Assembly: GCA_025362115.1 (NCBI GenBank) | Contig: JANYIK010000072.1 | Coordinates: 1-46,007 of the forward strand | Direction: 5' to 3' | Source: Methylophilaceae bacterium | GTDB taxonomy: Bacteria > Pseudomonadota > Gammaproteobacteria > Burkholderiales > Methylophilaceae | DNA: 46,007 nt | Shown: piece by piece, positions 1 through 46,007 of the stretch | Layout: every line of letters starts with the position of its first letter | How positions within the stretch are numbered: the stretch's first letter is position 1 | The notes under the pieces: generated by a model | Databases searched by the model: none | The model's input: the letters and a program-made list of their open reading frames with translations, nothing else | What the model was told of the DNA's origin: nothing | Translations under genes and position numbers: made by a program

Positions 1-77
1 TAATCTCCACAACAATCTCACCCTCAGCCAATAACTGCAAGGCTTGTGGGAATGTACGAACAAAGAGCTGTCGCAAG
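1..77 (-). pseudogene. Duplicated 3' fragment (last ~25 codons) of the DUF5615 gene
   Basis: Nt 1-77 align with nt 161-237 with about 6-7 mismatches. The minus-strand translation is LRQLFVRTFPQALQLLAEGEIVVEI, against ...LLTEGEIVVEISG in the intact copy. Homology stops at nt 78, and the fragment runs off the window edge. Confidence 0.6.
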
Positions 78-82
78 CAAGC

Positions 83-141
83 GTAGGGTGCGTCCTACGC
101 ACCATCTCATCCCTAATAACGGTGCGGATGCCGCACCCTAC
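83..141. repeat. REP-like palindromic element with two GGTGCG/CGCACC hairpins
   Basis: Hairpin 1 has stems 87-92 and 98-103. Hairpin 2 has stems 121-127 and 131-137. The outer arms GTAGGGTGCG (83-92) and CGCACCCTAC (132-141) are also complementary. The element lies between the two 77-nt direct repeats. Confidence 0.6.
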
Positions 142-152
142 AACCACACACC

Positions 153-488
153 CTAACCGCTAATCTCCACAACAATCTCACCCTCGGTCAATAGTTGTAA
201 GGCTTGTGGGAATGTACGAACAAATAGCTGTCGCAAGTGCGTGTTGGTCAAGTTGCCGCACGTCAGCCATAAAACCTGGGGTGGCGCTCCCATGCGTTGC
301 ACGAGCTCTACAAAATCACGGTCTTTAGTCACAATCACAACGCCAGGTTGCTTTGCGGCTTGAAAAATCTCGATATCCGCAGCCTCTCTCAATCCCAAAT
401 CACGTAAGGCTTGCGCCTCAACCGAGAATTGTTGTGCCATCCACGCCGCCAAAGAAGGCGGCAGCTGGGCATCGAGCCAGAATTTCAT
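153..488 (-). CDS. DUF5615 / PIN-like putative toxin component
   Basis: 111-aa ORF. MKFWLDAQLPPSL...VIVTKDRDF matches the remembered DUF5615 pattern. Its start overlaps the stop of the upstream DUF433 gene by 4 nt. Confidence 0.7.
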   Translation of the reverse strand: MKFWLDAQLPPSLAAWMAQQFSVEAQALRDLGLREAADIEIFQAAKQPGVVIVTKDRDFVELVQRMGAPPQVLWLTCGNLTNTHLRQLFVRTFPQALQLLTEGEIVVEISG

Positions 489-727
489 GCTGCAAGTCGA
501 GGATGGTCAATGTAACGGGCGGCGTAGGTCAAACAGGCGTGAATATCTTCAAGCTGCAAATCGGGGAAGTCTGCAAGAATTTCTTCCGTGGAAACACCCA
601 CCGCCAGCATATCCAGTATGTCGGAAACGCGTATCCTCATGCCACGTATGCATGGCCTGCCGCCGCATTTTCCTGCCTCGTAAGTAATTCGTTCCATAGC
701 GTCTTCCTCCACAATTTTGCCCATCAT
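485..727 (-). CDS. DUF433 putative antitoxin component
   Basis: 80-aa ORF. GGRPCIRGMRIRVSDILDMLAVGVSTEEILADFPDL is the typical DUF433 core. It is translationally coupled to the DUF5615 gene. The true start may be the internal Met at 697. Confidence 0.7.
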   Translation of the reverse strand: MMGKIVEEDAMERITYEAGKCGGRPCIRGMRIRVSDILDMLAVGVSTEEILADFPDLQLEDIHACLTYAARYIDHPRLAA

Positions 728-743
728 ACAATAAAAAACGACA

Positions 744-1466
744 TTACTTCTCCAGCACCGCCTTCAATATTCCCCGCAGAATATTCACCTCTTCCTGCTG
801 CAATCCAGCCCGCGTAAACAGCCTGCGTAACCGCGACATCAGGCGTTTGGGTTCTGCCGGGTTCAAATAGCCTACCTCGATCAACGCCTGCTCCAGATGC
901 CCGTAAAAACCCTCGATCTCGTCATGCGTGGCGGGTTTGATGCGTTTGTAAGGGTTCTTGGGTTCAGCGATTGTCGGTGCGCCGTACAAGGCCATGCGAC
1001 ACTCATAGGCCATAATCTGCACGGCAGAAGCGAGATTCAGCGACGAGTATTCAGGATTGGCGGGAATGTGCGCCAGATACTGGCATCGAATGAGTTCTTC
1101 GTTCGACATGCCGCTGGTCTCGTTGCCGAACACAAAAGCTACTTGTTGCTCGACCGCCGCCGCCATCGCCGCCGCCTCGCGCGGCGAACCAGCCTCATGC
1201 GACAACTCGCGCCGTCTTGCAGTCAGGCCAATGACAACGCTGCAACCCACCAAGGCTTGTTCCAGCGAATCGCATATTTGTGAGGCTTCGAGGATGTCGG
1301 TCGCCCCGGCGGACATCATGTCGGCTTCCATGTGTGGGAATTTCAGCGGATTGACCAGCCGCAGGTCAGTCAACCCCATGGTCTTCATAGCACGCGCTGC
1401 CGAGCCTATATTGCCGGGATGGCTGGTTTGGCAGAGGACGATGCGAATCTGGTCTAGTTTGTTCAA
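744..1466 (-). CDS. trmJ: tRNA (cytidine/uridine-2'-O-)-methyltransferase TrmJ (SpoU/TrmH family)
   Basis: IRIVLCQTSHPGNIGSAARAMKTMGLTDLRLVNP and NPEYSSLNLASAVQIMAYE align with E. coli TrmJ from its residue 5 onward. The ORF stays open to 1637, but that extension is non-homologous and overlaps divergent suhB. TTG at 1466 is proposed as the start; this start is uncertain. Confidence 0.85.
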   Translation of the reverse strand: MNKLDQIRIVLCQTSHPGNIGSAARAMKTMGLTDLRLVNPLKFPHMEADMMSAGATDILEASQICDSLEQALVGCSVVIGLTARRRELSHEAGSPREAAAMAAAVEQQVAFVFGNETSGMSNEELIRCQYLAHIPANPEYSSLNLASAVQIMAYECRMALYGAPTIAEPKNPYKRIKPATHDEIEGFYGHLEQALIEVGYLNPAEPKRLMSRLRRLFTRAGLQQEEVNILRGILKAVLEK

Positions 1467-1527
1467 AGCAGGAAAAGGGTTCCTAGGGTAGAATACGCCC
1501 CATTTTACAGCCTTAAAATACAAAACT

Positions 1528-2334
1528 ATGCATCCCATGCTTAACACGGCGATCAAAGCCGCCCGCAGCGCTGGTTCCATTATCAACCGTGGCGCACAGA
1601 ACCTAGATGTGCTGAATGTGCAACAAAAGACCATCAACGACTATGTGAGCGAGGTGGATCATGCCGCCGAAGCTGCCATCATCCAAACCATACTCGCCGC
1701 CTACCCCAACCATTCCATACTGGGCGAGGAATCCGGCGCACAGGGCGACAACGCGGAATATCTGTGGGTGATAGACCCGCTGGATGGCACCACCAACTTC
1801 CTGCATGGGTTTCCGCAATACGCGGTCTCTATCGGGCTAATGCATCGCGGCGTGCTGGATCAAGCCGTGGTGTACGACCCGGCACGCAATGACCTTTTCA
1901 CCGCCAGCAAAGGGCGTGGCGCGTATCTGAACGACAAACGCATCCGTGTCAGCAAGCGTACCAGATTGCAGGAATGCATTATAGGCACGGGGTTCCCGTT
2001 CCGCGATTTCTCGAATCTTGATACCTATCTCGCCATGTTTAAGGGCATGGCACTGACTACTTCCGGCATCCGCCGCCCCGGTGCTGCCGCACTGGACTTG
2101 GCTTATGTCGCCGCTGGCTACTACGATGGTTTCTGGGAGATCGGTCTCTCCAAGTGGGATGTCGCCGCTGGAGCGCTACTGATTACCGAAGCCGGTGGGC
2201 TGATAGGGGATTTTGAAGGCAATGAAAGCTGGTTCGAGACCGGTAACATTGTCGGCGGCAACCCCAAGATTTTTGGCCAGATGTTGAAGGTACTGGCACC
2301 GCATTTGACGGATACTTTGAAAACGCTGCGCTAA
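1528..2334 (+). CDS. suhB: Inositol monophosphatase family protein SuhB
   Basis: 268 aa with the WVIDPLDGTTNF and GAAALDLAYVAAG signature motifs. It is divergent from trmJ, as in many proteobacteria. Confidence 0.93.
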   Translation: MHPMLNTAIKAARSAGSIINRGAQNLDVLNVQQKTINDYVSEVDHAAEAAIIQTILAAYPNHSILGEESGAQGDNAEYLWVIDPLDGTTNFLHGFPQYAVSIGLMHRGVLDQAVVYDPARNDLFTASKGRGAYLNDKRIRVSKRTRLQECIIGTGFPFRDFSNLDTYLAMFKGMALTTSGIRRPGAAALDLAYVAAGYYDGFWEIGLSKWDVAAGALLITEAGGLIGDFEGNESWFETGNIVGGNPKIFGQMLKVLAPHLTDTLKTLR

Positions 2335-2369
2335 AGCTTAAACTGAGCGCCTGAAGATGGGGGTTAACT

Positions 2370-2561
2370 ATGGATCAAGTCGCTACGCAAAAAAGTCAGG
2401 CCGAACAGCTTTTGCATCGTTTGCCTGAAGAGAGCACCTTGGAGGATATCCAATATCATCTCTACGTGCTGGAAAAAATCAGACAAGGACAAGCGGATAT
2501 TGCAGCGGGCAAGTCTTTTTCGCATGACGAAGCTACCCAACGACTGAGTAAATGGCTGTAA
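2370..2561 (+). CDS. Putative antitoxin of a ParE/RelE-type module
   Basis: 63-aa helical ORF. Its stop (2559-2561) is overlapped by the ATG (2552) of the ParE-like reading frame. Confidence 0.6.
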   Translation: MDQVATQKSQAEQLLHRLPEESTLEDIQYHLYVLEKIRQGQADIAAGKSFSHDEATQRLSKWL

Positions 2562-2845
2562 CGGTTATTTGATCGAAAGAAGCGCTTGACGACATTGACG
2601 CAATTGCCGAGTTTATTAACCGCGATTCGAATTTTTATGCTCGCGCTGTGGTTGAAAAAGTCATGGCGACTGCGGTTTCTATCAGTACATTTCCCAAAAT
2701 TGGACGCATCGTCCCTGAATCAAACAATGGCAACATCCGCGAAAGATTTGTGTATAGCTATCGCGTGATTTACGAAATCAGAAACTCTCACATTGAGATT
2801 CTCGCCATCATCCACGGCAAGCGCCTGCTAGAACCTAACCCCTAG
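2552..2845 (+). pseudogene. ParE/RelE-family toxin gene interrupted by an in-frame TGA at codon 7
   Basis: The frame reads MAVTVI*SKEALDDIDAIAEFINRDSNFYARAVVEKV...YRVIYEIRNSHIEILAIIHGKRLL. The TGA at 2570-2572 sits where this family normally has Trp (V-x-W-S). The ORF track only picks up the GTG-restart fragment at 2648-2845. Confidence 0.7.
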
Positions 2846-3654
2846 CGCTGGCACTGGGGGCAATAAAACGTGGAGCGCTGTCCCTGTTTCAAACTTTTAA
2901 TCGCGCCACCACACACCTTGCACGGCTCGCCAGTACGTCCATAGACAAAATATTCCTGCTGGAAATACCCCGGATTGCCGTCAGCACCGAAAAAATCGCG
3001 CAAACTACTGCCACCGGCTTCTATGGCGGCAGTCAGGGTAATTTTAATTTCTTCTGCCAATTTTTGATAACGTACACGGCTCACTTTGTTAGCTGGAATT
3101 TTAGGGCTGATACCAGCGCGAAATAAGGATTCGCTGGCGTAGATATTGCCCACGCCCACGACTAAATGGCTATCCATGATGACGATTTTGATGGCAGCGC
3201 TGCGGCTGCGGGTATGGACAAAGAGATAATCACCGTCAAAGCTTGATTCCAAGGGTTCTACGCCTAGACTTTGTAGCAGCTTGTGCTGCATCACATCGTC
3301 CTCCAACCACAGCACCGCACCAAAGCGTCGCGGGTCGCGCAAACGCATCACGCTGCCGTTTTCAAACAACACATCCAGATGGTCGTGCTTGGCGGGGGAC
3401 TCAAATTGAGGGAGTAGCGACAAGCGGCCGGACATGCCCAGATGCAGCATCAGTGTGCCGCGTTCACAGCGCACCAGAATGTATTTGGCGCGACGGGTAA
3501 GTTCTATAAAACGCTGCCCCGTAAGCAAATCGGGAAGGTTGACTGGAATCGGCCAACGTAGACCATGATTGCGGACGGTTACTGAACTGACACGCTGATT
3601 AAGTAAGGGCAACAGCCCGCGCCGCGTAGTTTCAACTTCGGGCAGTTCAGGCAT
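2842..3654 (-). CDS. mutM: Formamidopyrimidine-DNA glycosylase
   Basis: 270 aa with an MPELPEVET N-terminus and a C-terminal zinc finger, CKVCGGAIK...YCPQCQ. Confidence 0.95.
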   Translation of the reverse strand: MPELPEVETTRRGLLPLLNQRVSSVTVRNHGLRWPIPVNLPDLLTGQRFIELTRRAKYILVRCERGTLMLHLGMSGRLSLLPQFESPAKHDHLDVLFENGSVMRLRDPRRFGAVLWLEDDVMQHKLLQSLGVEPLESSFDGDYLFVHTRSRSAAIKIVIMDSHLVVGVGNIYASESLFRAGISPKIPANKVSRVRYQKLAEEIKITLTAAIEAGGSSLRDFFGADGNPGYFQQEYFVYGRTGEPCKVCGGAIKSLKQGQRSTFYCPQCQR

Positions 3655-3670
3655 GGCTTTCTACCGACAC

Positions 3671-4558
3671 TTACTCGGTTTTGAAGCCTGCCGGAGGATT
3701 GAGAATGGTGAACCCAACGTCTTGCTGGAAGTGATATTGTTTTTGCTCGTCTTCACGCACCAACAGCAGTTCTGGAGATTCTTGCATCTTCACCAGTTTG
3801 ATCACTTTGCCACCCTTGAGCTTGACCAGCACAAAAGGGTTGGGCTGACGACTAGGCATGTATGGCTCTACCGAATCGGCGCGTAATTCTGCCCAGTTGA
3901 CAAACCAGTCGTTCAATTCGGCTTGATTTGGACTAGGTTTGTATTTGCTGGCAGCGCTGACTTTCCACTTGCCGTCGTCGGTTTTGTCTACATTGAGATT
4001 CGTTCCTTCCCATTGTTCCAAAGCACTAAAGTCAAAGCCGGCAATCACTTCATCCTTAGCCAATGGATGCTTGTCCATGAACTCCAAGGGCTGCACCGTG
4101 GCACTTTCACCATACTTGGAATCAAGGGTATAAACTTGATTTTCATGTGCAACAAACTGTAGGCCACCAACAGGGTTGAACATGCCGAAGGAGAAAGCTT
4201 TGTCATCTGCCTTCACTACCATTTTCGGGTTATCCAGCCCGAATTGTGCAGCATTGGTGAGTGGCTGTTTTTCAGCGCTGGTGGCCAGCACCACAGAAAG
4301 TACACGACCAACAGACAATTCATCGGCGCGACCTTGGTAAGGTTCTACCATCATCCAGCGGCCATTTATTTTCTCGAACACCAACGCTTTTTTGGCAGGG
4401 ACTTCGATACGCAGGTGGGTGACGCTTCCCACGTCAAAGCTGGCGACATTGTAGTTTTGTTCTTGCTTCACCACCTCCGCCGGACGCTGGTAGACATAAA
4501 CGCCCAAGCCAGCGACGACGAGTAACAACAACACATTCAATATCCAGCGTGACTTCAT
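3671..4558 (-). CDS. DUF4340-like membrane-anchored protein of a GldG-type ABC cluster
   Basis: 295 aa with an N-terminal TM helix. It lies immediately downstream of the GldG-like gene. The family call rests on context and a weak motif memory. Confidence 0.5.
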   Translation of the reverse strand: MKSRWILNVLLLLVVAGLGVYVYQRPAEVVKQEQNYNVASFDVGSVTHLRIEVPAKKALVFEKINGRWMMVEPYQGRADELSVGRVLSVVLATSAEKQPLTNAAQFGLDNPKMVVKADDKAFSFGMFNPVGGLQFVAHENQVYTLDSKYGESATVQPLEFMDKHPLAKDEVIAGFDFSALEQWEGTNLNVDKTDDGKWKVSAASKYKPSPNQAELNDWFVNWAELRADSVEPYMPSRQPNPFVLVKLKGGKVIKLVKMQESPELLLVREDEQKQYHFQQDVGFTILNPPAGFKTE

Positions 4559-4561
4559 AAA

Positions 4562-5938
4562 TTATCTCTTGCGACGCTTCAACCAAATGCTGAGACCCGC
4601 CAAGAGTAAACCCAATGGCAGGATGATTGCGGGAAAGCCGCGTATCACCAGCCAGTTGGTAAACGGGCTATTGTCAGGGATCTTCAGGTTGGTGTCCTTG
4701 AGCGGTCTGGGCTGGATGGTGATGAGCTTGTCGTCGCCAGCCAGCCAGTTGATCATGTTCACACCCAGATCAAAATTGCCTCCGCTACTCAAGGCACGGT
4801 TAGAGAGGAAGCCACCGCCGCCCACTACTACTACACGCTGGGTCTTGCCTTTACCCTCTTGAGTATCTGGGAATTTACGCTCCATCGCCACCGCGATGTT
4901 GATGGGGCCGCCTTTGTCCTGCTTATCATTGAACTCAATCTTGCCGTCCAGTTTGCCGGTTTCCAACCAGCCAGTAGCCGCCACGTCTATCAATGGCGTG
5001 ATGTTGAAACCTACCTCGCCAGCGGTGGAATTAATCTCTCTCGCCATGGGGAAAACGGTGCGTAGGTTAAAACGCAGGGTAATAGGATGCTCGGCATAGT
5101 GCGCGGAGAAACCCAGCTTGTAGTCGCCCCCAGCCTGAGCTGCAGCAGGATCAACCACCACGCCCGGGGTAAGCTGCAAGCCTAGTTGGTCAGCTATAGG
5201 TTGTAAGCCGCGGAGTGGTTCTTGCTCCAACAGCCACAACAGATTGCCACCGCGTGCGACGTAAATCTTAATCTTGGCGACTTCACCCTCGGAAACGTCA
5301 ATCTGTGGCCCAGCGATTACCAGCATGGCACCTTGCTTAGGTACACTTGGCTCCAATACCAAATTAGGATTGGAAAGTTTGAAGCCACGACTTTCAAGCT
5401 CCTTACCAAAGTCTCCCAGGTCATATTCTTTCAAGCCTATCAGGCTGCGCTCGCCGTGACCTTCTAAAAACATGACGTTACGCGCTTCCGAGCGCGATAA
5501 ATCTACTAGCACGTTGGCCATATCCTGTTCATTGATAGGCGGCAAGAGATGCTTGCTCTTTTTGTTGTACTCCAGCACAAACTCGCCGTCGGCACGAATG
5601 CCCATATCCTGCGCCTGCTTAGGATTGGCTGCGGGGTTGACGAAAGTGATATGCAAATCTGGCTTGGCGCGCTGGTAACGCGACACGAAATCCACAATGG
5701 CTTTGCGACGGGCTTCATCTGCACCCGCAAACACGGTGAGATTTACTTGGCCTTTCATCTGCTTGAGCACGTTGGTACTGCCTTCGCTCAAAGTGTTGCG
5801 TGCGCTCTGGGTAATGTCTTTCGCCACATGGAACTCGTAACTCAAATAACCGAGCAACCCGACCAGCGCCAAAAATAACACCACAAACATGCTGTTCTGC
5901 ATGAACATTTGAAGCCGTAATTTACTGTTAATTTTCAT
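4562..5938 (-). CDS. GldG-family ABC transporter auxiliary protein
   Basis: 458 aa with N- and C-terminal TM helices and a large periplasmic part. It follows the ABC-2 permease and ATPase genes. Confidence 0.65.
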   Translation of the reverse strand: MKINSKLRLQMFMQNSMFVVLFLALVGLLGYLSYEFHVAKDITQSARNTLSEGSTNVLKQMKGQVNLTVFAGADEARRKAIVDFVSRYQRAKPDLHITFVNPAANPKQAQDMGIRADGEFVLEYNKKSKHLLPPINEQDMANVLVDLSRSEARNVMFLEGHGERSLIGLKEYDLGDFGKELESRGFKLSNPNLVLEPSVPKQGAMLVIAGPQIDVSEGEVAKIKIYVARGGNLLWLLEQEPLRGLQPIADQLGLQLTPGVVVDPAAAQAGGDYKLGFSAHYAEHPITLRFNLRTVFPMAREINSTAGEVGFNITPLIDVAATGWLETGKLDGKIEFNDKQDKGGPINIAVAMERKFPDTQEGKGKTQRVVVVGGGGFLSNRALSSGGNFDLGVNMINWLAGDDKLITIQPRPLKDTNLKIPDNSPFTNWLVIRGFPAIILPLGLLLAGLSIWLKRRKR

Positions 5939-5950
5939 GGTTTTAAATAA

Positions 5951-6700
5951 TTATCCGCGCAACCGATCAGCATCCAAACGGCGCACGGTCAAAGTGAGGA
6001 ATGTCAGCACAAACAAAAAGAAATAGGCCAGATCACGAGTGTCAATGATGCCGTGGGAGAATGGCTCAAAATGGCGCATCAGCGAGATTTTGTTGAACAC
6101 ACTGGTAGGATCGCCCGCCAGATAAAAATCCATGGTCAACAGACCGAATAGCACGACGAAAGTGATAATTGCTGCGACGATAGGTTGTTGGGTTGAACCG
6201 GACACAAATATTCCCAAGGCTGAGAAACTGGCTACCAACAGCCACAGCCCCAGCATATTGGCTGCGATGTAGCCGAAATCCACGGTCACCCACAAATTCA
6301 AACTGCTCACCATGACACCAGTCAAAATAATACTAATGGTAAGGAAAGTGACCAAGCCTATAAACTTGCCCAGCACAATTTCAGTAAGTGACAGCGGCGC
6401 ACTGAACAAGAAGGTCAGGGTTTGATTCTTGCGTTCCTCGCTAATCAGGCGCATAGACAATAGCGGCACAGCGAACAACATGACGAAAGAGGCCATGCTG
6501 AACACGTTGTTACCGATGAACTCGGTCGCCCCCAGACGCTCTTCCGGCCGCACCATGCCTGACATAATCTTGTAGTATTTATCCACGCCTTCAAAAAAAC
6601 CAAAATGGGCGAAAACAAGCTGTAACAACGCCAAAATCACCCAGCCCATGGGTGAGGAGAACATACTGCGCAATTCTTTTCCGGCAACGGCGAATATCAT
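5951..6700 (-). CDS. ABC-2 type transporter permease
   Basis: 249 aa and polytopic hydrophobic, directly downstream of the ABC ATPase gene. Confidence 0.75.
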   Translation of the reverse strand: MIFAVAGKELRSMFSSPMGWVILALLQLVFAHFGFFEGVDKYYKIMSGMVRPEERLGATEFIGNNVFSMASFVMLFAVPLLSMRLISEERKNQTLTFLFSAPLSLTEIVLGKFIGLVTFLTISIILTGVMVSSLNLWVTVDFGYIAANMLGLWLLVASFSALGIFVSGSTQQPIVAAIITFVVLFGLLTMDFYLAGDPTSVFNKISLMRHFEPFSHGIIDTRDLAYFFLFVLTFLTLTVRRLDADRLRG

Positions 6701-6710
6701 GGTTTCTTCC

Positions 6711-7649
6711 TTACTGTGTAGCTTCTTGATAGGTCAGTTGCACGAATACTTCTTCCAGACTGGTTTGGTCTGGCGTGATCTGATGCAAGCCCCATTTTTT
6801 CTTGACGGCCATCTCTACAATACGTTCTGCGGGATTTTCGCCCACCGCGTATTGCACACGCAGCAAACCATCTTGTATTGCAGTCACGCTCACCACCCCG
6901 CTGATTTTCTCGATCTCATTCAAAGCAGGAGCGTTATTCAAGCCCAGCAATAATTTGTTCCCTTGGCGTTGTTGCTTGAGCACGTCTATGCCACCGTTAA
7001 AAACCAGCTGGCCTTTGTGAATAATCTGCACGTGGTCACACACCATTTCCACCTCAGGCAGAATATGCGTGGACAAAATTACACTGTGCTCTCCACCCAA
7101 TTCTTTGATCAGCGCACGGATGTCACGAATCTGTATGGGATCCAAACCCACTGTGGGTTCGTCCAGAATCACCACCATCGGATTATGAATAATGGCTTGG
7201 GCGATGCCCACGCGCTGCTGGTAGCCTTTGGACAAATTATCAATCAGGCGGCCGCTCATCTCGGTTAAACCAGTACGCTGCTTGGCAATTTCTACGGCTT
7301 TTTTGAGGTGCTTGCGTGTGACACCATGCAATCTGCCCGCCAGTGCCAGCATTTCATCTACGGTGAGTTCTTTATAAAGTGGCGGTTGCTCTGGCAAGTA
7401 GCCTATCAATGCCTTGGCTGCTTTTGGATTTTCTATGATGTCTATACCGCAGATGTTGACGCTGCCGGCAGTCGGCGCCAAGTTGCCGGTGAGCATCTTC
7501 ATGGTGGTAGATTTGCCCGCGCCATTGGGGCCGAGAAAACCTAGCACTTCGCCTTGGCTGAGGCTGAAGCTCACGTCGCGCACCACAGTATTATTGCCAT
7601 AGGTGCGAGTCAGCTCGCTGGCTTCGATGGTTACAGTTGTCATAATCAA
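6711..7649 (-). CDS. ABC transporter ATP-binding protein
   Basis: Walker A GPNGAGKST, ABC signature LSKGYQQR and Walker B VVILDEP are all present. Confidence 0.92.
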   Translation of the reverse strand: MIMTTVTIEASELTRTYGNNTVVRDVSFSLSQGEVLGFLGPNGAGKSTTMKMLTGNLAPTAGSVNICGIDIIENPKAAKALIGYLPEQPPLYKELTVDEMLALAGRLHGVTRKHLKKAVEIAKQRTGLTEMSGRLIDNLSKGYQQRVGIAQAIIHNPMVVILDEPTVGLDPIQIRDIRALIKELGGEHSVILSTHILPEVEMVCDHVQIIHKGQLVFNGGIDVLKQQRQGNKLLLGLNNAPALNEIEKISGVVSVTAIQDGLLRVQYAVGENPAERIVEMAVKKKWGLHQITPDQTSLEEVFVQLTYQEATQ

Positions 7650-7802
7650 TACAGACTAAATCTCAAGTTAAGAGGTGCTAAAAACTGCTGGTCTTGTAGC
7701 AAGTTACGCAGGGCGCATATACTATAGGGAACCTCTAATGAAGTCCACCATGAACATTCTGCTCACGCCACGGTCGAAGCTGCACCCTCTTAGGAAATCC
7801 CG

Positions 7803-9485
7803 ATGAAAAAAACTCTTTCTATCCCGCTGATTTTGGCCGTTTTGTTGTCTTCGGTCAGCTTTTCAGCCCATGCCGCCAGCGACAAAAAAGCCTCACCGGA
7901 CGCATCACTGAGTGCCGAATTCATCTTTAAGTTCCTAGTCGGTGAAATTGCCGGTCAGCGCGGCGATATCAGCTCCGCCAGCGCGATACTCTACGACTTG
8001 GCGAAATCCACTGGCGATGCACGTTTAGCAGAACGAGCTACCCGAGCCGCGCTTTTCATCAAACAAGGCCCCATGGCGCTACAAGCAGCAACACTGTGGG
8101 CAGAGCTAGATCCGAGCGCAGCAGAGGCGAAGCAAATCGTAACGCAATTGCTGCTTGCCTCTGGCAAACTGGCTGACTTGCGTCCGCAGTTACAAAAATT
8201 GCTAGCCGACGAGCCTAATCGCGCCGCTGGATTTATGTACATTGCCGGGACCTTGTCTCGCAATCAGGATAAAGCACAGACCTTGCAACTGATACAGGAA
8301 TTAGCCAAACCCTACCCCAATCTGGCGGAGGCGCATTTTGCTGTGGCGCACGCCGCTTGGAGTGCGGGTAACGAACAACAGGCCTTGAGTGAACTCCAAG
8401 CCGCCGAAAAGGCCAAGCCGGGCTGGGAGATCGGCGCCTTACTACAAGGACAGGTTCTGCAAGCGCGCCCAACAGAGGCACTCCATTTTTATGAGACCTT
8501 TCTCGTAAAATATCCTGCCAGCCTCGAAGTCAAACTTGCTTACGCCAAATTGCTGGTGAGCGAGAAGCAAATGGACGCGGCGCGGGAACAATTTGAGCAA
8601 TTACTGGAAGCCAAGCCAGAAAGCCCGGACATCCATGTCGCGATTGGGTTGTTGAGCGTGCAGGCAGAGGATTTGAGCGGTGCCGAGAACCACTTCAAAC
8701 AAGCTTTGGAGTTGAATTACAAGGACGTGGATCAGATTCGTTTTTATCTGGCGCAAATTAGCGAACAGATGCAACAAGTCGAAGAATCCAAACAATGGTA
8801 TGGGTCCATCAACCCAGACAGTCGCTTCTACCTTGAAGGTCAGCTCAAAATGGCGGTGGGCGAGGCCAAAAATGGTTTACTCGAAGACGCACGCAACCGT
8901 CTACACAACATCCCTAACCTTAGCCCTGAGCAACAAGTATTAGCCATTCAGACAGAGGCATCGCTGTTATCACAAGCCAATCGCCATCAAGAAGCATTCG
9001 ACTTGCTGCAAAACGCCGTCGCCAATTACCCCAATAGCCCTGACATCGTCTACGACTACGCGATGGTATCTGAGCGCGTAAAACGCTTTGACATCATGGA
9101 ACATGAACTACGCAAACTGATGTTGATGAAGCCCGATTTCGCGCAAGCCTACAATGCCCTAGGTTACACCCTGGCGGAGCGCAACGAGCGGTTGGACGAG
9201 GCGCAGAAACTCATCGAAAAAGCACTGGCGCTTACCCCCGATGACCACTTCATCCTGGACAGCATGGGCTGGGTACAGTACCGCATGGGCAGGCTGGATC
9301 AGGCGCTGGAATTCATCCGCCGCGCTTACGGAAACCAGCCCGATCCGGAAATCGCTGCGCATCTAGGCGAAATTCTGTGGCAACAAGGCAAACATGAAGA
9401 GGCCATTAGCACCTGGGACGCAGCACTGCGCGACTATCCCGACAACGAAGTTCTCGTCAATACCGCGAAAAAATTCCATCCGTGA
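7803..9485 (+). CDS. Secreted tetratricopeptide-repeat protein
   Basis: 560 aa with a signal peptide ending SAHA and many TPR-like Ala/Leu repeats. Its stop overlaps the lolB start. Confidence 0.75.
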   Translation: MKKTLSIPLILAVLLSSVSFSAHAASDKKASPDASLSAEFIFKFLVGEIAGQRGDISSASAILYDLAKSTGDARLAERATRAALFIKQGPMALQAATLWAELDPSAAEAKQIVTQLLLASGKLADLRPQLQKLLADEPNRAAGFMYIAGTLSRNQDKAQTLQLIQELAKPYPNLAEAHFAVAHAAWSAGNEQQALSELQAAEKAKPGWEIGALLQGQVLQARPTEALHFYETFLVKYPASLEVKLAYAKLLVSEKQMDAAREQFEQLLEAKPESPDIHVAIGLLSVQAEDLSGAENHFKQALELNYKDVDQIRFYLAQISEQMQQVEESKQWYGSINPDSRFYLEGQLKMAVGEAKNGLLEDARNRLHNIPNLSPEQQVLAIQTEASLLSQANRHQEAFDLLQNAVANYPNSPDIVYDYAMVSERVKRFDIMEHELRKLMLMKPDFAQAYNALGYTLAERNERLDEAQKLIEKALALTPDDHFILDSMGWVQYRMGRLDQALEFIRRAYGNQPDPEIAAHLGEILWQQGKHEEAISTWDAALRDYPDNEVLVNTAKKFHP

Positions 9486-10102
9486 TGCGTTTATGTTGTG
9501 TGCTATCAGCCTTGATTATGGCTGGATGTAGCCTCATGCCTGAACAGCCAGTGGTGGCCACGCCTATGGCTCCCGCCTCGCGTTATCACGAACATCTGGC
9601 ACAAGTCAGTAACATTCAAGTTTTTGCCATGCAAGGACGTATCGCTATACTCACGGAGAAAAAAGGGTTTTCTGGTTCCATCCATTGGCAGCACCACGTG
9701 AATGGCGACGATATTCAATTTTTCTCCCCTTTGGGCACGCAGCTCGGCGCTCTAAGCCAAGGCACTGATGGCGTAACGCTCACCACCAGCAAACAAAACA
9801 GCTTTCACGCCGACGATGCGGAAACGCTGACGCAGCAATTACTGGGTTGGAGCCTTCCGATGCAGGGCCTTCCTAACTGGATGTTAGGCCGCCCCAACAA
9901 TATGGAAACGGCAACCATGTCCTGGGATCAAGACGGTAAACTTACGCACCTTAGCGAACAAGGCTGGGACATTGAATACCCTCAATACATGACTGCGGAT
10001 GGATTTATGCTGCCGGGAAAAGTAGTGCTAAAAAGTGAGAAATTAGATTTGAAACTGGTCATCGAGCAATGGCAAACAGGAACTAAGGAAAGCTCTGAAT
10101 AG
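9482..10102 (+). CDS. lolB: Outer-membrane lipoprotein insertion protein LolB
   Basis: 206 aa with lipobox MAGC. It occupies the conserved position directly upstream of ispE. Confidence 0.8.
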
Positions 10103-10103
10103 C

Positions 10104-10934
10104 ATGGCTGCTTTTGCCTCTCCAGCCAAAATCAATCTATTCCTGCACATCACTGGTCGCCGCGCAGACGGTTACCATGAGTTGCAAAGTGTGTTTCGCT
10201 TGCTGGATTTCGGCGACACCGTTCATATAGACGTACGCCAAGATGGCCAGATAAGGCGCATCCAAGATATAGCCGGTGTACCCGAAGAACATGACCTCAC
10301 CATACGCGCCGCCAAGCTTTTACAAACCAACACCGGTTGCGGTTTGGGCGCTGACATCCACGTAGAAAAGCGCATCCCTATGGGTGGTGGATTGGGCGGT
10401 GGCAGCTCCAACGCAGCCACCGTGTTGCTGGCGCTGAATCGCTTGTGGAACGTAAATCTTAAGCGCACGGAACTGTTGGCATTAGGCTTAAAATTGGGCG
10501 CAGATGTTCCGATATTTGTCTTCGGCGAAAATGCTTGGGCAGAAGGAATCGGTGAACAACTACACGCAATCGCGCTGAAACCGGCGCACTACGTCGTACT
10601 CACGCCGCCCGCCAAGGTTTCCACCGCCGCCGTCTTCGCTCATCAGGATTTGACAAGAGACACGTTACCCGCCAAAATGTCGGCCTTTTGTGAAGGCTAT
10701 GGCTGTAACGATTTGCAGCCTTTGGTGTGCCGCCTTTATCCTGAAGTTGCTAATTGCCTAGACTGGTTGCACCAGTTTGGCGATGCCAGAATGTCAGGTT
10801 CGGGCGCAAGCGTGTTTGTAGCTGTTGACTCCCTGCAAACCGCACAGAAAATACTGGCAGCCAAACCCGCAAAGTTTAGCGGCTTTGTAGCCAGCGGATT
10901 GGCGAAGCATCCGCACTATAGTTTTGCCGACTGA
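10104..10934 (+). CDS. ispE: 4-diphosphocytidyl-2-C-methyl-D-erythritol kinase
   Basis: [18 protein letters not shown] and the GHMP motif [14 protein letters not shown] are present. Confidence 0.93.
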
Positions 10935-10952
10935 ATGTAGTAAAAGTTAAAT

Positions 10953-11029
10953 TGGGGAGTCGCCAAGCTGGTTAAGGCACTGGGTTTTGATCCCAGCATT
11001 CGAAGGTTCGAATCCTTCCTCCCCAGCCA
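10953..11029 (+). tRNA. tRNA-Gln (anticodon UUG)
   Basis: Acceptor stem TGGGGAG pairs with CTCCCCA. Anticodon stem CTGGG/CCCAG closes loop TTTTGAT. T-arm GGTTCGAATCC is present, and the 3' GCCA is encoded. Confidence 0.93.
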
Positions 11030-11040
11030 AATAATAAAAA

Positions 11041-11078
11041 AGCGTGTAGAGTCAAATAGCTACACGCTTTTGTTTTTT
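11041..11078 (+). terminator. Rho-independent terminator after tRNA-Gln
   Basis: A 9-bp stem, AGCGTGTAG/CTACACGCT, is followed by TTTTGTTTTTT. Confidence 0.8.
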
Positions 11079-11121
11079 CACCTTTTTAGAAAGGAAGCGG
11101 CGCGTGGCTAAAGGAGAAATC

Positions 11122-12054
11122 ATGGTGTTCACTGGCAACGCCAATCCCACGCTGGCAGCCGAGGTGGTATCACACCTTGGCATCCCTTTAGGCAAGGCCA
11201 CCGTAGGCCGTTTTAGCGACGGCGAGGTGATGATAGAAATATTGGAAAACGTGCGCGGTAAAGACGTGTTCGTGCTGCAATCCACCTGTGCCCCCAACAA
11301 CGACACGCTGATGGAAGTGCTGGTGATGGTAGACGCACTGCGCCGCTCCTCTGCTGGACGTATCACCGCCGCCATTCCTTATCTTGGTTATGCACGGCAA
11401 GACCGCCGTCCACGTTCAGCGCGCGTGGCGATTACCGCCAAAGTGGTGGCGAATATGCTGACCTCGGTAGGTGTGGACAGATTGTTAACGATGGATTTGC
11501 ACTCTGACCAGATTCAGGGCTTTTTTGATATTCCGGTAGATAACATTTATGCGTCATCGGTGTTGCTGGAAGATGTTACTAAACGCAATTACCCCGATGT
11601 GGTCGTGGTGTCACCCGATGTCGGCGGCGTAGTACGCGCAAGGGCACTAGCCAAGCAACTGAGTTCTGACTTGGCGATTATAGACAAGCGTCGCCCCAAG
11701 CCCAACGAAGCCAAGGTGATGAACATCATTGGTGAAGTCGAAGGTCGCACTTGTATCATCATGGATGACATGGTGGACACCGCCAATACACTGTGCGAAG
11801 CGGCGTTAGCACTGAAAGAACAGGGAGCCGCCAAGGTAGTGGCCTACTGTACCCATCCGGTTTTATCCGGGAAAGCGATTGAGCGTGTGAATAACTCCGC
11901 GCTGGATGAATTGGTCGTGACCAACACCATTCCGCTGAATAATGATGCTGCTGGTTGCAAAAAAATACGCCAGCTTTCCGTGGGTAAGTTGATGGCGGAA
12001 ACCATACGCCGCATTAGCCACGAGGATTCGGTCAGCTCGTTATTTATCGAGTAA
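11122..12054 (+). CDS. prs: Ribose-phosphate pyrophosphokinase
   Basis: The product starts [12 protein letters not shown] and carries the PRPP motif [15 protein letters not shown] lies 5 nt upstream of the ATG at 11122. The track's GTG at 11104 is probably too early. Confidence 0.95.
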
Positions 12055-12145
12055 AAGAATTTTGCTGGATAGCATAAAAACTATAGAGCAAATGTAGTAA
12101 CCGTCTGGTCGCGGACGGGATTATTAACTTCAAGAGGGTTTTACC

Positions 12146-12781
12146 ATGCAAATCGAAATTAACGCCAAATCGCGCGAACTAAAGGGCACCGGAGCGAGCC
12201 GCCGCCTACGTCGTGCTGGCAACGTACCAGGCATCGTCTATGGTGCCGGCAAAGATGCCGTGACTATTGAACTGAGCCACAAAGAGTTGTTCCTGCAATT
12301 CCGCCACGAAGCTTTTCACGCTTCTATTCTCTCGCTGAATCTGGATGGCAAGGCAGAACAAGTGCTGCTGCGCGATTATCAAATGCACCCGGTGCGTACT
12401 GAAATCGCCCATATTGACTTTCAACGCGTGAGCCAAACCGAAAAGATCCATGTGAAAGTACCGTTCCACTTCACTAACGTAGAAACCTCACCAGGGGTCA
12501 AATTGAATGGCGGCATCGTCATGCACATCATGACCGAAGCCGAAGTGAGCTGCTTGCCTAAAGACCTGCCAGAATTCGTCGAGGTAGACATGGGTGAGAT
12601 TGACGTCGGACATTCTGTGCATTTGGCGCAAATCAAGCTACCCAAGGGCGTTGAGTTTGTGAAGCTGGTGCACGGTGATGATGCCGCTGTAGCCTCCATC
12701 GCCAAACCACGTGGCGCATTGATAGAGGAAGAAGAAGCGGCAGCTCCAGTCGTTGAAGCACCAGTCGCAGCAGCCGAGTAA
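12146..12781 (+). CDS. rplY: 50S ribosomal protein L25 / general stress protein Ctc
   Basis: 211 aa with RRLRRAGNVPGIVYG at the N-terminus and an acidic Ala/Glu-rich tail. It sits in the prs-rplY-pth order. Confidence 0.92.
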   Translation: MQIEINAKSRELKGTGASRRLRRAGNVPGIVYGAGKDAVTIELSHKELFLQFRHEAFHASILSLNLDGKAEQVLLRDYQMHPVRTEIAHIDFQRVSQTEKIHVKVPFHFTNVETSPGVKLNGGIVMHIMTEAEVSCLPKDLPEFVEVDMGEIDVGHSVHLAQIKLPKGVEFVKLVHGDDAAVASIAKPRGALIEEEEAAAPVVEAPVAAAE

Positions 12782-12804
12782 TCCGCTAGCAGGCTTGTTA
12801 CAAT

Positions 12805-12843
12805 ACGCGCGTTCTGGGCAACCGGGACGCGCGTTTTTATTTT
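12805..12843 (+). terminator. Stem-loop plus T-run between rplY and pth (partial terminator)
   Basis: The self-complementary octamer ACGCGCGT occurs at 12805-12812 and 12827-12834, followed by TTTTTATTTT. pth starts 10 nt later, so readthrough is likely. Confidence 0.55.
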
Positions 12844-12852
12844 GAGGTCGCT

Positions 12853-13425
12853 ATGGGCATAGAACTGATTGTGGGACTGGGCAATCCAGGCACTGAATAC
12901 GAAGCCACCCGCCACAACGCTGGCTTTTGGTGGGTAGAGTCCGTCGCTCGTGCCAATAACGTACAACTCTCGCAGGAAAGCAAATTTTTTGGCCGCGTGG
13001 CTCGTCTTAAATCGCCTGAAGCTTGGCTTCTTACCCCGACCACCTTTATGAACGCCAGCGGACAAGCGGTGGGTGCATTGGCGCGGTTTTATCGCATCGC
13101 GCCAGAAAGCATCCTGGTCGTCCACGACGAATTGGATTTGGAGGCCGGCATCGCTAAGCTGAAAAAAGGCGGTGGGAACGGCGGCCACAATGGCTTGAAA
13201 GATATTGCCGCACACTTAGGCAGCACCGATTTCTGGCGTTTGCGACTGGGCATAGGTCACCCCGGTGATGCCAAAGACGTGATCAATTACGTCCTACACA
13301 AGCCCTCGCGCGAAGAATTTAGTTTAATAGACTCCGCCATAAAAAATACTACCGGCTTGTTGCCACTGCTGCTAGCAGGTGACTTTGAAACGGCTATGCT
13401 CAAGCTACATACCAAGGTAAAATAA
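12853..13425 (+). CDS. pth: Peptidyl-tRNA hydrolase
   Basis: [21 protein letters not shown] and [13 protein letters not shown] are present. Confidence 0.95.
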
Positions 13426-13453
13426 GCCCAACTTCTCAATTCAGGACACCATC

Positions 13454-13948
13454 ATGAGCGACCAAGACCAACCACACAGCGGCCTAAGCCTTGCAGAGAA
13501 ACTCCCCATTGCTTTCGTCATCATCGTCATTGTCGCGGCGCTCTATCACCTCACCTTCGTGGCAGGGCCGATAGAAAACAAGCCCGCAGCCAACGATGAT
13601 GCCTCTGTTACTGCTCGCATCAAACCCGTTGCCGAGGTGGTCATCGCCGCGGCTCCCGCCGCCGCCGGAGCCGCCCTCAGTGGCGAACAAATCGTCACTC
13701 AGGGCTGTAGTGCTTGCCACGGCACTGGCGCACTGGGCTCACCAAAAATAGGTGACGCTGCGGCTTGGGCACCCCGCATTGCGCAAGGGTACGAGACTTT
13801 GGTCAAACATGCTATTGAGGGTATCCGCTCTATGCCCGCGCGTGGTGGAAACGCTGCTTTGAGTGATGCCGAAGTGGCTGACGCGGTGGCCTATATGACC
13901 AACAAAGCTGGCGCAAATTTCAAAGCTCCCGCAGCCAAAGCGAAATAA
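13454..13948 (+). CDS. Membrane-anchored cytochrome c5-type protein
   Basis: It has an N-terminal TM helix, an Ala-rich linker, a CSACH heme-binding motif and a downstream MPARGG Met ligand region. Confidence 0.8.
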   Translation: MSDQDQPHSGLSLAEKLPIAFVIIVIVAALYHLTFVAGPIENKPAANDDASVTARIKPVAEVVIAAAPAAAGAALSGEQIVTQGCSACHGTGALGSPKIGDAAAWAPRIAQGYETLVKHAIEGIRSMPARGGNAALSDAEVADAVAYMTNKAGANFKAPAAKAK

Positions 13949-13967
13949 TTAACCTCAGGATCCTTGC

Positions 13968-14792
13968 ATGAACACCTACGCCATTGGTGACGTGCAGGGT
14001 TGCTTCACTTCCTTTCTTAATCTGTTAGACCGCGTCGCCTTTAACCCGCAACAGGACAGATTGTGGCTGGTAGGTGACCTCATCAATCGCGGCCCAGATT
14101 CGCTCAAGATGTTGCGCTGGGTGAAGGCGCACCAAAATTCCATTATCACCGTACTCGGCAACCACGATCTGCATGCCATTGCAGTATATGAAGGCTTCGT
14201 CGCCAAACATCGCTTCGACACCCTAGATGAGTTACTGGTAGCGCCTGACCGCCAAGAACTTTTTGATTGGTTGAGAAACCAGAAATTGGCTCACGCCCAA
14301 GAATATAACTTGATGGTTCACGCCGGGGTGTTACCACAGTGGGATGCGGCGCAAACCCTAGCACTGGCGAGCGAGGTGGAAACCGCTTTGCGCGCCTCCA
14401 ATTATCGCGAGTTTCTGGCAAATATGTACGGCGATCTTCCTAACGCTTGGCACGACGACTTACAAGGCATGGACAGGTTGCGCGTCATCACCAATGCGTT
14501 GACTCGACTAAGAATTTGCACCCCGCAAGGCCAGATGCAATTCAAGTTCAAGGGAGAAGTTCAAGACATCCCGAGGGGCTACATGCCTTGGTTTGAAGTG
14601 GAAAATCGCAGAAGCCAAGACAGCCACATTATATTCGGCCATTGGTCGGCCTTGGGCTTAGTGTTACGAGATAATCTAACAGCGCTGGATACTGGTTGCC
14701 TGTGGGGAAATACGCTTACGGCCCTGCGCTTAGCTGACCGCCAGGTGTTTGCAGTGCCGCGCGCACCGGAAGACGCAATAGCTCTGCAATAG
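13968..14792 (+). CDS. apaH: Symmetrical bis(5'-nucleosyl)-tetraphosphatase
   Basis: Metallophosphatase motifs IGDVQGC, GDLINRGP, GNHD and GHW are present. Confidence 0.92.
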   Translation: MNTYAIGDVQGCFTSFLNLLDRVAFNPQQDRLWLVGDLINRGPDSLKMLRWVKAHQNSIITVLGNHDLHAIAVYEGFVAKHRFDTLDELLVAPDRQELFDWLRNQKLAHAQEYNLMVHAGVLPQWDAAQTLALASEVETALRASNYREFLANMYGDLPNAWHDDLQGMDRLRVITNALTRLRICTPQGQMQFKFKGEVQDIPRGYMPWFEVENRRSQDSHIIFGHWSALGLVLRDNLTALDTGCLWGNTLTALRLADRQVFAVPRAPEDAIALQ

Positions 14793-15522
14793 CGCTTTCA
14801 GCACGGCGCGCCAAAACACGTCTATCCTTGCCTTGTGTAGGGATAGGCAACAAAAATATCAATTCGGCCGCAATTTCTGGCTGCTTCACCATCGCCAACA
14901 TGGATTCCCACAGGGTAATATCACTCCAGTAGGCCACGTCCACATTAACGCCACCATCCGACAAAGGATAACGAAGTGCCATTGGACGTATTAGTACCTC
15001 TGCGTCCACCGCCGCCTGCAACAGGCTACTGCGAAACGGCACCATAAAGCTGCCGTCGGTAGTTGTGCCTTCAGGAAACACGCATAACGAGTCGCCGTCC
15101 GCCAAAACTTGTATCGCTTCGCCCGACACACGCAAGGTGTCCTGTTTGCGTGCACGTTGAATAAAAATCACGCCGCCCTGTTTTGACAACCAACCTATGA
15201 ATGGCCAACTACGTACTTCAGACTTGGCCACAAAACGTGGAGAAAGCAGAGAGTTCACCAGCCACACATCCAGCCAAGAGATGTGGTTAGACACGAACAT
15301 CGCTGGCGGCGTCCCTGCCGGCGGCATAGCGCCAGAGACACGCAGCTTGACATTGAGTATGAGCAGAATGGTATTAGACCAGTGCTTTACCAGCTTATCA
15401 CGGCGCTTTTTGCCCAAAAATGGCAGCCAGAAAGTGGCCAATAACATACCCCAAAGCACATGGACAAACAGGCGCAGCAAGCGCCAGACTTGGACTGGTT
15501 TGGAATTCAAAGCGACTTGCAA
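14716..15522 (-). CDS. 1-acyl-sn-glycerol-3-phosphate acyltransferase family protein
   Basis: The HX4D motif NHISWLD and the FPEGTT motif are present. The 3' end overlaps apaH by 77 nt, convergently. Confidence 0.82.
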   Translation of the reverse strand: MQVALNSKPVQVWRLLRLFVHVLWGMLLATFWLPFLGKKRRDKLVKHWSNTILLILNVKLRVSGAMPPAGTPPAMFVSNHISWLDVWLVNSLLSPRFVAKSEVRSWPFIGWLSKQGGVIFIQRARKQDTLRVSGEAIQVLADGDSLCVFPEGTTTDGSFMVPFRSSLLQAAVDAEVLIRPMALRYPLSDGGVNVDVAYWSDITLWESMLAMVKQPEIAAELIFLLPIPTQGKDRRVLARRAESAIAELLRLPVRAALQTPGGQLSAGP

Positions 15523-15975
15523 TTAGTGCGTAACTCTTGTGGTGCCGCCACTTTCCAACAAACGCACACGATCTCCGGCATGGAACTGCTCATCGGCCTC
15601 TTGCACTATGGCGATCAGACTACCGTTATCCAGTTTCACAGTGATTTCTAAACCATCTTTTTTAGTGAGTTCTTCTTCGGCCATTTTGCCCGCTAGCGCC
15701 CCTGCCACCGCACCAATCACAGTGGCCAGATTTTTACCCTTACCACCACCCACTGCATTACCGGCAACACCGCCCACTACACCACCAGCCACGGCACCAA
15801 TAGTGCCTTCTGTCCCTTCAATCTGTACCTGGCGCACGCTTTCTACTATGCCAGTTTTAACCACTTGCGCCTGACGTGTTTCATCGCGCTTATATACGCT
15901 ACCGGAATTGCTGCTGGCGCAACCCACTAGTACTAAAGCCATGGTCAGAGCCATCCATAATTGTTTCAACTGCAT
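15523..15975 (-). CDS. Glycine-zipper (SlyB/17-kDa antigen-like) outer-membrane lipoprotein
   Basis: Lipobox LVGCAS and Gly-zipper GAVAGGVVGGVAGNAVGGGKG are present. Confidence 0.8.
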   Translation of the reverse strand: MQLKQLWMALTMALVLVGCASSNSGSVYKRDETRQAQVVKTGIVESVRQVQIEGTEGTIGAVAGGVVGGVAGNAVGGGKGKNLATVIGAVAGALAGKMAEEELTKKDGLEITVKLDNGSLIAIVQEADEQFHAGDRVRLLESGGTTRVTH

Positions 15976-15995
15976 GCCACGTTCTCCTAAAAAAT

Positions 15996-16934
15996 TTACA
16001 GCGAAATAGTTTCGCCAAATGCAGACTGATAAAGTGCCATAATCTGTTCACGGCTCGGCTTGTGATTCTGACCACCACGACTGGCAATCTTGATAGAGCC
16101 CATCACACCAGCCAAACGTCCACATTGCAACCAATCCCAACCTTTGGACATGCCATAGAGCAACCCGGCACGATAAGCATCACCGCAACCGGTAGGGTCA
16201 ACAATAGCTTCAGCTTTGACTACGGGTACTTCAATGCGTTTGCCATCCACATAAATATGCGAACCTTGTGACCCCAAAGTCACTATCAAGGCTTTTACCT
16301 TTGCTGCCAATTGTTCCAAATTAAGACCGGTTTTTTCCTGCATCAGTTGTGCTTCGTAGTCGTTCAACGCCAGGTAGTCCGCTTGGTCTACAAATTGCAG
16401 CAATTCTTCGCCATTAAACATGGGTAACCCTTGGCCAGGGTCAAACATAAACGGAATACCAGCTTCCTGAAATTCTTTTGCGTGTTGGAACATACCATCA
16501 CGGCCGTCCGGCGCGATGATGCCGAGAGATACGTCTTTGGCACTTATCACACTGTTTTTGTGCGCAAAGCTCATCGCCCCTGGGTGAAAAGCAGTGATCT
16601 GATTGTTATCTCTATCGGTGGTAATAAAAGCCTGCGCGGTAAAGCTGCCTGGCACGTGGAAGATGTGATTGCTCAACAAACCATTGCGACTCAGCCAGTC
16701 ACCATAGCTACCAAAATCGTCACCCACGGTGGCCATGATGAGTGGCTTGCCGTCCAGCAGATTCAGATTATAGGCAATGTTACCCGCCGTACCGCCAAAT
16801 TCGCGGCGCATATCTGGCACCAAAAACGCTACATTTAGAATATGCAACTTGTCCGGCAGAATGTGGTTCTTAAAGTGGTCGGGGAATGCCATGATGGTGT
16901 CGTAGGCAAGGGAACCGCAGATGAGGGTATTCAT
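15996..16934 (-). CDS. PfkB-family carbohydrate/nucleoside kinase
   Basis: GGTAGNIAYNL lies near the N-terminus and DPTGCGDAYRAG near the C-terminus. Confidence 0.85.
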   Translation of the reverse strand: MNTLICGSLAYDTIMAFPDHFKNHILPDKLHILNVAFLVPDMRREFGGTAGNIAYNLNLLDGKPLIMATVGDDFGSYGDWLSRNGLLSNHIFHVPGSFTAQAFITTDRDNNQITAFHPGAMSFAHKNSVISAKDVSLGIIAPDGRDGMFQHAKEFQEAGIPFMFDPGQGLPMFNGEELLQFVDQADYLALNDYEAQLMQEKTGLNLEQLAAKVKALIVTLGSQGSHIYVDGKRIEVPVVKAEAIVDPTGCGDAYRAGLLYGMSKGWDWLQCGRLAGVMGSIKIASRGGQNHKPSREQIMALYQSAFGETISL

Positions 16935-16972
16935 AAATTGTCCATTAATACAAAAAGTAGTGAAAGTATGCC

Positions 16973-17908
16973 CTAGCTAAGGGGAGTATTCAAATAGTCA
17001 GCTAACGGCTTAGTTCTGCGCCAAAGCTTCCATAAATCGCGACGTTTGATGCTGAAAACATGTACCTTATCCTGTTCAGCTAGGCACACTCTTACTCCAT
17101 GGGTCTGCCCAGTTTGCAAAGCATGCAGTACGCTTGCAAACCAGCGCTCCTCTAAAGCCTCCCAACCATATTGGGCATCCAGCACCATCAGGGTTGATTC
17201 AGCGTTGAGTTCCTTCCATGATGCCGGCAAAGGTTTTGCTCCCCGTCCCGCCAAACCGGAAACAAATACATCCTCGCTCAGTACCGTGGCATAAGGAGAA
17301 ATCGCCGTGGTCATCGCCCCTCCACCCCACAGCCATAAGCTATTTGCCGTTAATTTCCCGGCTTGTTCTCGCGCCTCGTTCACCGGGTGTGCATGCATTA
17401 ACATCTGCAATTCATTGATGGCTCTTCGCCAAATCTTGGCATCACCCCCTTGCGGCATCAAGCCGCTTACATCACGCCTAAAAGCCTGTTCAAGCAAGGT
17501 CGTGGTGATGGCAGGCGGCTCTTTTAAGCGCAGATACCAACGCTGCGGGTGTGGCACAAAAAAATCCAGCTCTGTAAAGTGTCTCGTCAGGCTTGACTTC
17601 AAAGCTTGTGCTTCATCCATGCTCAGATTGAGCGAGTTTTCTGCCAATGCAATGCTATCGCGTGTGACTTGCAAATTGACCGGGGTTGCACACAGCCAAT
17701 AAGCATCGGCAGTTTCTAAGCCATCCTGCTTGGCTGCAAACGGTGCAATGGGGAAGTCCTGTTGCTGTTTCACACCAAACGTGCGACACGCCCAAACATC
17801 AGCACCCCCACTAAAAGTGGCTCTGTTAGCCACTGCAAGTAAACGCTCCAACGCGGGTAAACGTGGCGCCGAGAGTGACGCATGGCGTAATAAAATATCA
17901 AGCTGCAA
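16973..17908 (-). CDS. Conserved hypothetical protein
   Basis: 311-aa ORF with normal codon appearance. No catalytic motif was recognised, and it is divergent from sixA. Confidence 0.5.
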   Translation of the reverse strand: MQLDILLRHASLSAPRLPALERLLAVANRATFSGGADVWACRTFGVKQQQDFPIAPFAAKQDGLETADAYWLCATPVNLQVTRDSIALAENSLNLSMDEAQALKSSLTRHFTELDFFVPHPQRWYLRLKEPPAITTTLLEQAFRRDVSGLMPQGGDAKIWRRAINELQMLMHAHPVNEAREQAGKLTANSLWLWGGGAMTTAISPYATVLSEDVFVSGLAGRGAKPLPASWKELNAESTLMVLDAQYGWEALEERWFASVLHALQTGQTHGVRVCLAEQDKVHVFSIKRRDLWKLWRRTKPLADYLNTPLS

Positions 17909-17958
17909 AACAGTTCACTTTCATGGCAAGATATCCTCCCACATTTACTTTTGAATTT

Positions 17959-18414
17959 ATGATGGAACTTATCCTCTGGCGCCACGCCGAAGCTGAAGAT
18001 AGCAACCCCGACATGCAGCGCGCACTCACCGCAAAAGGCCATAAACAAGCCAAACACATGGCGGCTTGGCTGACAAAACACATGGCCGCCGACACGCGCA
18101 TTCTGATCAGCCCCGCGCTTAGAACGCAGCAAACCGCCTTAGCGCTGAGTGATGAGTTTATCACGCTTGAAGCACTCGCTCCGGGAGCCTCCGCACAAGC
18201 CATACTAGATGTCGCGGAATGGCCGCGTTTTGGTGGCAGCGTGTTAATCGTAGGACATCAACCCACACTGGGCGAAGTGGCAGCAATACTGCTGGGAAGT
18301 GCAACGTCATACCACAGCGTAAAAAAAGGGGCTGTATGGTGGTTTCAAAATCGAAAACACGGTAATGTTGCAGAAACCATACTGAAAGCTGTCATTAACC
18401 CTGAGATGCTATAA
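17959..18414 (+). CDS. sixA: Phosphohistidine phosphatase SixA family
   Basis: MMELILWRHAEAE carries the RHG/A histidine-phosphatase motif, with LIVGHQP downstream. The start is placed at the ATG at 17959 rather than the track's 17863. Confidence 0.82.
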   Translation: MMELILWRHAEAEDSNPDMQRALTAKGHKQAKHMAAWLTKHMAADTRILISPALRTQQTALALSDEFITLEALAPGASAQAILDVAEWPRFGGSVLIVGHQPTLGEVAAILLGSATSYHSVKKGAVWWFQNRKHGNVAETILKAVINPEML

Positions 18415-18417
18415 ACG

Positions 18418-19038
18418 ATGAAGCACATCTTAGTCATCAACCCCAAAGGCGGCAGCGGCAAAACCACGTTAGCCACCAATCTCGCTGGTTACTTTGCTAG
18501 ACAAGGTAAAAATGTGACGCTGGCTGACCTCGACCGCCAACAATCTTCAATAGACTGGTTGAAACGTCGCGCTAAAGACTTACCCAAGATCAAAGCGCTA
18601 GATGCACGCCGCCAAGAATTGACCGAAAAACCTGACTGGCTCATCACCGACTCTCCAGCTGGACTGCGCAACGAGAGACTGACCGACGCTATCAAGCAAG
18701 CGGATTGGGTAATCGTACCGATACAGCCTTCCATATTGGATATGCGCGCTACGCGCGATTTTCTGGACGTATTGGAACAAGAAAAAGCTGTGCGTAAACA
18801 AAAAACGGCTGTCGCCGTAGTGGGAATACGGATGAGCAACCAGACCCGCTCATCTGCCAGCTTGCTGGAATTTTTGCAAGAAACCGGACTTCCCATGCCC
18901 GCTTGTCTTCGCAACGCTCAAACTTACGTTGCTGCGGTGGAACAAGGCATGAGCTTGTTTGATATGCGCCCGTCTCTGGTAAAAGCCGATCTGCAGCAAT
19001 GGGCTCCGCTGTTGGATTGGATACAAAAAAATCAATAA
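18418..19038 (+). CDS. ParA/MinD-like P-loop ATPase (orphan)
   Basis: It carries the deviant Walker A NPKGGSGKTT and is 206 aa long. Confidence 0.85.
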   Translation: MKHILVINPKGGSGKTTLATNLAGYFARQGKNVTLADLDRQQSSIDWLKRRAKDLPKIKALDARRQELTEKPDWLITDSPAGLRNERLTDAIKQADWVIVPIQPSILDMRATRDFLDVLEQEKAVRKQKTAVAVVGIRMSNQTRSSASLLEFLQETGLPMPACLRNAQTYVAAVEQGMSLFDMRPSLVKADLQQWAPLLDWIQKNQ

Positions 19039-19040
19039 AA

Positions 19041-19079
19041 AGCCACTGACGTTCTGATAGAACGTCAGTGGCTTTGGTT
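19041..19079. terminator. Bidirectional rho-independent terminator
   Basis: A 14-bp stem, AGCCACTGACGTTC/GAACGTCAGTGGCT, is flanked by an A-run and a T-rich run. It sits between convergent genes. Confidence 0.85.
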
Positions 19080-19131
19080 GCGACCTCAACTTTTTGAGTA
19101 GATGCCGCGCAAACCTCTAAACTACAAACCC

Positions 19132-19755
19132 TTAATTACCCCAGCCTCCACGCTCGTGATGCCTATCCCAGTCGCGGTCTTGATCGCGGTATCTTGGCTC
19201 TAAATAGCTCGTTCTGCCAACGCCAATCTCCGGCGCTACCGTCACCCGCATACGAACAGTCTCGCCCGGGTCATTGGGCATCTCGGTGGTGTAGTCGCGT
19301 CCATTGTAGCGATAGGTTACCAAGTAACCGCGCGTCACCGTTTGCCAGCTATCCTCGCTATGGCAGCGCTCAATTGGGCGCGTGCTGTAGCTGTTATAAC
19401 CATTATTGCTATTGCCCAGCCTGTCGCCGACTATGGCACCGGTAGCTGCGCCTATGGCGGAGGTAACTATACGCCCTTTACCTTTGCCCACGGTGCCACC
19501 CAGTAATCCGCCAGCGATACCGCCGATGATAGAGCCGCCTATGTCGCGCTCACCAGAGTTGTATGAAGAGCCACGTTGCTCATATTCAGTATGGCATTCT
19601 TGATGTGGTATGTTGATGGTTTCTGTGCGCGGGTTGACCGAAATCACCTGCGCGGTTTCGTAATAAACTTCGTCAGCCGAGACCGACATGGCTGGTAGTG
19701 CGATTGCACCGGTCATTAGCAGCGCGGTGCTCAGTTTTGAAACTTTCACGTTCAT
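19132..19755 (-). CDS. Secreted glycine-zipper 2TM domain protein
   Basis: It has a signal peptide, then GGSIIGGIAGGLLGGTVGKGKG...GAATGAIVGDRLG, then an Arg/Asp/His-rich C-terminus. Confidence 0.75.
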   Translation of the reverse strand: MNVKVSKLSTALLMTGAIALPAMSVSADEVYYETAQVISVNPRTETINIPHQECHTEYEQRGSSYNSGERDIGGSIIGGIAGGLLGGTVGKGKGRIVTSAIGAATGAIVGDRLGNSNNGYNSYSTRPIERCHSEDSWQTVTRGYLVTYRYNGRDYTTEMPNDPGETVRMRVTVAPEIGVGRTSYLEPRYRDQDRDWDRHHERGGWGN

Positions 19756-19971
19756 CTCCTTTTCAATTTTGGCTACCAGTGTTGGCAGTTAACCTATCAA
19801 CGGGCGCGCGATCACTCACGTTGACGCTTTTACAAAAACTTACATTTGCCTGCATCGTCAGATTTCTTTGAACTTTGTGACTAAGGTTACAGACATAAGG
19901 TTTATGATTCGTTGAAATATGTCCCAGCACCCATCAGGGGTGAATATTGCAAAGAACGACCTACACAGGAG

Positions 19972-20943
19972 ATGATGATGCGGTTTACTTTACCTTTATT
20001 AGTACTGCTTGCACTGCTCAGTACTCACAGCATGGCAGCAGAAGACAACAAAAATTGCGCTTTTGGATTGGCAATGGGGGCAGAAGTGCCGACCGATTGT
20101 TCGGTTAATGCAATGGTTGACGGCAAAAAACTATGTTTTTCCAGTGAAAAATCCAAAACCATGTTTCTCGCCAACAAAGACGAAAACATGATGAAGATGC
20201 AGGATTTCCAGAAAAAAACCGCTTCAGCCGATGCAGAAGTAATGAAGGAAAAAATCAGTACCGAACAGGCGCGTGCGATGCTGAAGAATGCTGCTGCTGA
20301 CAACATTGTGGACTTTTCCGATAAAGATTTGAGCTACCAGGACTTGAGTCACATGGATTTGCGCTACGCCAAGTTTGTAGACACCAATCTGTTCGGCTCC
20401 GACCTGCGCGGCTCGGATTTCAGTGGTGCCGACATGCGTCAGGCTTACCTGAACCTGGCTCGCATCGAAGGCACCATATTCAACAATGCCAACCTCACCG
20501 ATGCCATCATCTTCCAACCCATTTTTGAGAAAAACCAGTTCAAGAACGCCATTCTGGTCAACGTGCGCATGATAGGCACGCTAGGCACGGTGGACATGAG
20601 CGGTGCGGACATCCGCAAAGGTCGCTTTGGCCTGGACATTGGCAACCAGCCCATGGGCGCGATGCGCTTTGATAGCATAGGCGGCAAGTTCGTCGGCACC
20701 AATTTTGAAGATGCTGACATCAATCGCTCCAATTTTAGATTTTCCGATTTAACCGGTGCCAATTTGCGTAACACCAACCTGTTTCGCGCCGATTTCAGCA
20801 AGGCGGACTTGACCGGAGCAGATCTGACCGGAGCAGATTTGGGCGAAGCCGTGCTGGATGGTGCGATTATGAAGGACGTGAAGGGTTTGGAATCGGTGAA
20901 AGGCCTGGACACTACCAAGGGGAAATGCGAGGGGTGTAAATAG
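19972..20943 (+). CDS. Secreted pentapeptide-repeat protein with a Cys-containing N-terminal domain
   Basis: AGGAG precedes the ATG cluster at 19972-19980. The signal peptide is MRFTLPLLVLLALLSTHSMA. There are many A(D/N)LxG-type pentapeptide units, for example ADLTGADLTGADLGEAVLDGA. Confidence 0.8.
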   Translation: MMMRFTLPLLVLLALLSTHSMAAEDNKNCAFGLAMGAEVPTDCSVNAMVDGKKLCFSSEKSKTMFLANKDENMMKMQDFQKKTASADAEVMKEKISTEQARAMLKNAAADNIVDFSDKDLSYQDLSHMDLRYAKFVDTNLFGSDLRGSDFSGADMRQAYLNLARIEGTIFNNANLTDAIIFQPIFEKNQFKNAILVNVRMIGTLGTVDMSGADIRKGRFGLDIGNQPMGAMRFDSIGGKFVGTNFEDADINRSNFRFSDLTGANLRNTNLFRADFSKADLTGADLTGADLGEAVLDGAIMKDVKGLESVKGLDTTKGKCEGCK

Positions 20944-21606
20944 CTAAGCCCTGGCTTGATCTTGCAGTGCGGCGCGATCCAGCACCTCAATACTGGCGCG
21001 CCCCAACTTCACCCAGCCCTGACGCTCAAACTCCTTCAACTCGCGGCTGACTACTTCGCGCGCACTGCCCAACTCGTCGGCCAACTGCTGGTGCGTCGCC
21101 GTGAGATTACCCTGCCCTGCCACCAACAAGCCCGCAAGGCGCGAAGCAATGCTGTGAAATGCCACTTCATCCACCAGCACAATCAAGTCGCTAATCAAGT
21201 CACCATAATTGCTCAACACAAAGCGGCGAAACACTTCGGATTCGACCATCAACTGATGAAAAGTCGCGGCAGGAACGACTACATCGCGGATAGCTTCTTC
21301 TACCACGGTAGAAGCCGGATAATGGCTATGGCCCAATAGGCACGTGGTGGTCAACACACAAGTGCCACCCGCCGCAACGCGATACAGCACAATTTCACGC
21401 CCGGATTCGGAGATTTTGTACACCCGGGAACGTCCAGCCAAGCGCATCACGTAAGCGTTGCAGGGATCGGCCTCACGGTAGCCTATAGCGCCAATGGGGG
21501 CCTCTACGATGCGGGCATGCTGCTTGAGTTTGACTTTGGCTGGTTCGTCAAGCTTGGCCAAGTCAGGAAAAGTGGAAAGCCAGGCCAAATTATCGTCTTG
21601 AACCAT
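20944..21606 (-). CDS. Crp/Fnr-family transcriptional regulator
   Basis: An effector beta-barrel region is followed by the C-terminal HTH THQQLADELGSAREVVSRELKEFERQGWV. Confidence 0.85.
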   Translation of the reverse strand: MVQDDNLAWLSTFPDLAKLDEPAKVKLKQHARIVEAPIGAIGYREADPCNAYVMRLAGRSRVYKISESGREIVLYRVAAGGTCVLTTTCLLGHSHYPASTVVEEAIRDVVVPAATFHQLMVESEVFRRFVLSNYGDLISDLIVLVDEVAFHSIASRLAGLLVAGQGNLTATHQQLADELGSAREVVSRELKEFERQGWVKLGRASIEVLDRAALQDQARA

Positions 21607-21616
21607 GTGTTAGCTC

Positions 21617-22810
21617 CTAAGTTATTTTCAAGCCCGCTAACTGCGCCTTCAATCCCCGCGCCGCCAGCGCATAGCCGCCGTCGCTACCATCCACAAAGTG
21701 CATGTGGTTGCCATTGTAGGATTGCACGATACATGTCACCAAAGCTTCGCGCGATTTGTGCATGCCGTACACCAGCTTTCCATCTTGATATTCCGCATCC
21801 AACAAGGCTTGCAAGGCGGCCGCTTGCGTCTCACTGCCGTCCATTACCATGCGTAACATCCCGTCAAATTTGCGAAAGTCGGAGTTTTCCACCAATTCGT
21901 CCCGATAGCCACTCCACTGAGTAGCCTCAGTGTCCTTGTTACGGGAAAAAAGATATAAGCCCGCGAGGTTCTGGAACACCATTTTGGCAAGATAAGACAA
22001 GCGTTGCCATAGTGCGAACTGGCTCGCGCGTACCCGCCATTCGTGCATTAACAAGCGCGGGTTAAAGGTGAGACGCATAATGTGCGCTCTTAACGGATGA
22101 TATTCTGCTACATCACCGTAGATTTTCTGGATGTGGGCAAGTACACGCTGATAGGTCGCCAGATTGACCTCGACATCCGCAGACACCGCGCCCACCAACA
22201 GTGCCAGCTTGTGATCATGGAAGCTGGGCACGCCTTGCCAGCGACATTCAAAGCCTTCAAAGCTGGCTTCCGCCGCGCCTTCGTGTTCTTGCACCATTAA
22301 CACGCCCGCCGCACCCGGCGTTTTGACGCGCTTTTCCGCCTCTTCCCAACCGCGGCCAGAAAACACCGGCTGGGTAACGTGCGGCGACAAACGCACCTTG
22401 CCAACCTTGACCCAAAAACCTTGGCTGACCAACTCGCTCACCCGCACCAAACCTACGCGTAAGCCTAAATCAAAACTTTCACGCGAGAGCTTTTGTGCGC
22501 CGCGCAAAGCGACGATAACTCGCGCCACCAATACATCAGGCACGGCAAAAGTCGCGCCATCGCCACCAAACACAAAGGGCAAGTCCAGGCTGCGATCCAC
22601 ATTCACAACTGCGGCAATACAGGCCACGCCCACCGTATTCACCTTCTTGTAGGCACCTGCTTCTATGGCCTTGGTCGAACCAATCACGTCGGCGATCACG
22701 ATCCACCAGTCTGGCGACACATCAGCGTGGGTGCGGCTTTCCGTGGCTTCAGCAAAGGAAGTAAGAATGGCTAGATTGCGATAGAACGTAGTATCGGTTC
22801 GGTCACTCAT
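21617..22810 (-). CDS. DUF3095-like protein with nucleotide-cyclase-like motifs
   Basis: 397 aa. IVIADVIGSTKAI and FVFGGDGATFAVP resemble the two metal-Asp segments of class III cyclase/GGDEF folds. The start overlaps the M17 peptidase stop by 4 nt. Confidence 0.55.
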   Translation of the reverse strand: MSDRTDTTFYRNLAILTSFAEATESRTHADVSPDWWIVIADVIGSTKAIEAGAYKKVNTVGVACIAAVVNVDRSLDLPFVFGGDGATFAVPDVLVARVIVALRGAQKLSRESFDLGLRVGLVRVSELVSQGFWVKVGKVRLSPHVTQPVFSGRGWEEAEKRVKTPGAAGVLMVQEHEGAAEASFEGFECRWQGVPSFHDHKLALLVGAVSADVEVNLATYQRVLAHIQKIYGDVAEYHPLRAHIMRLTFNPRLLMHEWRVRASQFALWQRLSYLAKMVFQNLAGLYLFSRNKDTEATQWSGYRDELVENSDFRKFDGMLRMVMDGSETQAAALQALLDAEYQDGKLVYGMHKSREALVTCIVQSYNGNHMHFVDGSDGGYALAARGLKAQLAGLKIT

Positions 22811-24279
22811 GGCGACTCCAACAAAATTTGAATCAGATGCAATCCAAACCCCACACCAAAACCATTCACATCGCTCACCACCGCACCCAAGCCTTGTTTG
22901 CGGTTACTCGACGATAAATCCACGTGCAGCCAAGGAATGTCACCCTCGATAAATTTGAACAGAAACCGCGCGGCCAGCACGTGATCAGCTTCTGAATCAA
23001 GCGTGCATTGCTTGATGTCGGCGATTTTGCTGTCTAAATCTTCTTCATAATCGGCATCAAAAGGGAAAGCATTGACGCGCTCACCAGCCCTAGCGCCTGC
23101 GCCTATTGCCTTGCAGAGCAATTCCGGTTTATTGCTCAACACGCCGCTATATCGGTCACCCAAGGCTACCGCCATGCTACCGGTGAGCGTAGCAAAGTCC
23201 ATCATAAAGTCTGGTTTTAAGCGTGAGGCCATGGTGAGCGTGTCAGCCAGCACCATGCGACCTTCGGCATCGGTATGAACAATCTCGATGGTCGTGCCGT
23301 TCAATGCCGTTACCACGTCATTTTGTTTATAGGCCTTAGGGCCGATGTGATTTTGCGCGATCGCCAGCCAGCAGTCTATCTTCACCGGAATTTCTGCCCC
23401 AGTAAGCGCTAACATAAGACCTAATGCAACAGCGGAGCCATTCATGTCTTCGTGCATGCCATTCATATAGCGGGCAGGCTTGAGATTATGTCCGCCAGTG
23501 TCGAAGCAAATACCTTTACCCACCAGTGCGATTTTCTTCTTGGCATTTTTTGGACTGTAGCTTAGATGCACAATAGCGGCATCCTCCGGCTCTGAGCCTT
23601 GTGCCACGGCGACAAACGCGCCCGCGCCCAGTTTACGTAGCTTTTTCATGTCGAATTCTTCGTGCTGCCAACCTTGCTCTTTTGCCAGTGCTTTGATTTT
23701 GTCGCGATAAATGGTGGGCGTGAGGTCATTGGGCGGCAGCATGGTAAGGTTACGCGTCAGCGTATTGCCTGCCACCAAGGCGCGGATGTCGGCAAAATCG
23801 TGTGCGGTATCGAACCCAAATACACGAATAGTTTTGAGTGGTTTATAGGTACGTTTTTTCTTTCTGCTAGGTAAATCCGCATTGTTCACCAACGTCACAT
23901 AGAGTGCGGCTTCTAGGGCTTGTTGGCGTTGTTCTTGCTTGAGACATAAAGAAATCGTTAGGTTTTCCGGGTTTTCTTCCAGCAATGGTTTCAGAGCTTT
24001 ACGCAAAGCGGTGTAACGTTCAAAGGTGGAAAGACTCTCATTCAGCACTACCCAAGCACCTAAGCCACCATCGGGCAAATCCGCGACTAAGGGCGTTTTG
24101 GTGAGTTCGTCATATTTAAGCTTGCGGCGTCTAAGAAGCGCCTCAAATTCGGCATGCAGTGGCACTGATTTGGAGCGCGCATTGGATGCTAGGTTAGGCA
24201 GAATGAATAACACATGGCTTTGCTTGGCGGCTTGCGACCCGGTAATATCCTCTTGATTTTGAATAATTTTTATGCTCAT
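22807..24279 (-). CDS. M17 leucyl aminopeptidase family protein
   Basis: VGKGICFDTGG and the signature HTDAEGRMVLADTL are present. Confidence 0.88.
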   Translation of the reverse strand: MSIKIIQNQEDITGSQAAKQSHVLFILPNLASNARSKSVPLHAEFEALLRRRKLKYDELTKTPLVADLPDGGLGAWVVLNESLSTFERYTALRKALKPLLEENPENLTISLCLKQEQRQQALEAALYVTLVNNADLPSRKKKRTYKPLKTIRVFGFDTAHDFADIRALVAGNTLTRNLTMLPPNDLTPTIYRDKIKALAKEQGWQHEEFDMKKLRKLGAGAFVAVAQGSEPEDAAIVHLSYSPKNAKKKIALVGKGICFDTGGHNLKPARYMNGMHEDMNGSAVALGLMLALTGAEIPVKIDCWLAIAQNHIGPKAYKQNDVVTALNGTTIEIVHTDAEGRMVLADTLTMASRLKPDFMMDFATLTGSMAVALGDRYSGVLSNKPELLCKAIGAGARAGERVNAFPFDADYEEDLDSKIADIKQCTLDSEADHVLAARFLFKFIEGDIPWLHVDLSSSNRKQGLGAVVSDVNGFGVGFGLHLIQILLESP

Positions 24280-24455
24280 ACTAGACTTCCTGAAAGCAGT
24301 TTCACCTTGACCAAAATGACCAAAATGGCGATGATAACGATTACGTAATTCTGCAATTTTTAATAATGTGTATTAAAAATTGTTATAAAATCTCGCCCGT
24401 TCAAATAGATTCGTTTTGATTATAGCAAGCCCCTCATTACTCAGGAGAGCATTAC

Positions 24456-27110
24456 ATGGCAGATTTGCCTGACACCAACCCACAAGAAACCCAGGAATGG
24501 CTGGATTCCATCGCCGCAGTACTGGAGCAAGAAGGCGCTGAACGCGCGCACTTCCTGCTCGAAACCCTGATCGACAAGTCCCGTCGCTCTGGCGCCTACC
24601 TGCCTTTCAACGCCACTACGGCTTACCTGAATAGCATTCCGACACACTTGCAAGCCAAGTTGCCCGGCAACCCCGACATGGAACGCCGCATCCGCGCCCT
24701 GATTCGCTGGAATGCGATCATGACGGTATTACGCGGCAATGAAAAATCTCCTGGTGTGGGCGGCCACATCGCCAGCTTCCAGTCTGCAGCAACCTTGTAT
24801 GACGTGGGCTTCAACCATTTCTTCCGTGCCGCTAACGAAAATTTCGGCGGTGACTGTGTGTATTTCCAGGGGCACTCCTCACCAGGTGTGTACGCCCGTG
24901 CCTTTTTGGAAGGCCGCATCAGCGAAGAACAAATGGCTAACTTTCGACAGGAAACCGGCGGCAAAGGGCTCTCAAGCTATCCACACCCATGGCTGATGCC
25001 AGATTTTTGGCAATTCCCTACCGTATCTATGGGGTTGGGGCCACTTGCGGGTATTTATCAAGCACGATTCCTAAAATATATCCACGACCGTGGCATCGCC
25101 GATACTTCTGGCCGCAAGGTATGGGTTTTCTGCGGCGATGGTGAAATGGACGAACCTGAATCCTTGGGGGCGATCTCACTCGCTTCGCGCGAAAAATTGG
25201 ACAATCTGATTTTCGTCGTCAATTGCAACTTGCAACGTCTGGATGGCCCGGTACGTGGCAATGGCAAGATCATCCAGGAACTGGAAGCCGACTTCCGTGG
25301 CTCCGGCTGGAATGTACTGAAAGTGATCTGGGGTTCCTACTGGGATCCTCTTTTGTCCATGGACAAGGATGGCATCTTGCAAAAACGCATGGAAGAATGC
25401 GTGGATGGCGAATACCAAAACTTCAAGGCCAAGGGCGGCGCTTATACGCGCGAACATTTCTTTGGAAAGTACCCTGAATTGAAGGAGATGGTCACCGCCA
25501 TGTCCGACGCAGATATCTGGCGCCTGAACCGGGGTGGTCACGATCCGCATAAGGTCTATGCCGCTTACCATGCCGCCGTAAATCACAAGGGGCAGCCAAC
25601 CGTAATACTGGCCAAGACGGTCAAGGGCTACGGCATGGGCGAAGCTGGTGAAGGCCAGAATACCACTCACCAGCAAAAGAGCATGGATATCGAGTCGCTG
25701 AAGAAATTCCGTGACCGTTTTAATCTGCCAATCACCGACGCACAGGTGGAGAGCTTGTCTTTCTACAAGCCTGATGCAGACTCACCAGAGATGCAGTACA
25801 TGAACGAGCGCCGCGCCAGCCTGGGTGGCTACATGCCCAAGCGCCGCCGCAAAGGCAACGAACTGGTAGTGCCAGAGCTGTCTGCCTTCGACAATATGCT
25901 GGGAGCTACTGGTGATCGTGAAATTTCTACCACCATGGCGTTCGTACGCATCCTTTCCACCTTGGTTCGTGACAAGCAGATTGGCAAGTATGTAGTACCT
26001 ATCGTCCCGGACGAAGCCCGTACCTTCGGCATGGAAGGCATGTTCCGTCAGCTCGGCATCTACTCCTCCGTGGGTCAGTTGTACGAGCCGCAGGACGCCG
26101 ACCAAGTGATGTTCTACAAAGAATCCAAGGATGGCCAGATTCTGGAGGAAGGTATCAACGAAGCCGGATCATTCTCCAGCTGGATAGCCGCTGCGACTTC
26201 ATACAGCGTTACCGGCGTGCAGATGATTCCGTTCTACATCTTCTACTCGATGTTCGGTTTCCAACGCATTGGCGACTTGGCATGGGCAGCGGGTGATAGC
26301 CGTGCTCGCGGATTCCTGCTTGGCGCTACTGCAGGCCGTACCACGCTGAATGGTGAAGGCTTGCAACATGAGGATGGCCACAGTCACCTGATGTCGGCCA
26401 CCATTCCCAATTGCATTTCCTACGACCCGACCTTTGCCTACGAGTTGGCCGTGATCATCCAGGAAGGTCTGCGCCGCATGGTGCAGAACCAGGAGGATGT
26501 GTACTATTACATCACCCTGATGAATGAAAACTACAGCCACCCGGAAATGCCCAAGGGGGCGGAAGAAGGCATCCTCAAAGGAATCTACTCCTTCAGCAAG
26601 TCCAAGGCCAAAGGTCCTAAAGTGCAATTGATGGGTAGCGGCGTTATCTTGCGCGAAGTCATCGCAGCAGCCGATTTGTTGGAAAAGGATTGGGGCGTAT
26701 CTGCCGACATCTGGAGCGTCACCAGCTTTACTGAGCTGCGCCGCGAAGGTCTGGATGTGGAGCGCTGGAACCTGCTCAATCCGGACAAGAAACAGAAAGA
26801 AACCTATGTCGGCAAGGCGTTGAGCAAGGCCGAAGGTCCAGTCATTGCCTCGACCGACTACATGAAGTCGTTCGCTGACCAGATCCGCAACTTCATCCCG
26901 CAACGCTACGTTGTGCTGGGTACCGATGGGTTTGGGCGCTCTGATTCACGCGAGGCTCTGCGTAACTTCTTTGAAGTTGATCGTTACCATGTTGTATTGG
27001 CCGCGCTCAAGGCGCTGGCAGATGATGGCAAACTGCCTGCAAGCAAGGCGGCAGAAGCCATCAAGAAATACAGCATCAACATCAGCCGACCCAATCCGAT
27101 GAGTATTTAA
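24456..27110 (+). CDS. aceE: Pyruvate dehydrogenase E1 component (homodimeric type)
   Basis: 884 aa. ETQEWLDSI is at the N-terminus, the ThDP motif region is GDGEMDEPES, and aceF and lpd follow. Confidence 0.96.
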   Translation: MADLPDTNPQETQEWLDSIAAVLEQEGAERAHFLLETLIDKSRRSGAYLPFNATTAYLNSIPTHLQAKLPGNPDMERRIRALIRWNAIMTVLRGNEKSPGVGGHIASFQSAATLYDVGFNHFFRAANENFGGDCVYFQGHSSPGVYARAFLEGRISEEQMANFRQETGGKGLSSYPHPWLMPDFWQFPTVSMGLGPLAGIYQARFLKYIHDRGIADTSGRKVWVFCGDGEMDEPESLGAISLASREKLDNLIFVVNCNLQRLDGPVRGNGKIIQELEADFRGSGWNVLKVIWGSYWDPLLSMDKDGILQKRMEECVDGEYQNFKAKGGAYTREHFFGKYPELKEMVTAMSDADIWRLNRGGHDPHKVYAAYHAAVNHKGQPTVILAKTVKGYGMGEAGEGQNTTHQQKSMDIESLKKFRDRFNLPITDAQVESLSFYKPDADSPEMQYMNERRASLGGYMPKRRRKGNELVVPELSAFDNMLGATGDREISTTMAFVRILSTLVRDKQIGKYVVPIVPDEARTFGMEGMFRQLGIYSSVGQLYEPQDADQVMFYKESKDGQILEEGINEAGSFSSWIAAATSYSVTGVQMIPFYIFYSMFGFQRIGDLAWAAGDSRARGFLLGATAGRTTLNGEGLQHEDGHSHLMSATIPNCISYDPTFAYELAVIIQEGLRRMVQNQEDVYYYITLMNENYSHPEMPKGAEEGILKGIYSFSKSKAKGPKVQLMGSGVILREVIAAADLLEKDWGVSADIWSVTSFTELRREGLDVERWNLLNPDKKQKETYVGKALSKAEGPVIASTDYMKSFADQIRNFIPQRYVVLGTDGFGRSDSREALRNFFEVDRYHVVLAALKALADDGKLPASKAAEAIKKYSINISRPNPMSI

Positions 27111-27126
27111 TTCAGGAGACGACAAA

Positions 27127-28476
27127 ATGGCAATAAAAGAAGTTCTCGTCCCCGATATTGGCAACTTTGACAGCGTGGACGTCATTGAAGTACTGGTGAA
27201 ACCCGGCGATAGCGTCGCCAAGGACGACTCTCTCATCACGCTGGAATCCGACAAGGCTTCCATGGACATCCCCGCCCCTTTTGGCGGCACTGTGATTGAA
27301 GTCAGCATCAAGGTCGGCGACAAAGCAGCTCAAGGCGCATTGATCCTCAAGCTGGATACCACTGCTGAGGCTTCATCTCCTCCCGAGAAACCCGCACCGC
27401 AGCCCAGCGTAGCACCTGTGGTTTCCAGCGTGAAAGTTAATGAAAAACCTGTCGCCATCCCGGAACCAAGCCATCCAGTAGCTGAACCACCCAAGGTGAT
27501 ACAACCACAAGCCACTCCCAATCCAGTGGCGGCAAGTGCAACTACAAGCTCTGGCAAGCTCTCTCATGCCAGCCCATCGGTGCGCAAATTCGCCCGTGAG
27601 CTTGGGGTTAATCTGGCGCTGGTCAAAGGCAGCGGACCAAAAAACCGTATCTTGCAAAACGATGTGCAGACCTTTGTCAAAGGTGAACTGGTCAAGCCGC
27701 GTACCGAAAACATGGGGGCCGGCATCGCTAGCTTATCCAGCCTACCTATGCCAGCCATTGACTTCAGTCAGTTTGGTGCAACTGAAACCAAGCCGTTGTC
27801 GCGCATCAAAAAACTTTCCGGTGCCAATCTGCATCGCAACTGGGTCACAGCACCTCACGTCACACAGTTTGATGAGGCCGACATCACCGACTTGGAAGAC
27901 TTCCGTAAATCTATGCTGGCCGATGCTGAAAAACGTGGGGTCAAGCTCACCTTGCTCGCCTTCCTGATGAAGGCGGTGATCAACGCCTTGCGTACCTACC
28001 CCAACTTCAATGCATCGCTGTCACCGGATGGCGATAGCCTGATTTTGAAGCAGTACTACCACGTGGGCTTTGCTTGCGACACACCGGATGGCCTCGTAGT
28101 CCCAGTGGTCAGGGATGTCAACCAGAAGGACGTGATGGATATTGCCCGCGACCTGGCTGAGCTGTCAGCGAAAGCACGCGAACGCAAACTCAAGGTTGAG
28201 GAAATGCAGGGCGGGTGCTTTACCATTTCCAGTCTGGGCGGCATTGGTGGCACCATGTTCACGCCTATCATCAACTGCCCGGAAGTGGCGATCCTTGGCG
28301 TCTCACGATCTTCCATGCAGCCGGTGTTCGATCCAAAAACCAAGAGTTTTGAGCCGCGCTTGATACTGCCGCTATCCCTGTCATACGACCACCGCGTGGT
28401 GGATGGCGCTGATGGCGCACGCTTCACCAGCCACTTGCGCATGATGTTGTCTGACGTGCGTCGTTTGTTGCTGTAA
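27127..28476 (+). CDS. aceF: Dihydrolipoamide acetyltransferase E2 (single lipoyl domain)
   Basis: The lipoyl motif is LESDKASMDIP. An Ala/Pro linker and a subunit-binding domain, ASPSVRKFARELGV, follow. The catalytic motif is DHRVVDGA. Confidence 0.95.
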   Translation: MAIKEVLVPDIGNFDSVDVIEVLVKPGDSVAKDDSLITLESDKASMDIPAPFGGTVIEVSIKVGDKAAQGALILKLDTTAEASSPPEKPAPQPSVAPVVSSVKVNEKPVAIPEPSHPVAEPPKVIQPQATPNPVAASATTSSGKLSHASPSVRKFARELGVNLALVKGSGPKNRILQNDVQTFVKGELVKPRTENMGAGIASLSSLPMPAIDFSQFGATETKPLSRIKKLSGANLHRNWVTAPHVTQFDEADITDLEDFRKSMLADAEKRGVKLTLLAFLMKAVINALRTYPNFNASLSPDGDSLILKQYYHVGFACDTPDGLVVPVVRDVNQKDVMDIARDLAELSAKARERKLKVEEMQGGCFTISSLGGIGGTMFTPIINCPEVAILGVSRSSMQPVFDPKTKSFEPRLILPLSLSYDHRVVDGADGARFTSHLRMMLSDVRRLLL

Positions 28477-28487
28477 CAGGAATTGAC

Positions 28488-30233
28488 ATGCGCAATATTG
28501 TTGAAATTTCAGTGCCGGACATCGGCAATTTTGATTCTGTAGATATCATCGAGGTCCACATCAAGTCAGGTGACAACATTGCCGTTGATGACTCGCTGAT
28601 TACGCTGGAATCCGATAAGGCTTCCATGGACATACCTGCCACCCATGCAGGTAGCGTCAAGGAAGTCAAAGTCAAGGTAGGTGACAAGGTCGCCAAGGGC
28701 TCCCTCATCCTGCTCCTAGATGTTGCTGAGGAGGCACCCGCTGTAGCACCAGCACCAGTGGTAGAACAATCTGCTCCGGCGGCAGTTGCCCTTGTAGGCC
28801 TAAGCGAAGCCGGCAACAATGATATTTCCACAGAAATACTGGTATTGGGCGCAGGGCCTGGCGGCTATACCGCTGCTTTCCGTGCCGCAGACCTCGGCAA
28901 AAAGGTGGTGTTGGTAGAACGTTACCCAACGCTAGGAGGCGTGTGCCTGAATGTAGGATGCATCCCCTCCAAAGCCTTGCTACATGCGGCTAAGGTTATT
29001 ACCGAATCCGAAGAAATAGCGGCGCATGGTATCAATTTTGGGCGCCCAGTGATTGCACTCTCAAAACTGCGCGACTGGAAAGAAAACGACGTGGTCGCCA
29101 AGCTCACTGGCGGCTTGGTACAACTCGCCAAACAGCGCAATGTCACCGTGGTACAAGGTGTAGGGAAATTCATCAGCCCCCATCAAATCGCCGTGACAGC
29201 GACAGATGGCAAGGTGACCACGCTAGGTTTTGAACATGTCATTATTGCCGCCGGTTCACAAGCCACCAAATTCCCTGGGGCACCAGATGACGAACGCATC
29301 ATGGACTCTACCGGCGCATTGGCTTTGGCAGACATTCCGAAACGCATGCTGGTCATCGGCGGCGGCATCATCGGCTTGGAAATGGGCACCGTCTATGATG
29401 CCCTAGGCTCCAAGGTGAGCATCGTGGAATTCATGGACGGTTTGATTCCTGGATGCGACCGTGACTTGATACGCCCCCTGCAAAAACGCATGGAAAAACG
29501 TTTCGAAAGCATCATGCTGAGCACCAAGGTATCCTCGATGGAAGCCAAGAAAGACGGAATCCATGTGACTTTTGAAGGTGCCAACGCCCCCAAGAATACC
29601 CAGGTCTATGACCGTGTGCTGGTCTCCATCGGGCGTCGCCCCAATGGCAAGAATATCGGCGCCGAGAACGCAGGGATCGCTGTTGACGATTGCGGCTATA
29701 TTGCCGTAGACAAACAGATGCGTACCAATGTGCCTCACATCTTCGCTATCGGCGATATCGTCGGCCAACCAATGCTGGCACACAAAGCTACGCATGAGGC
29801 CAAGGTGGCGGCGGAAGTCATTGCTGGGCACAAGGTTGAGTTCCAGGCGTTGACCATCCCATCGGTTGCCTATACTGACCCTGAAGTCGCTTGGGCCGGA
29901 ATATCCGAGACTGAAGCCAAGGAAAAAGGCATGGAGATTGAGAAAGCTTCATTTCCATGGGCTGCTAGTGGCCGTGCTCTCTCCATAGCGCGCACCGAAG
30001 GTCTGACCAAGCTTATTTTCGATAAGGAAACCAAGCGTGTGATTGGTGTAGGTATCACTGGCACCAATGCCGGAGAACTCCTTGCAGAAGCCGTGCTAGC
30101 GATTGAAATGGGCGCTGATGCGGAAGATATCGCGCTCACTATTCACTCACACCCCACACTCTCGGAAACAGTGGCATTTGCGGCGGAGATGGCAGAAGGT
30201 ACAATCACCGACTTATTCATCCGAAAAAGATAG
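28488..30233 (+). CDS. lpdA: Dihydrolipoyl dehydrogenase E3 with an extra N-terminal lipoyl domain
   Basis: Residues 1-80 repeat the lipoyl domain (LESDKASMDIP). FAD motif GAGPGGY and redox-active GGVCLNVGCIPSK follow. Confidence 0.95.
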   Translation: MRNIVEISVPDIGNFDSVDIIEVHIKSGDNIAVDDSLITLESDKASMDIPATHAGSVKEVKVKVGDKVAKGSLILLLDVAEEAPAVAPAPVVEQSAPAAVALVGLSEAGNNDISTEILVLGAGPGGYTAAFRAADLGKKVVLVERYPTLGGVCLNVGCIPSKALLHAAKVITESEEIAAHGINFGRPVIALSKLRDWKENDVVAKLTGGLVQLAKQRNVTVVQGVGKFISPHQIAVTATDGKVTTLGFEHVIIAAGSQATKFPGAPDDERIMDSTGALALADIPKRMLVIGGGIIGLEMGTVYDALGSKVSIVEFMDGLIPGCDRDLIRPLQKRMEKRFESIMLSTKVSSMEAKKDGIHVTFEGANAPKNTQVYDRVLVSIGRRPNGKNIGAENAGIAVDDCGYIAVDKQMRTNVPHIFAIGDIVGQPMLAHKATHEAKVAAEVIAGHKVEFQALTIPSVAYTDPEVAWAGISETEAKEKGMEIEKASFPWAASGRALSIARTEGLTKLIFDKETKRVIGVGITGTNAGELLAEAVLAIEMGADAEDIALTIHSHPTLSETVAFAAEMAEGTITDLFIRKR

Positions 30234-30235
30234 CC

Positions 30236-31612
30236 GTGCTTCTAGAACCTTTGCTTACGGCCTTAGCCGCGCGCTTCCCCCCAGAGCGTCTGTTCACCGA
30301 TCCGGTGGATTGTTACGCTTATGCCTATGACAACTCCAAGCGCTTCCATCCACCAGCAGCGGTTGTGTTCCCACTTGATCAAGATGAAGTTCAAGCTGTT
30401 GTCGCCTTGTGCAATGAATACCAAGTTCCGCTTACTCCGCGCGGTCGTGGCACAGGTACTGCGGGTGGCAGCACGCCAGAACAAGGCGGTGTGGCGCTGT
30501 CATTGGAGCGCATGAATAAAATCATCAAGATTGATCCGGCAAACCGTATGGCTATTGTAGAGCCTGGCGTGCTGAATCAAGACTTACAGAATGCCATCAA
30601 AGAGCATGGTTTCTTCTGGCCACCAGATCCTTCCAGCGCGCCGTATTGCACCATAGGCGGCAACATCGCCACCTGCGCTGCGGGACCTCATGCGGTGAAA
30701 TATGGTGTGACACGCGACCATGTATTAGGCTTGAAAGCCATCACCGGCAACGGTGAAGCAATCAAAACGGGCTGTAACACGACTAAAGGGGTAGTAGGCT
30801 ACGACTTAACACGCTTGATCATCGGCTCAGAAGGCACACTGGCTATTGTCACCGAAGCAACACTAAAACTCACACCTCTTCCTCACGCCACGGCTGGGAT
30901 TACCGCGCAATTCAAAGATACGACCAGTTGCGCTCATGCGATTGCAGCAATTATGGCCCAGCCTTTCGTGCCAAGTGCACTAGAATTTCTGGACAACGGC
31001 GCTCTCGATCTGATCCGTAATCGCCATGCCGGCATGTTGCCTGAAGCGGCACGCGCATTTTTGATGATAGAAGTAGATGGCGCCGAAACTGAACTGCCTC
31101 CAGCAGTTGCGGCCATTATCAAAGCTTGCCAAATAGAGGGCTTGATTGATGCGAGTCCGGCACACGACACTCAAGCTTTATGGGCGGCACGCAAAGCGCT
31201 ATCACCATTGTTACGCGATATTGCGCCTAAAAAAATCAATGAGGACATTGCCGTGCCAGTATCGCGCTTGCCGGAATTACTGCAAGGCCTGGAAACACTT
31301 TCAGCAAGATACCAAATAGCCAACGTCAATTTTGGGCATGCAGGCAACGGTAATATCCATGTCAATTTATTGGTAAACCCAGATAACCCAGAAGAAATGG
31401 CCCGTGCCGAGCAATGTTTAGATGAAGTATTTAGCCTGGTATTGGGCTTGGGCGGCACACTCTCTGGAGAACACGGTGTTGGAAGCGCCAAGCGCCCTTA
31501 TGTTGATCGTGAAATTGATGCGCCTACCATAAAATTAATGAAAAAAATAAAGACAACTTTCGATTCTAGGAATATACTTAATCCGGGCAAGTTGTTTCCA
31601 GAAAAAAATTAA
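30236..31612 (+). CDS. FAD-linked oxidase (GlcD-like)
   Basis: 458 aa with PRGRGTGTAGGS and C-terminal GTLSGEHGVG motifs. The GTG start lies 2 nt after the lpdA stop. Confidence 0.85.
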   Translation: MLLEPLLTALAARFPPERLFTDPVDCYAYAYDNSKRFHPPAAVVFPLDQDEVQAVVALCNEYQVPLTPRGRGTGTAGGSTPEQGGVALSLERMNKIIKIDPANRMAIVEPGVLNQDLQNAIKEHGFFWPPDPSSAPYCTIGGNIATCAAGPHAVKYGVTRDHVLGLKAITGNGEAIKTGCNTTKGVVGYDLTRLIIGSEGTLAIVTEATLKLTPLPHATAGITAQFKDTTSCAHAIAAIMAQPFVPSALEFLDNGALDLIRNRHAGMLPEAARAFLMIEVDGAETELPPAVAAIIKACQIEGLIDASPAHDTQALWAARKALSPLLRDIAPKKINEDIAVPVSRLPELLQGLETLSARYQIANVNFGHAGNGNIHVNLLVNPDNPEEMARAEQCLDEVFSLVLGLGGTLSGEHGVGSAKRPYVDREIDAPTIKLMKKIKTTFDSRNILNPGKLFPEKN

Positions 31613-31633
31613 GTAAAATTAAGTAAAATTAAT

Positions 31634-31660
31634 TAAAGTTTTGGGTACTGTTGCCGCTAA
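31634..31660 (+). promoter_or_regulatory. Sigma-28 (FliA)-type promoter for flgM-flgN
   Basis: TAAAGTTT-N11-GCCGCTAA matches the consensus TAAAGTTT-N11-GCCGATAA with one mismatch. It lies about 40 nt upstream of the flgM ATG. Confidence 0.75.
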
Positions 31661-31699
31661 CAAGCCTGTGTGGAACAGCTTGAAGCGATGGAGTACATC

Positions 31700-31996
31700 A
31701 TGAAAATCGACAGTTCTTTAGTAGGTGCCGTACCAACCGCCACTAGCGGTTCGTCTCCCCGTGTCGAGAAAGAGACACCACAAAAGAATAGCAGCAGCAC
31801 TGTCAGCCTGTCTGAAGCATCAGCACGCATCCAAGCAGTGGAGGCCAGCGCGCACGAATCTTCCGGATTTAATGCCGCTAAAGTAGCCGCCATACGACAA
31901 GCTATCAGCGATGGTACTTTCCGTATAGACGTAAACTTGATAGCGAAGAAACTACTCACTTCTGCACAAGACCTACTCGAAATCCAAGGCGCTTAA
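31700..31996 (+). CDS. flgM: Anti-sigma-28 factor FlgM
   Basis: The C-terminal KVAAIRQAISDGTFRIDVNLIAKKLL is the FlgM sigma-28-binding region. GGAG lies 8 nt upstream of the ATG at 31700. Confidence 0.85.
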   Translation: MKIDSSLVGAVPTATSGSSPRVEKETPQKNSSSTVSLSEASARIQAVEASAHESSGFNAAKVAAIRQAISDGTFRIDVNLIAKKLLTSAQDLLEIQGA

Positions 31997-31997
31997 T

Positions 31998-32489
31998 TTG
32001 GCAGACTCTGCTGTTGTAACCGCACAAATTGCTGAAAACTTGGCGGTTGAGATTCTCGAATTTGAAGTATTCAAAAAACTCTTACTTACCGAGCAAGAAT
32101 CTCTCATCGTAGGTGATACCTCTAGCCTTACGGAAATTACCGAAAAAAAGTCACTGCATATTGCCAAGTTGGATAGCTTGGCGGCAGAGCGTCTGAAGCG
32201 CATCCAATCTCTAGGGTTCAAACCTGACCGCGAAGGTGTCGCGCAATGGGCTGAAAGCACTGACGCTGCAGCAAATAGACTATGGAAATCTCTACTAACT
32301 CTAGGCAACGACATTCAAGCAACCAACACTCTTAACGGCAAGCTCATCAACACGCGTTTGCAGTACACACAACAAACCATGTCCGCCTTGCTGGCTGCGG
32401 TGAATCAGGCAGAGTTGTATGGCCCCTCTGGTCAGCGTGAAGGCACTCCTCAAAGCAGCAACGCCCGTGGCATCATAGGCAAGGCATGA
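31998..32489 (+). CDS. flgN: Flagellar export chaperone FlgN
   Basis: 163 aa, Leu/Gln-rich and helical, immediately downstream of flgM with a TTG start. The call rests on context and size. Confidence 0.7.
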   Translation: MADSAVVTAQIAENLAVEILEFEVFKKLLLTEQESLIVGDTSSLTEITEKKSLHIAKLDSLAAERLKRIQSLGFKPDREGVAQWAESTDAAANRLWKSLLTLGNDIQATNTLNGKLINTRLQYTQQTMSALLAAVNQAELYGPSGQREGTPQSSNARGIIGKA

Positions 32490-32504
32490 GATGTGAGCAG
32501 ACAT

Positions 32505-32535
32505 AAAAAAAACCGGCCTATCTGCCGGTCTTTTT
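32505..32535. terminator. Bidirectional terminator between flgN and motB
   Basis: An A8 run, stem ACCGGC/GCCGGT and a T5 run. Confidence 0.75.
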
Positions 32536-32566
32536 ATGCTCTTTTCTAGTCATGCTCTTCTCTAGG

Positions 32567-33418
32567 CTAGTGCTTGGTTGACGTTGCTGGAATCGCTGAA
32601 GAAATTGCTTCTGCAGCTGGCCTAATGTCAGGAGCGAGATGACCACTTCCTTGTACACCAGTTCGATTCGTCCCAGTTTCCGCCAATATCATAATAGTCA
32701 CACGTCGATTACGCGCACGACCCTCAGGAGTATCGTTGCTGTCCACTGAACGCTTGTCGGCATAGCCCACCGCCACCATGCGCTCCCCCGCCACACCATT
32801 GGTTTCAAACAAGCGAATCACACTACTAGCGCGCGCCGAGGACAACTCCCAATTGGAAGGAAACACAGAAGAGCGTATCGGTTGGTTATCAGTATGACCT
32901 TCAATCTGGATCTGATGACTATCCGCCGCGACCACTTTGGCCACCGCACTCAGCGCCTCGACTGATTGCTTGTGTAAATCCGCTTTAGCAGTATCAAACA
33001 ACACACTGGCATTGATTTCGATGGAAATACCATGAATGGTCTCTGTCACTTGTACCTTGCCTTCTTTTTCCAAGGATTCTAATGCCTCTTGAACACTCTT
33101 AGCCACCGCCTGCAAATTTTCACGCTGTTGCTGTTTTTTTATTTCTTCAGCTTGCGCTACCTGCGGTTTTTGTGGTGCTATCGTTACGGTAGTCAACCCC
33201 ACAGAAGCACTGTGAGGTTTGGGATTGTTTTTTGGACTGGGTTCATAGTCAAATGCTGCTTGCAGCGACTCTGCAAGCGCTGTAGCTTTAGTAATATCCA
33301 ATTTCGACATTGCAAACAGCACCACGAACACAGCGAACAGCAAGGTGATGAAGTCAGCGTAAGATACCAACCACCGCTCATGATTTTCGTGGTCTTCGTG
33401 TTTTTGTTTGCGTGCCAT
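32567..33418 (-). CDS. motB: Flagellar stator protein MotB family (OmpA-like C-terminus)
   Basis: The N-terminal WLVSYADFITLLFAVF plug/TM region and GHTDNQPI...NWELSSARA peptidoglycan-binding motif are present. Confidence 0.9.
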   Translation of the reverse strand: MARKQKHEDHENHERWLVSYADFITLLFAVFVVLFAMSKLDITKATALAESLQAAFDYEPSPKNNPKPHSASVGLTTVTIAPQKPQVAQAEEIKKQQQRENLQAVAKSVQEALESLEKEGKVQVTETIHGISIEINASVLFDTAKADLHKQSVEALSAVAKVVAADSHQIQIEGHTDNQPIRSSVFPSNWELSSARASSVIRLFETNGVAGERMVAVGYADKRSVDSNDTPEGRARNRRVTIMILAETGTNRTGVQGSGHLAPDIRPAAEAISSAIPATSTKH

Positions 33419-33437
33419 GATGTGAACTCAGGTTTAA

Positions 33438-34208
33438 TTAAGCGATAAAGCCACGCAGACGAGTTTCAATCAAGCGTGGATTGTCACCATTAGCAACCGA
33501 CACCAAACCCTCTACCACCATCGCGCGTTTCACCATTTCACGCGCTATCACTGATTTGATTTTATTGGAAAAAGGCAAGAAAAACAGGTTAGCAGCGCCC
33601 ACGCCATACAGAGTTGCCACGAAGGCCACCGCAATACCAGTACCTAATGAGGAAATATCAACACCACCCTCTGCAGACAAGCCGCCCATCACGTGGATCA
33701 ACCCCATCACCGCACCTAGAATCCCAATAGTCGGCGAGTAGCCGCCCGCCGACTCCCAGACTCGTGCGGCTTGACGATGATGCTCATCATAGGAACCCAT
33801 CTCCACCTCCATCATTTCACGCAGCTTTTCTGGCTCTGCACCATCCACCAGCATTTGCAAGCCTTTACGCATGAAAGGATCGTTCATTTCTTCAATCAAC
33901 GGTTCCAGCGACAACAAACCTCCGCGTCTTGCAGTATTACCCCAACCTACCACTTGTTCAATAACACTTTCCAACGCGACACTTGGAGTCATGAACACCC
34001 ATTTGAGCAAATTCACGCCTAGAAAAAACACGGGAGTAGGATATTGAATAAGACACGCGCCTATTGTGCCGCCGAATACGATGATAAAAGCGGCAAGCTG
34101 TATCAAAGTATTAGCATGCCCGCCCTCTAAGGCCTGTCCTCCAAGAATGGCCCCAAACGCCATAAAAACGCCGATAAGTGTAGTTGTATCTAAGCGAGAA
34201 TTATTCAT
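33438..34208 (-). CDS. motA: Flagellar stator protein MotA/PomA family
   Basis: 256 aa with 4 TM segments and the conserved C-terminal GIAVAFVATLYGVGAANLFFLP. Confidence 0.9.
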   Translation of the reverse strand: MNNSRLDTTTLIGVFMAFGAILGGQALEGGHANTLIQLAAFIIVFGGTIGACLIQYPTPVFFLGVNLLKWVFMTPSVALESVIEQVVGWGNTARRGGLLSLEPLIEEMNDPFMRKGLQMLVDGAEPEKLREMMEVEMGSYDEHHRQAARVWESAGGYSPTIGILGAVMGLIHVMGGLSAEGGVDISSLGTGIAVAFVATLYGVGAANLFFLPFSNKIKSVIAREMVKRAMVVEGLVSVANGDNPRLIETRLRGFIA

Positions 34209-34210
34209 AT

Positions 34211-34924
34211 TTATTGTCCAATCCAGTCTTTAAGCACAGCACGTAATCGCATAATTGCCTGAGAATGTATCTGGCACACGCGAGATTCAGAAACGCCCAG
34301 CACCGCCCCAGCCTCCTTGAGATTAAGATCCTCTTGATAGTACATGGCCATCACCATCCTTTCACGTTCTGGCAACAATTCAATGGCTTCCGCCAAAGCT
34401 TGCTGCATCCCCTCATCCTGCAAAATCTGCAAAATCTCAGGACGACCATCCGTAATATTGAGCTCTATCGGCTCATCACCTTCGCGCTGGAAGTCCTCAT
34501 AGTACACCAGTTGATGTCCACGCGCATCTGCCAGCATGGTCTGATACTCTTGTAACGCCAGCCCTAACTGTTGCGCTATCTCAAACTCGGTCGGCGCCAT
34601 CCCCAATTGTTGTTGCAACTGCGCAATCGCACGCTCAATATCTCGCGCATTTTTACGCACCGAGCGCGGCACCCAGTCAATCTCGCGCAACTCATCCAGC
34701 ATTGCCCCGCGAATACGCTGCGAAGCATAGGTTTCAAACTGTGCGCCCTGAGTTTCGTCAAAATGATTGAGCGCGTCAAGTAGTCCCATCATTCCCGCTT
34801 GCACTAAATCATCAATCTGCACACTGGCTGGCAACCTAGCCGCCAACTGGTAGGCAATACGCTTTACCAGCAAAGAATATTCGTCCACCGAACGCTCTAT
34901 GCCCAAGCGAATAGTTGCCGTCAT
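34211..34924 (-). CDS. fliA: Flagellar sigma factor FliA (sigma-28)
   Basis: Region 2 DLVQAGMMGLLDALNHFD and region 4 LNLKEAGAVLGVSESRVCQIHSQA are present. It sits downstream of flhF and flhG. Confidence 0.92.
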   Translation of the reverse strand: MTATIRLGIERSVDEYSLLVKRIAYQLAARLPASVQIDDLVQAGMMGLLDALNHFDETQGAQFETYASQRIRGAMLDELREIDWVPRSVRKNARDIERAIAQLQQQLGMAPTEFEIAQQLGLALQEYQTMLADARGHQLVYYEDFQREGDEPIELNITDGRPEILQILQDEGMQQALAEAIELLPERERMVMAMYYQEDLNLKEAGAVLGVSESRVCQIHSQAIMRLRAVLKDWIGQ

Positions 34925-34928
34925 AAGC

Positions 34929-35759
34929 TCAAACTGCCGTCAGGTTGCTGCCCGTAGCACTTAACAGACGACACATAAAAGCATCAAAACGATTGCCGTC
35001 ATTTTGCAACGGCCAGTGCATCATGTCTACTGCAAACATTTCCAATGTGCGTGCCGCTTGCAGACGATTGGTAGGTAACACGCAAGCAAAGTCCGGTTTT
35101 AATGCCAAATATCTGTCGCAAACTGCGGTGAGCTTGTGAAACAAAAACTTCGCTTTTGCTTCGTTGCCACCACGGAACATCATCATAAAATGTCTATCAT
35201 CATCCATACGGTCAAGCGTTTTGATGTGCCTGTAAGCCTCGGTAATGCCATGATCGCTCTCATCGCACAGCACGATTACCTCAGTCGCCGCCAGCGCAAA
35301 GCCTAAGCCATGACGCTGCAAATCTGAGGCGGCGTGAATAATGATGCAATCAAACCCTACCACCAAAGCATGAAAAGTGTCCAAAAATTGTATACGCGCT
35401 GCCTCGAGATTTCGCCCCAAGTGTTCGGTATCAGCTGGCATCAAGGCCACTCCGGCCACAGATACTATCACCTCATCCAACGCATTTTTGCCACGCAACA
35501 CGTCTCCCACATCCCACCCCAAGGGTTGTTCCAGCAAAGGATGTGACGTTGTCGCACACAAGGCCTCATCAACCAGCAACACTTTCTTGTCTTGCGCCAC
35601 CAAAGCCATCGCCAGCGCCGTCGCCACACTTTGGCTTTGACTCCCGACTAGCGCAACAACACGCACCGCCTCCGCTGCAAACAATTGGCGCAGGCCAGTG
35701 GCTTGATCTGTGTTGGCTGATGTCTTAGCCAAACAAGTCTCCCGTTCCTGCCCAATCAC
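34929..35759 (-). CDS. flhG: FlhG/FleN (MinD-like) homolog with degenerate nucleotide-binding motifs
   Basis: It aligns with FleN along its length (EVIVLCDESDHGITEAYRHIKTL, FHKLTAVCDRYL). The deviant Walker A GKGGVGKT is replaced by GSQSQSVAT. The Walker B Asp position reads IIIHAA. Confidence 0.75.
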   Translation of the reverse strand: MIGQERETCLAKTSANTDQATGLRQLFAAEAVRVVALVGSQSQSVATALAMALVAQDKKVLLVDEALCATTSHPLLEQPLGWDVGDVLRGKNALDEVIVSVAGVALMPADTEHLGRNLEAARIQFLDTFHALVVGFDCIIIHAASDLQRHGLGFALAATEVIVLCDESDHGITEAYRHIKTLDRMDDDRHFMMMFRGGNEAKAKFLFHKLTAVCDRYLALKPDFACVLPTNRLQAARTLEMFAVDMMHWPLQNDGNRFDAFMCRLLSATGSNLTAV

Positions 35760-37101
35760 CCTGCATCACCATTTCTTCTTGATTGATTTGCATCGCACCT
35801 GTGGACTGGCCTTTGAAGGCACGGTCTACCAAATAAGTAGAATTCGCGGTACGAATATCTTCTGGCACGCGCTGGCCATTAGTCACATAGTGTAATTTCA
35901 GCCCGTGACGGATGAGACAGTCTATCGCTGGTGCCAAAGAGACAGATTCGTCTACTTTGGTCAAAATACAGCCGTCCAAACCCACACCTTGATGAGCACG
36001 AACGATATCGTCCAAAGTCACGCCCTGTGCGGTGGCGGGCAATATCAACTGACGTTTGACCTGACGATTATCGCCACACAGGAATTTGATTTGTTCGGGA
36101 ATGTTGCGATCACGCTGGCTCATACCCACGGTGTCTATCAATACCAAATGGCTGCGCTGTAATTCGGCCAGTGTGGAATCAAGCTCAGCATCCTCCTTCA
36201 CCGCATACACTGGCACATTCAGAATACGGCCATAAATACGCAGCTGTTCATGCGCTCCGATTCGGTAACTATCCGTTGAAAGTAGCGCAATATTGGAAGC
36301 CCCAAAGCGCAACACCGCATGTGCCGCCAACTTAGCCACTGTGGTAGTTTTCCCCACACCGGTTGGACCTACCAAGGCCACGATACCACCGCGTTCGATC
36401 ACGTCAGCACCCGATTCATCCACGCGCAGATTATGTGCTATAGCCTTTTTCAGCCACATCACACCCTTTTCAAAATCCATACCGTCGGGTAAAGCGTCCA
36501 CCAACTTGCGCGATAAGGCTGGGCTAAACCCCGCACCAAAAAGCACGCGCAACAACTCGGCTTTAATCGGGTCGCGCCGCGCTAACTCACCCCAGGCAAA
36601 ACCTGAAAGCTGACCTTCCAACAAACCACGCAAATGCTTGAGCTCAAAAGCCATGCCCGCCATAGTGGAACTCAACTCTGGTACTTGCTCTATATCTTCT
36701 TGCGGGTCTGGTTGCACTTCCCAGCGTGGCATCCTTGGCGGCGGAGCTTCTTGCGCGATGGTGGAGCGTGATTTTTTGCGGGGCTCTTTTTCCAGCGCCT
36801 CGGTAGCAGCGGCTATGGTTTTCTTCAGGGACGGTGGTTGGCTGGTAGCATCTTTGTGATTCAAGATCGCCGCAATCGCTTCAGAACCAAATGCTGAAGC
36901 AGCGGTGACCTTGCCAGCAGTTACGCTGACGGCTGGTTTAGGATAGGTCAGCGCGTCCATCTCGTCACCGGCAACAGCAGTAATCTCAACGCCATCGGCC
37001 ACTTTACGGTTGGATAGAATCAGCGCATCGCCGCCCAGCGCATCGCGCACTTGTTGCATCGCGTCACGAGAATTCGATCCGTAAAATTTCTGGACATTCA
37101 T
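35725..37101 (-). CDS. flhF: Flagellar biosynthesis GTPase FlhF (SRP-type)
   Basis: The product starts MNVQKFYGSNSRDAMQQVR. G1 is GPTGVGKTTT, G3 is DTVGMSQRD and G4 is TKVDE. The start is placed at the ATG at 37101. Confidence 0.92.
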   Translation of the reverse strand: MNVQKFYGSNSRDAMQQVRDALGGDALILSNRKVADGVEITAVAGDEMDALTYPKPAVSVTAGKVTAASAFGSEAIAAILNHKDATSQPPSLKKTIAAATEALEKEPRKKSRSTIAQEAPPPRMPRWEVQPDPQEDIEQVPELSSTMAGMAFELKHLRGLLEGQLSGFAWGELARRDPIKAELLRVLFGAGFSPALSRKLVDALPDGMDFEKGVMWLKKAIAHNLRVDESGADVIERGGIVALVGPTGVGKTTTVAKLAAHAVLRFGASNIALLSTDSYRIGAHEQLRIYGRILNVPVYAVKEDAELDSTLAELQRSHLVLIDTVGMSQRDRNIPEQIKFLCGDNRQVKRQLILPATAQGVTLDDIVRAHQGVGLDGCILTKVDESVSLAPAIDCLIRHGLKLHYVTNGQRVPEDIRTANSTYLVDRAFKGQSTGAMQINQEEMVMQGDWAGTGDLFG

Positions 37102-37398
37102 ATCAATTGTCTTTCCAAAAACGCGCAAACACACACGCCAATTAGCGCTTAATGGTTAAGTCTATCACGGGGAAAGTTACGAAATAAAGTGAAAATAAAA
37201 CAAAAATTACAATATTGCGAATTATCAGCGTCAAAATGCCAGAAACATCACCACATCAAAGCAGACGATGTAGTTCAGAATCGAATTTGAGCAATTTGAT
37301 TTCGCTCACCAAATTACGAATTGACTGTACTTCTACTTGATGTACGCTGGCATTAGCAGCATTAAGAGCCAACAAGTTGGTTTGGTCTGCAATTATTG

Positions 37399-39303
37399 TT
37401 AAACGTGTTTCAACCTATCGTAAATTTCCATCATGCGCGGTAAAGCGCGCAACATGGCGGCGATGACCTCGGGGTCAAAATGCTTGCCAGCGTCTTCCTG
37501 CATAGCTTCCAGCGCCTTTTCCACCGGCCAGGCATCTTTGTAAGGACGCTTGGAGGTCAGCGCATCGAATACGTCTGCCGCAGCGATAATGCGGGCTGAT
37601 AGCGGTATATCCTGGCCTTTCAAGCCTGCGGGATAGCCGCTGCCGTCAAATTTTTCATGGTGACACTCGGCGATTTCGATACCCACTTGAAACACTGTGT
37701 GTCCCAGCGCTTGCACTTGCGCCTCACTCTTACGCAGCACCTCGCCGCCTATCACCGGATGGCGCTCCATCTCTTTGCGTTCTATAGGGTCTAGCCGCGC
37801 GGGTTTTAGCAATACGCTATCGGCGATACCCACCTTGCCGATGTCGTGCATGGGAGCAAAATTGAACACATCACGCACATAAGCCGGAGTAATCTGCGCC
37901 ATATAAATTCCCTCCTTGCCTAGCTCTTCGGCCACCAAGGCCGAATAGAGCGCCATACGCACCAAGTGATCGCCCGTTTCAGGATCACGACTTTCAGCGA
38001 GCTTTGCCAGGCCTTCTACGGCAGCCACCACCAGGCTTTCCATCACCACGGTTTTTTCCAGCACGTGTGAAATAGTCGCGGCAATGTTATTCAAAAATTC
38101 CACATGCTCTGACTTATACCCCTCTTGCTTACTGGCGAACACCATCACCGCTTGATGTTCACCACTCAGTACAGGCATATACACCGCCGAGTGCATACCG
38201 GCATTAGCCAGAACGCATTCCAAGAGATGCGGCGAATTAAGCGGCGTGAGTGTAAAGGCAATTGGCGCAGAGGCTTGCATCAGATGCGCCATAACGCCTT
38301 GCTTGGCATCAAAACTAACACCATCTTTCAATGCTCTGGTGTGTGAACTGTAATGCCGCTCCAATGTTAGGCGGCCACGATCGGGTGTAGGGTAAAAAAC
38401 GCCCACCCAATCCAGCGGAACAAACCCTTGAAATTCATCGTGGACAAAACGCAGCATCTCGTCCAGTTTGTTGCCTTGGTTGATGCGATCTGTCAGCCGG
38501 AAAATACCGTTGATACGCTGCGTCAACAAGTTAAACGCTTGTGTCATCTGGCCAATTTCGCTAACGCCATGCACGGTCACCTGATGACTAAAATCGCCCT
38601 GTGCCACACGCGAAAAACCTTCAATCGTATACTTGAGCGGCTTTATAACAGCACGCTGCACGATCAACATCACCAATATCACCAACACCAAGCCTAGGCC
38701 GCCAGCCACCCACTGAAACAAGCGAATTTGGTCTAATTTCTTTTCCATCATGCGTTGAAAGGCTCCGCTCAGCCGATCTGACGATTTGGTCAATAGTGCG
38801 CCGTGCGTCTCAATATATTCGGCAGCCCAAGTTAAACGTGGTTCGGTAAGATTCGCTCCGAGCTTGTCTTGTAGACCCTTATGAAAATGCATCCAGTCAC
38901 TCATGGTTTGGTGCAACTGAGCGTTGAGTTCACTATCGAAATTACACTTGATGACTGAGGTATGATCGCCTACCAGTTCTGCGTCTATCTGGCGGCTTTC
39001 AAGTGAGCGGATGATTTTGTCGTAGAGTAAGGTTTGTTTTTGTAAGTCTTGCCAATAAGTCGCCAAGTCACGCGCGTATTTATCATCGTCATCTGGCGCG
39101 ACCTTCGCATAGTGGTGCGCCTGCTCCATCATGGTCTGGCTCAGTACGCGCAACTGCCCGGCCAAATTGAGAATGAGGTAGTCGTGCTTGCGCAGATGAA
39201 GTGCGTACAGGGTATAACCCAGCGTACTCACCATCAGCAAAAAAATGGCTAAAATCGCGGCGCCGATTTGGGTGCGTAAGGAATTTAGCCTGAGACTTAT
39301 CAT
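37399..39303 (-). CDS. Membrane sensor HD-GYP phosphodiesterase (periplasmic sensor, HAMP, GAF-like and HD-GYP parts)
   Basis: 634 aa. Two TM segments bracket a sensor region of about 170 aa. The C-terminus carries HDIGKVGI and HHEKFDGSGYPAGL. The ATG lies 5 nt after the DoxX stop. Confidence 0.88.
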   Translation of the reverse strand: MISLRLNSLRTQIGAAILAIFLLMVSTLGYTLYALHLRKHDYLILNLAGQLRVLSQTMMEQAHHYAKVAPDDDDKYARDLATYWQDLQKQTLLYDKIIRSLESRQIDAELVGDHTSVIKCNFDSELNAQLHQTMSDWMHFHKGLQDKLGANLTEPRLTWAAEYIETHGALLTKSSDRLSGAFQRMMEKKLDQIRLFQWVAGGLGLVLVILVMLIVQRAVIKPLKYTIEGFSRVAQGDFSHQVTVHGVSEIGQMTQAFNLLTQRINGIFRLTDRINQGNKLDEMLRFVHDEFQGFVPLDWVGVFYPTPDRGRLTLERHYSSHTRALKDGVSFDAKQGVMAHLMQASAPIAFTLTPLNSPHLLECVLANAGMHSAVYMPVLSGEHQAVMVFASKQEGYKSEHVEFLNNIAATISHVLEKTVVMESLVVAAVEGLAKLAESRDPETGDHLVRMALYSALVAEELGKEGIYMAQITPAYVRDVFNFAPMHDIGKVGIADSVLLKPARLDPIERKEMERHPVIGGEVLRKSEAQVQALGHTVFQVGIEIAECHHEKFDGSGYPAGLKGQDIPLSARIIAAADVFDALTSKRPYKDAWPVEKALEAMQEDAGKHFDPEVIAAMLRALPRMMEIYDRLKHV

Positions 39304-39308
39304 CTACA

Positions 39309-39818
39309 TCATTCCTTCTTGCAGCAACGCTGCATTAGCCAATAATCCAAACTCCACTTGCCCGCGCCGCCAAACAGTAAGGGTAAAAACATCACCAGAT
39401 ACAACAAAGGTAATTTGTAGTTGCCCAAACCGTCGCCGTCTTCATCCACAATGCGATAACCCTTTAACAACTCGGATACCGTACTCCAATGTTCCGGCCA
39501 ATGTACGCTGGCAATGGCAACCACGGTCAGAATCATCAAGGACACGGTAAAAAAGCGTGTGGCGAATCCGAGCAATATGGCCGCAGCGCCTACCGTTTCA
39601 AAGAAGATAGAAATATTCCAGCTGACGCTAGCCGGCAACAGATTGAAAGGGAAAGGAAACGTAATATCGGTAAACCAATTAGGCCCATGCAGTTTCTCAA
39701 ACCCCGCCTCGCCGAACTCCCAAGCCAGTATCAGGCGTAGCACCAAAGGCGGAATGATAGGAGCGAGGCTTTCGGCGATGCCCACCAGTTGACAATAGAT
39801 TGCGGCTAGTTTTTTCAT
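39309..39818 (-). CDS. DoxX-family membrane protein (fourth gene of MNIO cluster 1)
   Basis: 169 aa with 4 hydrophobic segments. It holds the position typical of DoxX genes following DUF692/DUF2063 pairs. Confidence 0.75.
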   Translation of the reverse strand: MKKLAAIYCQLVGIAESLAPIIPPLVLRLILAWEFGEAGFEKLHGPNWFTDITFPFPFNLLPASVSWNISIFFETVGAAAILLGFATRFFTVSLMILTVVAIASVHWPEHWSTVSELLKGYRIVDEDGDGLGNYKLPLLYLVMFLPLLFGGAGKWSLDYWLMQRCCKKE

Positions 39819-39874
39819 GTTGGTTTCCCCATGTTAAAAATATCACTCATGCAATGCAGGCGGAGCTGCCTGTG

Positions 39875-40630
39875 CTACAAGGCTCTAAGCACGCCGATAA
39901 TGACTTGTTCCAACCTTAGATTTTCCAGTATCTCCAAACCGCTGTTGATCACCACGTCCGGCTTGGGATGCTGCAACTCTTGTGCAATTTGCGTCAAAGC
40001 CTGCAAGCCGGTTGATGTTCCCTCTGCCAGCAAGGCCAACAGACGTGCGCTCACCGGATTCAACACGATGAACTTCACTTCATCATCGGCGCGTCTGAAA
40101 GCCACAATCTGCGTGGGTTGGCTGTCAGGTTGCGTTGGTTTGTAGCGCTTGCCAATACGCTGCACTGCGTAAGGGTAACTCAGCAGAGCCAGCGCTGGCG
40201 TCAATACCGGACAAGATGTCAGTAAATCGCCTTGTGGATCAACATGCTCGGGCATTACCGCGTCCGAAACCGCCAGCGACAACTCTATCCATTCGTAGTG
40301 AGTCAAGCTGTGCAGGAACGGCGGATAGTCGGTTTGCGGCTCTGCTTCTAGCCAGCGCAAAAATTCTTCCGGTATCTGGCGAAATATCGGCGTGGCGCAC
40401 TGATGCTGCACAAAAAAGCGTCTTACCAAGCGCGTCCAGCGCCGCACACCCAGCACTTCTCGAGTCAGCGGAAAGCAAGACTCTACTAATCCTTGCAGAT
40501 TGTTGAACACAATCTCGTTATACACCGCCATACGCCGCACGCTCACTCCAGCGGGACGTGGCGCAACTTTGGGGTTGCGGATATGGCGCGTGAATTCTGT
40601 CTGGTATTGCTGAAAAGCCGGCGCGTTCAC
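39875..40630 (-). CDS. DUF2063-family partner protein of the MNIO enzyme (HvfC/BufC-like)
   Basis: 251 aa. The N-terminal [15 protein letters not shown]...[12 protein letters not shown] pattern is typical of DUF2063. Its start overlaps the DUF692 stop by 4 nt. Confidence 0.8.
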
Positions 40631-41490
40631 GCTGCGCCCTTCTTTTGTGGCGTAACACTATGGCGCTGCTGCAATAGGGCAATGTGATTGATTTCCTGCT
40701 CCAACTCGGCAAGCGGTGGCATATTGGTGTCGCGCTCCAGCAAGGTGGGCGCTACGCCAAATAGCCTATACGTCTCTTCCAGCAAGTCCCACACGGGGTC
40801 TATCACCGGCGCACCGTGGGTATCAATCACCAAATCCTCTGCCTCGCGCAAATGGCCTGCGGTGTGGATGTAAGCGATACGCTCCCCGGGCAAGCTACGC
40901 AGAAACTCCTGCGGATCGAAGCTAAAATTGACGCTGTTGACGTAGATATTATTCACGTCCAGATGCAAATTGCAGTCTGCCTCTTCCAGCACGGCGCGGA
41001 TAAAGGTCAGCTCATCCATCTCAGCGATGGGCGCGGCAACGTAGTAAGAAGAGTTTTCTACCGCGATGCGGCGTTCCAGAATGTCCTGGGTGCGGCGTAT
41101 GCGCGCAGCGACGTGTTTGACTGCCTCCTCAGTAAAAGGAATGGGCAGCAAGTCATACAAATAGCCATTGGCGCTGCAATAGCTCAGGTGTTCGGTATAA
41201 AGCGGGATACGATACTGCTCAAGAAAACCTTTGACGCGCTGCAAAAACACCTCATTCAGCGGGTCCGGCCCACCCAAAGACAACGATAAACCGTGGGCGA
41301 CGATGGGATAGCGTTCAGCAAACCAAGCAAGCTGGCGCGCGCGCGCGCCGCCTATGCCTATCCAGTTTTCTGGCGCGATTTCAAAAAAATCTATGGCGGA
41401 GGGGGGGGTGATAGGATCTCTGGCCTGAAGTTGGGGCATTAACTCCCGCTTCAGGCCGAGTCCTGCGCCAAAGAGTGCCTTGGCATTCAT
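40627..41490 (-). CDS. DUF692 multinuclear non-heme iron oxidase (MNIO; MbnB/HvfB/BufB family)
   Basis: 287 aa with [59 protein letters not shown] and LERD. This is the TIM-barrel DUF692 motif series. Confidence 0.88.
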
Positions 41491-41496
41491 TGCAAA

Positions 41497-41838
41497 TTAC
41501 TTCTTGTCGGCGTGGCAGCTACCTTCTTTGGCTTTTTTGTCTGCGCTGCAAGTCGCTTCTTTGGCTTTCATTTCAGCGCTGCAATTACCTTCTTTCGCAG
41601 CCTTCATTTCTGCACTACAAGTCGCTTCTTTGGCTTTTTCTTCCATGGCTTTTTTCTTGGCAGCGCTACACTTGCCGGTGCCACATTTGCCATCCTTTGC
41701 GTCGGCCACTTGATAGGCTTTGGTCAAAGCGTTCATTGCGAATGGGTTTTGATCGGCGTTGACCACTGGCGACATCGCCAGAGAGGCTGCGAAGGTACCA
41801 CCGAGAACGATGGCGAGGGTTTTCTTTTGTGCGTTCAT
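41497..41838 (-). CDS. Secreted 6-Cys repeat peptide, putative RiPP precursor (HvfA-like)
   Basis: 113 aa. AAGGAG precedes the ATG. The signal peptide ends VNA, followed by DQNPFAMNALTKAYQVADA. Then come DGKCG, TGKCS and four Lys/Glu-rich units: KEATCSAEMKA, KEGNCSAEMKA, KEATCSADKKA and KEGSCHADKK. The stop lies 6 nt before the DUF692 start. Confidence 0.8.
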   Translation of the reverse strand: MNAQKKTLAIVLGGTFAASLAMSPVVNADQNPFAMNALTKAYQVADAKDGKCGTGKCSAAKKKAMEEKAKEATCSAEMKAAKEGNCSAEMKAKEATCSADKKAKEGSCHADKK

Positions 41839-41877
41839 TTGTAAAGCTCCTTAAAGTAAAAAAATAAAAAGTACTAC

Positions 41878-42120
41878 TTAATGTTGATGCAGTTTCTCGC
41901 GGATGGTATCTCTTGCTGAATCAGACAACTTGACGCTTTCGTCTTGCTCCTCACGACGCAATTGCTGTTGCAACGCCGTTCGTAACAAACGCAACTGTGC
42001 GACAAACTGGCTACACGGATCGCAAATACTCAGATGCAACCACATGGCAAAACGTTCCCGCCGGGTCAAGGGGCGATCCAACGCTTGAGAGGCCAAACGA
42101 CTCGCTTGCTTGCAGCTCAT
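41878..42120 (-). CDS. Soluble zinc-binding (ZAS-type) anti-sigma factor
   Basis: 80 aa counted from the ATG at 42120, which has GGAG 6 nt upstream. An alternative ATG is at 42126. The ligand pattern is C3-x25-H29-x3-C33-x2-C36, and there is no TM segment. It lies directly downstream of the ECF sigma gene. Confidence 0.75.
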   Translation of the reverse strand: MSCKQASRLASQALDRPLTRRERFAMWLHLSICDPCSQFVAQLRLLRTALQQQLRREEQDESVKLSDSARDTIREKLHQH

Positions 42121-42155
42121 CTTCATCTCCCTCAAAATAAAACGGTTTATCGCAA

Positions 42156-42776
42156 TCACATGCCGCTCCGCTCCGCGCTGGTTCTTTTCAACCAATGCAT
42201 CTCCATACATTTACGTAGACCCATGCGAGAGCGGTACAGCATCACCCATGCATTCGTCGCCGAGATTTCCAGTTCCTTACAAATTGTTTCGTTATCTTCC
42301 TCTTCTATTTCACGCAGCAAAAACAAGCGCGCTAAATTCTTGGGTAGGCGATCCAGGCAGCCTTGTAATATCTGCCAAAACTCCTGTTGCTCCATCAGCC
42401 TCGCCGGGTCGCCCAGTGAAGAAGGTTTCTCAGTCCAATGGTTAGAGTCATCAAAAAATTCATCCATACCGGGCTCACTCATTTCTTCTGGCGGGTCTTC
42501 ATCATATAAAGGCTGTTCGCGCTGAGCGCGGCGCATCAAATCAATAATCTTATGCTTGAGAATGCCAGTGAGCCAGGTGCGCGCAGAGGATTTTCCAGTA
42601 AAACTATCGCTACTTTTTATCGCTGCCAGCAAGGTTTCCTGCACCGCATCTTCCGCCAAATGTTGGTCACGCAACCGCGTCAGTGCAAAGCGATAGAGGT
42701 AATCGCCATGTTCGTTAAGCCAGTCGTTCGGATTGGGGGTATCGGTTTGATTCAGTATTTTCTCCATATGCCGCAT
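42156..42776 (-). CDS. ECF-type sigma-70 family RNA polymerase sigma factor
   Basis: Region 2 LYRFALTRLRDQHLAEDAVQETLL and region 4 ETICKELEISATNAWVMLYRSR are present, with a long acidic linker between them. Confidence 0.88.
   Translation of the reverse strand: MRHMEKILNQTDTPNPNDWLNEHGDYLYRFALTRLRDQHLAEDAVQETLLAAIKSSDSFTGKSSARTWLTGILKHKIIDLMRRAQREQPLYDEDPPEEMSEPGMDEFFDDSNHWTEKPSSLGDPARLMEQQEFWQILQGCLDRLPKNLARLFLLREIEEEDNETICKELEISATNAWVMLYRSRMGLRKCMEMHWLKRTSAERSGM
42251..42281 (-). promoter_or_regulatory. Candidate ECF-type promoter, copy 2, inside the sigma gene 3' part
   Basis: The minus strand reads TGTAAG-GAACTGGAAATCTCGGC-GACGAATG. It has the same 6-N17-8 architecture as copies at 42877 and 45817. 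It lies about 130 nt upstream of the anti-sigma start. Confidence 0.5.
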
Positions 42777-42876
42777 TCAATCACAGAATGATTAAATTTT
42801 CTATGGTTAAAGTACATCTTCTCTAACAAGCCTATCGCCCTCAGATAGCCCTACTCAGTTAGGTTCTTTAAAAAAA

Positions 42877-42907
42877 TGTAAGGAATGGAAATACGGCCGG
42901 ACTAATG
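42877..42907 (+). promoter_or_regulatory. Candidate ECF-type promoter, copy 1, upstream of the EF-hand gene
   Basis: TGTAAG-GAATGGAAATACGGCCG-GACTAATG lies about 80 nt upstream of the ATG at 42987. An A-rich tract is immediately upstream. Confidence 0.5.
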
Positions 42908-42986
42908 GCTGTCATAAACAAATTTATGATGTTCACAAATTTGCAACCTTTACTATTTATGCTTCAACTTTTTAGGGAGATTTATC

Positions 42987-43454
42987 ATGGCAATTCAATT
43001 TAAGCAAACCGCAATCGCAATCGGCGTAGCACTGGCGGCTTTTTCAACTGTTGCATCCGCTGATGCAATGATAGGCAGTGGTGGCTACAGCAAACTGCAC
43101 ACCATGGAAATGATGAAAATGATCGATGCTGATGGTAACCACATGGTAACCAAAGACGAATTCATGAATTATTACGGTGAGATTTTCGATGCACTGGATA
43201 CTGACAAAGACGGTTCGATTGACGCTAAGGAATGGGTTGGCACCAAGGGTGATAACAAGATCAGCATCGCTACCGGTGGCTATAGTTCACAACTGCGTAC
43301 CATGAAGATGATGAAAGCAATGGACACCAATGGTGACCACAAGGTAACCAAAGATGAGTTCATCAAGTTCCATGAGGCTATCTTCAATACGATGTCCAAA
43401 GGCGGTACCGAAGTTGATGGTAAAGGCTGGTTGGCTCGCACTACTGGCAACTAA
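42987..43454 (+). CDS. Secreted EF-hand calcium-binding protein, Met-rich, internally duplicated
   Basis: The signal peptide ends ASA. Three canonical 12-residue EF loops are DADGNHMVTKDE, DTDKDGSIDAKE and DTNGDHKVTKDE. Each half starts GGYS..L.TM.MMK. Confidence 0.85.
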   Translation: MAIQFKQTAIAIGVALAAFSTVASADAMIGSGGYSKLHTMEMMKMIDADGNHMVTKDEFMNYYGEIFDALDTDKDGSIDAKEWVGTKGDNKISIATGGYSSQLRTMKMMKAMDTNGDHKVTKDEFIKFHEAIFNTMSKGGTEVDGKGWLARTTGN

Positions 43455-43471
43455 GTTTTTAGCTTGACGTA

Positions 43472-43500
43472 AAAAAGGCCGACTATGTCGGCCTTTTTTG
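43472..43500. terminator. Bidirectional rho-independent terminator
   Basis: An A6 run, stem GGCCGAC/GTCGGCC with loop TAT, and a T6 run. It sits between the convergent EF-hand gene and the cluster 2 DUF2063 gene. Confidence 0.85.
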
Positions 43501-43579
43501 TTTATTACAGCTGTAATAAATTTGTGGCTATGGTTAAGAGCGAAGCATATCCTGAGGACTCACAATATAAGACATCACC

Positions 43580-44359
43580 CTATACAATAGCGATAACCAT
43601 ACCATTGGAAATCCAATTATTCAGATAATTAATAAAAGCGACAGGTGCTTCTTCTGTGTGCCATTGCGTTAGCAGTTCACACATATTAGCAAAATCATCA
43701 CCATGCACGATGGCCTGTATGAGCGCATACTCGTCCGCAGTCATTGAGCGAAATTCGGACAGGCGATCCAGGCCACGCCATAGCAACCAATAGCTCTCGG
43801 GTTGCGAATTGGCAGCGCCAGGACTTACACCTGCTCGCAAGCATTGCCAACTCTCAACGCTATTCCATTCTGCCGCAAATAATTGCACACTGGGATGTAA
43901 GCGCAAGCGCATTTCTGGCCAATTCTCGGCAGGAAGCATGCGTATATCCTCAATACTGATACTGACCGCATCTAAGGCATCAAATACGTCCAGTAACAAT
44001 CTTTCAAAGTTGGCGAATTCTGCCAATATTGGGTGTGCTGAGAACGGTGCGTTGTTCCGTAGAAAATCGGGTAAGTGGCTGGTGTAGTCGCGTAAGGAAG
44101 TATAGCGCGAAGGATGCTTAACGACGTATCCGTCCACCATCGCTTCAAACAACTCATCGCCCAAGTAAAGTCCTAACAACTCATGATTGGTGTCTATGGC
44201 CTCACGAAAACGCATTTTGTAGGCGTTATTATAGATTTGTAGCTTGGTGTCTACCGACGATTTGCCTTTAACCGCCACATGAGGTGCCAGTATATCGGGG
44301 TCTCCAGTGAGCAAGTAATCCAAAAAGGCTTGCTCTAGTGCTTGTAGTGCTTTAGGCAT
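43580..44359 (-). CDS. DUF2063-family partner protein (BufC-like), cluster 2
   Basis: 259 aa with LQIYNNAYKMRFREAI near the N-terminus. Its start overlaps the DUF692 stop by 8 nt. Confidence 0.75.
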   Translation of the reverse strand: MPKALQALEQAFLDYLLTGDPDILAPHVAVKGKSSVDTKLQIYNNAYKMRFREAIDTNHELLGLYLGDELFEAMVDGYVVKHPSRYTSLRDYTSHLPDFLRNNAPFSAHPILAEFANFERLLLDVFDALDAVSISIEDIRMLPAENWPEMRLRLHPSVQLFAAEWNSVESWQCLRAGVSPGAANSQPESYWLLWRGLDRLSEFRSMTADEYALIQAIVHGDDFANMCELLTQWHTEEAPVAFINYLNNWISNGMVIAIV

Positions 44360-45218
44360 GAAGTACCAAGTTTTCTGGTTTGGGTACTTCGTCTAGTTCT
44401 AGTGTTTGTAGGAATAACTGCCGCGCTTGAGCAAGCTCCGCATGGAGTTCTTCAAAAACAGGAATGTTGCCATCGCGTTCTATCATGGTGCTGACCGCAC
44501 CAAAGTGCATTAAAGCTTTACGATAAAGCGACCAAACATCGTCACATACATTGTGGTCGTGAGTGTCAATCACATAATCGCCATAGTCAGAATGTCCCGC
44601 CAGATGAAATTGCCTGACCCTTTTGGGATCAATTGCTTCAAGGTATTGCTCAGCGCAAAAACCATGATTACGCGAACTGACGTAGATATTGTTGATGTCC
44701 AACAGAATAAAGCAATCCGCTTGGTTTGCGACTTCACTTAAAAACTCTACCTCGCTCATATCCGCATGATTGAAGTCCAAATAACTAGAAGGATTTTCTA
44801 GTAATATTTGACGACCAAGAAAGTCTTGCACTTGTTGCACGCGGCTTACTACATGAGCCAATGCTTCTTGCGTATAGGGCAGAGGAAGCAGATCATGACT
44901 ATTGATGTGGTTTACCGTTGTCCAGCATAGGTGATCAGAAATCCACTCGGGTTCAATCTCTGCTACTAAAGCACGGAGTTGTTTGAGGTAATCAGTATTC
45001 AGCGGATCGGTTGAACCAATTGAGAGCGAAACTCCGTGCATCACTATGGGGTAGTGTTCCCGCACTTGATGTAGATAGTATTTCGGTTTTCCACCGCCAA
45101 CGAAGTAGTTTTCAGTAAGAATTTCAAACCAGTCTACTAATGGACGCTCTTGGATGACATAGTCGTAATGCGGCGTACGCAAGCCAAGGCCAAAACCTAA
45201 AAAGTGTGAGTCATGCAT
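44352..45218 (-). CDS. DUF692 multinuclear non-heme iron oxidase (MNIO), cluster 2
   Basis: 288 aa with GFGLGLRTPHY, WFEILTENY, MHGVSLSIGS, ISDHLCW, LLENPSSY, LLDINNIYVSS, HLAGH, IDTHD and IERD. Confidence 0.88.
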   Translation of the reverse strand: MHDSHFLGFGLGLRTPHYDYVIQERPLVDWFEILTENYFVGGGKPKYYLHQVREHYPIVMHGVSLSIGSTDPLNTDYLKQLRALVAEIEPEWISDHLCWTTVNHINSHDLLPLPYTQEALAHVVSRVQQVQDFLGRQILLENPSSYLDFNHADMSEVEFLSEVANQADCFILLDINNIYVSSRNHGFCAEQYLEAIDPKRVRQFHLAGHSDYGDYVIDTHDHNVCDDVWSLYRKALMHFGAVSTMIERDGNIPVFEELHAELAQARQLFLQTLELDEVPKPENLVLHA

Positions 45219-45231
45219 ATAAAAACCTAGA

Positions 45232-45258
45232 TGCGTCGGAACATAAAATTCCGACGCA
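45232..45258 (-). promoter_or_regulatory. Intercistronic stem-loop between precursor 2 and its MNIO gene
   Basis: A 10-bp stem, TGCGTCGGAA/TTCCGACGCA, closes a 7-nt loop. On the transcribed strand it is followed by ATCTAGGTTTTTAT and then the ATG at 45218. Confidence 0.6.
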
Positions 45259-45275
45259 ACGTACTGAATGGCAGA

Positions 45276-45722
45276 TTATACTTTTCCGCCAAGATCGTCA
45301 CAGGCTTTTTGTGGAACGCTGACAAAGCCGTGACCTTTGCAACTGCCCATACCAGCACAAGCGTTGTCTGCCGTCTTGCAATCGTTGTGACCCTTGCAAG
45401 AATTCACGCCAGTGCACTGTTTAAGATCAGCCTTGGCAACACTGCCCCAATAACCATCTTTGATTGATCCACCCATTTGACCACAGGCTTTGCTCGGCAC
45501 GGCAACGAATCCTTGACCTTTACAGCTGGCCATGCCAGCACAAGCATTATTCGCAGTTTTGCAGTCATTATGCCCTTTACATTGATTGAGACCAGAGCAA
45601 TGAATGAGATTGGTAGAGTCATCACTGCCAGCGAACGCACTAGAAGCCGTCGACATGAGACCTGCAGCTGCAAGAGCAAGAGCGACACCAGCGTGTTTTC
45701 CAGATTTTTTAAGTAGTTGCAT
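45276..45722 (-). CDS. Secreted 12-Cys peptide, putative RiPP precursor (bufferin BufA2-like 6/12-Cys type)
   Basis: The ATG at 45722 has AAGGA 7 nt upstream. The signal peptide ends AFA. Two homologous 6-Cys modules follow: CSGLNQCKGHNDCKTANNACAGMASCKGQGFVAVPSKAC and CTGVNSCKGHNDCKTADNACAGMGSCKGHGFVSVPQKAC. Confidence 0.85.
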   Translation of the reverse strand: MQLLKKSGKHAGVALALAAAGLMSTASSAFAGSDDSTNLIHCSGLNQCKGHNDCKTANNACAGMASCKGQGFVAVPSKACGQMGGSIKDGYWGSVAKADLKQCTGVNSCKGHNDCKTADNACAGMGSCKGHGFVSVPQKACDDLGGKV

Positions 45723-45763
45723 AGCCAAATCCTTTCAATATGAGTAAGAGAGACGAATAGAAA

Positions 45764-45782
45764 TTGAAGACCTTGCCTTCAA
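45764..45782. promoter_or_regulatory. Inverted repeat TTGAAG-N7-CTTCAA in the precursor 2 leader
   Basis: A perfect 6-bp inverted repeat, extendable to about 8 bp as an RNA hairpin. It lies between the candidate promoter (45787-45817) and the start codon (45722). Confidence 0.45.
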
Positions 45783-45786
45783 CTTT

Positions 45787-45817
45787 CATTAGTCGCAAAT
45801 TGCCTAGAGAACTTACA
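45787..45817 (-). promoter_or_regulatory. Candidate ECF-type promoter, copy 3, upstream of the 12-Cys precursor
   Basis: The minus strand reads TGTAAG-TTCTCTAGGCAATTTGC-GACTAATG, about 65 nt upstream of the ATG at 45722. The upstream flank is AT-rich. Confidence 0.5.
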
Positions 45818-45915
45818 TCGGTTTGGAAATTTATTTAGATCAAAGTCGGCTATGCCGATTTTTTTAGGGACTTATATACTTAACTTCCTAGGAGTGGAAA
45901 ATGTGGTTCGATACA

Positions 45916-45998
45916 TTCTCCGTTCGTCCCCGTATCAAGTACGGGGCAGGCTCTGAGTAAGCGGCGAAGCCGCTATATCGAAGGATACGAACGGAGAA
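45916..45998. repeat. Nested-hairpin REP/MITE-like element at the window edge
   Basis: A 12-bp outer inverted repeat, TTCTCCGTTCGT/ACGAACGGAGAA, encloses two hairpins. These are CCCCGTA/TACGGGG (45928-45946) and AGCGGC/GCCGCT (45960-45974). Confidence 0.55.
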
Positions 45999-46007
45999 CA
46001 CTCACCA

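Follow-up and report, generated by a model that had tools for sequence, protein, structure and literature searches.

Predicted promoters of a TIGR02943-type ECF sigma factor at two MNIO gene clusters and an EF-hand gene of a Methylophilaceae bacterium

A stretch of 46,007 nucleotides from a Methylophilaceae bacterium (contig JANYIK010000072.1; hereafter the window) carries three copies of a bipartite motif, facing an EF-hand gene and two MNIO gene clusters. With a probability of roughly three in four, we read these sites as cognate promoters of the adjacent TIGR02943-type ECF sigma factor, which is paired with a zinc-binding (ZAS) anti-sigma of the MseR/HrsE kind. One of the three lies inside the sigma gene itself.

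A bipartite motif with fixed spacing

The sequence-only reading had proposed three identically spaced copies of TGTAAG-N17-GAC(T/G)AATG. An exact search of the whole window for TGTAAG-N17-GACKAATG returned just these three, at 42251-42281 on the minus strand (P_int), 42877-42907 on the plus strand (P_EF) and 45787-45817 on the minus strand (P_buf2), and there were no matches in 100 dinucleotide-preserving shuffles. Allowing up to two mismatches added no further site in the window (shuffle mean 0.39), and arithmetic assuming a uniform base composition gives a chance expectation of about 7e-4 exact motifs per window and about 0.05 per 3-Mb genome. The surroundings of the sites had also been described accurately: P_EF sits 80 nt upstream of the ATG of the EF-hand gene, P_int precedes the anti-sigma ATG at 42120 by 131 nt (about 130 nt had been given) and P_buf2 lies 64 nt upstream of the probable ATG, at 45722, of a 12-Cys precursor (about 65 nt).

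A position weight matrix (PWM) was built solely from 18 non-coding sites in other loci, whose -35 consensus is TGTAAGGATT. This independent matrix placed the three window sites at ranks 1 to 3, with scores of 26.5 (P_EF), 22.1 (P_buf2) and 20.3 bits (P_int), the next match reaching 12.1 bits. When 168 kb from 12 Methylophilaceae loci were scanned, 18 matches exceeded 14 bits, and 17 of them fell at four places, namely the intragenic site (12 of 12 loci) and the regions upstream of the EF-hand (3), BufA2 (1) and DoxX (2) genes; the eighteenth was borderline and lay elsewhere (14.1 bits, position 9096 of locus L082). Related loci again carry the motif ahead of the genes for the EF-hand protein, the BufA2 precursor, a DUF2282 precursor and DoxX, and it occurs with this sigma/anti-sigma pair in loci of Betaproteobacteria, Gammaproteobacteria, Acidobacteriota, Zixibacteria and Verrucomicrobia.

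The gap from TGTAAG to GAC was 17 nt in every site found, both in the window and in related loci. Upstream of orthologous EF-hand and BufA2 genes the hexamers and this spacing are kept, whereas the spacer sequence has diverged, and the family-wide consensus that we derived is TGTAAGG(A/T)(A/T)T-N13-CGAC(T)AA(T), with strictly fixed spacing. All three -35 elements of the window start with (T)GTAAG, in the form GTAAGGAA in P_EF and P_int and GTAAGTTC in P_buf2. The string TGGAAAT, noted earlier in the spacers of P_EF and P_int, is indeed common to both but is not conserved in orthologous EF-hand promoters, where of these shared bases only the extended -35 TGTAAGGA(A/T)T is conserved. Similarly, GAC(T/G)AATG is exact in the three window sites, but its T/G position is not strict, the intragenic copy of most orthologues reading GACCAAT. 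EF-hand promoter copies carry GGAC where others have CGAC.

Gene context of the predicted promoters

The ECF sigma gene (42156..42776, minus strand, probable start ATG 42767; database copy P0001, 203 aa) encodes Pfam Sigma70_r2 and Sigma70_r4_2 domains and scores 209 bits against NCBIfam TIGR02943 (cut-off 162). It is followed on the same strand by the gene of a cytoplasmic ZAS anti-sigma of 80 aa (41878..42120; Pfam zf-HC2), which matches NCBIfam NF052368 'antisigmaE' with 64.7 bits (cut-off 50) and has the Cys/His pattern C3-x25-H29-x3-C33-x2-C36.

Cluster 1 continues on the minus strand with precursor 1 (41497..41838), whose translation shows a signal peptide and six Cys in (D/E)(G/A)xC(G/S) repeats. 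It has no Pfam or NCBIfam match and is assigned as EGKCG/oxazolin-like by its repeats only; its homologues in two loci (L011 and L013) are fused to EF-hands, and such precursor/EF-hand chimaeras have been described (PMC12452194). The next genes encode MNIO enzyme 1 (40627..41490; Pfam MbnB_TglH_ChrH, E = 2e-103), DUF2063/HvfC-type partner protein 1 (39875..40630; Pfam DUF2063 and NGO1945_C) and a DoxX membrane protein (39309..39818; Pfam DoxX), the last conserved gene of the operon, whose synteny is kept in L081, L112, L114, L116 and L119-L123. Precursor, MNIO and DUF2063 genes follow one another in both clusters, as they do in bufferin/oxazolin MNIO biosynthetic clusters.

P_EF has the predicted -35 TGTAAGGAAT (42877-42886), preceded by an A/T run, and the predicted -10 GGACTAAT (42899-42906). 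Transcription is predicted to start at about 42913-42915 and to drive the gene of a secreted EF-hand protein without Cys (42987..43454, plus strand; Pfam EF-hand_1/7/6/5), which is divergent from the sigma gene. Gene and promoter are conserved together in L081, L112 and L114, where the spacer differs and the hexamers and the A/T run are retained, as are about 13 nt past the -10.

P_buf2, with predicted -35 TGTAAGTTCT and -10 GCGACTAAT, is conserved in L112, and a similar site in L014 precedes a DUF2282-type precursor by 48 nt. In the window the site precedes, on the minus strand, a BufA2-type 12-Cys bufferin precursor (45276..45722; NCBIfam NF050166 Cu_RiPP_BufA2, 138.6 bits, cut-off 60), MNIO enzyme 2 (44352..45218; Pfam MbnB_TglH_ChrH, E = 5e-112) and DUF2063 partner protein 2 (43580..44359; Pfam DUF2063). 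Between the precursor and MNIO genes, the terminator scan listed a stable hairpin with a U-rich tail (45232..45258, minus strand; fold energy -19.2 kcal/mol, z = -3.5). The hairpin is conserved in L112, where its stem has changed in a compensatory manner (z = -6.6), and as a candidate attenuator it would determine how much precursor is made relative to enzyme. A perfect inverted repeat, GGCCGAC-TAT-GTCGGCC with A6 and T6 flanks (43471..43499), was read directly from the sequence and was not listed by the simple terminator scan. It is likely a bidirectional terminator that serves both the EF-hand gene and the buf2 operon converging on it.

As had been noted by eye, the motif is absent upstream of the sigma gene, where 42777-43100 gave no PWM score above -4.9 bits on the sigma strand (the three sites reach 20-26 bits), and the PWM scan likewise found none upstream of sigma in the 12 Methylophilaceae loci. 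The proposal that the sigma factor may control its anti-sigma and the effector genes but not directly activate its own gene fits these sequences. In one distant locus (L001) the motif is present upstream of DoxX-sigma. A search for a sigma-independent promoter of the window's sigma gene identified none.

The copy within the sigma gene

P_int lies in the region coding for Sigma70_r4_2 (ICKELEISATNAW) and reads TGT AAG GAA ... GCG ACG AAT, that is, C166 K167 E168 ... A173 T174 N175 of the sigma factor. Its predicted start is at about 42243-42245, from which the anti-sigma, precursor 1, MNIO, DUF2063 and DoxX genes would be transcribed. It could be argued that only the two intergenic copies are promoters, that the intragenic one is forced by the protein sequence C-K-E-L...T-N-A-W, and that the anti-sigma gene and cluster 1 are simply co-transcribed with sigma. 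Indeed, 8 of the 14 bases that the motif specifies follow from Cys-Lys and Thr-Asn, these residues are invariant in the close family, and the PWM score of 20.3 is borderline: among 20 mononucleotide shuffles of the window, one had a best match just as high (20.4). The support for P_int therefore rests on conservation and not on its score.

We compared 29 non-redundant orthologues with about 41-100% identity to the window's sigma and GC3 values of 0.39-0.84, among which the synonymous positions of the motif are nearly invariant. The motif Cys is encoded by TGT in 28 of 29 (28% elsewhere in the same genes; p = 5e-11) and the motif Lys by AAG in all 29 (44% elsewhere; p = 9e-9), while residue 173 varies between A, P, S and T and yet has an NCG codon in 29 of 29 (against 32%; p = 6e-13); these Fisher p-values overstate independence because the orthologues share phylogeny. 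The third positions of TGT, AAG and NCG are the three most conserved degenerate ones of 184 in the sigma gene across this GC3 range, and codon 172, next to the invariant NCG, varies freely. The exact CGTCTAAT occurs at the intragenic position in three orthologues (L010, L012 and L019).

The two elements are also mostly gained or lost jointly. NCG is missing in 9 of 10 homologues without Cys-Lys, the exception being L020, which keeps ACG, and in six homologues without Cys-Lys (L005, L007, L022, L083/L084, L086) the motif is instead located after the sigma gene; L012, with a Cys-Lys-type sigma gene, has a second copy after the anti-sigma. The Thr codon is mostly ACC, which again speaks for coincidence, and the resulting GACCAAT departs from the T of the intergenic consensus, so that the intragenic promoter may be weak. 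Taken together, codon usage in the orthologues argues that the intragenic copy is no by-product of protein conservation and is under selection at the DNA level across distant bacteria, and we regard a merely protein-forced copy as improbable.

Comparison with known regulons and a proposed circuit

ECF sigma factors coupled to bufferin-type clusters are already known from Neisseria, Haemophilus and Caulobacter. In Neisseria meningitidis and N. gonorrhoeae the pair consists of sigmaE (NMB2144) and the ZAS anti-sigma MseR (NMB2145) (PMC2893595, PMC3240639), and sigma factors of the TIGR02943 or Neisseria sigmaE type have been called ECF group 13 (PMC7907618). The Neisseria promoter consensus, deduced from the promoters of the autoregulated NMB2140-2145 operon and msrAB, is -35 GTMAGBWTT, a spacer of 12-13 nt and -10 CGTCTAAH (PMC2893595). 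Written as GTAAGGTT-N12-13-CGTCTAA, it aligns base for base with the window's TGTAAGGAAT-N13-CGACTAAT. In the Neisseria register with a 12-nt spacer, the -10 elements of the window are CGACGAAT, GGACTAAT and CGACTAAT, each with 6 or 7 of 8 consensus positions, the third base being A instead of T in all three and in most other copies. Together with orthologue footprinting and synonymous-site conservation, this match supports the earlier view that the layout is of the ECF -35/-10 type.

The window resembles Neisseria further in the spacing of its anti-sigma (C3/H29/C33/C36, as in C4/H30/C34/C37 of MseR; PMC2893595), in the MNIO/DUF2063/DoxX-type cluster near sigma, which in Neisseria is under sigmaE control (NGO1945 names a Pfam domain found in the window), and in the very small regulon. 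The likeness to NMB2144 is drawn from the TIGR02943 family, the anti-sigma spacing and the promoter. The Neisseria operon, with its sigma gene, is transcribed from a single promoter upstream of NMB2140, giving positive autoregulation, whereas the window has the order sigma, anti-sigma, precursor, enzymes, with a predicted promoter inside sigma and no motif upstream of the sigma gene. Its predicted targets, unlike those in Neisseria, include a BufA2 cluster and an EF-hand gene, and there is no msrAB in the window.

H. influenzae RpoE2, which drives the doxX/COG3767/UPF0276(DUF692)/DUF2063 cluster, i.e. the oxazolin hvf operon, is likewise an ECF sigma with a ZAS anti-sigma (HrsE, 67 aa) and activates its own gene very weakly; in contrast to the window, its targets, among them msrAB and dmt, lie apart from the sigma gene, and no promoter motif or intragenic promoter is reported for it (PMC7907618). 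In Caulobacter, sigmaF/NrsF drives buf1 and buf2 via a shared GTAACC-N16-CGAA (PMC3511200, PMC11626156), and the arrangement of one ECF sigma, two separate bufferin clusters and a common bipartite motif is like that predicted for the window, and its weak autoregulation under metal stress parallels the lack of positive autoregulation proposed here. However, sigmaF belongs to another ECF group, its anti-sigma is the membrane protein NrsF (DUF1109) and not an 80-aa zf-HC2 (ZAS) protein, and when aligned on the GTAA and CGAA/CTAA cores the window sites read GTAAG(G/T)-N18-C(G/T)AA, similar to the Caulobacter motif but 2 nt longer and with G instead of C at position 5. Sigma and anti-sigma genes have been reported in Buf1 but not Buf2 clusters (PMC12452194).

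The closest precedent for P_int is E. coli rseA P3, which is located within rpoE and depends on sigmaE (Rhodius et al. 2006, as described in PMC8595263). According to that description, it too lies in the coding region of its sigma and transcribes the anti-sigma operon without the sigma gene; it differs in ECF group, in promoter sequence and in its distance of about 230 nt from rseA (131 nt for P_int), and it coexists with a sigmaE-dependent promoter upstream of rpoE, whereas the window shows no upstream cognate promoter. The predicted P_int would, in addition, drive a biosynthetic cluster. Its position, motif and DNA-level conservation make P_int a candidate promoter of the rseA P3 kind.

The sites could be real ECF promoters read by a different ECF sigma encoded elsewhere, since the window is a single 46-kb contig of the genome and related genomes have other ECF sigmas nearby (e.g. 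the RpoE/RseA pair in L117). We consider this very unlikely: the motif travels with this sigma/anti-sigma pair across distant phyla, it is embedded in the adjacent sigma's own gene, and the presumably homologous sigma of Neisseria acts on its own operon and on msrAB, the matching consensus having been deduced from these two promoters. Least credible is an operator for a regulator other than a sigma factor, for which the DUF2063 proteins, once proposed as DNA-binding, are candidates (their N-terminal domain was annotated as putative DNA-binding in Pfam and PMC2954202, and the motif co-occurs with their genes), since the asymmetric, bipartite motif with its fixed 17-nt gap and variable spacer, always facing a downstream gene at 48-131 nt, has the geometry of a promoter and not of a palindromic or direct-repeat operator, agrees with the reported Neisseria sigmaE consensus and is present in sigma/anti-sigma loci without a nearby DUF2063 gene (e.g. 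L004, L009, L010, L019), and since DUF2063 proteins are now regarded as MNIO partner proteins (BufC/HvfC).

With the adjacent sigma as the reader of all three sites, we infer sigma dependence, transcription starts, an inducing signal and the behaviour of the circuit as follows. The sigma factor would be made from a sigma-independent promoter and held by its anti-sigma; under thiol-reactive stress, from oxidants or from thiophilic metals like copper, the Cys/His zinc site would be inactivated and the sigma factor set free. Sigma-RNA polymerase would then fire P_EF, yielding the secreted EF-hand protein, P_buf2, yielding the BufA2 precursor, MNIO and DUF2063 genes, and P_int, which falls in the final 90 codons of sigma and would yield the anti-sigma, the EGKCG-type precursor, MNIO, DUF2063 and DoxX genes. 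As P_int excludes the sigma coding start, we propose that induction would produce new anti-sigma and effectors and no extra sigma, giving negative feedback without positive autoregulation. In the predicted regulon one stress sigma would switch on the gene of a calcium-binding protein and two gene clusters for copper-binding peptides, and what stands out against known regulons is a predicted, deeply conserved promoter written inside the sigma's own coding sequence.

Motif sites and the genes around them

An exact search for TGTAAG-N17-GACKAATG in the 46,007-bp window returned three matches, at 42877-42907 (+; P_EF), 45787-45817 (-; P_buf2) and 42251-42281 (-; P_int), and the same search in 100 dinucleotide-preserving shuffles of the window returned none. 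A mismatch-tolerant search added no site in the window when two mismatches were allowed (shuffle mean 0.39), and arithmetic assuming uniform composition gives approximately 7e-4 expected matches per window, or 0.05 per 3-Mb genome. The shuffles rule out a chance origin, and the three sites were confirmed with the coordinates and spacing first claimed for them. P_EF ends 80 nt from the ATG of the EF-hand gene at 42987, and P_buf2 64 nt from the probable ATG (45722) of the 12-Cys precursor; P_int falls in the part of the sigma gene that encodes region 4 (I-C-K-E-L-E-I-S-A-T-N-A-W), and the anti-sigma ATG (42120) follows 131 nt further on. These measurements agree with the distances estimated in the sequence-only reading.

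Genes were identified from Pfam and NCBIfam. The ECF sigma gene (42156-42776, -; TIGR02943, 209 bits versus a cut-off of 162), whose homologues come from Methylophilaceae, is followed on the same strand by the gene for an 80-residue zf-HC2 anti-sigma (41878-42120, -; NF052368 'antisigmaE', 64.7 bits versus 50), by precursor 1 (41497-41838, -), which carries a signal peptide and six Cys in (D/E)(G/A)xC(G/S) repeats, and then by genes for an MNIO enzyme, a DUF2063/HvfC-type protein and DoxX. The second cluster, running from 45722 down to 43580 (-), encodes a BufA2-equivalog precursor (138.6 bits versus a cut-off of 60), an MNIO enzyme and a DUF2063 protein. Divergent from sigma, at 42987-43454 (+), lies the gene for a secreted, Cys-free EF-hand protein. 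Its identification as a lanmodulin was rejected, since the NCBIfam match (33.9 bits) is far under the cut-off of 135; the EF loops are devoid of the lanmodulin-type proline, the host family is methylotrophic, and the product is probably a periplasmic Ca-binding protein of the ordinary kind.

Other features of the region were recorded in parallel. A gene for a 634-residue HAMP-GAF-HD-GYP protein of the c-di-GMP phosphodiesterase type (37399-39303, -) starts 5 nt past DoxX on the same strand, and thus may close the sigma-driven operon; the same order is found in the closest relative, L112, and two other loci (L114 and L116) instead have a gap followed by an MCP gene. A stable hairpin and its U-rich tail (45232-45258, -) lie between the stop codon of the BufA2 precursor and the start of the second MNIO gene. 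The structure is kept in L112 (approximately 4437-4463, +) with compensatory stem changes (GGAAU/GUUCC to GGGGU/ACUCC), and probably acts as an attenuator or partial terminator, so that precursor transcript would exceed that of the enzyme. A perfect inverted repeat, GGCCGAC-TAT-GTCGGCC with A6/T6 flanks (43471-43499), separates the convergent EF-hand gene and second cluster; it is likely a bidirectional terminator, and is absent from the output of a simple terminator scan. Eight to nine consecutive G (C when read on the coding strand) at 41401-41410, in the 5' part of the first MNIO gene, encode T-P-P-S; this homopolymer could mark a site of slippage or a hotspot of assembly errors. No known RNA families were found in 41000-46007.

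Conservation of the motif and relation to known ECF systems

Orthologous loci comprised at least 23 distant ones (L001-L022 and L059; sigma identity 41-57%) and, because metagenomes gave only two close relatives (L081 and L082), 12 further loci gathered singly by exact-protein look-up, including Methylovorus and L112. Among cultivable relatives, Methylovorus glucosotrophus (L117) and Methylotenera share the layout. All three transcription units are present in L112, which also keeps the predicted BufA2 promoter. The predicted EF-hand promoter was found in L081, L112 and L114, which are identical in TGTAAGGA(A/T)T and GGACTAAT, in the A/T run upstream and in approximately 13 nt past the -10, and differ in the spacer. 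The string TGGAAAT, pointed out earlier as shared by two spacers in the window, is not conserved in these orthologous promoters, and we treat it as a coincidence. Elsewhere the motif lies 48 nt upstream of a DUF2282/Buf1-type precursor (L014), before a DoxX-sigma pair (L001), before genes downstream of the anti-sigma (L005, L007 and L012) and in the sigma/anti-sigma intergenic region (L022). Strong additional copies precede DoxX in L120 (9797-9826, +) and L121 (9852-9881, +), suggesting that DoxX has its own sigma-dependent promoter there; the window holds no copy just upstream of DoxX. The 17-nt gap is constant at every site, in the window and in the orthologous loci.

A matrix built from 18 non-coding sites, all from loci other than the window, ranked the three window sites first (26.5, 22.1 and 20.3 bits) and indicated no additional ones, the next matches (12.1 bits at 29159 and 11.4 bits at 196) being inside the shuffle range. 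Across the 168 kb drawn from 12 Methylophilaceae loci, 18 matches exceeded 14 bits, and 17 of these fell at expected positions; the other is a borderline 14.1-bit match in L082. When the window was shuffled 20 times by mononucleotide, one shuffle produced a 20.4-bit match, and the score by itself is thus insufficient to establish the intragenic copy.

The ECF-type -35/-10 layout suggested by the sequence-only reading is supported by its fixed spacing and by registers that coincide with a published consensus. In Neisseria, the sigmaE operon NMB2140-2145, which contains rpoE and mseR, and msrAB share a -35 GTMAGBWTT, a spacer of 12-13 and a -10 CGTCTAAH (PMC2893595). With a 12-nt spacer the window sites fall in the same register, the -35 being aligned by GTAAGGAAT/GTAAGTTCT and CGTCTAAH by CGACGAAT, GGACTAAT and CGACTAAT; the third base of the -10 is T in Neisseria and consistently A in the window. 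The anti-sigma (MSCKQ...WLHLSICDPC, or C3-x25-H29-x3-C33-x2-C36) has the spacing of MseR Cys4/His30/Cys34/Cys37, whose cysteines are needed for activity (PMC2893595). The gonococcal counterpart operon includes NGO1945, namesake of the Pfam domain NGO1945_C, which is common to the window and the Neisseria operon. Neisseria sigmaE was not among the genome-scan matches listed, and a protein search seeded with a Silvimonas homologue returned Chromobacterium and Chitinimonas and no Neisseria.

Related arrangements exist in other groups. Caulobacter sigmaF recognizes a related motif, GTAACC-N16-CGAA (PMC3511200), and drives both buf1 and buf2 (PMC11626156), and in H. influenzae RpoE2, paired with the ZAS anti-sigma HrsE, has a doxX/COG3767/UPF0276/DUF2063 cluster under its control and activates its own gene hardly at all (PMC7907618). 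With these precedents, an ECF sigma that joins bufferin-type clusters through a shared promoter is of an established kind, already known from Neisseria sigmaE/MseR, Haemophilus RpoE2/HrsE and Caulobacter sigmaF. Literature searches under the motif string or 'ECF13' gave only unrelated papers. What is new in detail is the predicted targeting of a stand-alone EF-hand gene, the predicted control of a BufA2 cluster by a ZAS-type ECF sigma, and the deep conservation of a predicted promoter within the region 4.2 coding sequence. In two Thiobacillus loci (L011, 8921-9271, +; L013, 7180-7527, +) the homologue of precursor 1 carries fused EF-hand motifs, corresponding to the Buf_EGKCG|EF-hand chimaera already known (PMC12452194); in the window the EF-hand gene is separate and divergent, with its own predicted promoter.

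Recognition of these promoters by a different, unlinked ECF sigma is unlikely, as the motif travels with the adjacent sigma across phyla. It is also unlikely to be an operator for a non-sigma protein such as DUF2063, being asymmetric, fixed in spacing, pointed toward genes, and present also in loci that carry sigma and anti-sigma and no DUF2063.

Constraint on the copy within the sigma gene

The close family never varies at Cys166-Lys167 or Thr174-Asn175; these residues fix eight of the 14 specified bases, so that coincidence had to be excluded for P_int. We aligned codons of 29 non-redundant sigma genes with Cys-Lys at the motif position (identity to the window sigma from approximately 41% to 100%, GC3 0.39-0.84); the 16 distant ones have a mean mutual identity of 44% (33-82%). 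After hand correction for L011, misaligned by one codon, Cys166 is TGT in 28/29 (28% elsewhere in the same genes), Lys167 is AAG in 29/29 (44% elsewhere), and residue 173 is NCG in 29/29 (32% elsewhere); Fisher tests, which are not phylogeny-aware and for these columns used the uncorrected counts of 27/29, 28/29 and 28/29, gave p values of 5e-11, 9e-9 and 6e-13, respectively, and 6e-5 for Glu168 as GAA (25/27, versus 56% elsewhere). Residue 173 is the most telling column for a predicted constraint on the DNA: the residue can be Ala, Pro, Ser or Thr, every codon for it is NCG, and the adjoining codon 172 takes seven different forms. Trp aside, Cys166, Lys167 and residue 173 take the top three ranks for conservation among the 184 third positions of the gene, and third-position pairwise identity among the 16 distant genes is 79% in the motif columns versus 34% gene-wide.

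Nine of the ten homologues without Cys-Lys are also without NCG (L020 retains ACG), and six of the ten (L005, L007, L022, L083/L084 and L086) instead have the motif downstream of sigma. The intragenic position reads TGTAAC...GCGACCAAC in Chromobacterium violaceum, and in three loci x-Ser-Asn is encoded as NCG TCT AAT, the exact Neisseria -10 CGTCTAAT. A Shine-Dalgarno-like reading of AAGGA within TGTAAGGAA was set aside, as it does not account for the linked NCG conservation 17 nt away. A purely protein-driven coincidence is contradicted by these synonymous sites. Codon-level conservation thus indicates that the DNA, beyond the protein, is constrained as a bipartite element, which is the same in form as the predicted intergenic promoters. 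In the intragenic copy the third base of the Thr codon is usually C, as against T in the intergenic copies, and the predicted intragenic promoter may therefore be deliberately sub-optimal.

Predicted circuit and significance

From the sites, their conservation and the gene identities, we infer a circuit in which sigma would be made from a sigma-independent promoter and held by the ZAS anti-sigma until thiol-reactive stress frees it. RNA polymerase with freed sigma would then fire P_EF, P_buf2 and P_int, the last yielding the anti-sigma and the EGKCG-type pathway and no sigma, and hence negative feedback with no positive autoregulation, in contrast to the canonical, positively autoregulated ECF design. 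In E. coli, rseA P3 is a promoter within rpoE that depends on sigmaE and transcribes rseABC (PMC8595263), a direct positional precedent for P_int.

The earlier claim that no copy lies upstream of sigma also held, the matrix giving not even a weak cognate site there, and a simple sigma-70 scan of the same region gave no promoter. In relatives without the EF-hand insertion, sigma lies 25-120 nt after a DUF1841 gene, which suggests expression by read-through. The block directly upstream of the sigma start (42777-42810; on the sigma strand, TAGAAATT.TAA..ATTT.GTGATTGAATG) is conserved in four relatives (the window aligned with L112, L081 and L114) and matches neither the ECF motif nor the sigma-70 consensus.

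We give somewhat better than even odds (approximately 55%) to the joint reading of a selected, dual-coding region 4.2 that limits residue 173 in an ECF module with negative feedback only. The DNA for the -35-recognition region would double as the cognate promoter of the sigma it encodes; selection would have kept this dual coding in Betaproteobacteria, at least one Gammaproteobacteria-labelled genome and a Zixibacteria genome; residue 173 would be restricted to amino acids with NCG codons; and sigma would be constitutive, with anti-sigma and the copper-peptide pathway as the inducible output.

For this uncultured methylotroph of the Methylophilaceae, the analysis provides a sequence-level predicted regulon in which a single switch that senses redox state or metals would be tied to three units: a cluster of the EGKCG/oxazolin type, a BufA2 cluster and the secreted, stand-alone EF-hand protein. 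It also widens the Neisseria sigmaE consensus to a family-wide motif, TGTAAGGWWT-N13-CGACTAA, with which the regulons of this ECF group, including unlinked bufferin and accessory genes, could be predicted across many genomes. The intragenic copy would be a clean example of a regulatory signal that constrains codon and amino-acid choice in the regulator's own gene, and predicts a circuit without positive autoregulation.

Follow-up and report, generated by a model that had tools for sequence, protein, structure and literature searches.

The DNA analysed (hereafter the window) is a 46,007-nt stretch from a Methylophilaceae bacterium (GCA_025362115.1, contig JANYIK010000072.1). A minus-strand unit of three intact open reading frames, bufA2-bufB2-bufC2, runs from position 45722 down to position 43580 and includes the following features.

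45276-45722, minus strand: bufA2, precursor gene, 148 aa from the ATG (NF050166)
45630-45722, minus strand: Sec signal peptide of BufA2, residues 1-31, cleavage site between AFA and G
45232-45258, minus strand: hairpin between bufA2 and bufB2, 11-bp stem, T-rich tract 3' of it
44352-45218, minus strand: bufB2, MNIO (DUF692) bufferin maturase, 288 aa (NF050167, PF05114)
43580-44359, minus strand: bufC2, DUF2063 / PME-type-1 partner, 259 aa (PF09836)
43471-43499, unstranded: bidirectional intrinsic terminator, AAAAAAGGCCGAC-ATA-GTCGGCCTTTTTT, common to bufC2 and a convergent gene for an EF-hand protein

Every feature described for this unit in the first-pass annotation was found where it had been placed, including an overlap of 8 nt between the DUF2063 and DUF692 genes, which lies exactly at 44352-44359 and comprises the start of bufC2 and the stop of bufB2. 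The same annotation had noted two clusters within 6.5 kb, and two MNIO/partner pairs and two precursors are indeed present over that distance, which holds the Buf2 operon, an Hvf-like operon (cluster 1), a probable ECF/ZAS regulator and the EF-hand protein. Neither a DoxX gene nor a sigma gene lies inside the unit, as had also been observed; this is the usual state of Buf2 clusters and no peculiarity of the present one. Of 80 related loci, approximately 70 keep the order bufA2-bufB2-bufC2. Upstream of bufA2 the window extends for another 285 nt, and in the nearest relative (L007) the corresponding region is occupied by housekeeping genes, namely rnfDGE, nth, DUF1841 and the gene for a FIST-domain protein.

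Assignment of the precursor was evident from its match to the BufA2 model NF050166 (138.6 bits, cut-off 60, E=5.7e-41), which covered two stretches corresponding to two domains. The bufA2 ATG is preceded at 7 nt by an AGGA ribosome-binding site; a TTG at 45728 was rejected as an alternative start, no usable ribosome-binding-site spacing being available to it. On inspection, the signal peptide shows a basic n-region, an Ala/Leu/Val-rich h-region of about 20 residues and a type-I cleavage site, and in homologues the position aligned with its end is a type-I site in some and a lipobox in others. The core of 117 aa that follows consists of two 6-Cys modules, which are 68% identical to each other as protein and 67% identical as DNA, with Cys at positions 42, 48, 54, 61, 67, 80, 103, 109, 115, 122, 128 and 141, so that the 6-6-7-6-13 spacing is repeated. 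None of the 12 Cys varies among 36 homologues, and CK is found at three of the four central Cys of each module. The 148-aa, 12-Cys protein and the motif CxGxNxCKGxNDCKTAxNACAGMxSCKGxGF...KAC that had been read from the sequence at the outset were thus confirmed, the latter in both modules. An AlphaFold2 model of BufA2, which is of moderate confidence (pLDDT 67.7, with the Cys-rich loops at about 54), predicts a strand-loop-strand-helix arrangement that appears twice, and comparison of BufA2 with solved structures, by sequence and by the fold of this model, gave no usable match.

The product of bufB2 matched PF05114 (E=4.8e-112) and scored 388 bits with the MNIO_BufB model NF050167 (cut-off 310, E=1.8e-116). 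Scores of this enzyme were below cut-off for HvfB (270 versus 360 bits) and for MbnB (75 versus 325 bits), while the enzyme of cluster 1 gave the opposite pattern, passing HvfB and failing BufB. BufB2 is alignable to PDB 3BWW, ApyH and MbnB. The full DUF692 motif series attributed to it in the first-pass annotation is present, residues H61, H96, E141, D174, N177, H205, D218, H220, E247 and D249 being invariant in 80 loci; we take these ten positions to be metal-ligand or catalytic-base sites from the ligand identities of MbnB in MbnBC structures. The residue next to the catalytic Asp is Gly in BufB2 and in 52 of the 79 family members that could be scored, and Asp in 26. The sequence logo of a 2026 paper highlights Asp after the catalytic Asp in Cys-Lys MNIOs, and Asp in this position, after the catalytic ERD, a reported determinant of this group, was considered but was dropped in view of these counts; with Gly and Asp both common in the family, the residue is uninformative.

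Identification of the third gene relied on different kinds of evidence for the two ends of its product. Thus, residues 8-100 of BufC2 passed the Pfam model PF09836 DUF2063 (61.6 bits versus 27.2, E=9.1e-17), whereas the C-terminal RRE-like domain was detectable only at the profile level. Pfam NGO1945_C did not match BufC2, and the HvfC model gave 31 bits against a 142-bit cut-off, as expected for a different subfamily. The family profile of BufC2, in contrast, found the archetype structure NGO1945 (PDB 3DEE, E=9.7e-4) through its C-terminal domain, and hhalign of BufC2 with the HvfC of the window gave a probability of 94% over 202 columns. Since a Pfam NGO1945_C match is lacking and HvfC is below cut-off, the role of BufC2 as partner is assigned from profile-level homology together with gene position.

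These findings indicate that the unit is very likely a biosynthetic operon for a Buf2-type bufferin (captophorin, Cys-Lys group). The precursor had been placed in the BufA2, or 6/12-Cys, class with an MNIO and a DUF2063 protein, an assignment with which the curated models, the gene order of approximately 70 loci and the literature (PMC11626156, PMC12452194) agree. The profile searches proposed along with it placed precursor and enzyme above the cut-offs of NF050166 and NF050167 and matched PF09836 DUF2063. The family is already described, named and carried in NCBI annotation models, and the locus is a new 12-Cys member of it. Purifying selection on the genes was indicated by dN/dS values of 0.05–0.12 relative to L007, which is 90% identical; for bufA2 the value was 0.05, with 116 of 117 core residues identical. 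Synteny of the two clusters is kept in related Methylophilaceae, as such in L007 and in rearranged form in L040.

Secondary structure was predicted on both sides of the enzyme and partner genes. The hairpin between bufA2 and bufB2 has a dG of -18.7 kcal/mol (z = -4.2), and 52 of 70 Buf2 loci likewise have a stable hairpin, of unrelated sequence, between these two genes (median z -3.1); this element is probably a partial terminator or an mRNA stabiliser that raises the ratio of precursor to enzyme. The terminator common to bufC2 and the EF-hand gene has a 13-bp stem, with z = -4.7 for the whole spacer, and is kept in L007. No Rfam family was found in the region upstream of bufA2 or in the spacers; two sub-threshold sRNA matches lay over the terminator, and the only other Rfam match was a tRNA. 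A REP/MITE-like element adjoins the promoter region.

The transcriptional control of the operon involves additional features, as follows.

45789-45817, minus strand: ECF-type promoter TGTAAG-N17-GACTAA, -10 element about 60 nt 5' of the bufA2 start codon
42877-42905, plus strand: second exact copy of TGTAAG-N17-GACTAA, about 80 nt 5' of the EF-hand gene
42987-43454, plus strand: gene for a Met-rich EF-hand protein, convergent with bufC2
42156-42776, minus strand: ECF sigma factor gene, candidate regulator (TIGR02943, 209 bits versus a cut-off of 162)
41878-42120, minus strand: gene for a ZAS anti-sigma factor, small and cytoplasmic, about 80 aa on the assumption that translation begins with the ATG at 42120

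When the regions 5' of bufA2 from five Methylophilaceae were aligned, the elements of the bufA2 promoter were the sole invariant islands. This site was also the single best match in the window, with 2 mismatches (0.28 expected by chance), to GTMAGBWTT-N12/13-CGTCTAAH, the published consensus of Neisseria sigmaE promoters (PMC2893595). The copy 5' of the EF-hand gene showed 3 mismatches to the same consensus, and an equivalent site is kept in L007. Transcription would be predicted to start approximately 6–8 nt past CGACTAAT, near 45780 on the minus strand and near 42912 on the plus strand. A scan for the sigma-70 consensus upstream of bufA2 found no promoter, which is consistent with use of an alternative sigma factor. 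A lanmodulin identity was considered for the EF-hand protein and rejected, as it scored 33.9 bits (cut-off 135) and its EF loops do not have the Pro that is typical of position 2.

The candidate sigma factor carries Sigma70_r2 and r4_2 domains. Directly after its gene follows that of the anti-sigma factor, where a GGAG ribosome-binding site precedes the ATG at 42120 by 6 nt. The anti-sigma factor has a zf-HC2 domain and scores 64 bits with NF052368 (cut-off 50). Its N-terminal Cys and HxxxCxxC motif (C3, H29, C33 and C36, numbered from that ATG) have the spacing of C4, H30, C34 and C37 in meningococcal MseR, Cys-x25-His-x3-Cys-x2-Cys being common to both proteins. On the strength of these motifs, the bufA2 promoter is most likely read by this adjacent sigmaE/MseR-like pair of ECF sigma factor and ZAS anti-sigma factor. 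A regulator shared by the two clusters had been suggested in the first-pass annotation, and the suggestion gains from a conserved ECF-type promoter 5' of bufA2 that matches the consensus of the sigmaE/MseR-type system to which the neighbouring genes appear to belong. Autoregulation of the sigma gene is unsupported, since no sigmaE-type site was found in its own upstream region. A further copy of the motif, kept in three lineages, lies inside the sigma gene at 42253-42281. As an internal promoter that would serve the anti-sigma gene and hvf it is only a possibility, because the codons on which it falls encode a conserved part of region 4 (CKELEISATN) and because it departs from the Neisseria consensus at 4 positions. 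We tentatively propose, at chances that we put slightly below even, that in some Methylophilaceae one sigmaE/MseR-type cytoplasmic thiol switch may coordinate a double-domain Buf2, an atypical Hvf/oxazolin-like cluster and a Met-rich EF-hand protein.

We infer the chemistry, the copper binding and the identity of the sigma factor that reads the promoter from homology, and the following sequence of events may be envisaged. Transcription would begin from the ECF-type promoter about 60 nt 5' of bufA2, and the hairpin after bufA2 would leave precursor transcript in excess of enzyme transcripts. BufA2 would be translated with its Sec signal peptide, and BufC2, of DUF2063/RRE type, would dock the iron-dependent oxidase BufB2 onto it. 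In characterised Buf2, only the four central Cys of a 6-Cys domain are modified, whereas its first and sixth Cys are joined in a disulfide (PMC11626156). By analogy, 8 of the 12 Cys of BufA2 rather than all of them would be expected to become 5-thiooxazoles, and the outer four would pair up as two disulfides. Oxidation by BufB2, four Cys per domain and eight in total, would precede export, and the disulfides C42-C80 and C103-C141, one per domain, would form after it. The mature protein of approximately 117 residues would then sequester copper in the periplasm and buffer copper stress.

A different role for the same modified peptide, namely periplasmic protection against oxidants and reactive chlorine (HOCl, chlorite) rather than copper buffering as such, as part of a thiol-stress regulon of sigmaE/RpoE2 type, is rather unlikely but has several observations in its favor. 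In three bacteria, mutation of a DUF692/DUF2063 operon causes sensitivity to chlorite (bioRxiv 10.1101/072470), although these phenotypes have no demonstrated tie to Buf2-type clusters. In Neisseria and H. influenzae, MsrAB and the MNIO cluster that contains DoxX are under the control of homologous ECF/ZAS systems, that of H. influenzae responds to HOCl, and in a further related locus (L008) the TGTAAG-N17-GACTAA motif precedes a gene pair for a periplasmic thioredoxin and a CcdA/DsbD-like protein. Bufferins including Buf2, however, have been linked directly to induction by, binding of and protection against copper (PMC11626156), and related captophorins bind copper. The two roles are in any case compatible and not mutually exclusive.

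Both remaining explanations are far less probable. Export of BufA2 in unmodified form, as a metallothionein-like Cys/His-rich metal binder or a disulfide-rich structural protein, with BufB2 and BufC2 acting elsewhere, for example on the cluster-1 precursor, might be entertained given that the literature contains precursor genes without adjacent MNIO genes, some of them possibly unmodified, and that two MNIO/partner pairs and two precursors lie so close together here. It is nevertheless very improbable, as the A-B-C order with translational coupling is strictly conserved, MNIO subgroups follow precursor class (PMC12452194; PMC13097082), the BufB and HvfB models separate the two enzymes of the locus in opposite directions and Buf2 of C. 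vibrioides is modified in vivo (PMC11626156). Equally hard to credit is a recently acquired, silent or decaying cassette from horizontal transfer. A G+C content of 45–46% across 42–46 kb compared with 50–55% in most of the window, best homologues outside the Methylophilaceae in marine Gammaproteobacteria (60–73% identity) and the REP/MITE-like element would suit such an origin, whereas the intact reading frames with every catalytic residue kept, the low dN/dS, a lineage-specific promoter kept in five Methylophilaceae loci (marine gammaproteobacterial 12-Cys Buf2 loci do not carry TGTAAG-N17-GACTAA) and synteny in L007 and, rearranged, in L040 argue against this reading.

The locus provides a clean, fully intact 12-Cys Buf2 example from a methylotrophic betaproteobacterium and leaves knowledge of the Buf2 family unchanged. 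What is modestly new is the apparent stress sigma-factor promoter common to bufA2 and its neighbours. If the proposed coordination is correct, a Buf2 operon would be joined to an ECF/ZAS regulon, of which large-scale surveys reported none for Buf2 clusters, and the EF-hand protein would be a new regulon member, so that the buffering of copper or oxidants and Ca-type binding of metal would be connected in a methylotroph. The unusual compactness of the locus and its recognisable shared promoter make it convenient for questions of MNIO/partner specificity, co-regulation and copper versus thiol-oxidant signals.

Among known systems, the closest parallel in organization is bufA2B2C2 of Caulobacter vibrioides (CCNA_03001-02999; Leprevost et al. 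2024, PMC11626156), with which the present operon shares the order precursor-MNIO-DUF2063, the lack of DoxX, a precursor that has a Sec signal peptide and Cys-Lys motifs in its 6-Cys domain and, as predicted here, ECF sigma control, with the sigma gene at a second bufferin-type cluster. In Caulobacter Buf2, each central Cys has lost 4 Da, the outer Cys form a disulfide, and the product absorbs near 305 nm, is Cu-induced and protects against Cu (PMC11626156); more broadly, MNIO-PME1 clusters install 5-thiooxazoles (PMC13097082). The systems differ in that the 6-Cys domain is doubled here (12 Cys in a 117-aa core, as opposed to a 61-aa core in Caulobacter), in the candidate regulators (a sigmaE/MseR-like ECF factor with a cytoplasmic ZAS as opposed to SigF with the membrane protein NrsF), in the companion cluster (Hvf/oxazolin-like as opposed to Buf1, DUF2282) and in the host, which is here a betaproteobacterial methylotroph.

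Precursors with 12 Cys in duplicated domains make up approximately 10% of Buf2 precursors (Antoine et al. 2025, PMC12452194, with a model of WP_077285100 from Cognaticolwellia aestuarii), and those of marine Gammaproteobacteria, which are 58–73% identical to BufA2, go by the name 'BufA2 family periplasmic bufferin-type metallophore' at NCBI. The two-domain architecture and 12 invariant Cys are shared with 12-Cys Buf2 of Motilimonas, Shewanella and Aliikangiella, and HC.G.N.CKGHNDCKT..NACAG..SCKG.GF is invariant between BufA2 and marine gammaproteobacterial precursors, many of which have a lipoprotein signal peptide in place of the type-I cleavage site noted here. With respect to regulation, the locus resembles the Neisseria sigmaE-MseR operon NMB2140-2145 (gonophorin cluster) and RpoE2-HrsE / hvf (oxazolin) of H. 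influenzae, where an ECF factor and a cytoplasmic ZAS likewise lie at an MNIO-DUF2063-DoxX cluster; the Neisseria sigmaE consensus resembles the bufA2 promoter and the Cys...HxxxCxxC spacing of the anti-sigma factors is identical. This likeness is one of sequence motifs, and the published regulons concern MsrAB and precursors of the Lys-Cys (EGKCG) type whereas the putative target here is a Buf2 operon. MbnABC is similar in its MNIO-family enzyme with the same iron-ligand set, in its Cys-derived heterocycles and in its copper-binding product, the last two being predicted for Buf2 of the window. Methanobactin differs from Buf2 in that a leader peptide takes the place of the Sec signal, the partner is MbnC instead of a DUF2063 protein, and oxazolone-thioamide chemistry yields a small secreted chalkophore.

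All three minus-strand genes of cluster 2 (i.e., bufA2, bufB2 and bufC2) were found precisely at the positions given in the first-pass annotation, and its description of a 12-Cys secreted precursor, a DUF692 enzyme and a DUF2063 protein was confirmed. The features relevant to this operon and its surroundings are as follows.

45276-45722, minus strand: bufA2, precursor, 148 aa
44352-45218, minus strand: bufB2, 288 aa
43580-44359, minus strand: bufC2, 259 aa; 8-nt overlap of its start with the end of bufB2
45258-45232, minus strand: hairpin with an 11-bp stem, then a T-rich tract, in the bufA2/bufB2 spacer (dG -18.7 kcal/mol, z -4.2)
43471-43499, both strands: strong bidirectional terminator that ends bufC2 and the convergent EF-hand gene
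45817-45789, minus strand: promoter motif copy 1, upstream of bufA2
42877-42905, plus strand: promoter motif copy 2, upstream of the EF-hand gene; kept in L007
41497-41838, minus strand: precursor of cluster 1 (the neighbouring hvf operon), 113 aa, signal peptide, 6 Cys

The ORF of bufA2 starts at the ATG at 45722, 7 nt downstream of an AGGA ribosome-binding site, and the unit was limited to three genes because the upstream neighbours in L007, the nearest relative found in a genome scan with BufB2, are housekeeping genes. Hairpins of unrelated sequence occupied the bufA2-bufB2 spacer in 52 of 70 Buf2 loci, which suggests a general attenuator or stabiliser favouring the precursor transcript.

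Support for the earlier BufA2-like reading, with refinements, came from two NCBIfam equivalog models, NF050166 (BufA2), which matched the precursor twice (138.6 bits, cut-off 60), and NF050167 (MNIO_BufB), which matched BufB2 (388 bits, cut-off 310). At the N-terminus of the precursor, a basic n-region precedes a roughly 20-residue hydrophobic stretch and a cleavage site between AFA and G; this region was a type-I or lipoprotein signal peptide across aligned homologues (n=36). The 12 Cys are arranged in two modules, each with spacing 6-6-7-6-13, whose identity to each other is 68% at the protein level and 67% at the DNA level. Databases held more than 1,500 homologues, the best of which are about 150 aa long with 12 Cys and carry the NCBI name 'BufA2 family periplasmic bufferin-type metallophore'. 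An AlphaFold2 model of moderate confidence (pLDDT 67.7) showed, twice over, a strand, a low-confidence Cys loop, a strand and a helix. In each module a strand carries the first Cys and a helix carries the last, as has been described for the bufferin disulfide (PMC11626156). Two disulfides (C42-C80 and C103-C141) and eight thiooxazoles (C48, C54, C61, C67, C109, C115, C122 and C128) are predicted by analogy with characterised family members, and modified BufA2 would be expected to show a mass shift of about -36.3 Da.

BufB2 matched Pfam MbnB_TglH_ChrH (E=4.8e-112) and could be aligned to 3BWW (a solved DUF692 protein), ApyH and MbnB. Ten residues (H61, H96, E141, D174, N177, H205, D218, H220, E247 and D249) were invariant in 80/80 related loci and align to the iron ligands and catalytic Asp of MbnB. 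BufC2 is a divergent partner protein that matched Pfam DUF2063 (61.6 bits) and scored only 31 bits with the HvfC model; Pfam NGO1945_C gave no match in it. A profile of 37 BufC2 orthologues nevertheless reached the archetype NGO1945 over its C-terminal domain (PDB 3DEE; E=9.7e-4) and the HvfC of the window (94% probability, 202 columns aligned).

The idea of a shared regulator, also put forward in the first-pass annotation, was supported by several comparisons. In aligned upstream regions of bufA2 from five Methylophilaceae loci, the only invariant islands were TGT(A/C)AG and CGACTAA, 16 nt apart. Within the 46-kb window TGTAAG-N17-GACTAA had exactly two copies, each in the right orientation and 60-80 nt 5' of a start codon. 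Among 1.3 Mb of related loci, motifs with no more than one mismatch preceded bufA2, EF-hand or other candidate regulon genes in Methylophilaceae only; three one-mismatch motifs lay elsewhere (L047, L051 and L059). The neighbouring regulator pair consists of an ECF sigma factor (TIGR02943) and a small ZAS anti-sigma factor (NF052368), most likely starting at the ATG at 42120, with the Cys/His spacing of meningococcal MseR (Cys-x25-His-x3-Cys-x2-Cys). The sigmaE controlled by MseR lies in one operon with an MNIO/DUF2063/DoxX cluster and recognizes GTMAGBWTT-N12/13-CGTCTAAH (PMC2893595). In an independent search of the whole window, the single best match to this Neisseria consensus was the bufA2 site (2 mismatches; 0.28 expected by chance). 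In L040 (Methylotenera), bufA2B2C2 is followed directly by sigma, anti-sigma and hvfABC on the same strand. At the level of sequence inference only, these comparisons, together with the context of L008 (a Methylophilaceae MAG), support a regulator common to the two clusters.

In L008 the motif (GACCAA variant, 13588-13616, minus strand) precedes a gene pair (12414-13544, minus strand) for a secreted thioredoxin-like protein (WCPTC) and a CcdA/DsbD-like membrane protein, which suggests a wider periplasmic thiol-stress regulon; no hvf cluster was present within about 8.5 kb after its buf2 cluster. A sigmaE-type site was not found upstream of the sigma gene itself. A one-mismatch copy (TGTAAG-N17-GACGAA, 42253-42281, minus strand) lies inside that gene, with the anti-sigma start about 130 nt downstream, and is kept in L007 and L040. 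Because it overlies conserved region-4 codons (CKELEISATN), its role as a promoter is uncertain and its conservation may reflect protein sequence. Distantly related ECF sigma genes (26-28% identity), mostly divergent from bufA2, adjoin Buf2 clusters in five loci (L042, L065, L073, L074 and L083) from Steroidobacteraceae, Povalibacter uvarum and a Proteobacteria MAG, so the published survey may make such neighbours look rarer than they are.

The scan placed the window in Methylophilaceae. L007 (MAG P.bin.42) kept the gene order across the whole region, with identities of 90% for BufB2, 95% for BufA2 and 92% for FlhF. Among 80 loci, the order bufA2-bufB2-bufC2 was conserved in about 70, 12-13-Cys precursors were concentrated in the nearest BufB2 relatives (L007-L029) and 6-Cys precursors predominated in more distant ones. 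An unmodified, metallothionein-like BufA2 is unlikely because the operon structure is conserved in this way and the enzymes score by class. G+C is 45-46% at 42000-46007 as opposed to 50-55% over most of the window, and the closest BufA2/BufB2 relatives outside Methylophilaceae are in marine Gammaproteobacteria; the buf2 operon may thus be an old lateral acquisition. Despite the lower G+C, the cluster is unlikely to be a silent cassette gained by horizontal transfer, in view of the lineage-specific promoter and the purifying selection on all three genes relative to L007 (dN/dS 0.05, 0.12 and 0.12), with 116/117 residues of the BufA2 core identical and 6/7 amino-acid changes in the signal peptide. 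A role in oxidant or chlorite protection is plausible and fits the same chemistry. In H. influenzae the homologous RpoE2/HrsE system is HOCl-responsive and controls MsrAB and the DoxX-containing cluster.

Several neighbouring elements were also noted. The EF-hand gene (42987-43454, plus strand), between the two clusters, encodes a secreted protein of 155 aa in which three EF loops are clear and Met-rich stretches (HTMEMMKM, RTMKMMKAM) stand in front of each of them; a lanmodulin-like assignment was rejected. The cluster-1 precursor matched no Pfam or NCBIfam precursor model and has, instead of EGKCG repeats, one GKCGTGKC pair and then four copies of a repeat about 11 residues long, KEA(T/N/S)C(S/H)A(E/D)xKA; in its HvfB (40627-41490, minus strand) ERD-T replaces the ERD-F that is typical of the Lys-Cys class. 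A HAMP-GAF-HD-GYP-type signalling gene (37399-39303, minus strand) starts 5 nt past the DoxX (hvfX) stop on the same strand and is followed by flhF and flhG, an adjacency kept in L007. This gene and the hvf operon may share a transcript, which would connect the stress regulon with motility and c-di-GMP signalling. A highly structured element, roughly 90 nt long (45915-46007, minus strand), lies upstream of the bufA2 promoter at the edge of the window. It is bounded by inverted repeats of 13 bp, contains two hairpins (dG -41.8 kcal/mol, z -4.4), had no match in Rfam and looks like a REP/MITE-type repeat. A related copy occupies a different site in L007 (11680-11790, between bufC2 and the EF-hand gene), and six metagenome contigs carrying the operon break beside the element, about 150-180 nt upstream of bufA2.

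Comparison with published bufferin and captophorin work assigns cluster 2 to an already described, curated family, and what is new is mild and confined to the EF-hand neighbour and the link in regulation. EGKCG precursors with fused EF-hand domains are known (PMC12452194), but that paper makes no mention of a co-regulated EF-hand gene standing on its own. The buf2 operon of C. vibrioides is likewise bufA2B2C2 without DoxX, is induced by copper via SigF and protects against copper; its BufA2 carries a Sec signal peptide and contains six Cys, of which the first and last are unmodified and probably disulfide-bonded while each of the four central ones shows -4 Da, and the product absorbs near 305 nm (Leprevost et al., PMC11626156). 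BufA2 forms the 'Cys-Lys' class of the 2026 captophorin paper, in which 5-thiooxazoles are broadly installed by MNIO-PME1 clusters (PMC13097082), and in about 10% of Buf2 precursors the domain is duplicated, giving 12 Cys (Antoine et al., PMC12452194).
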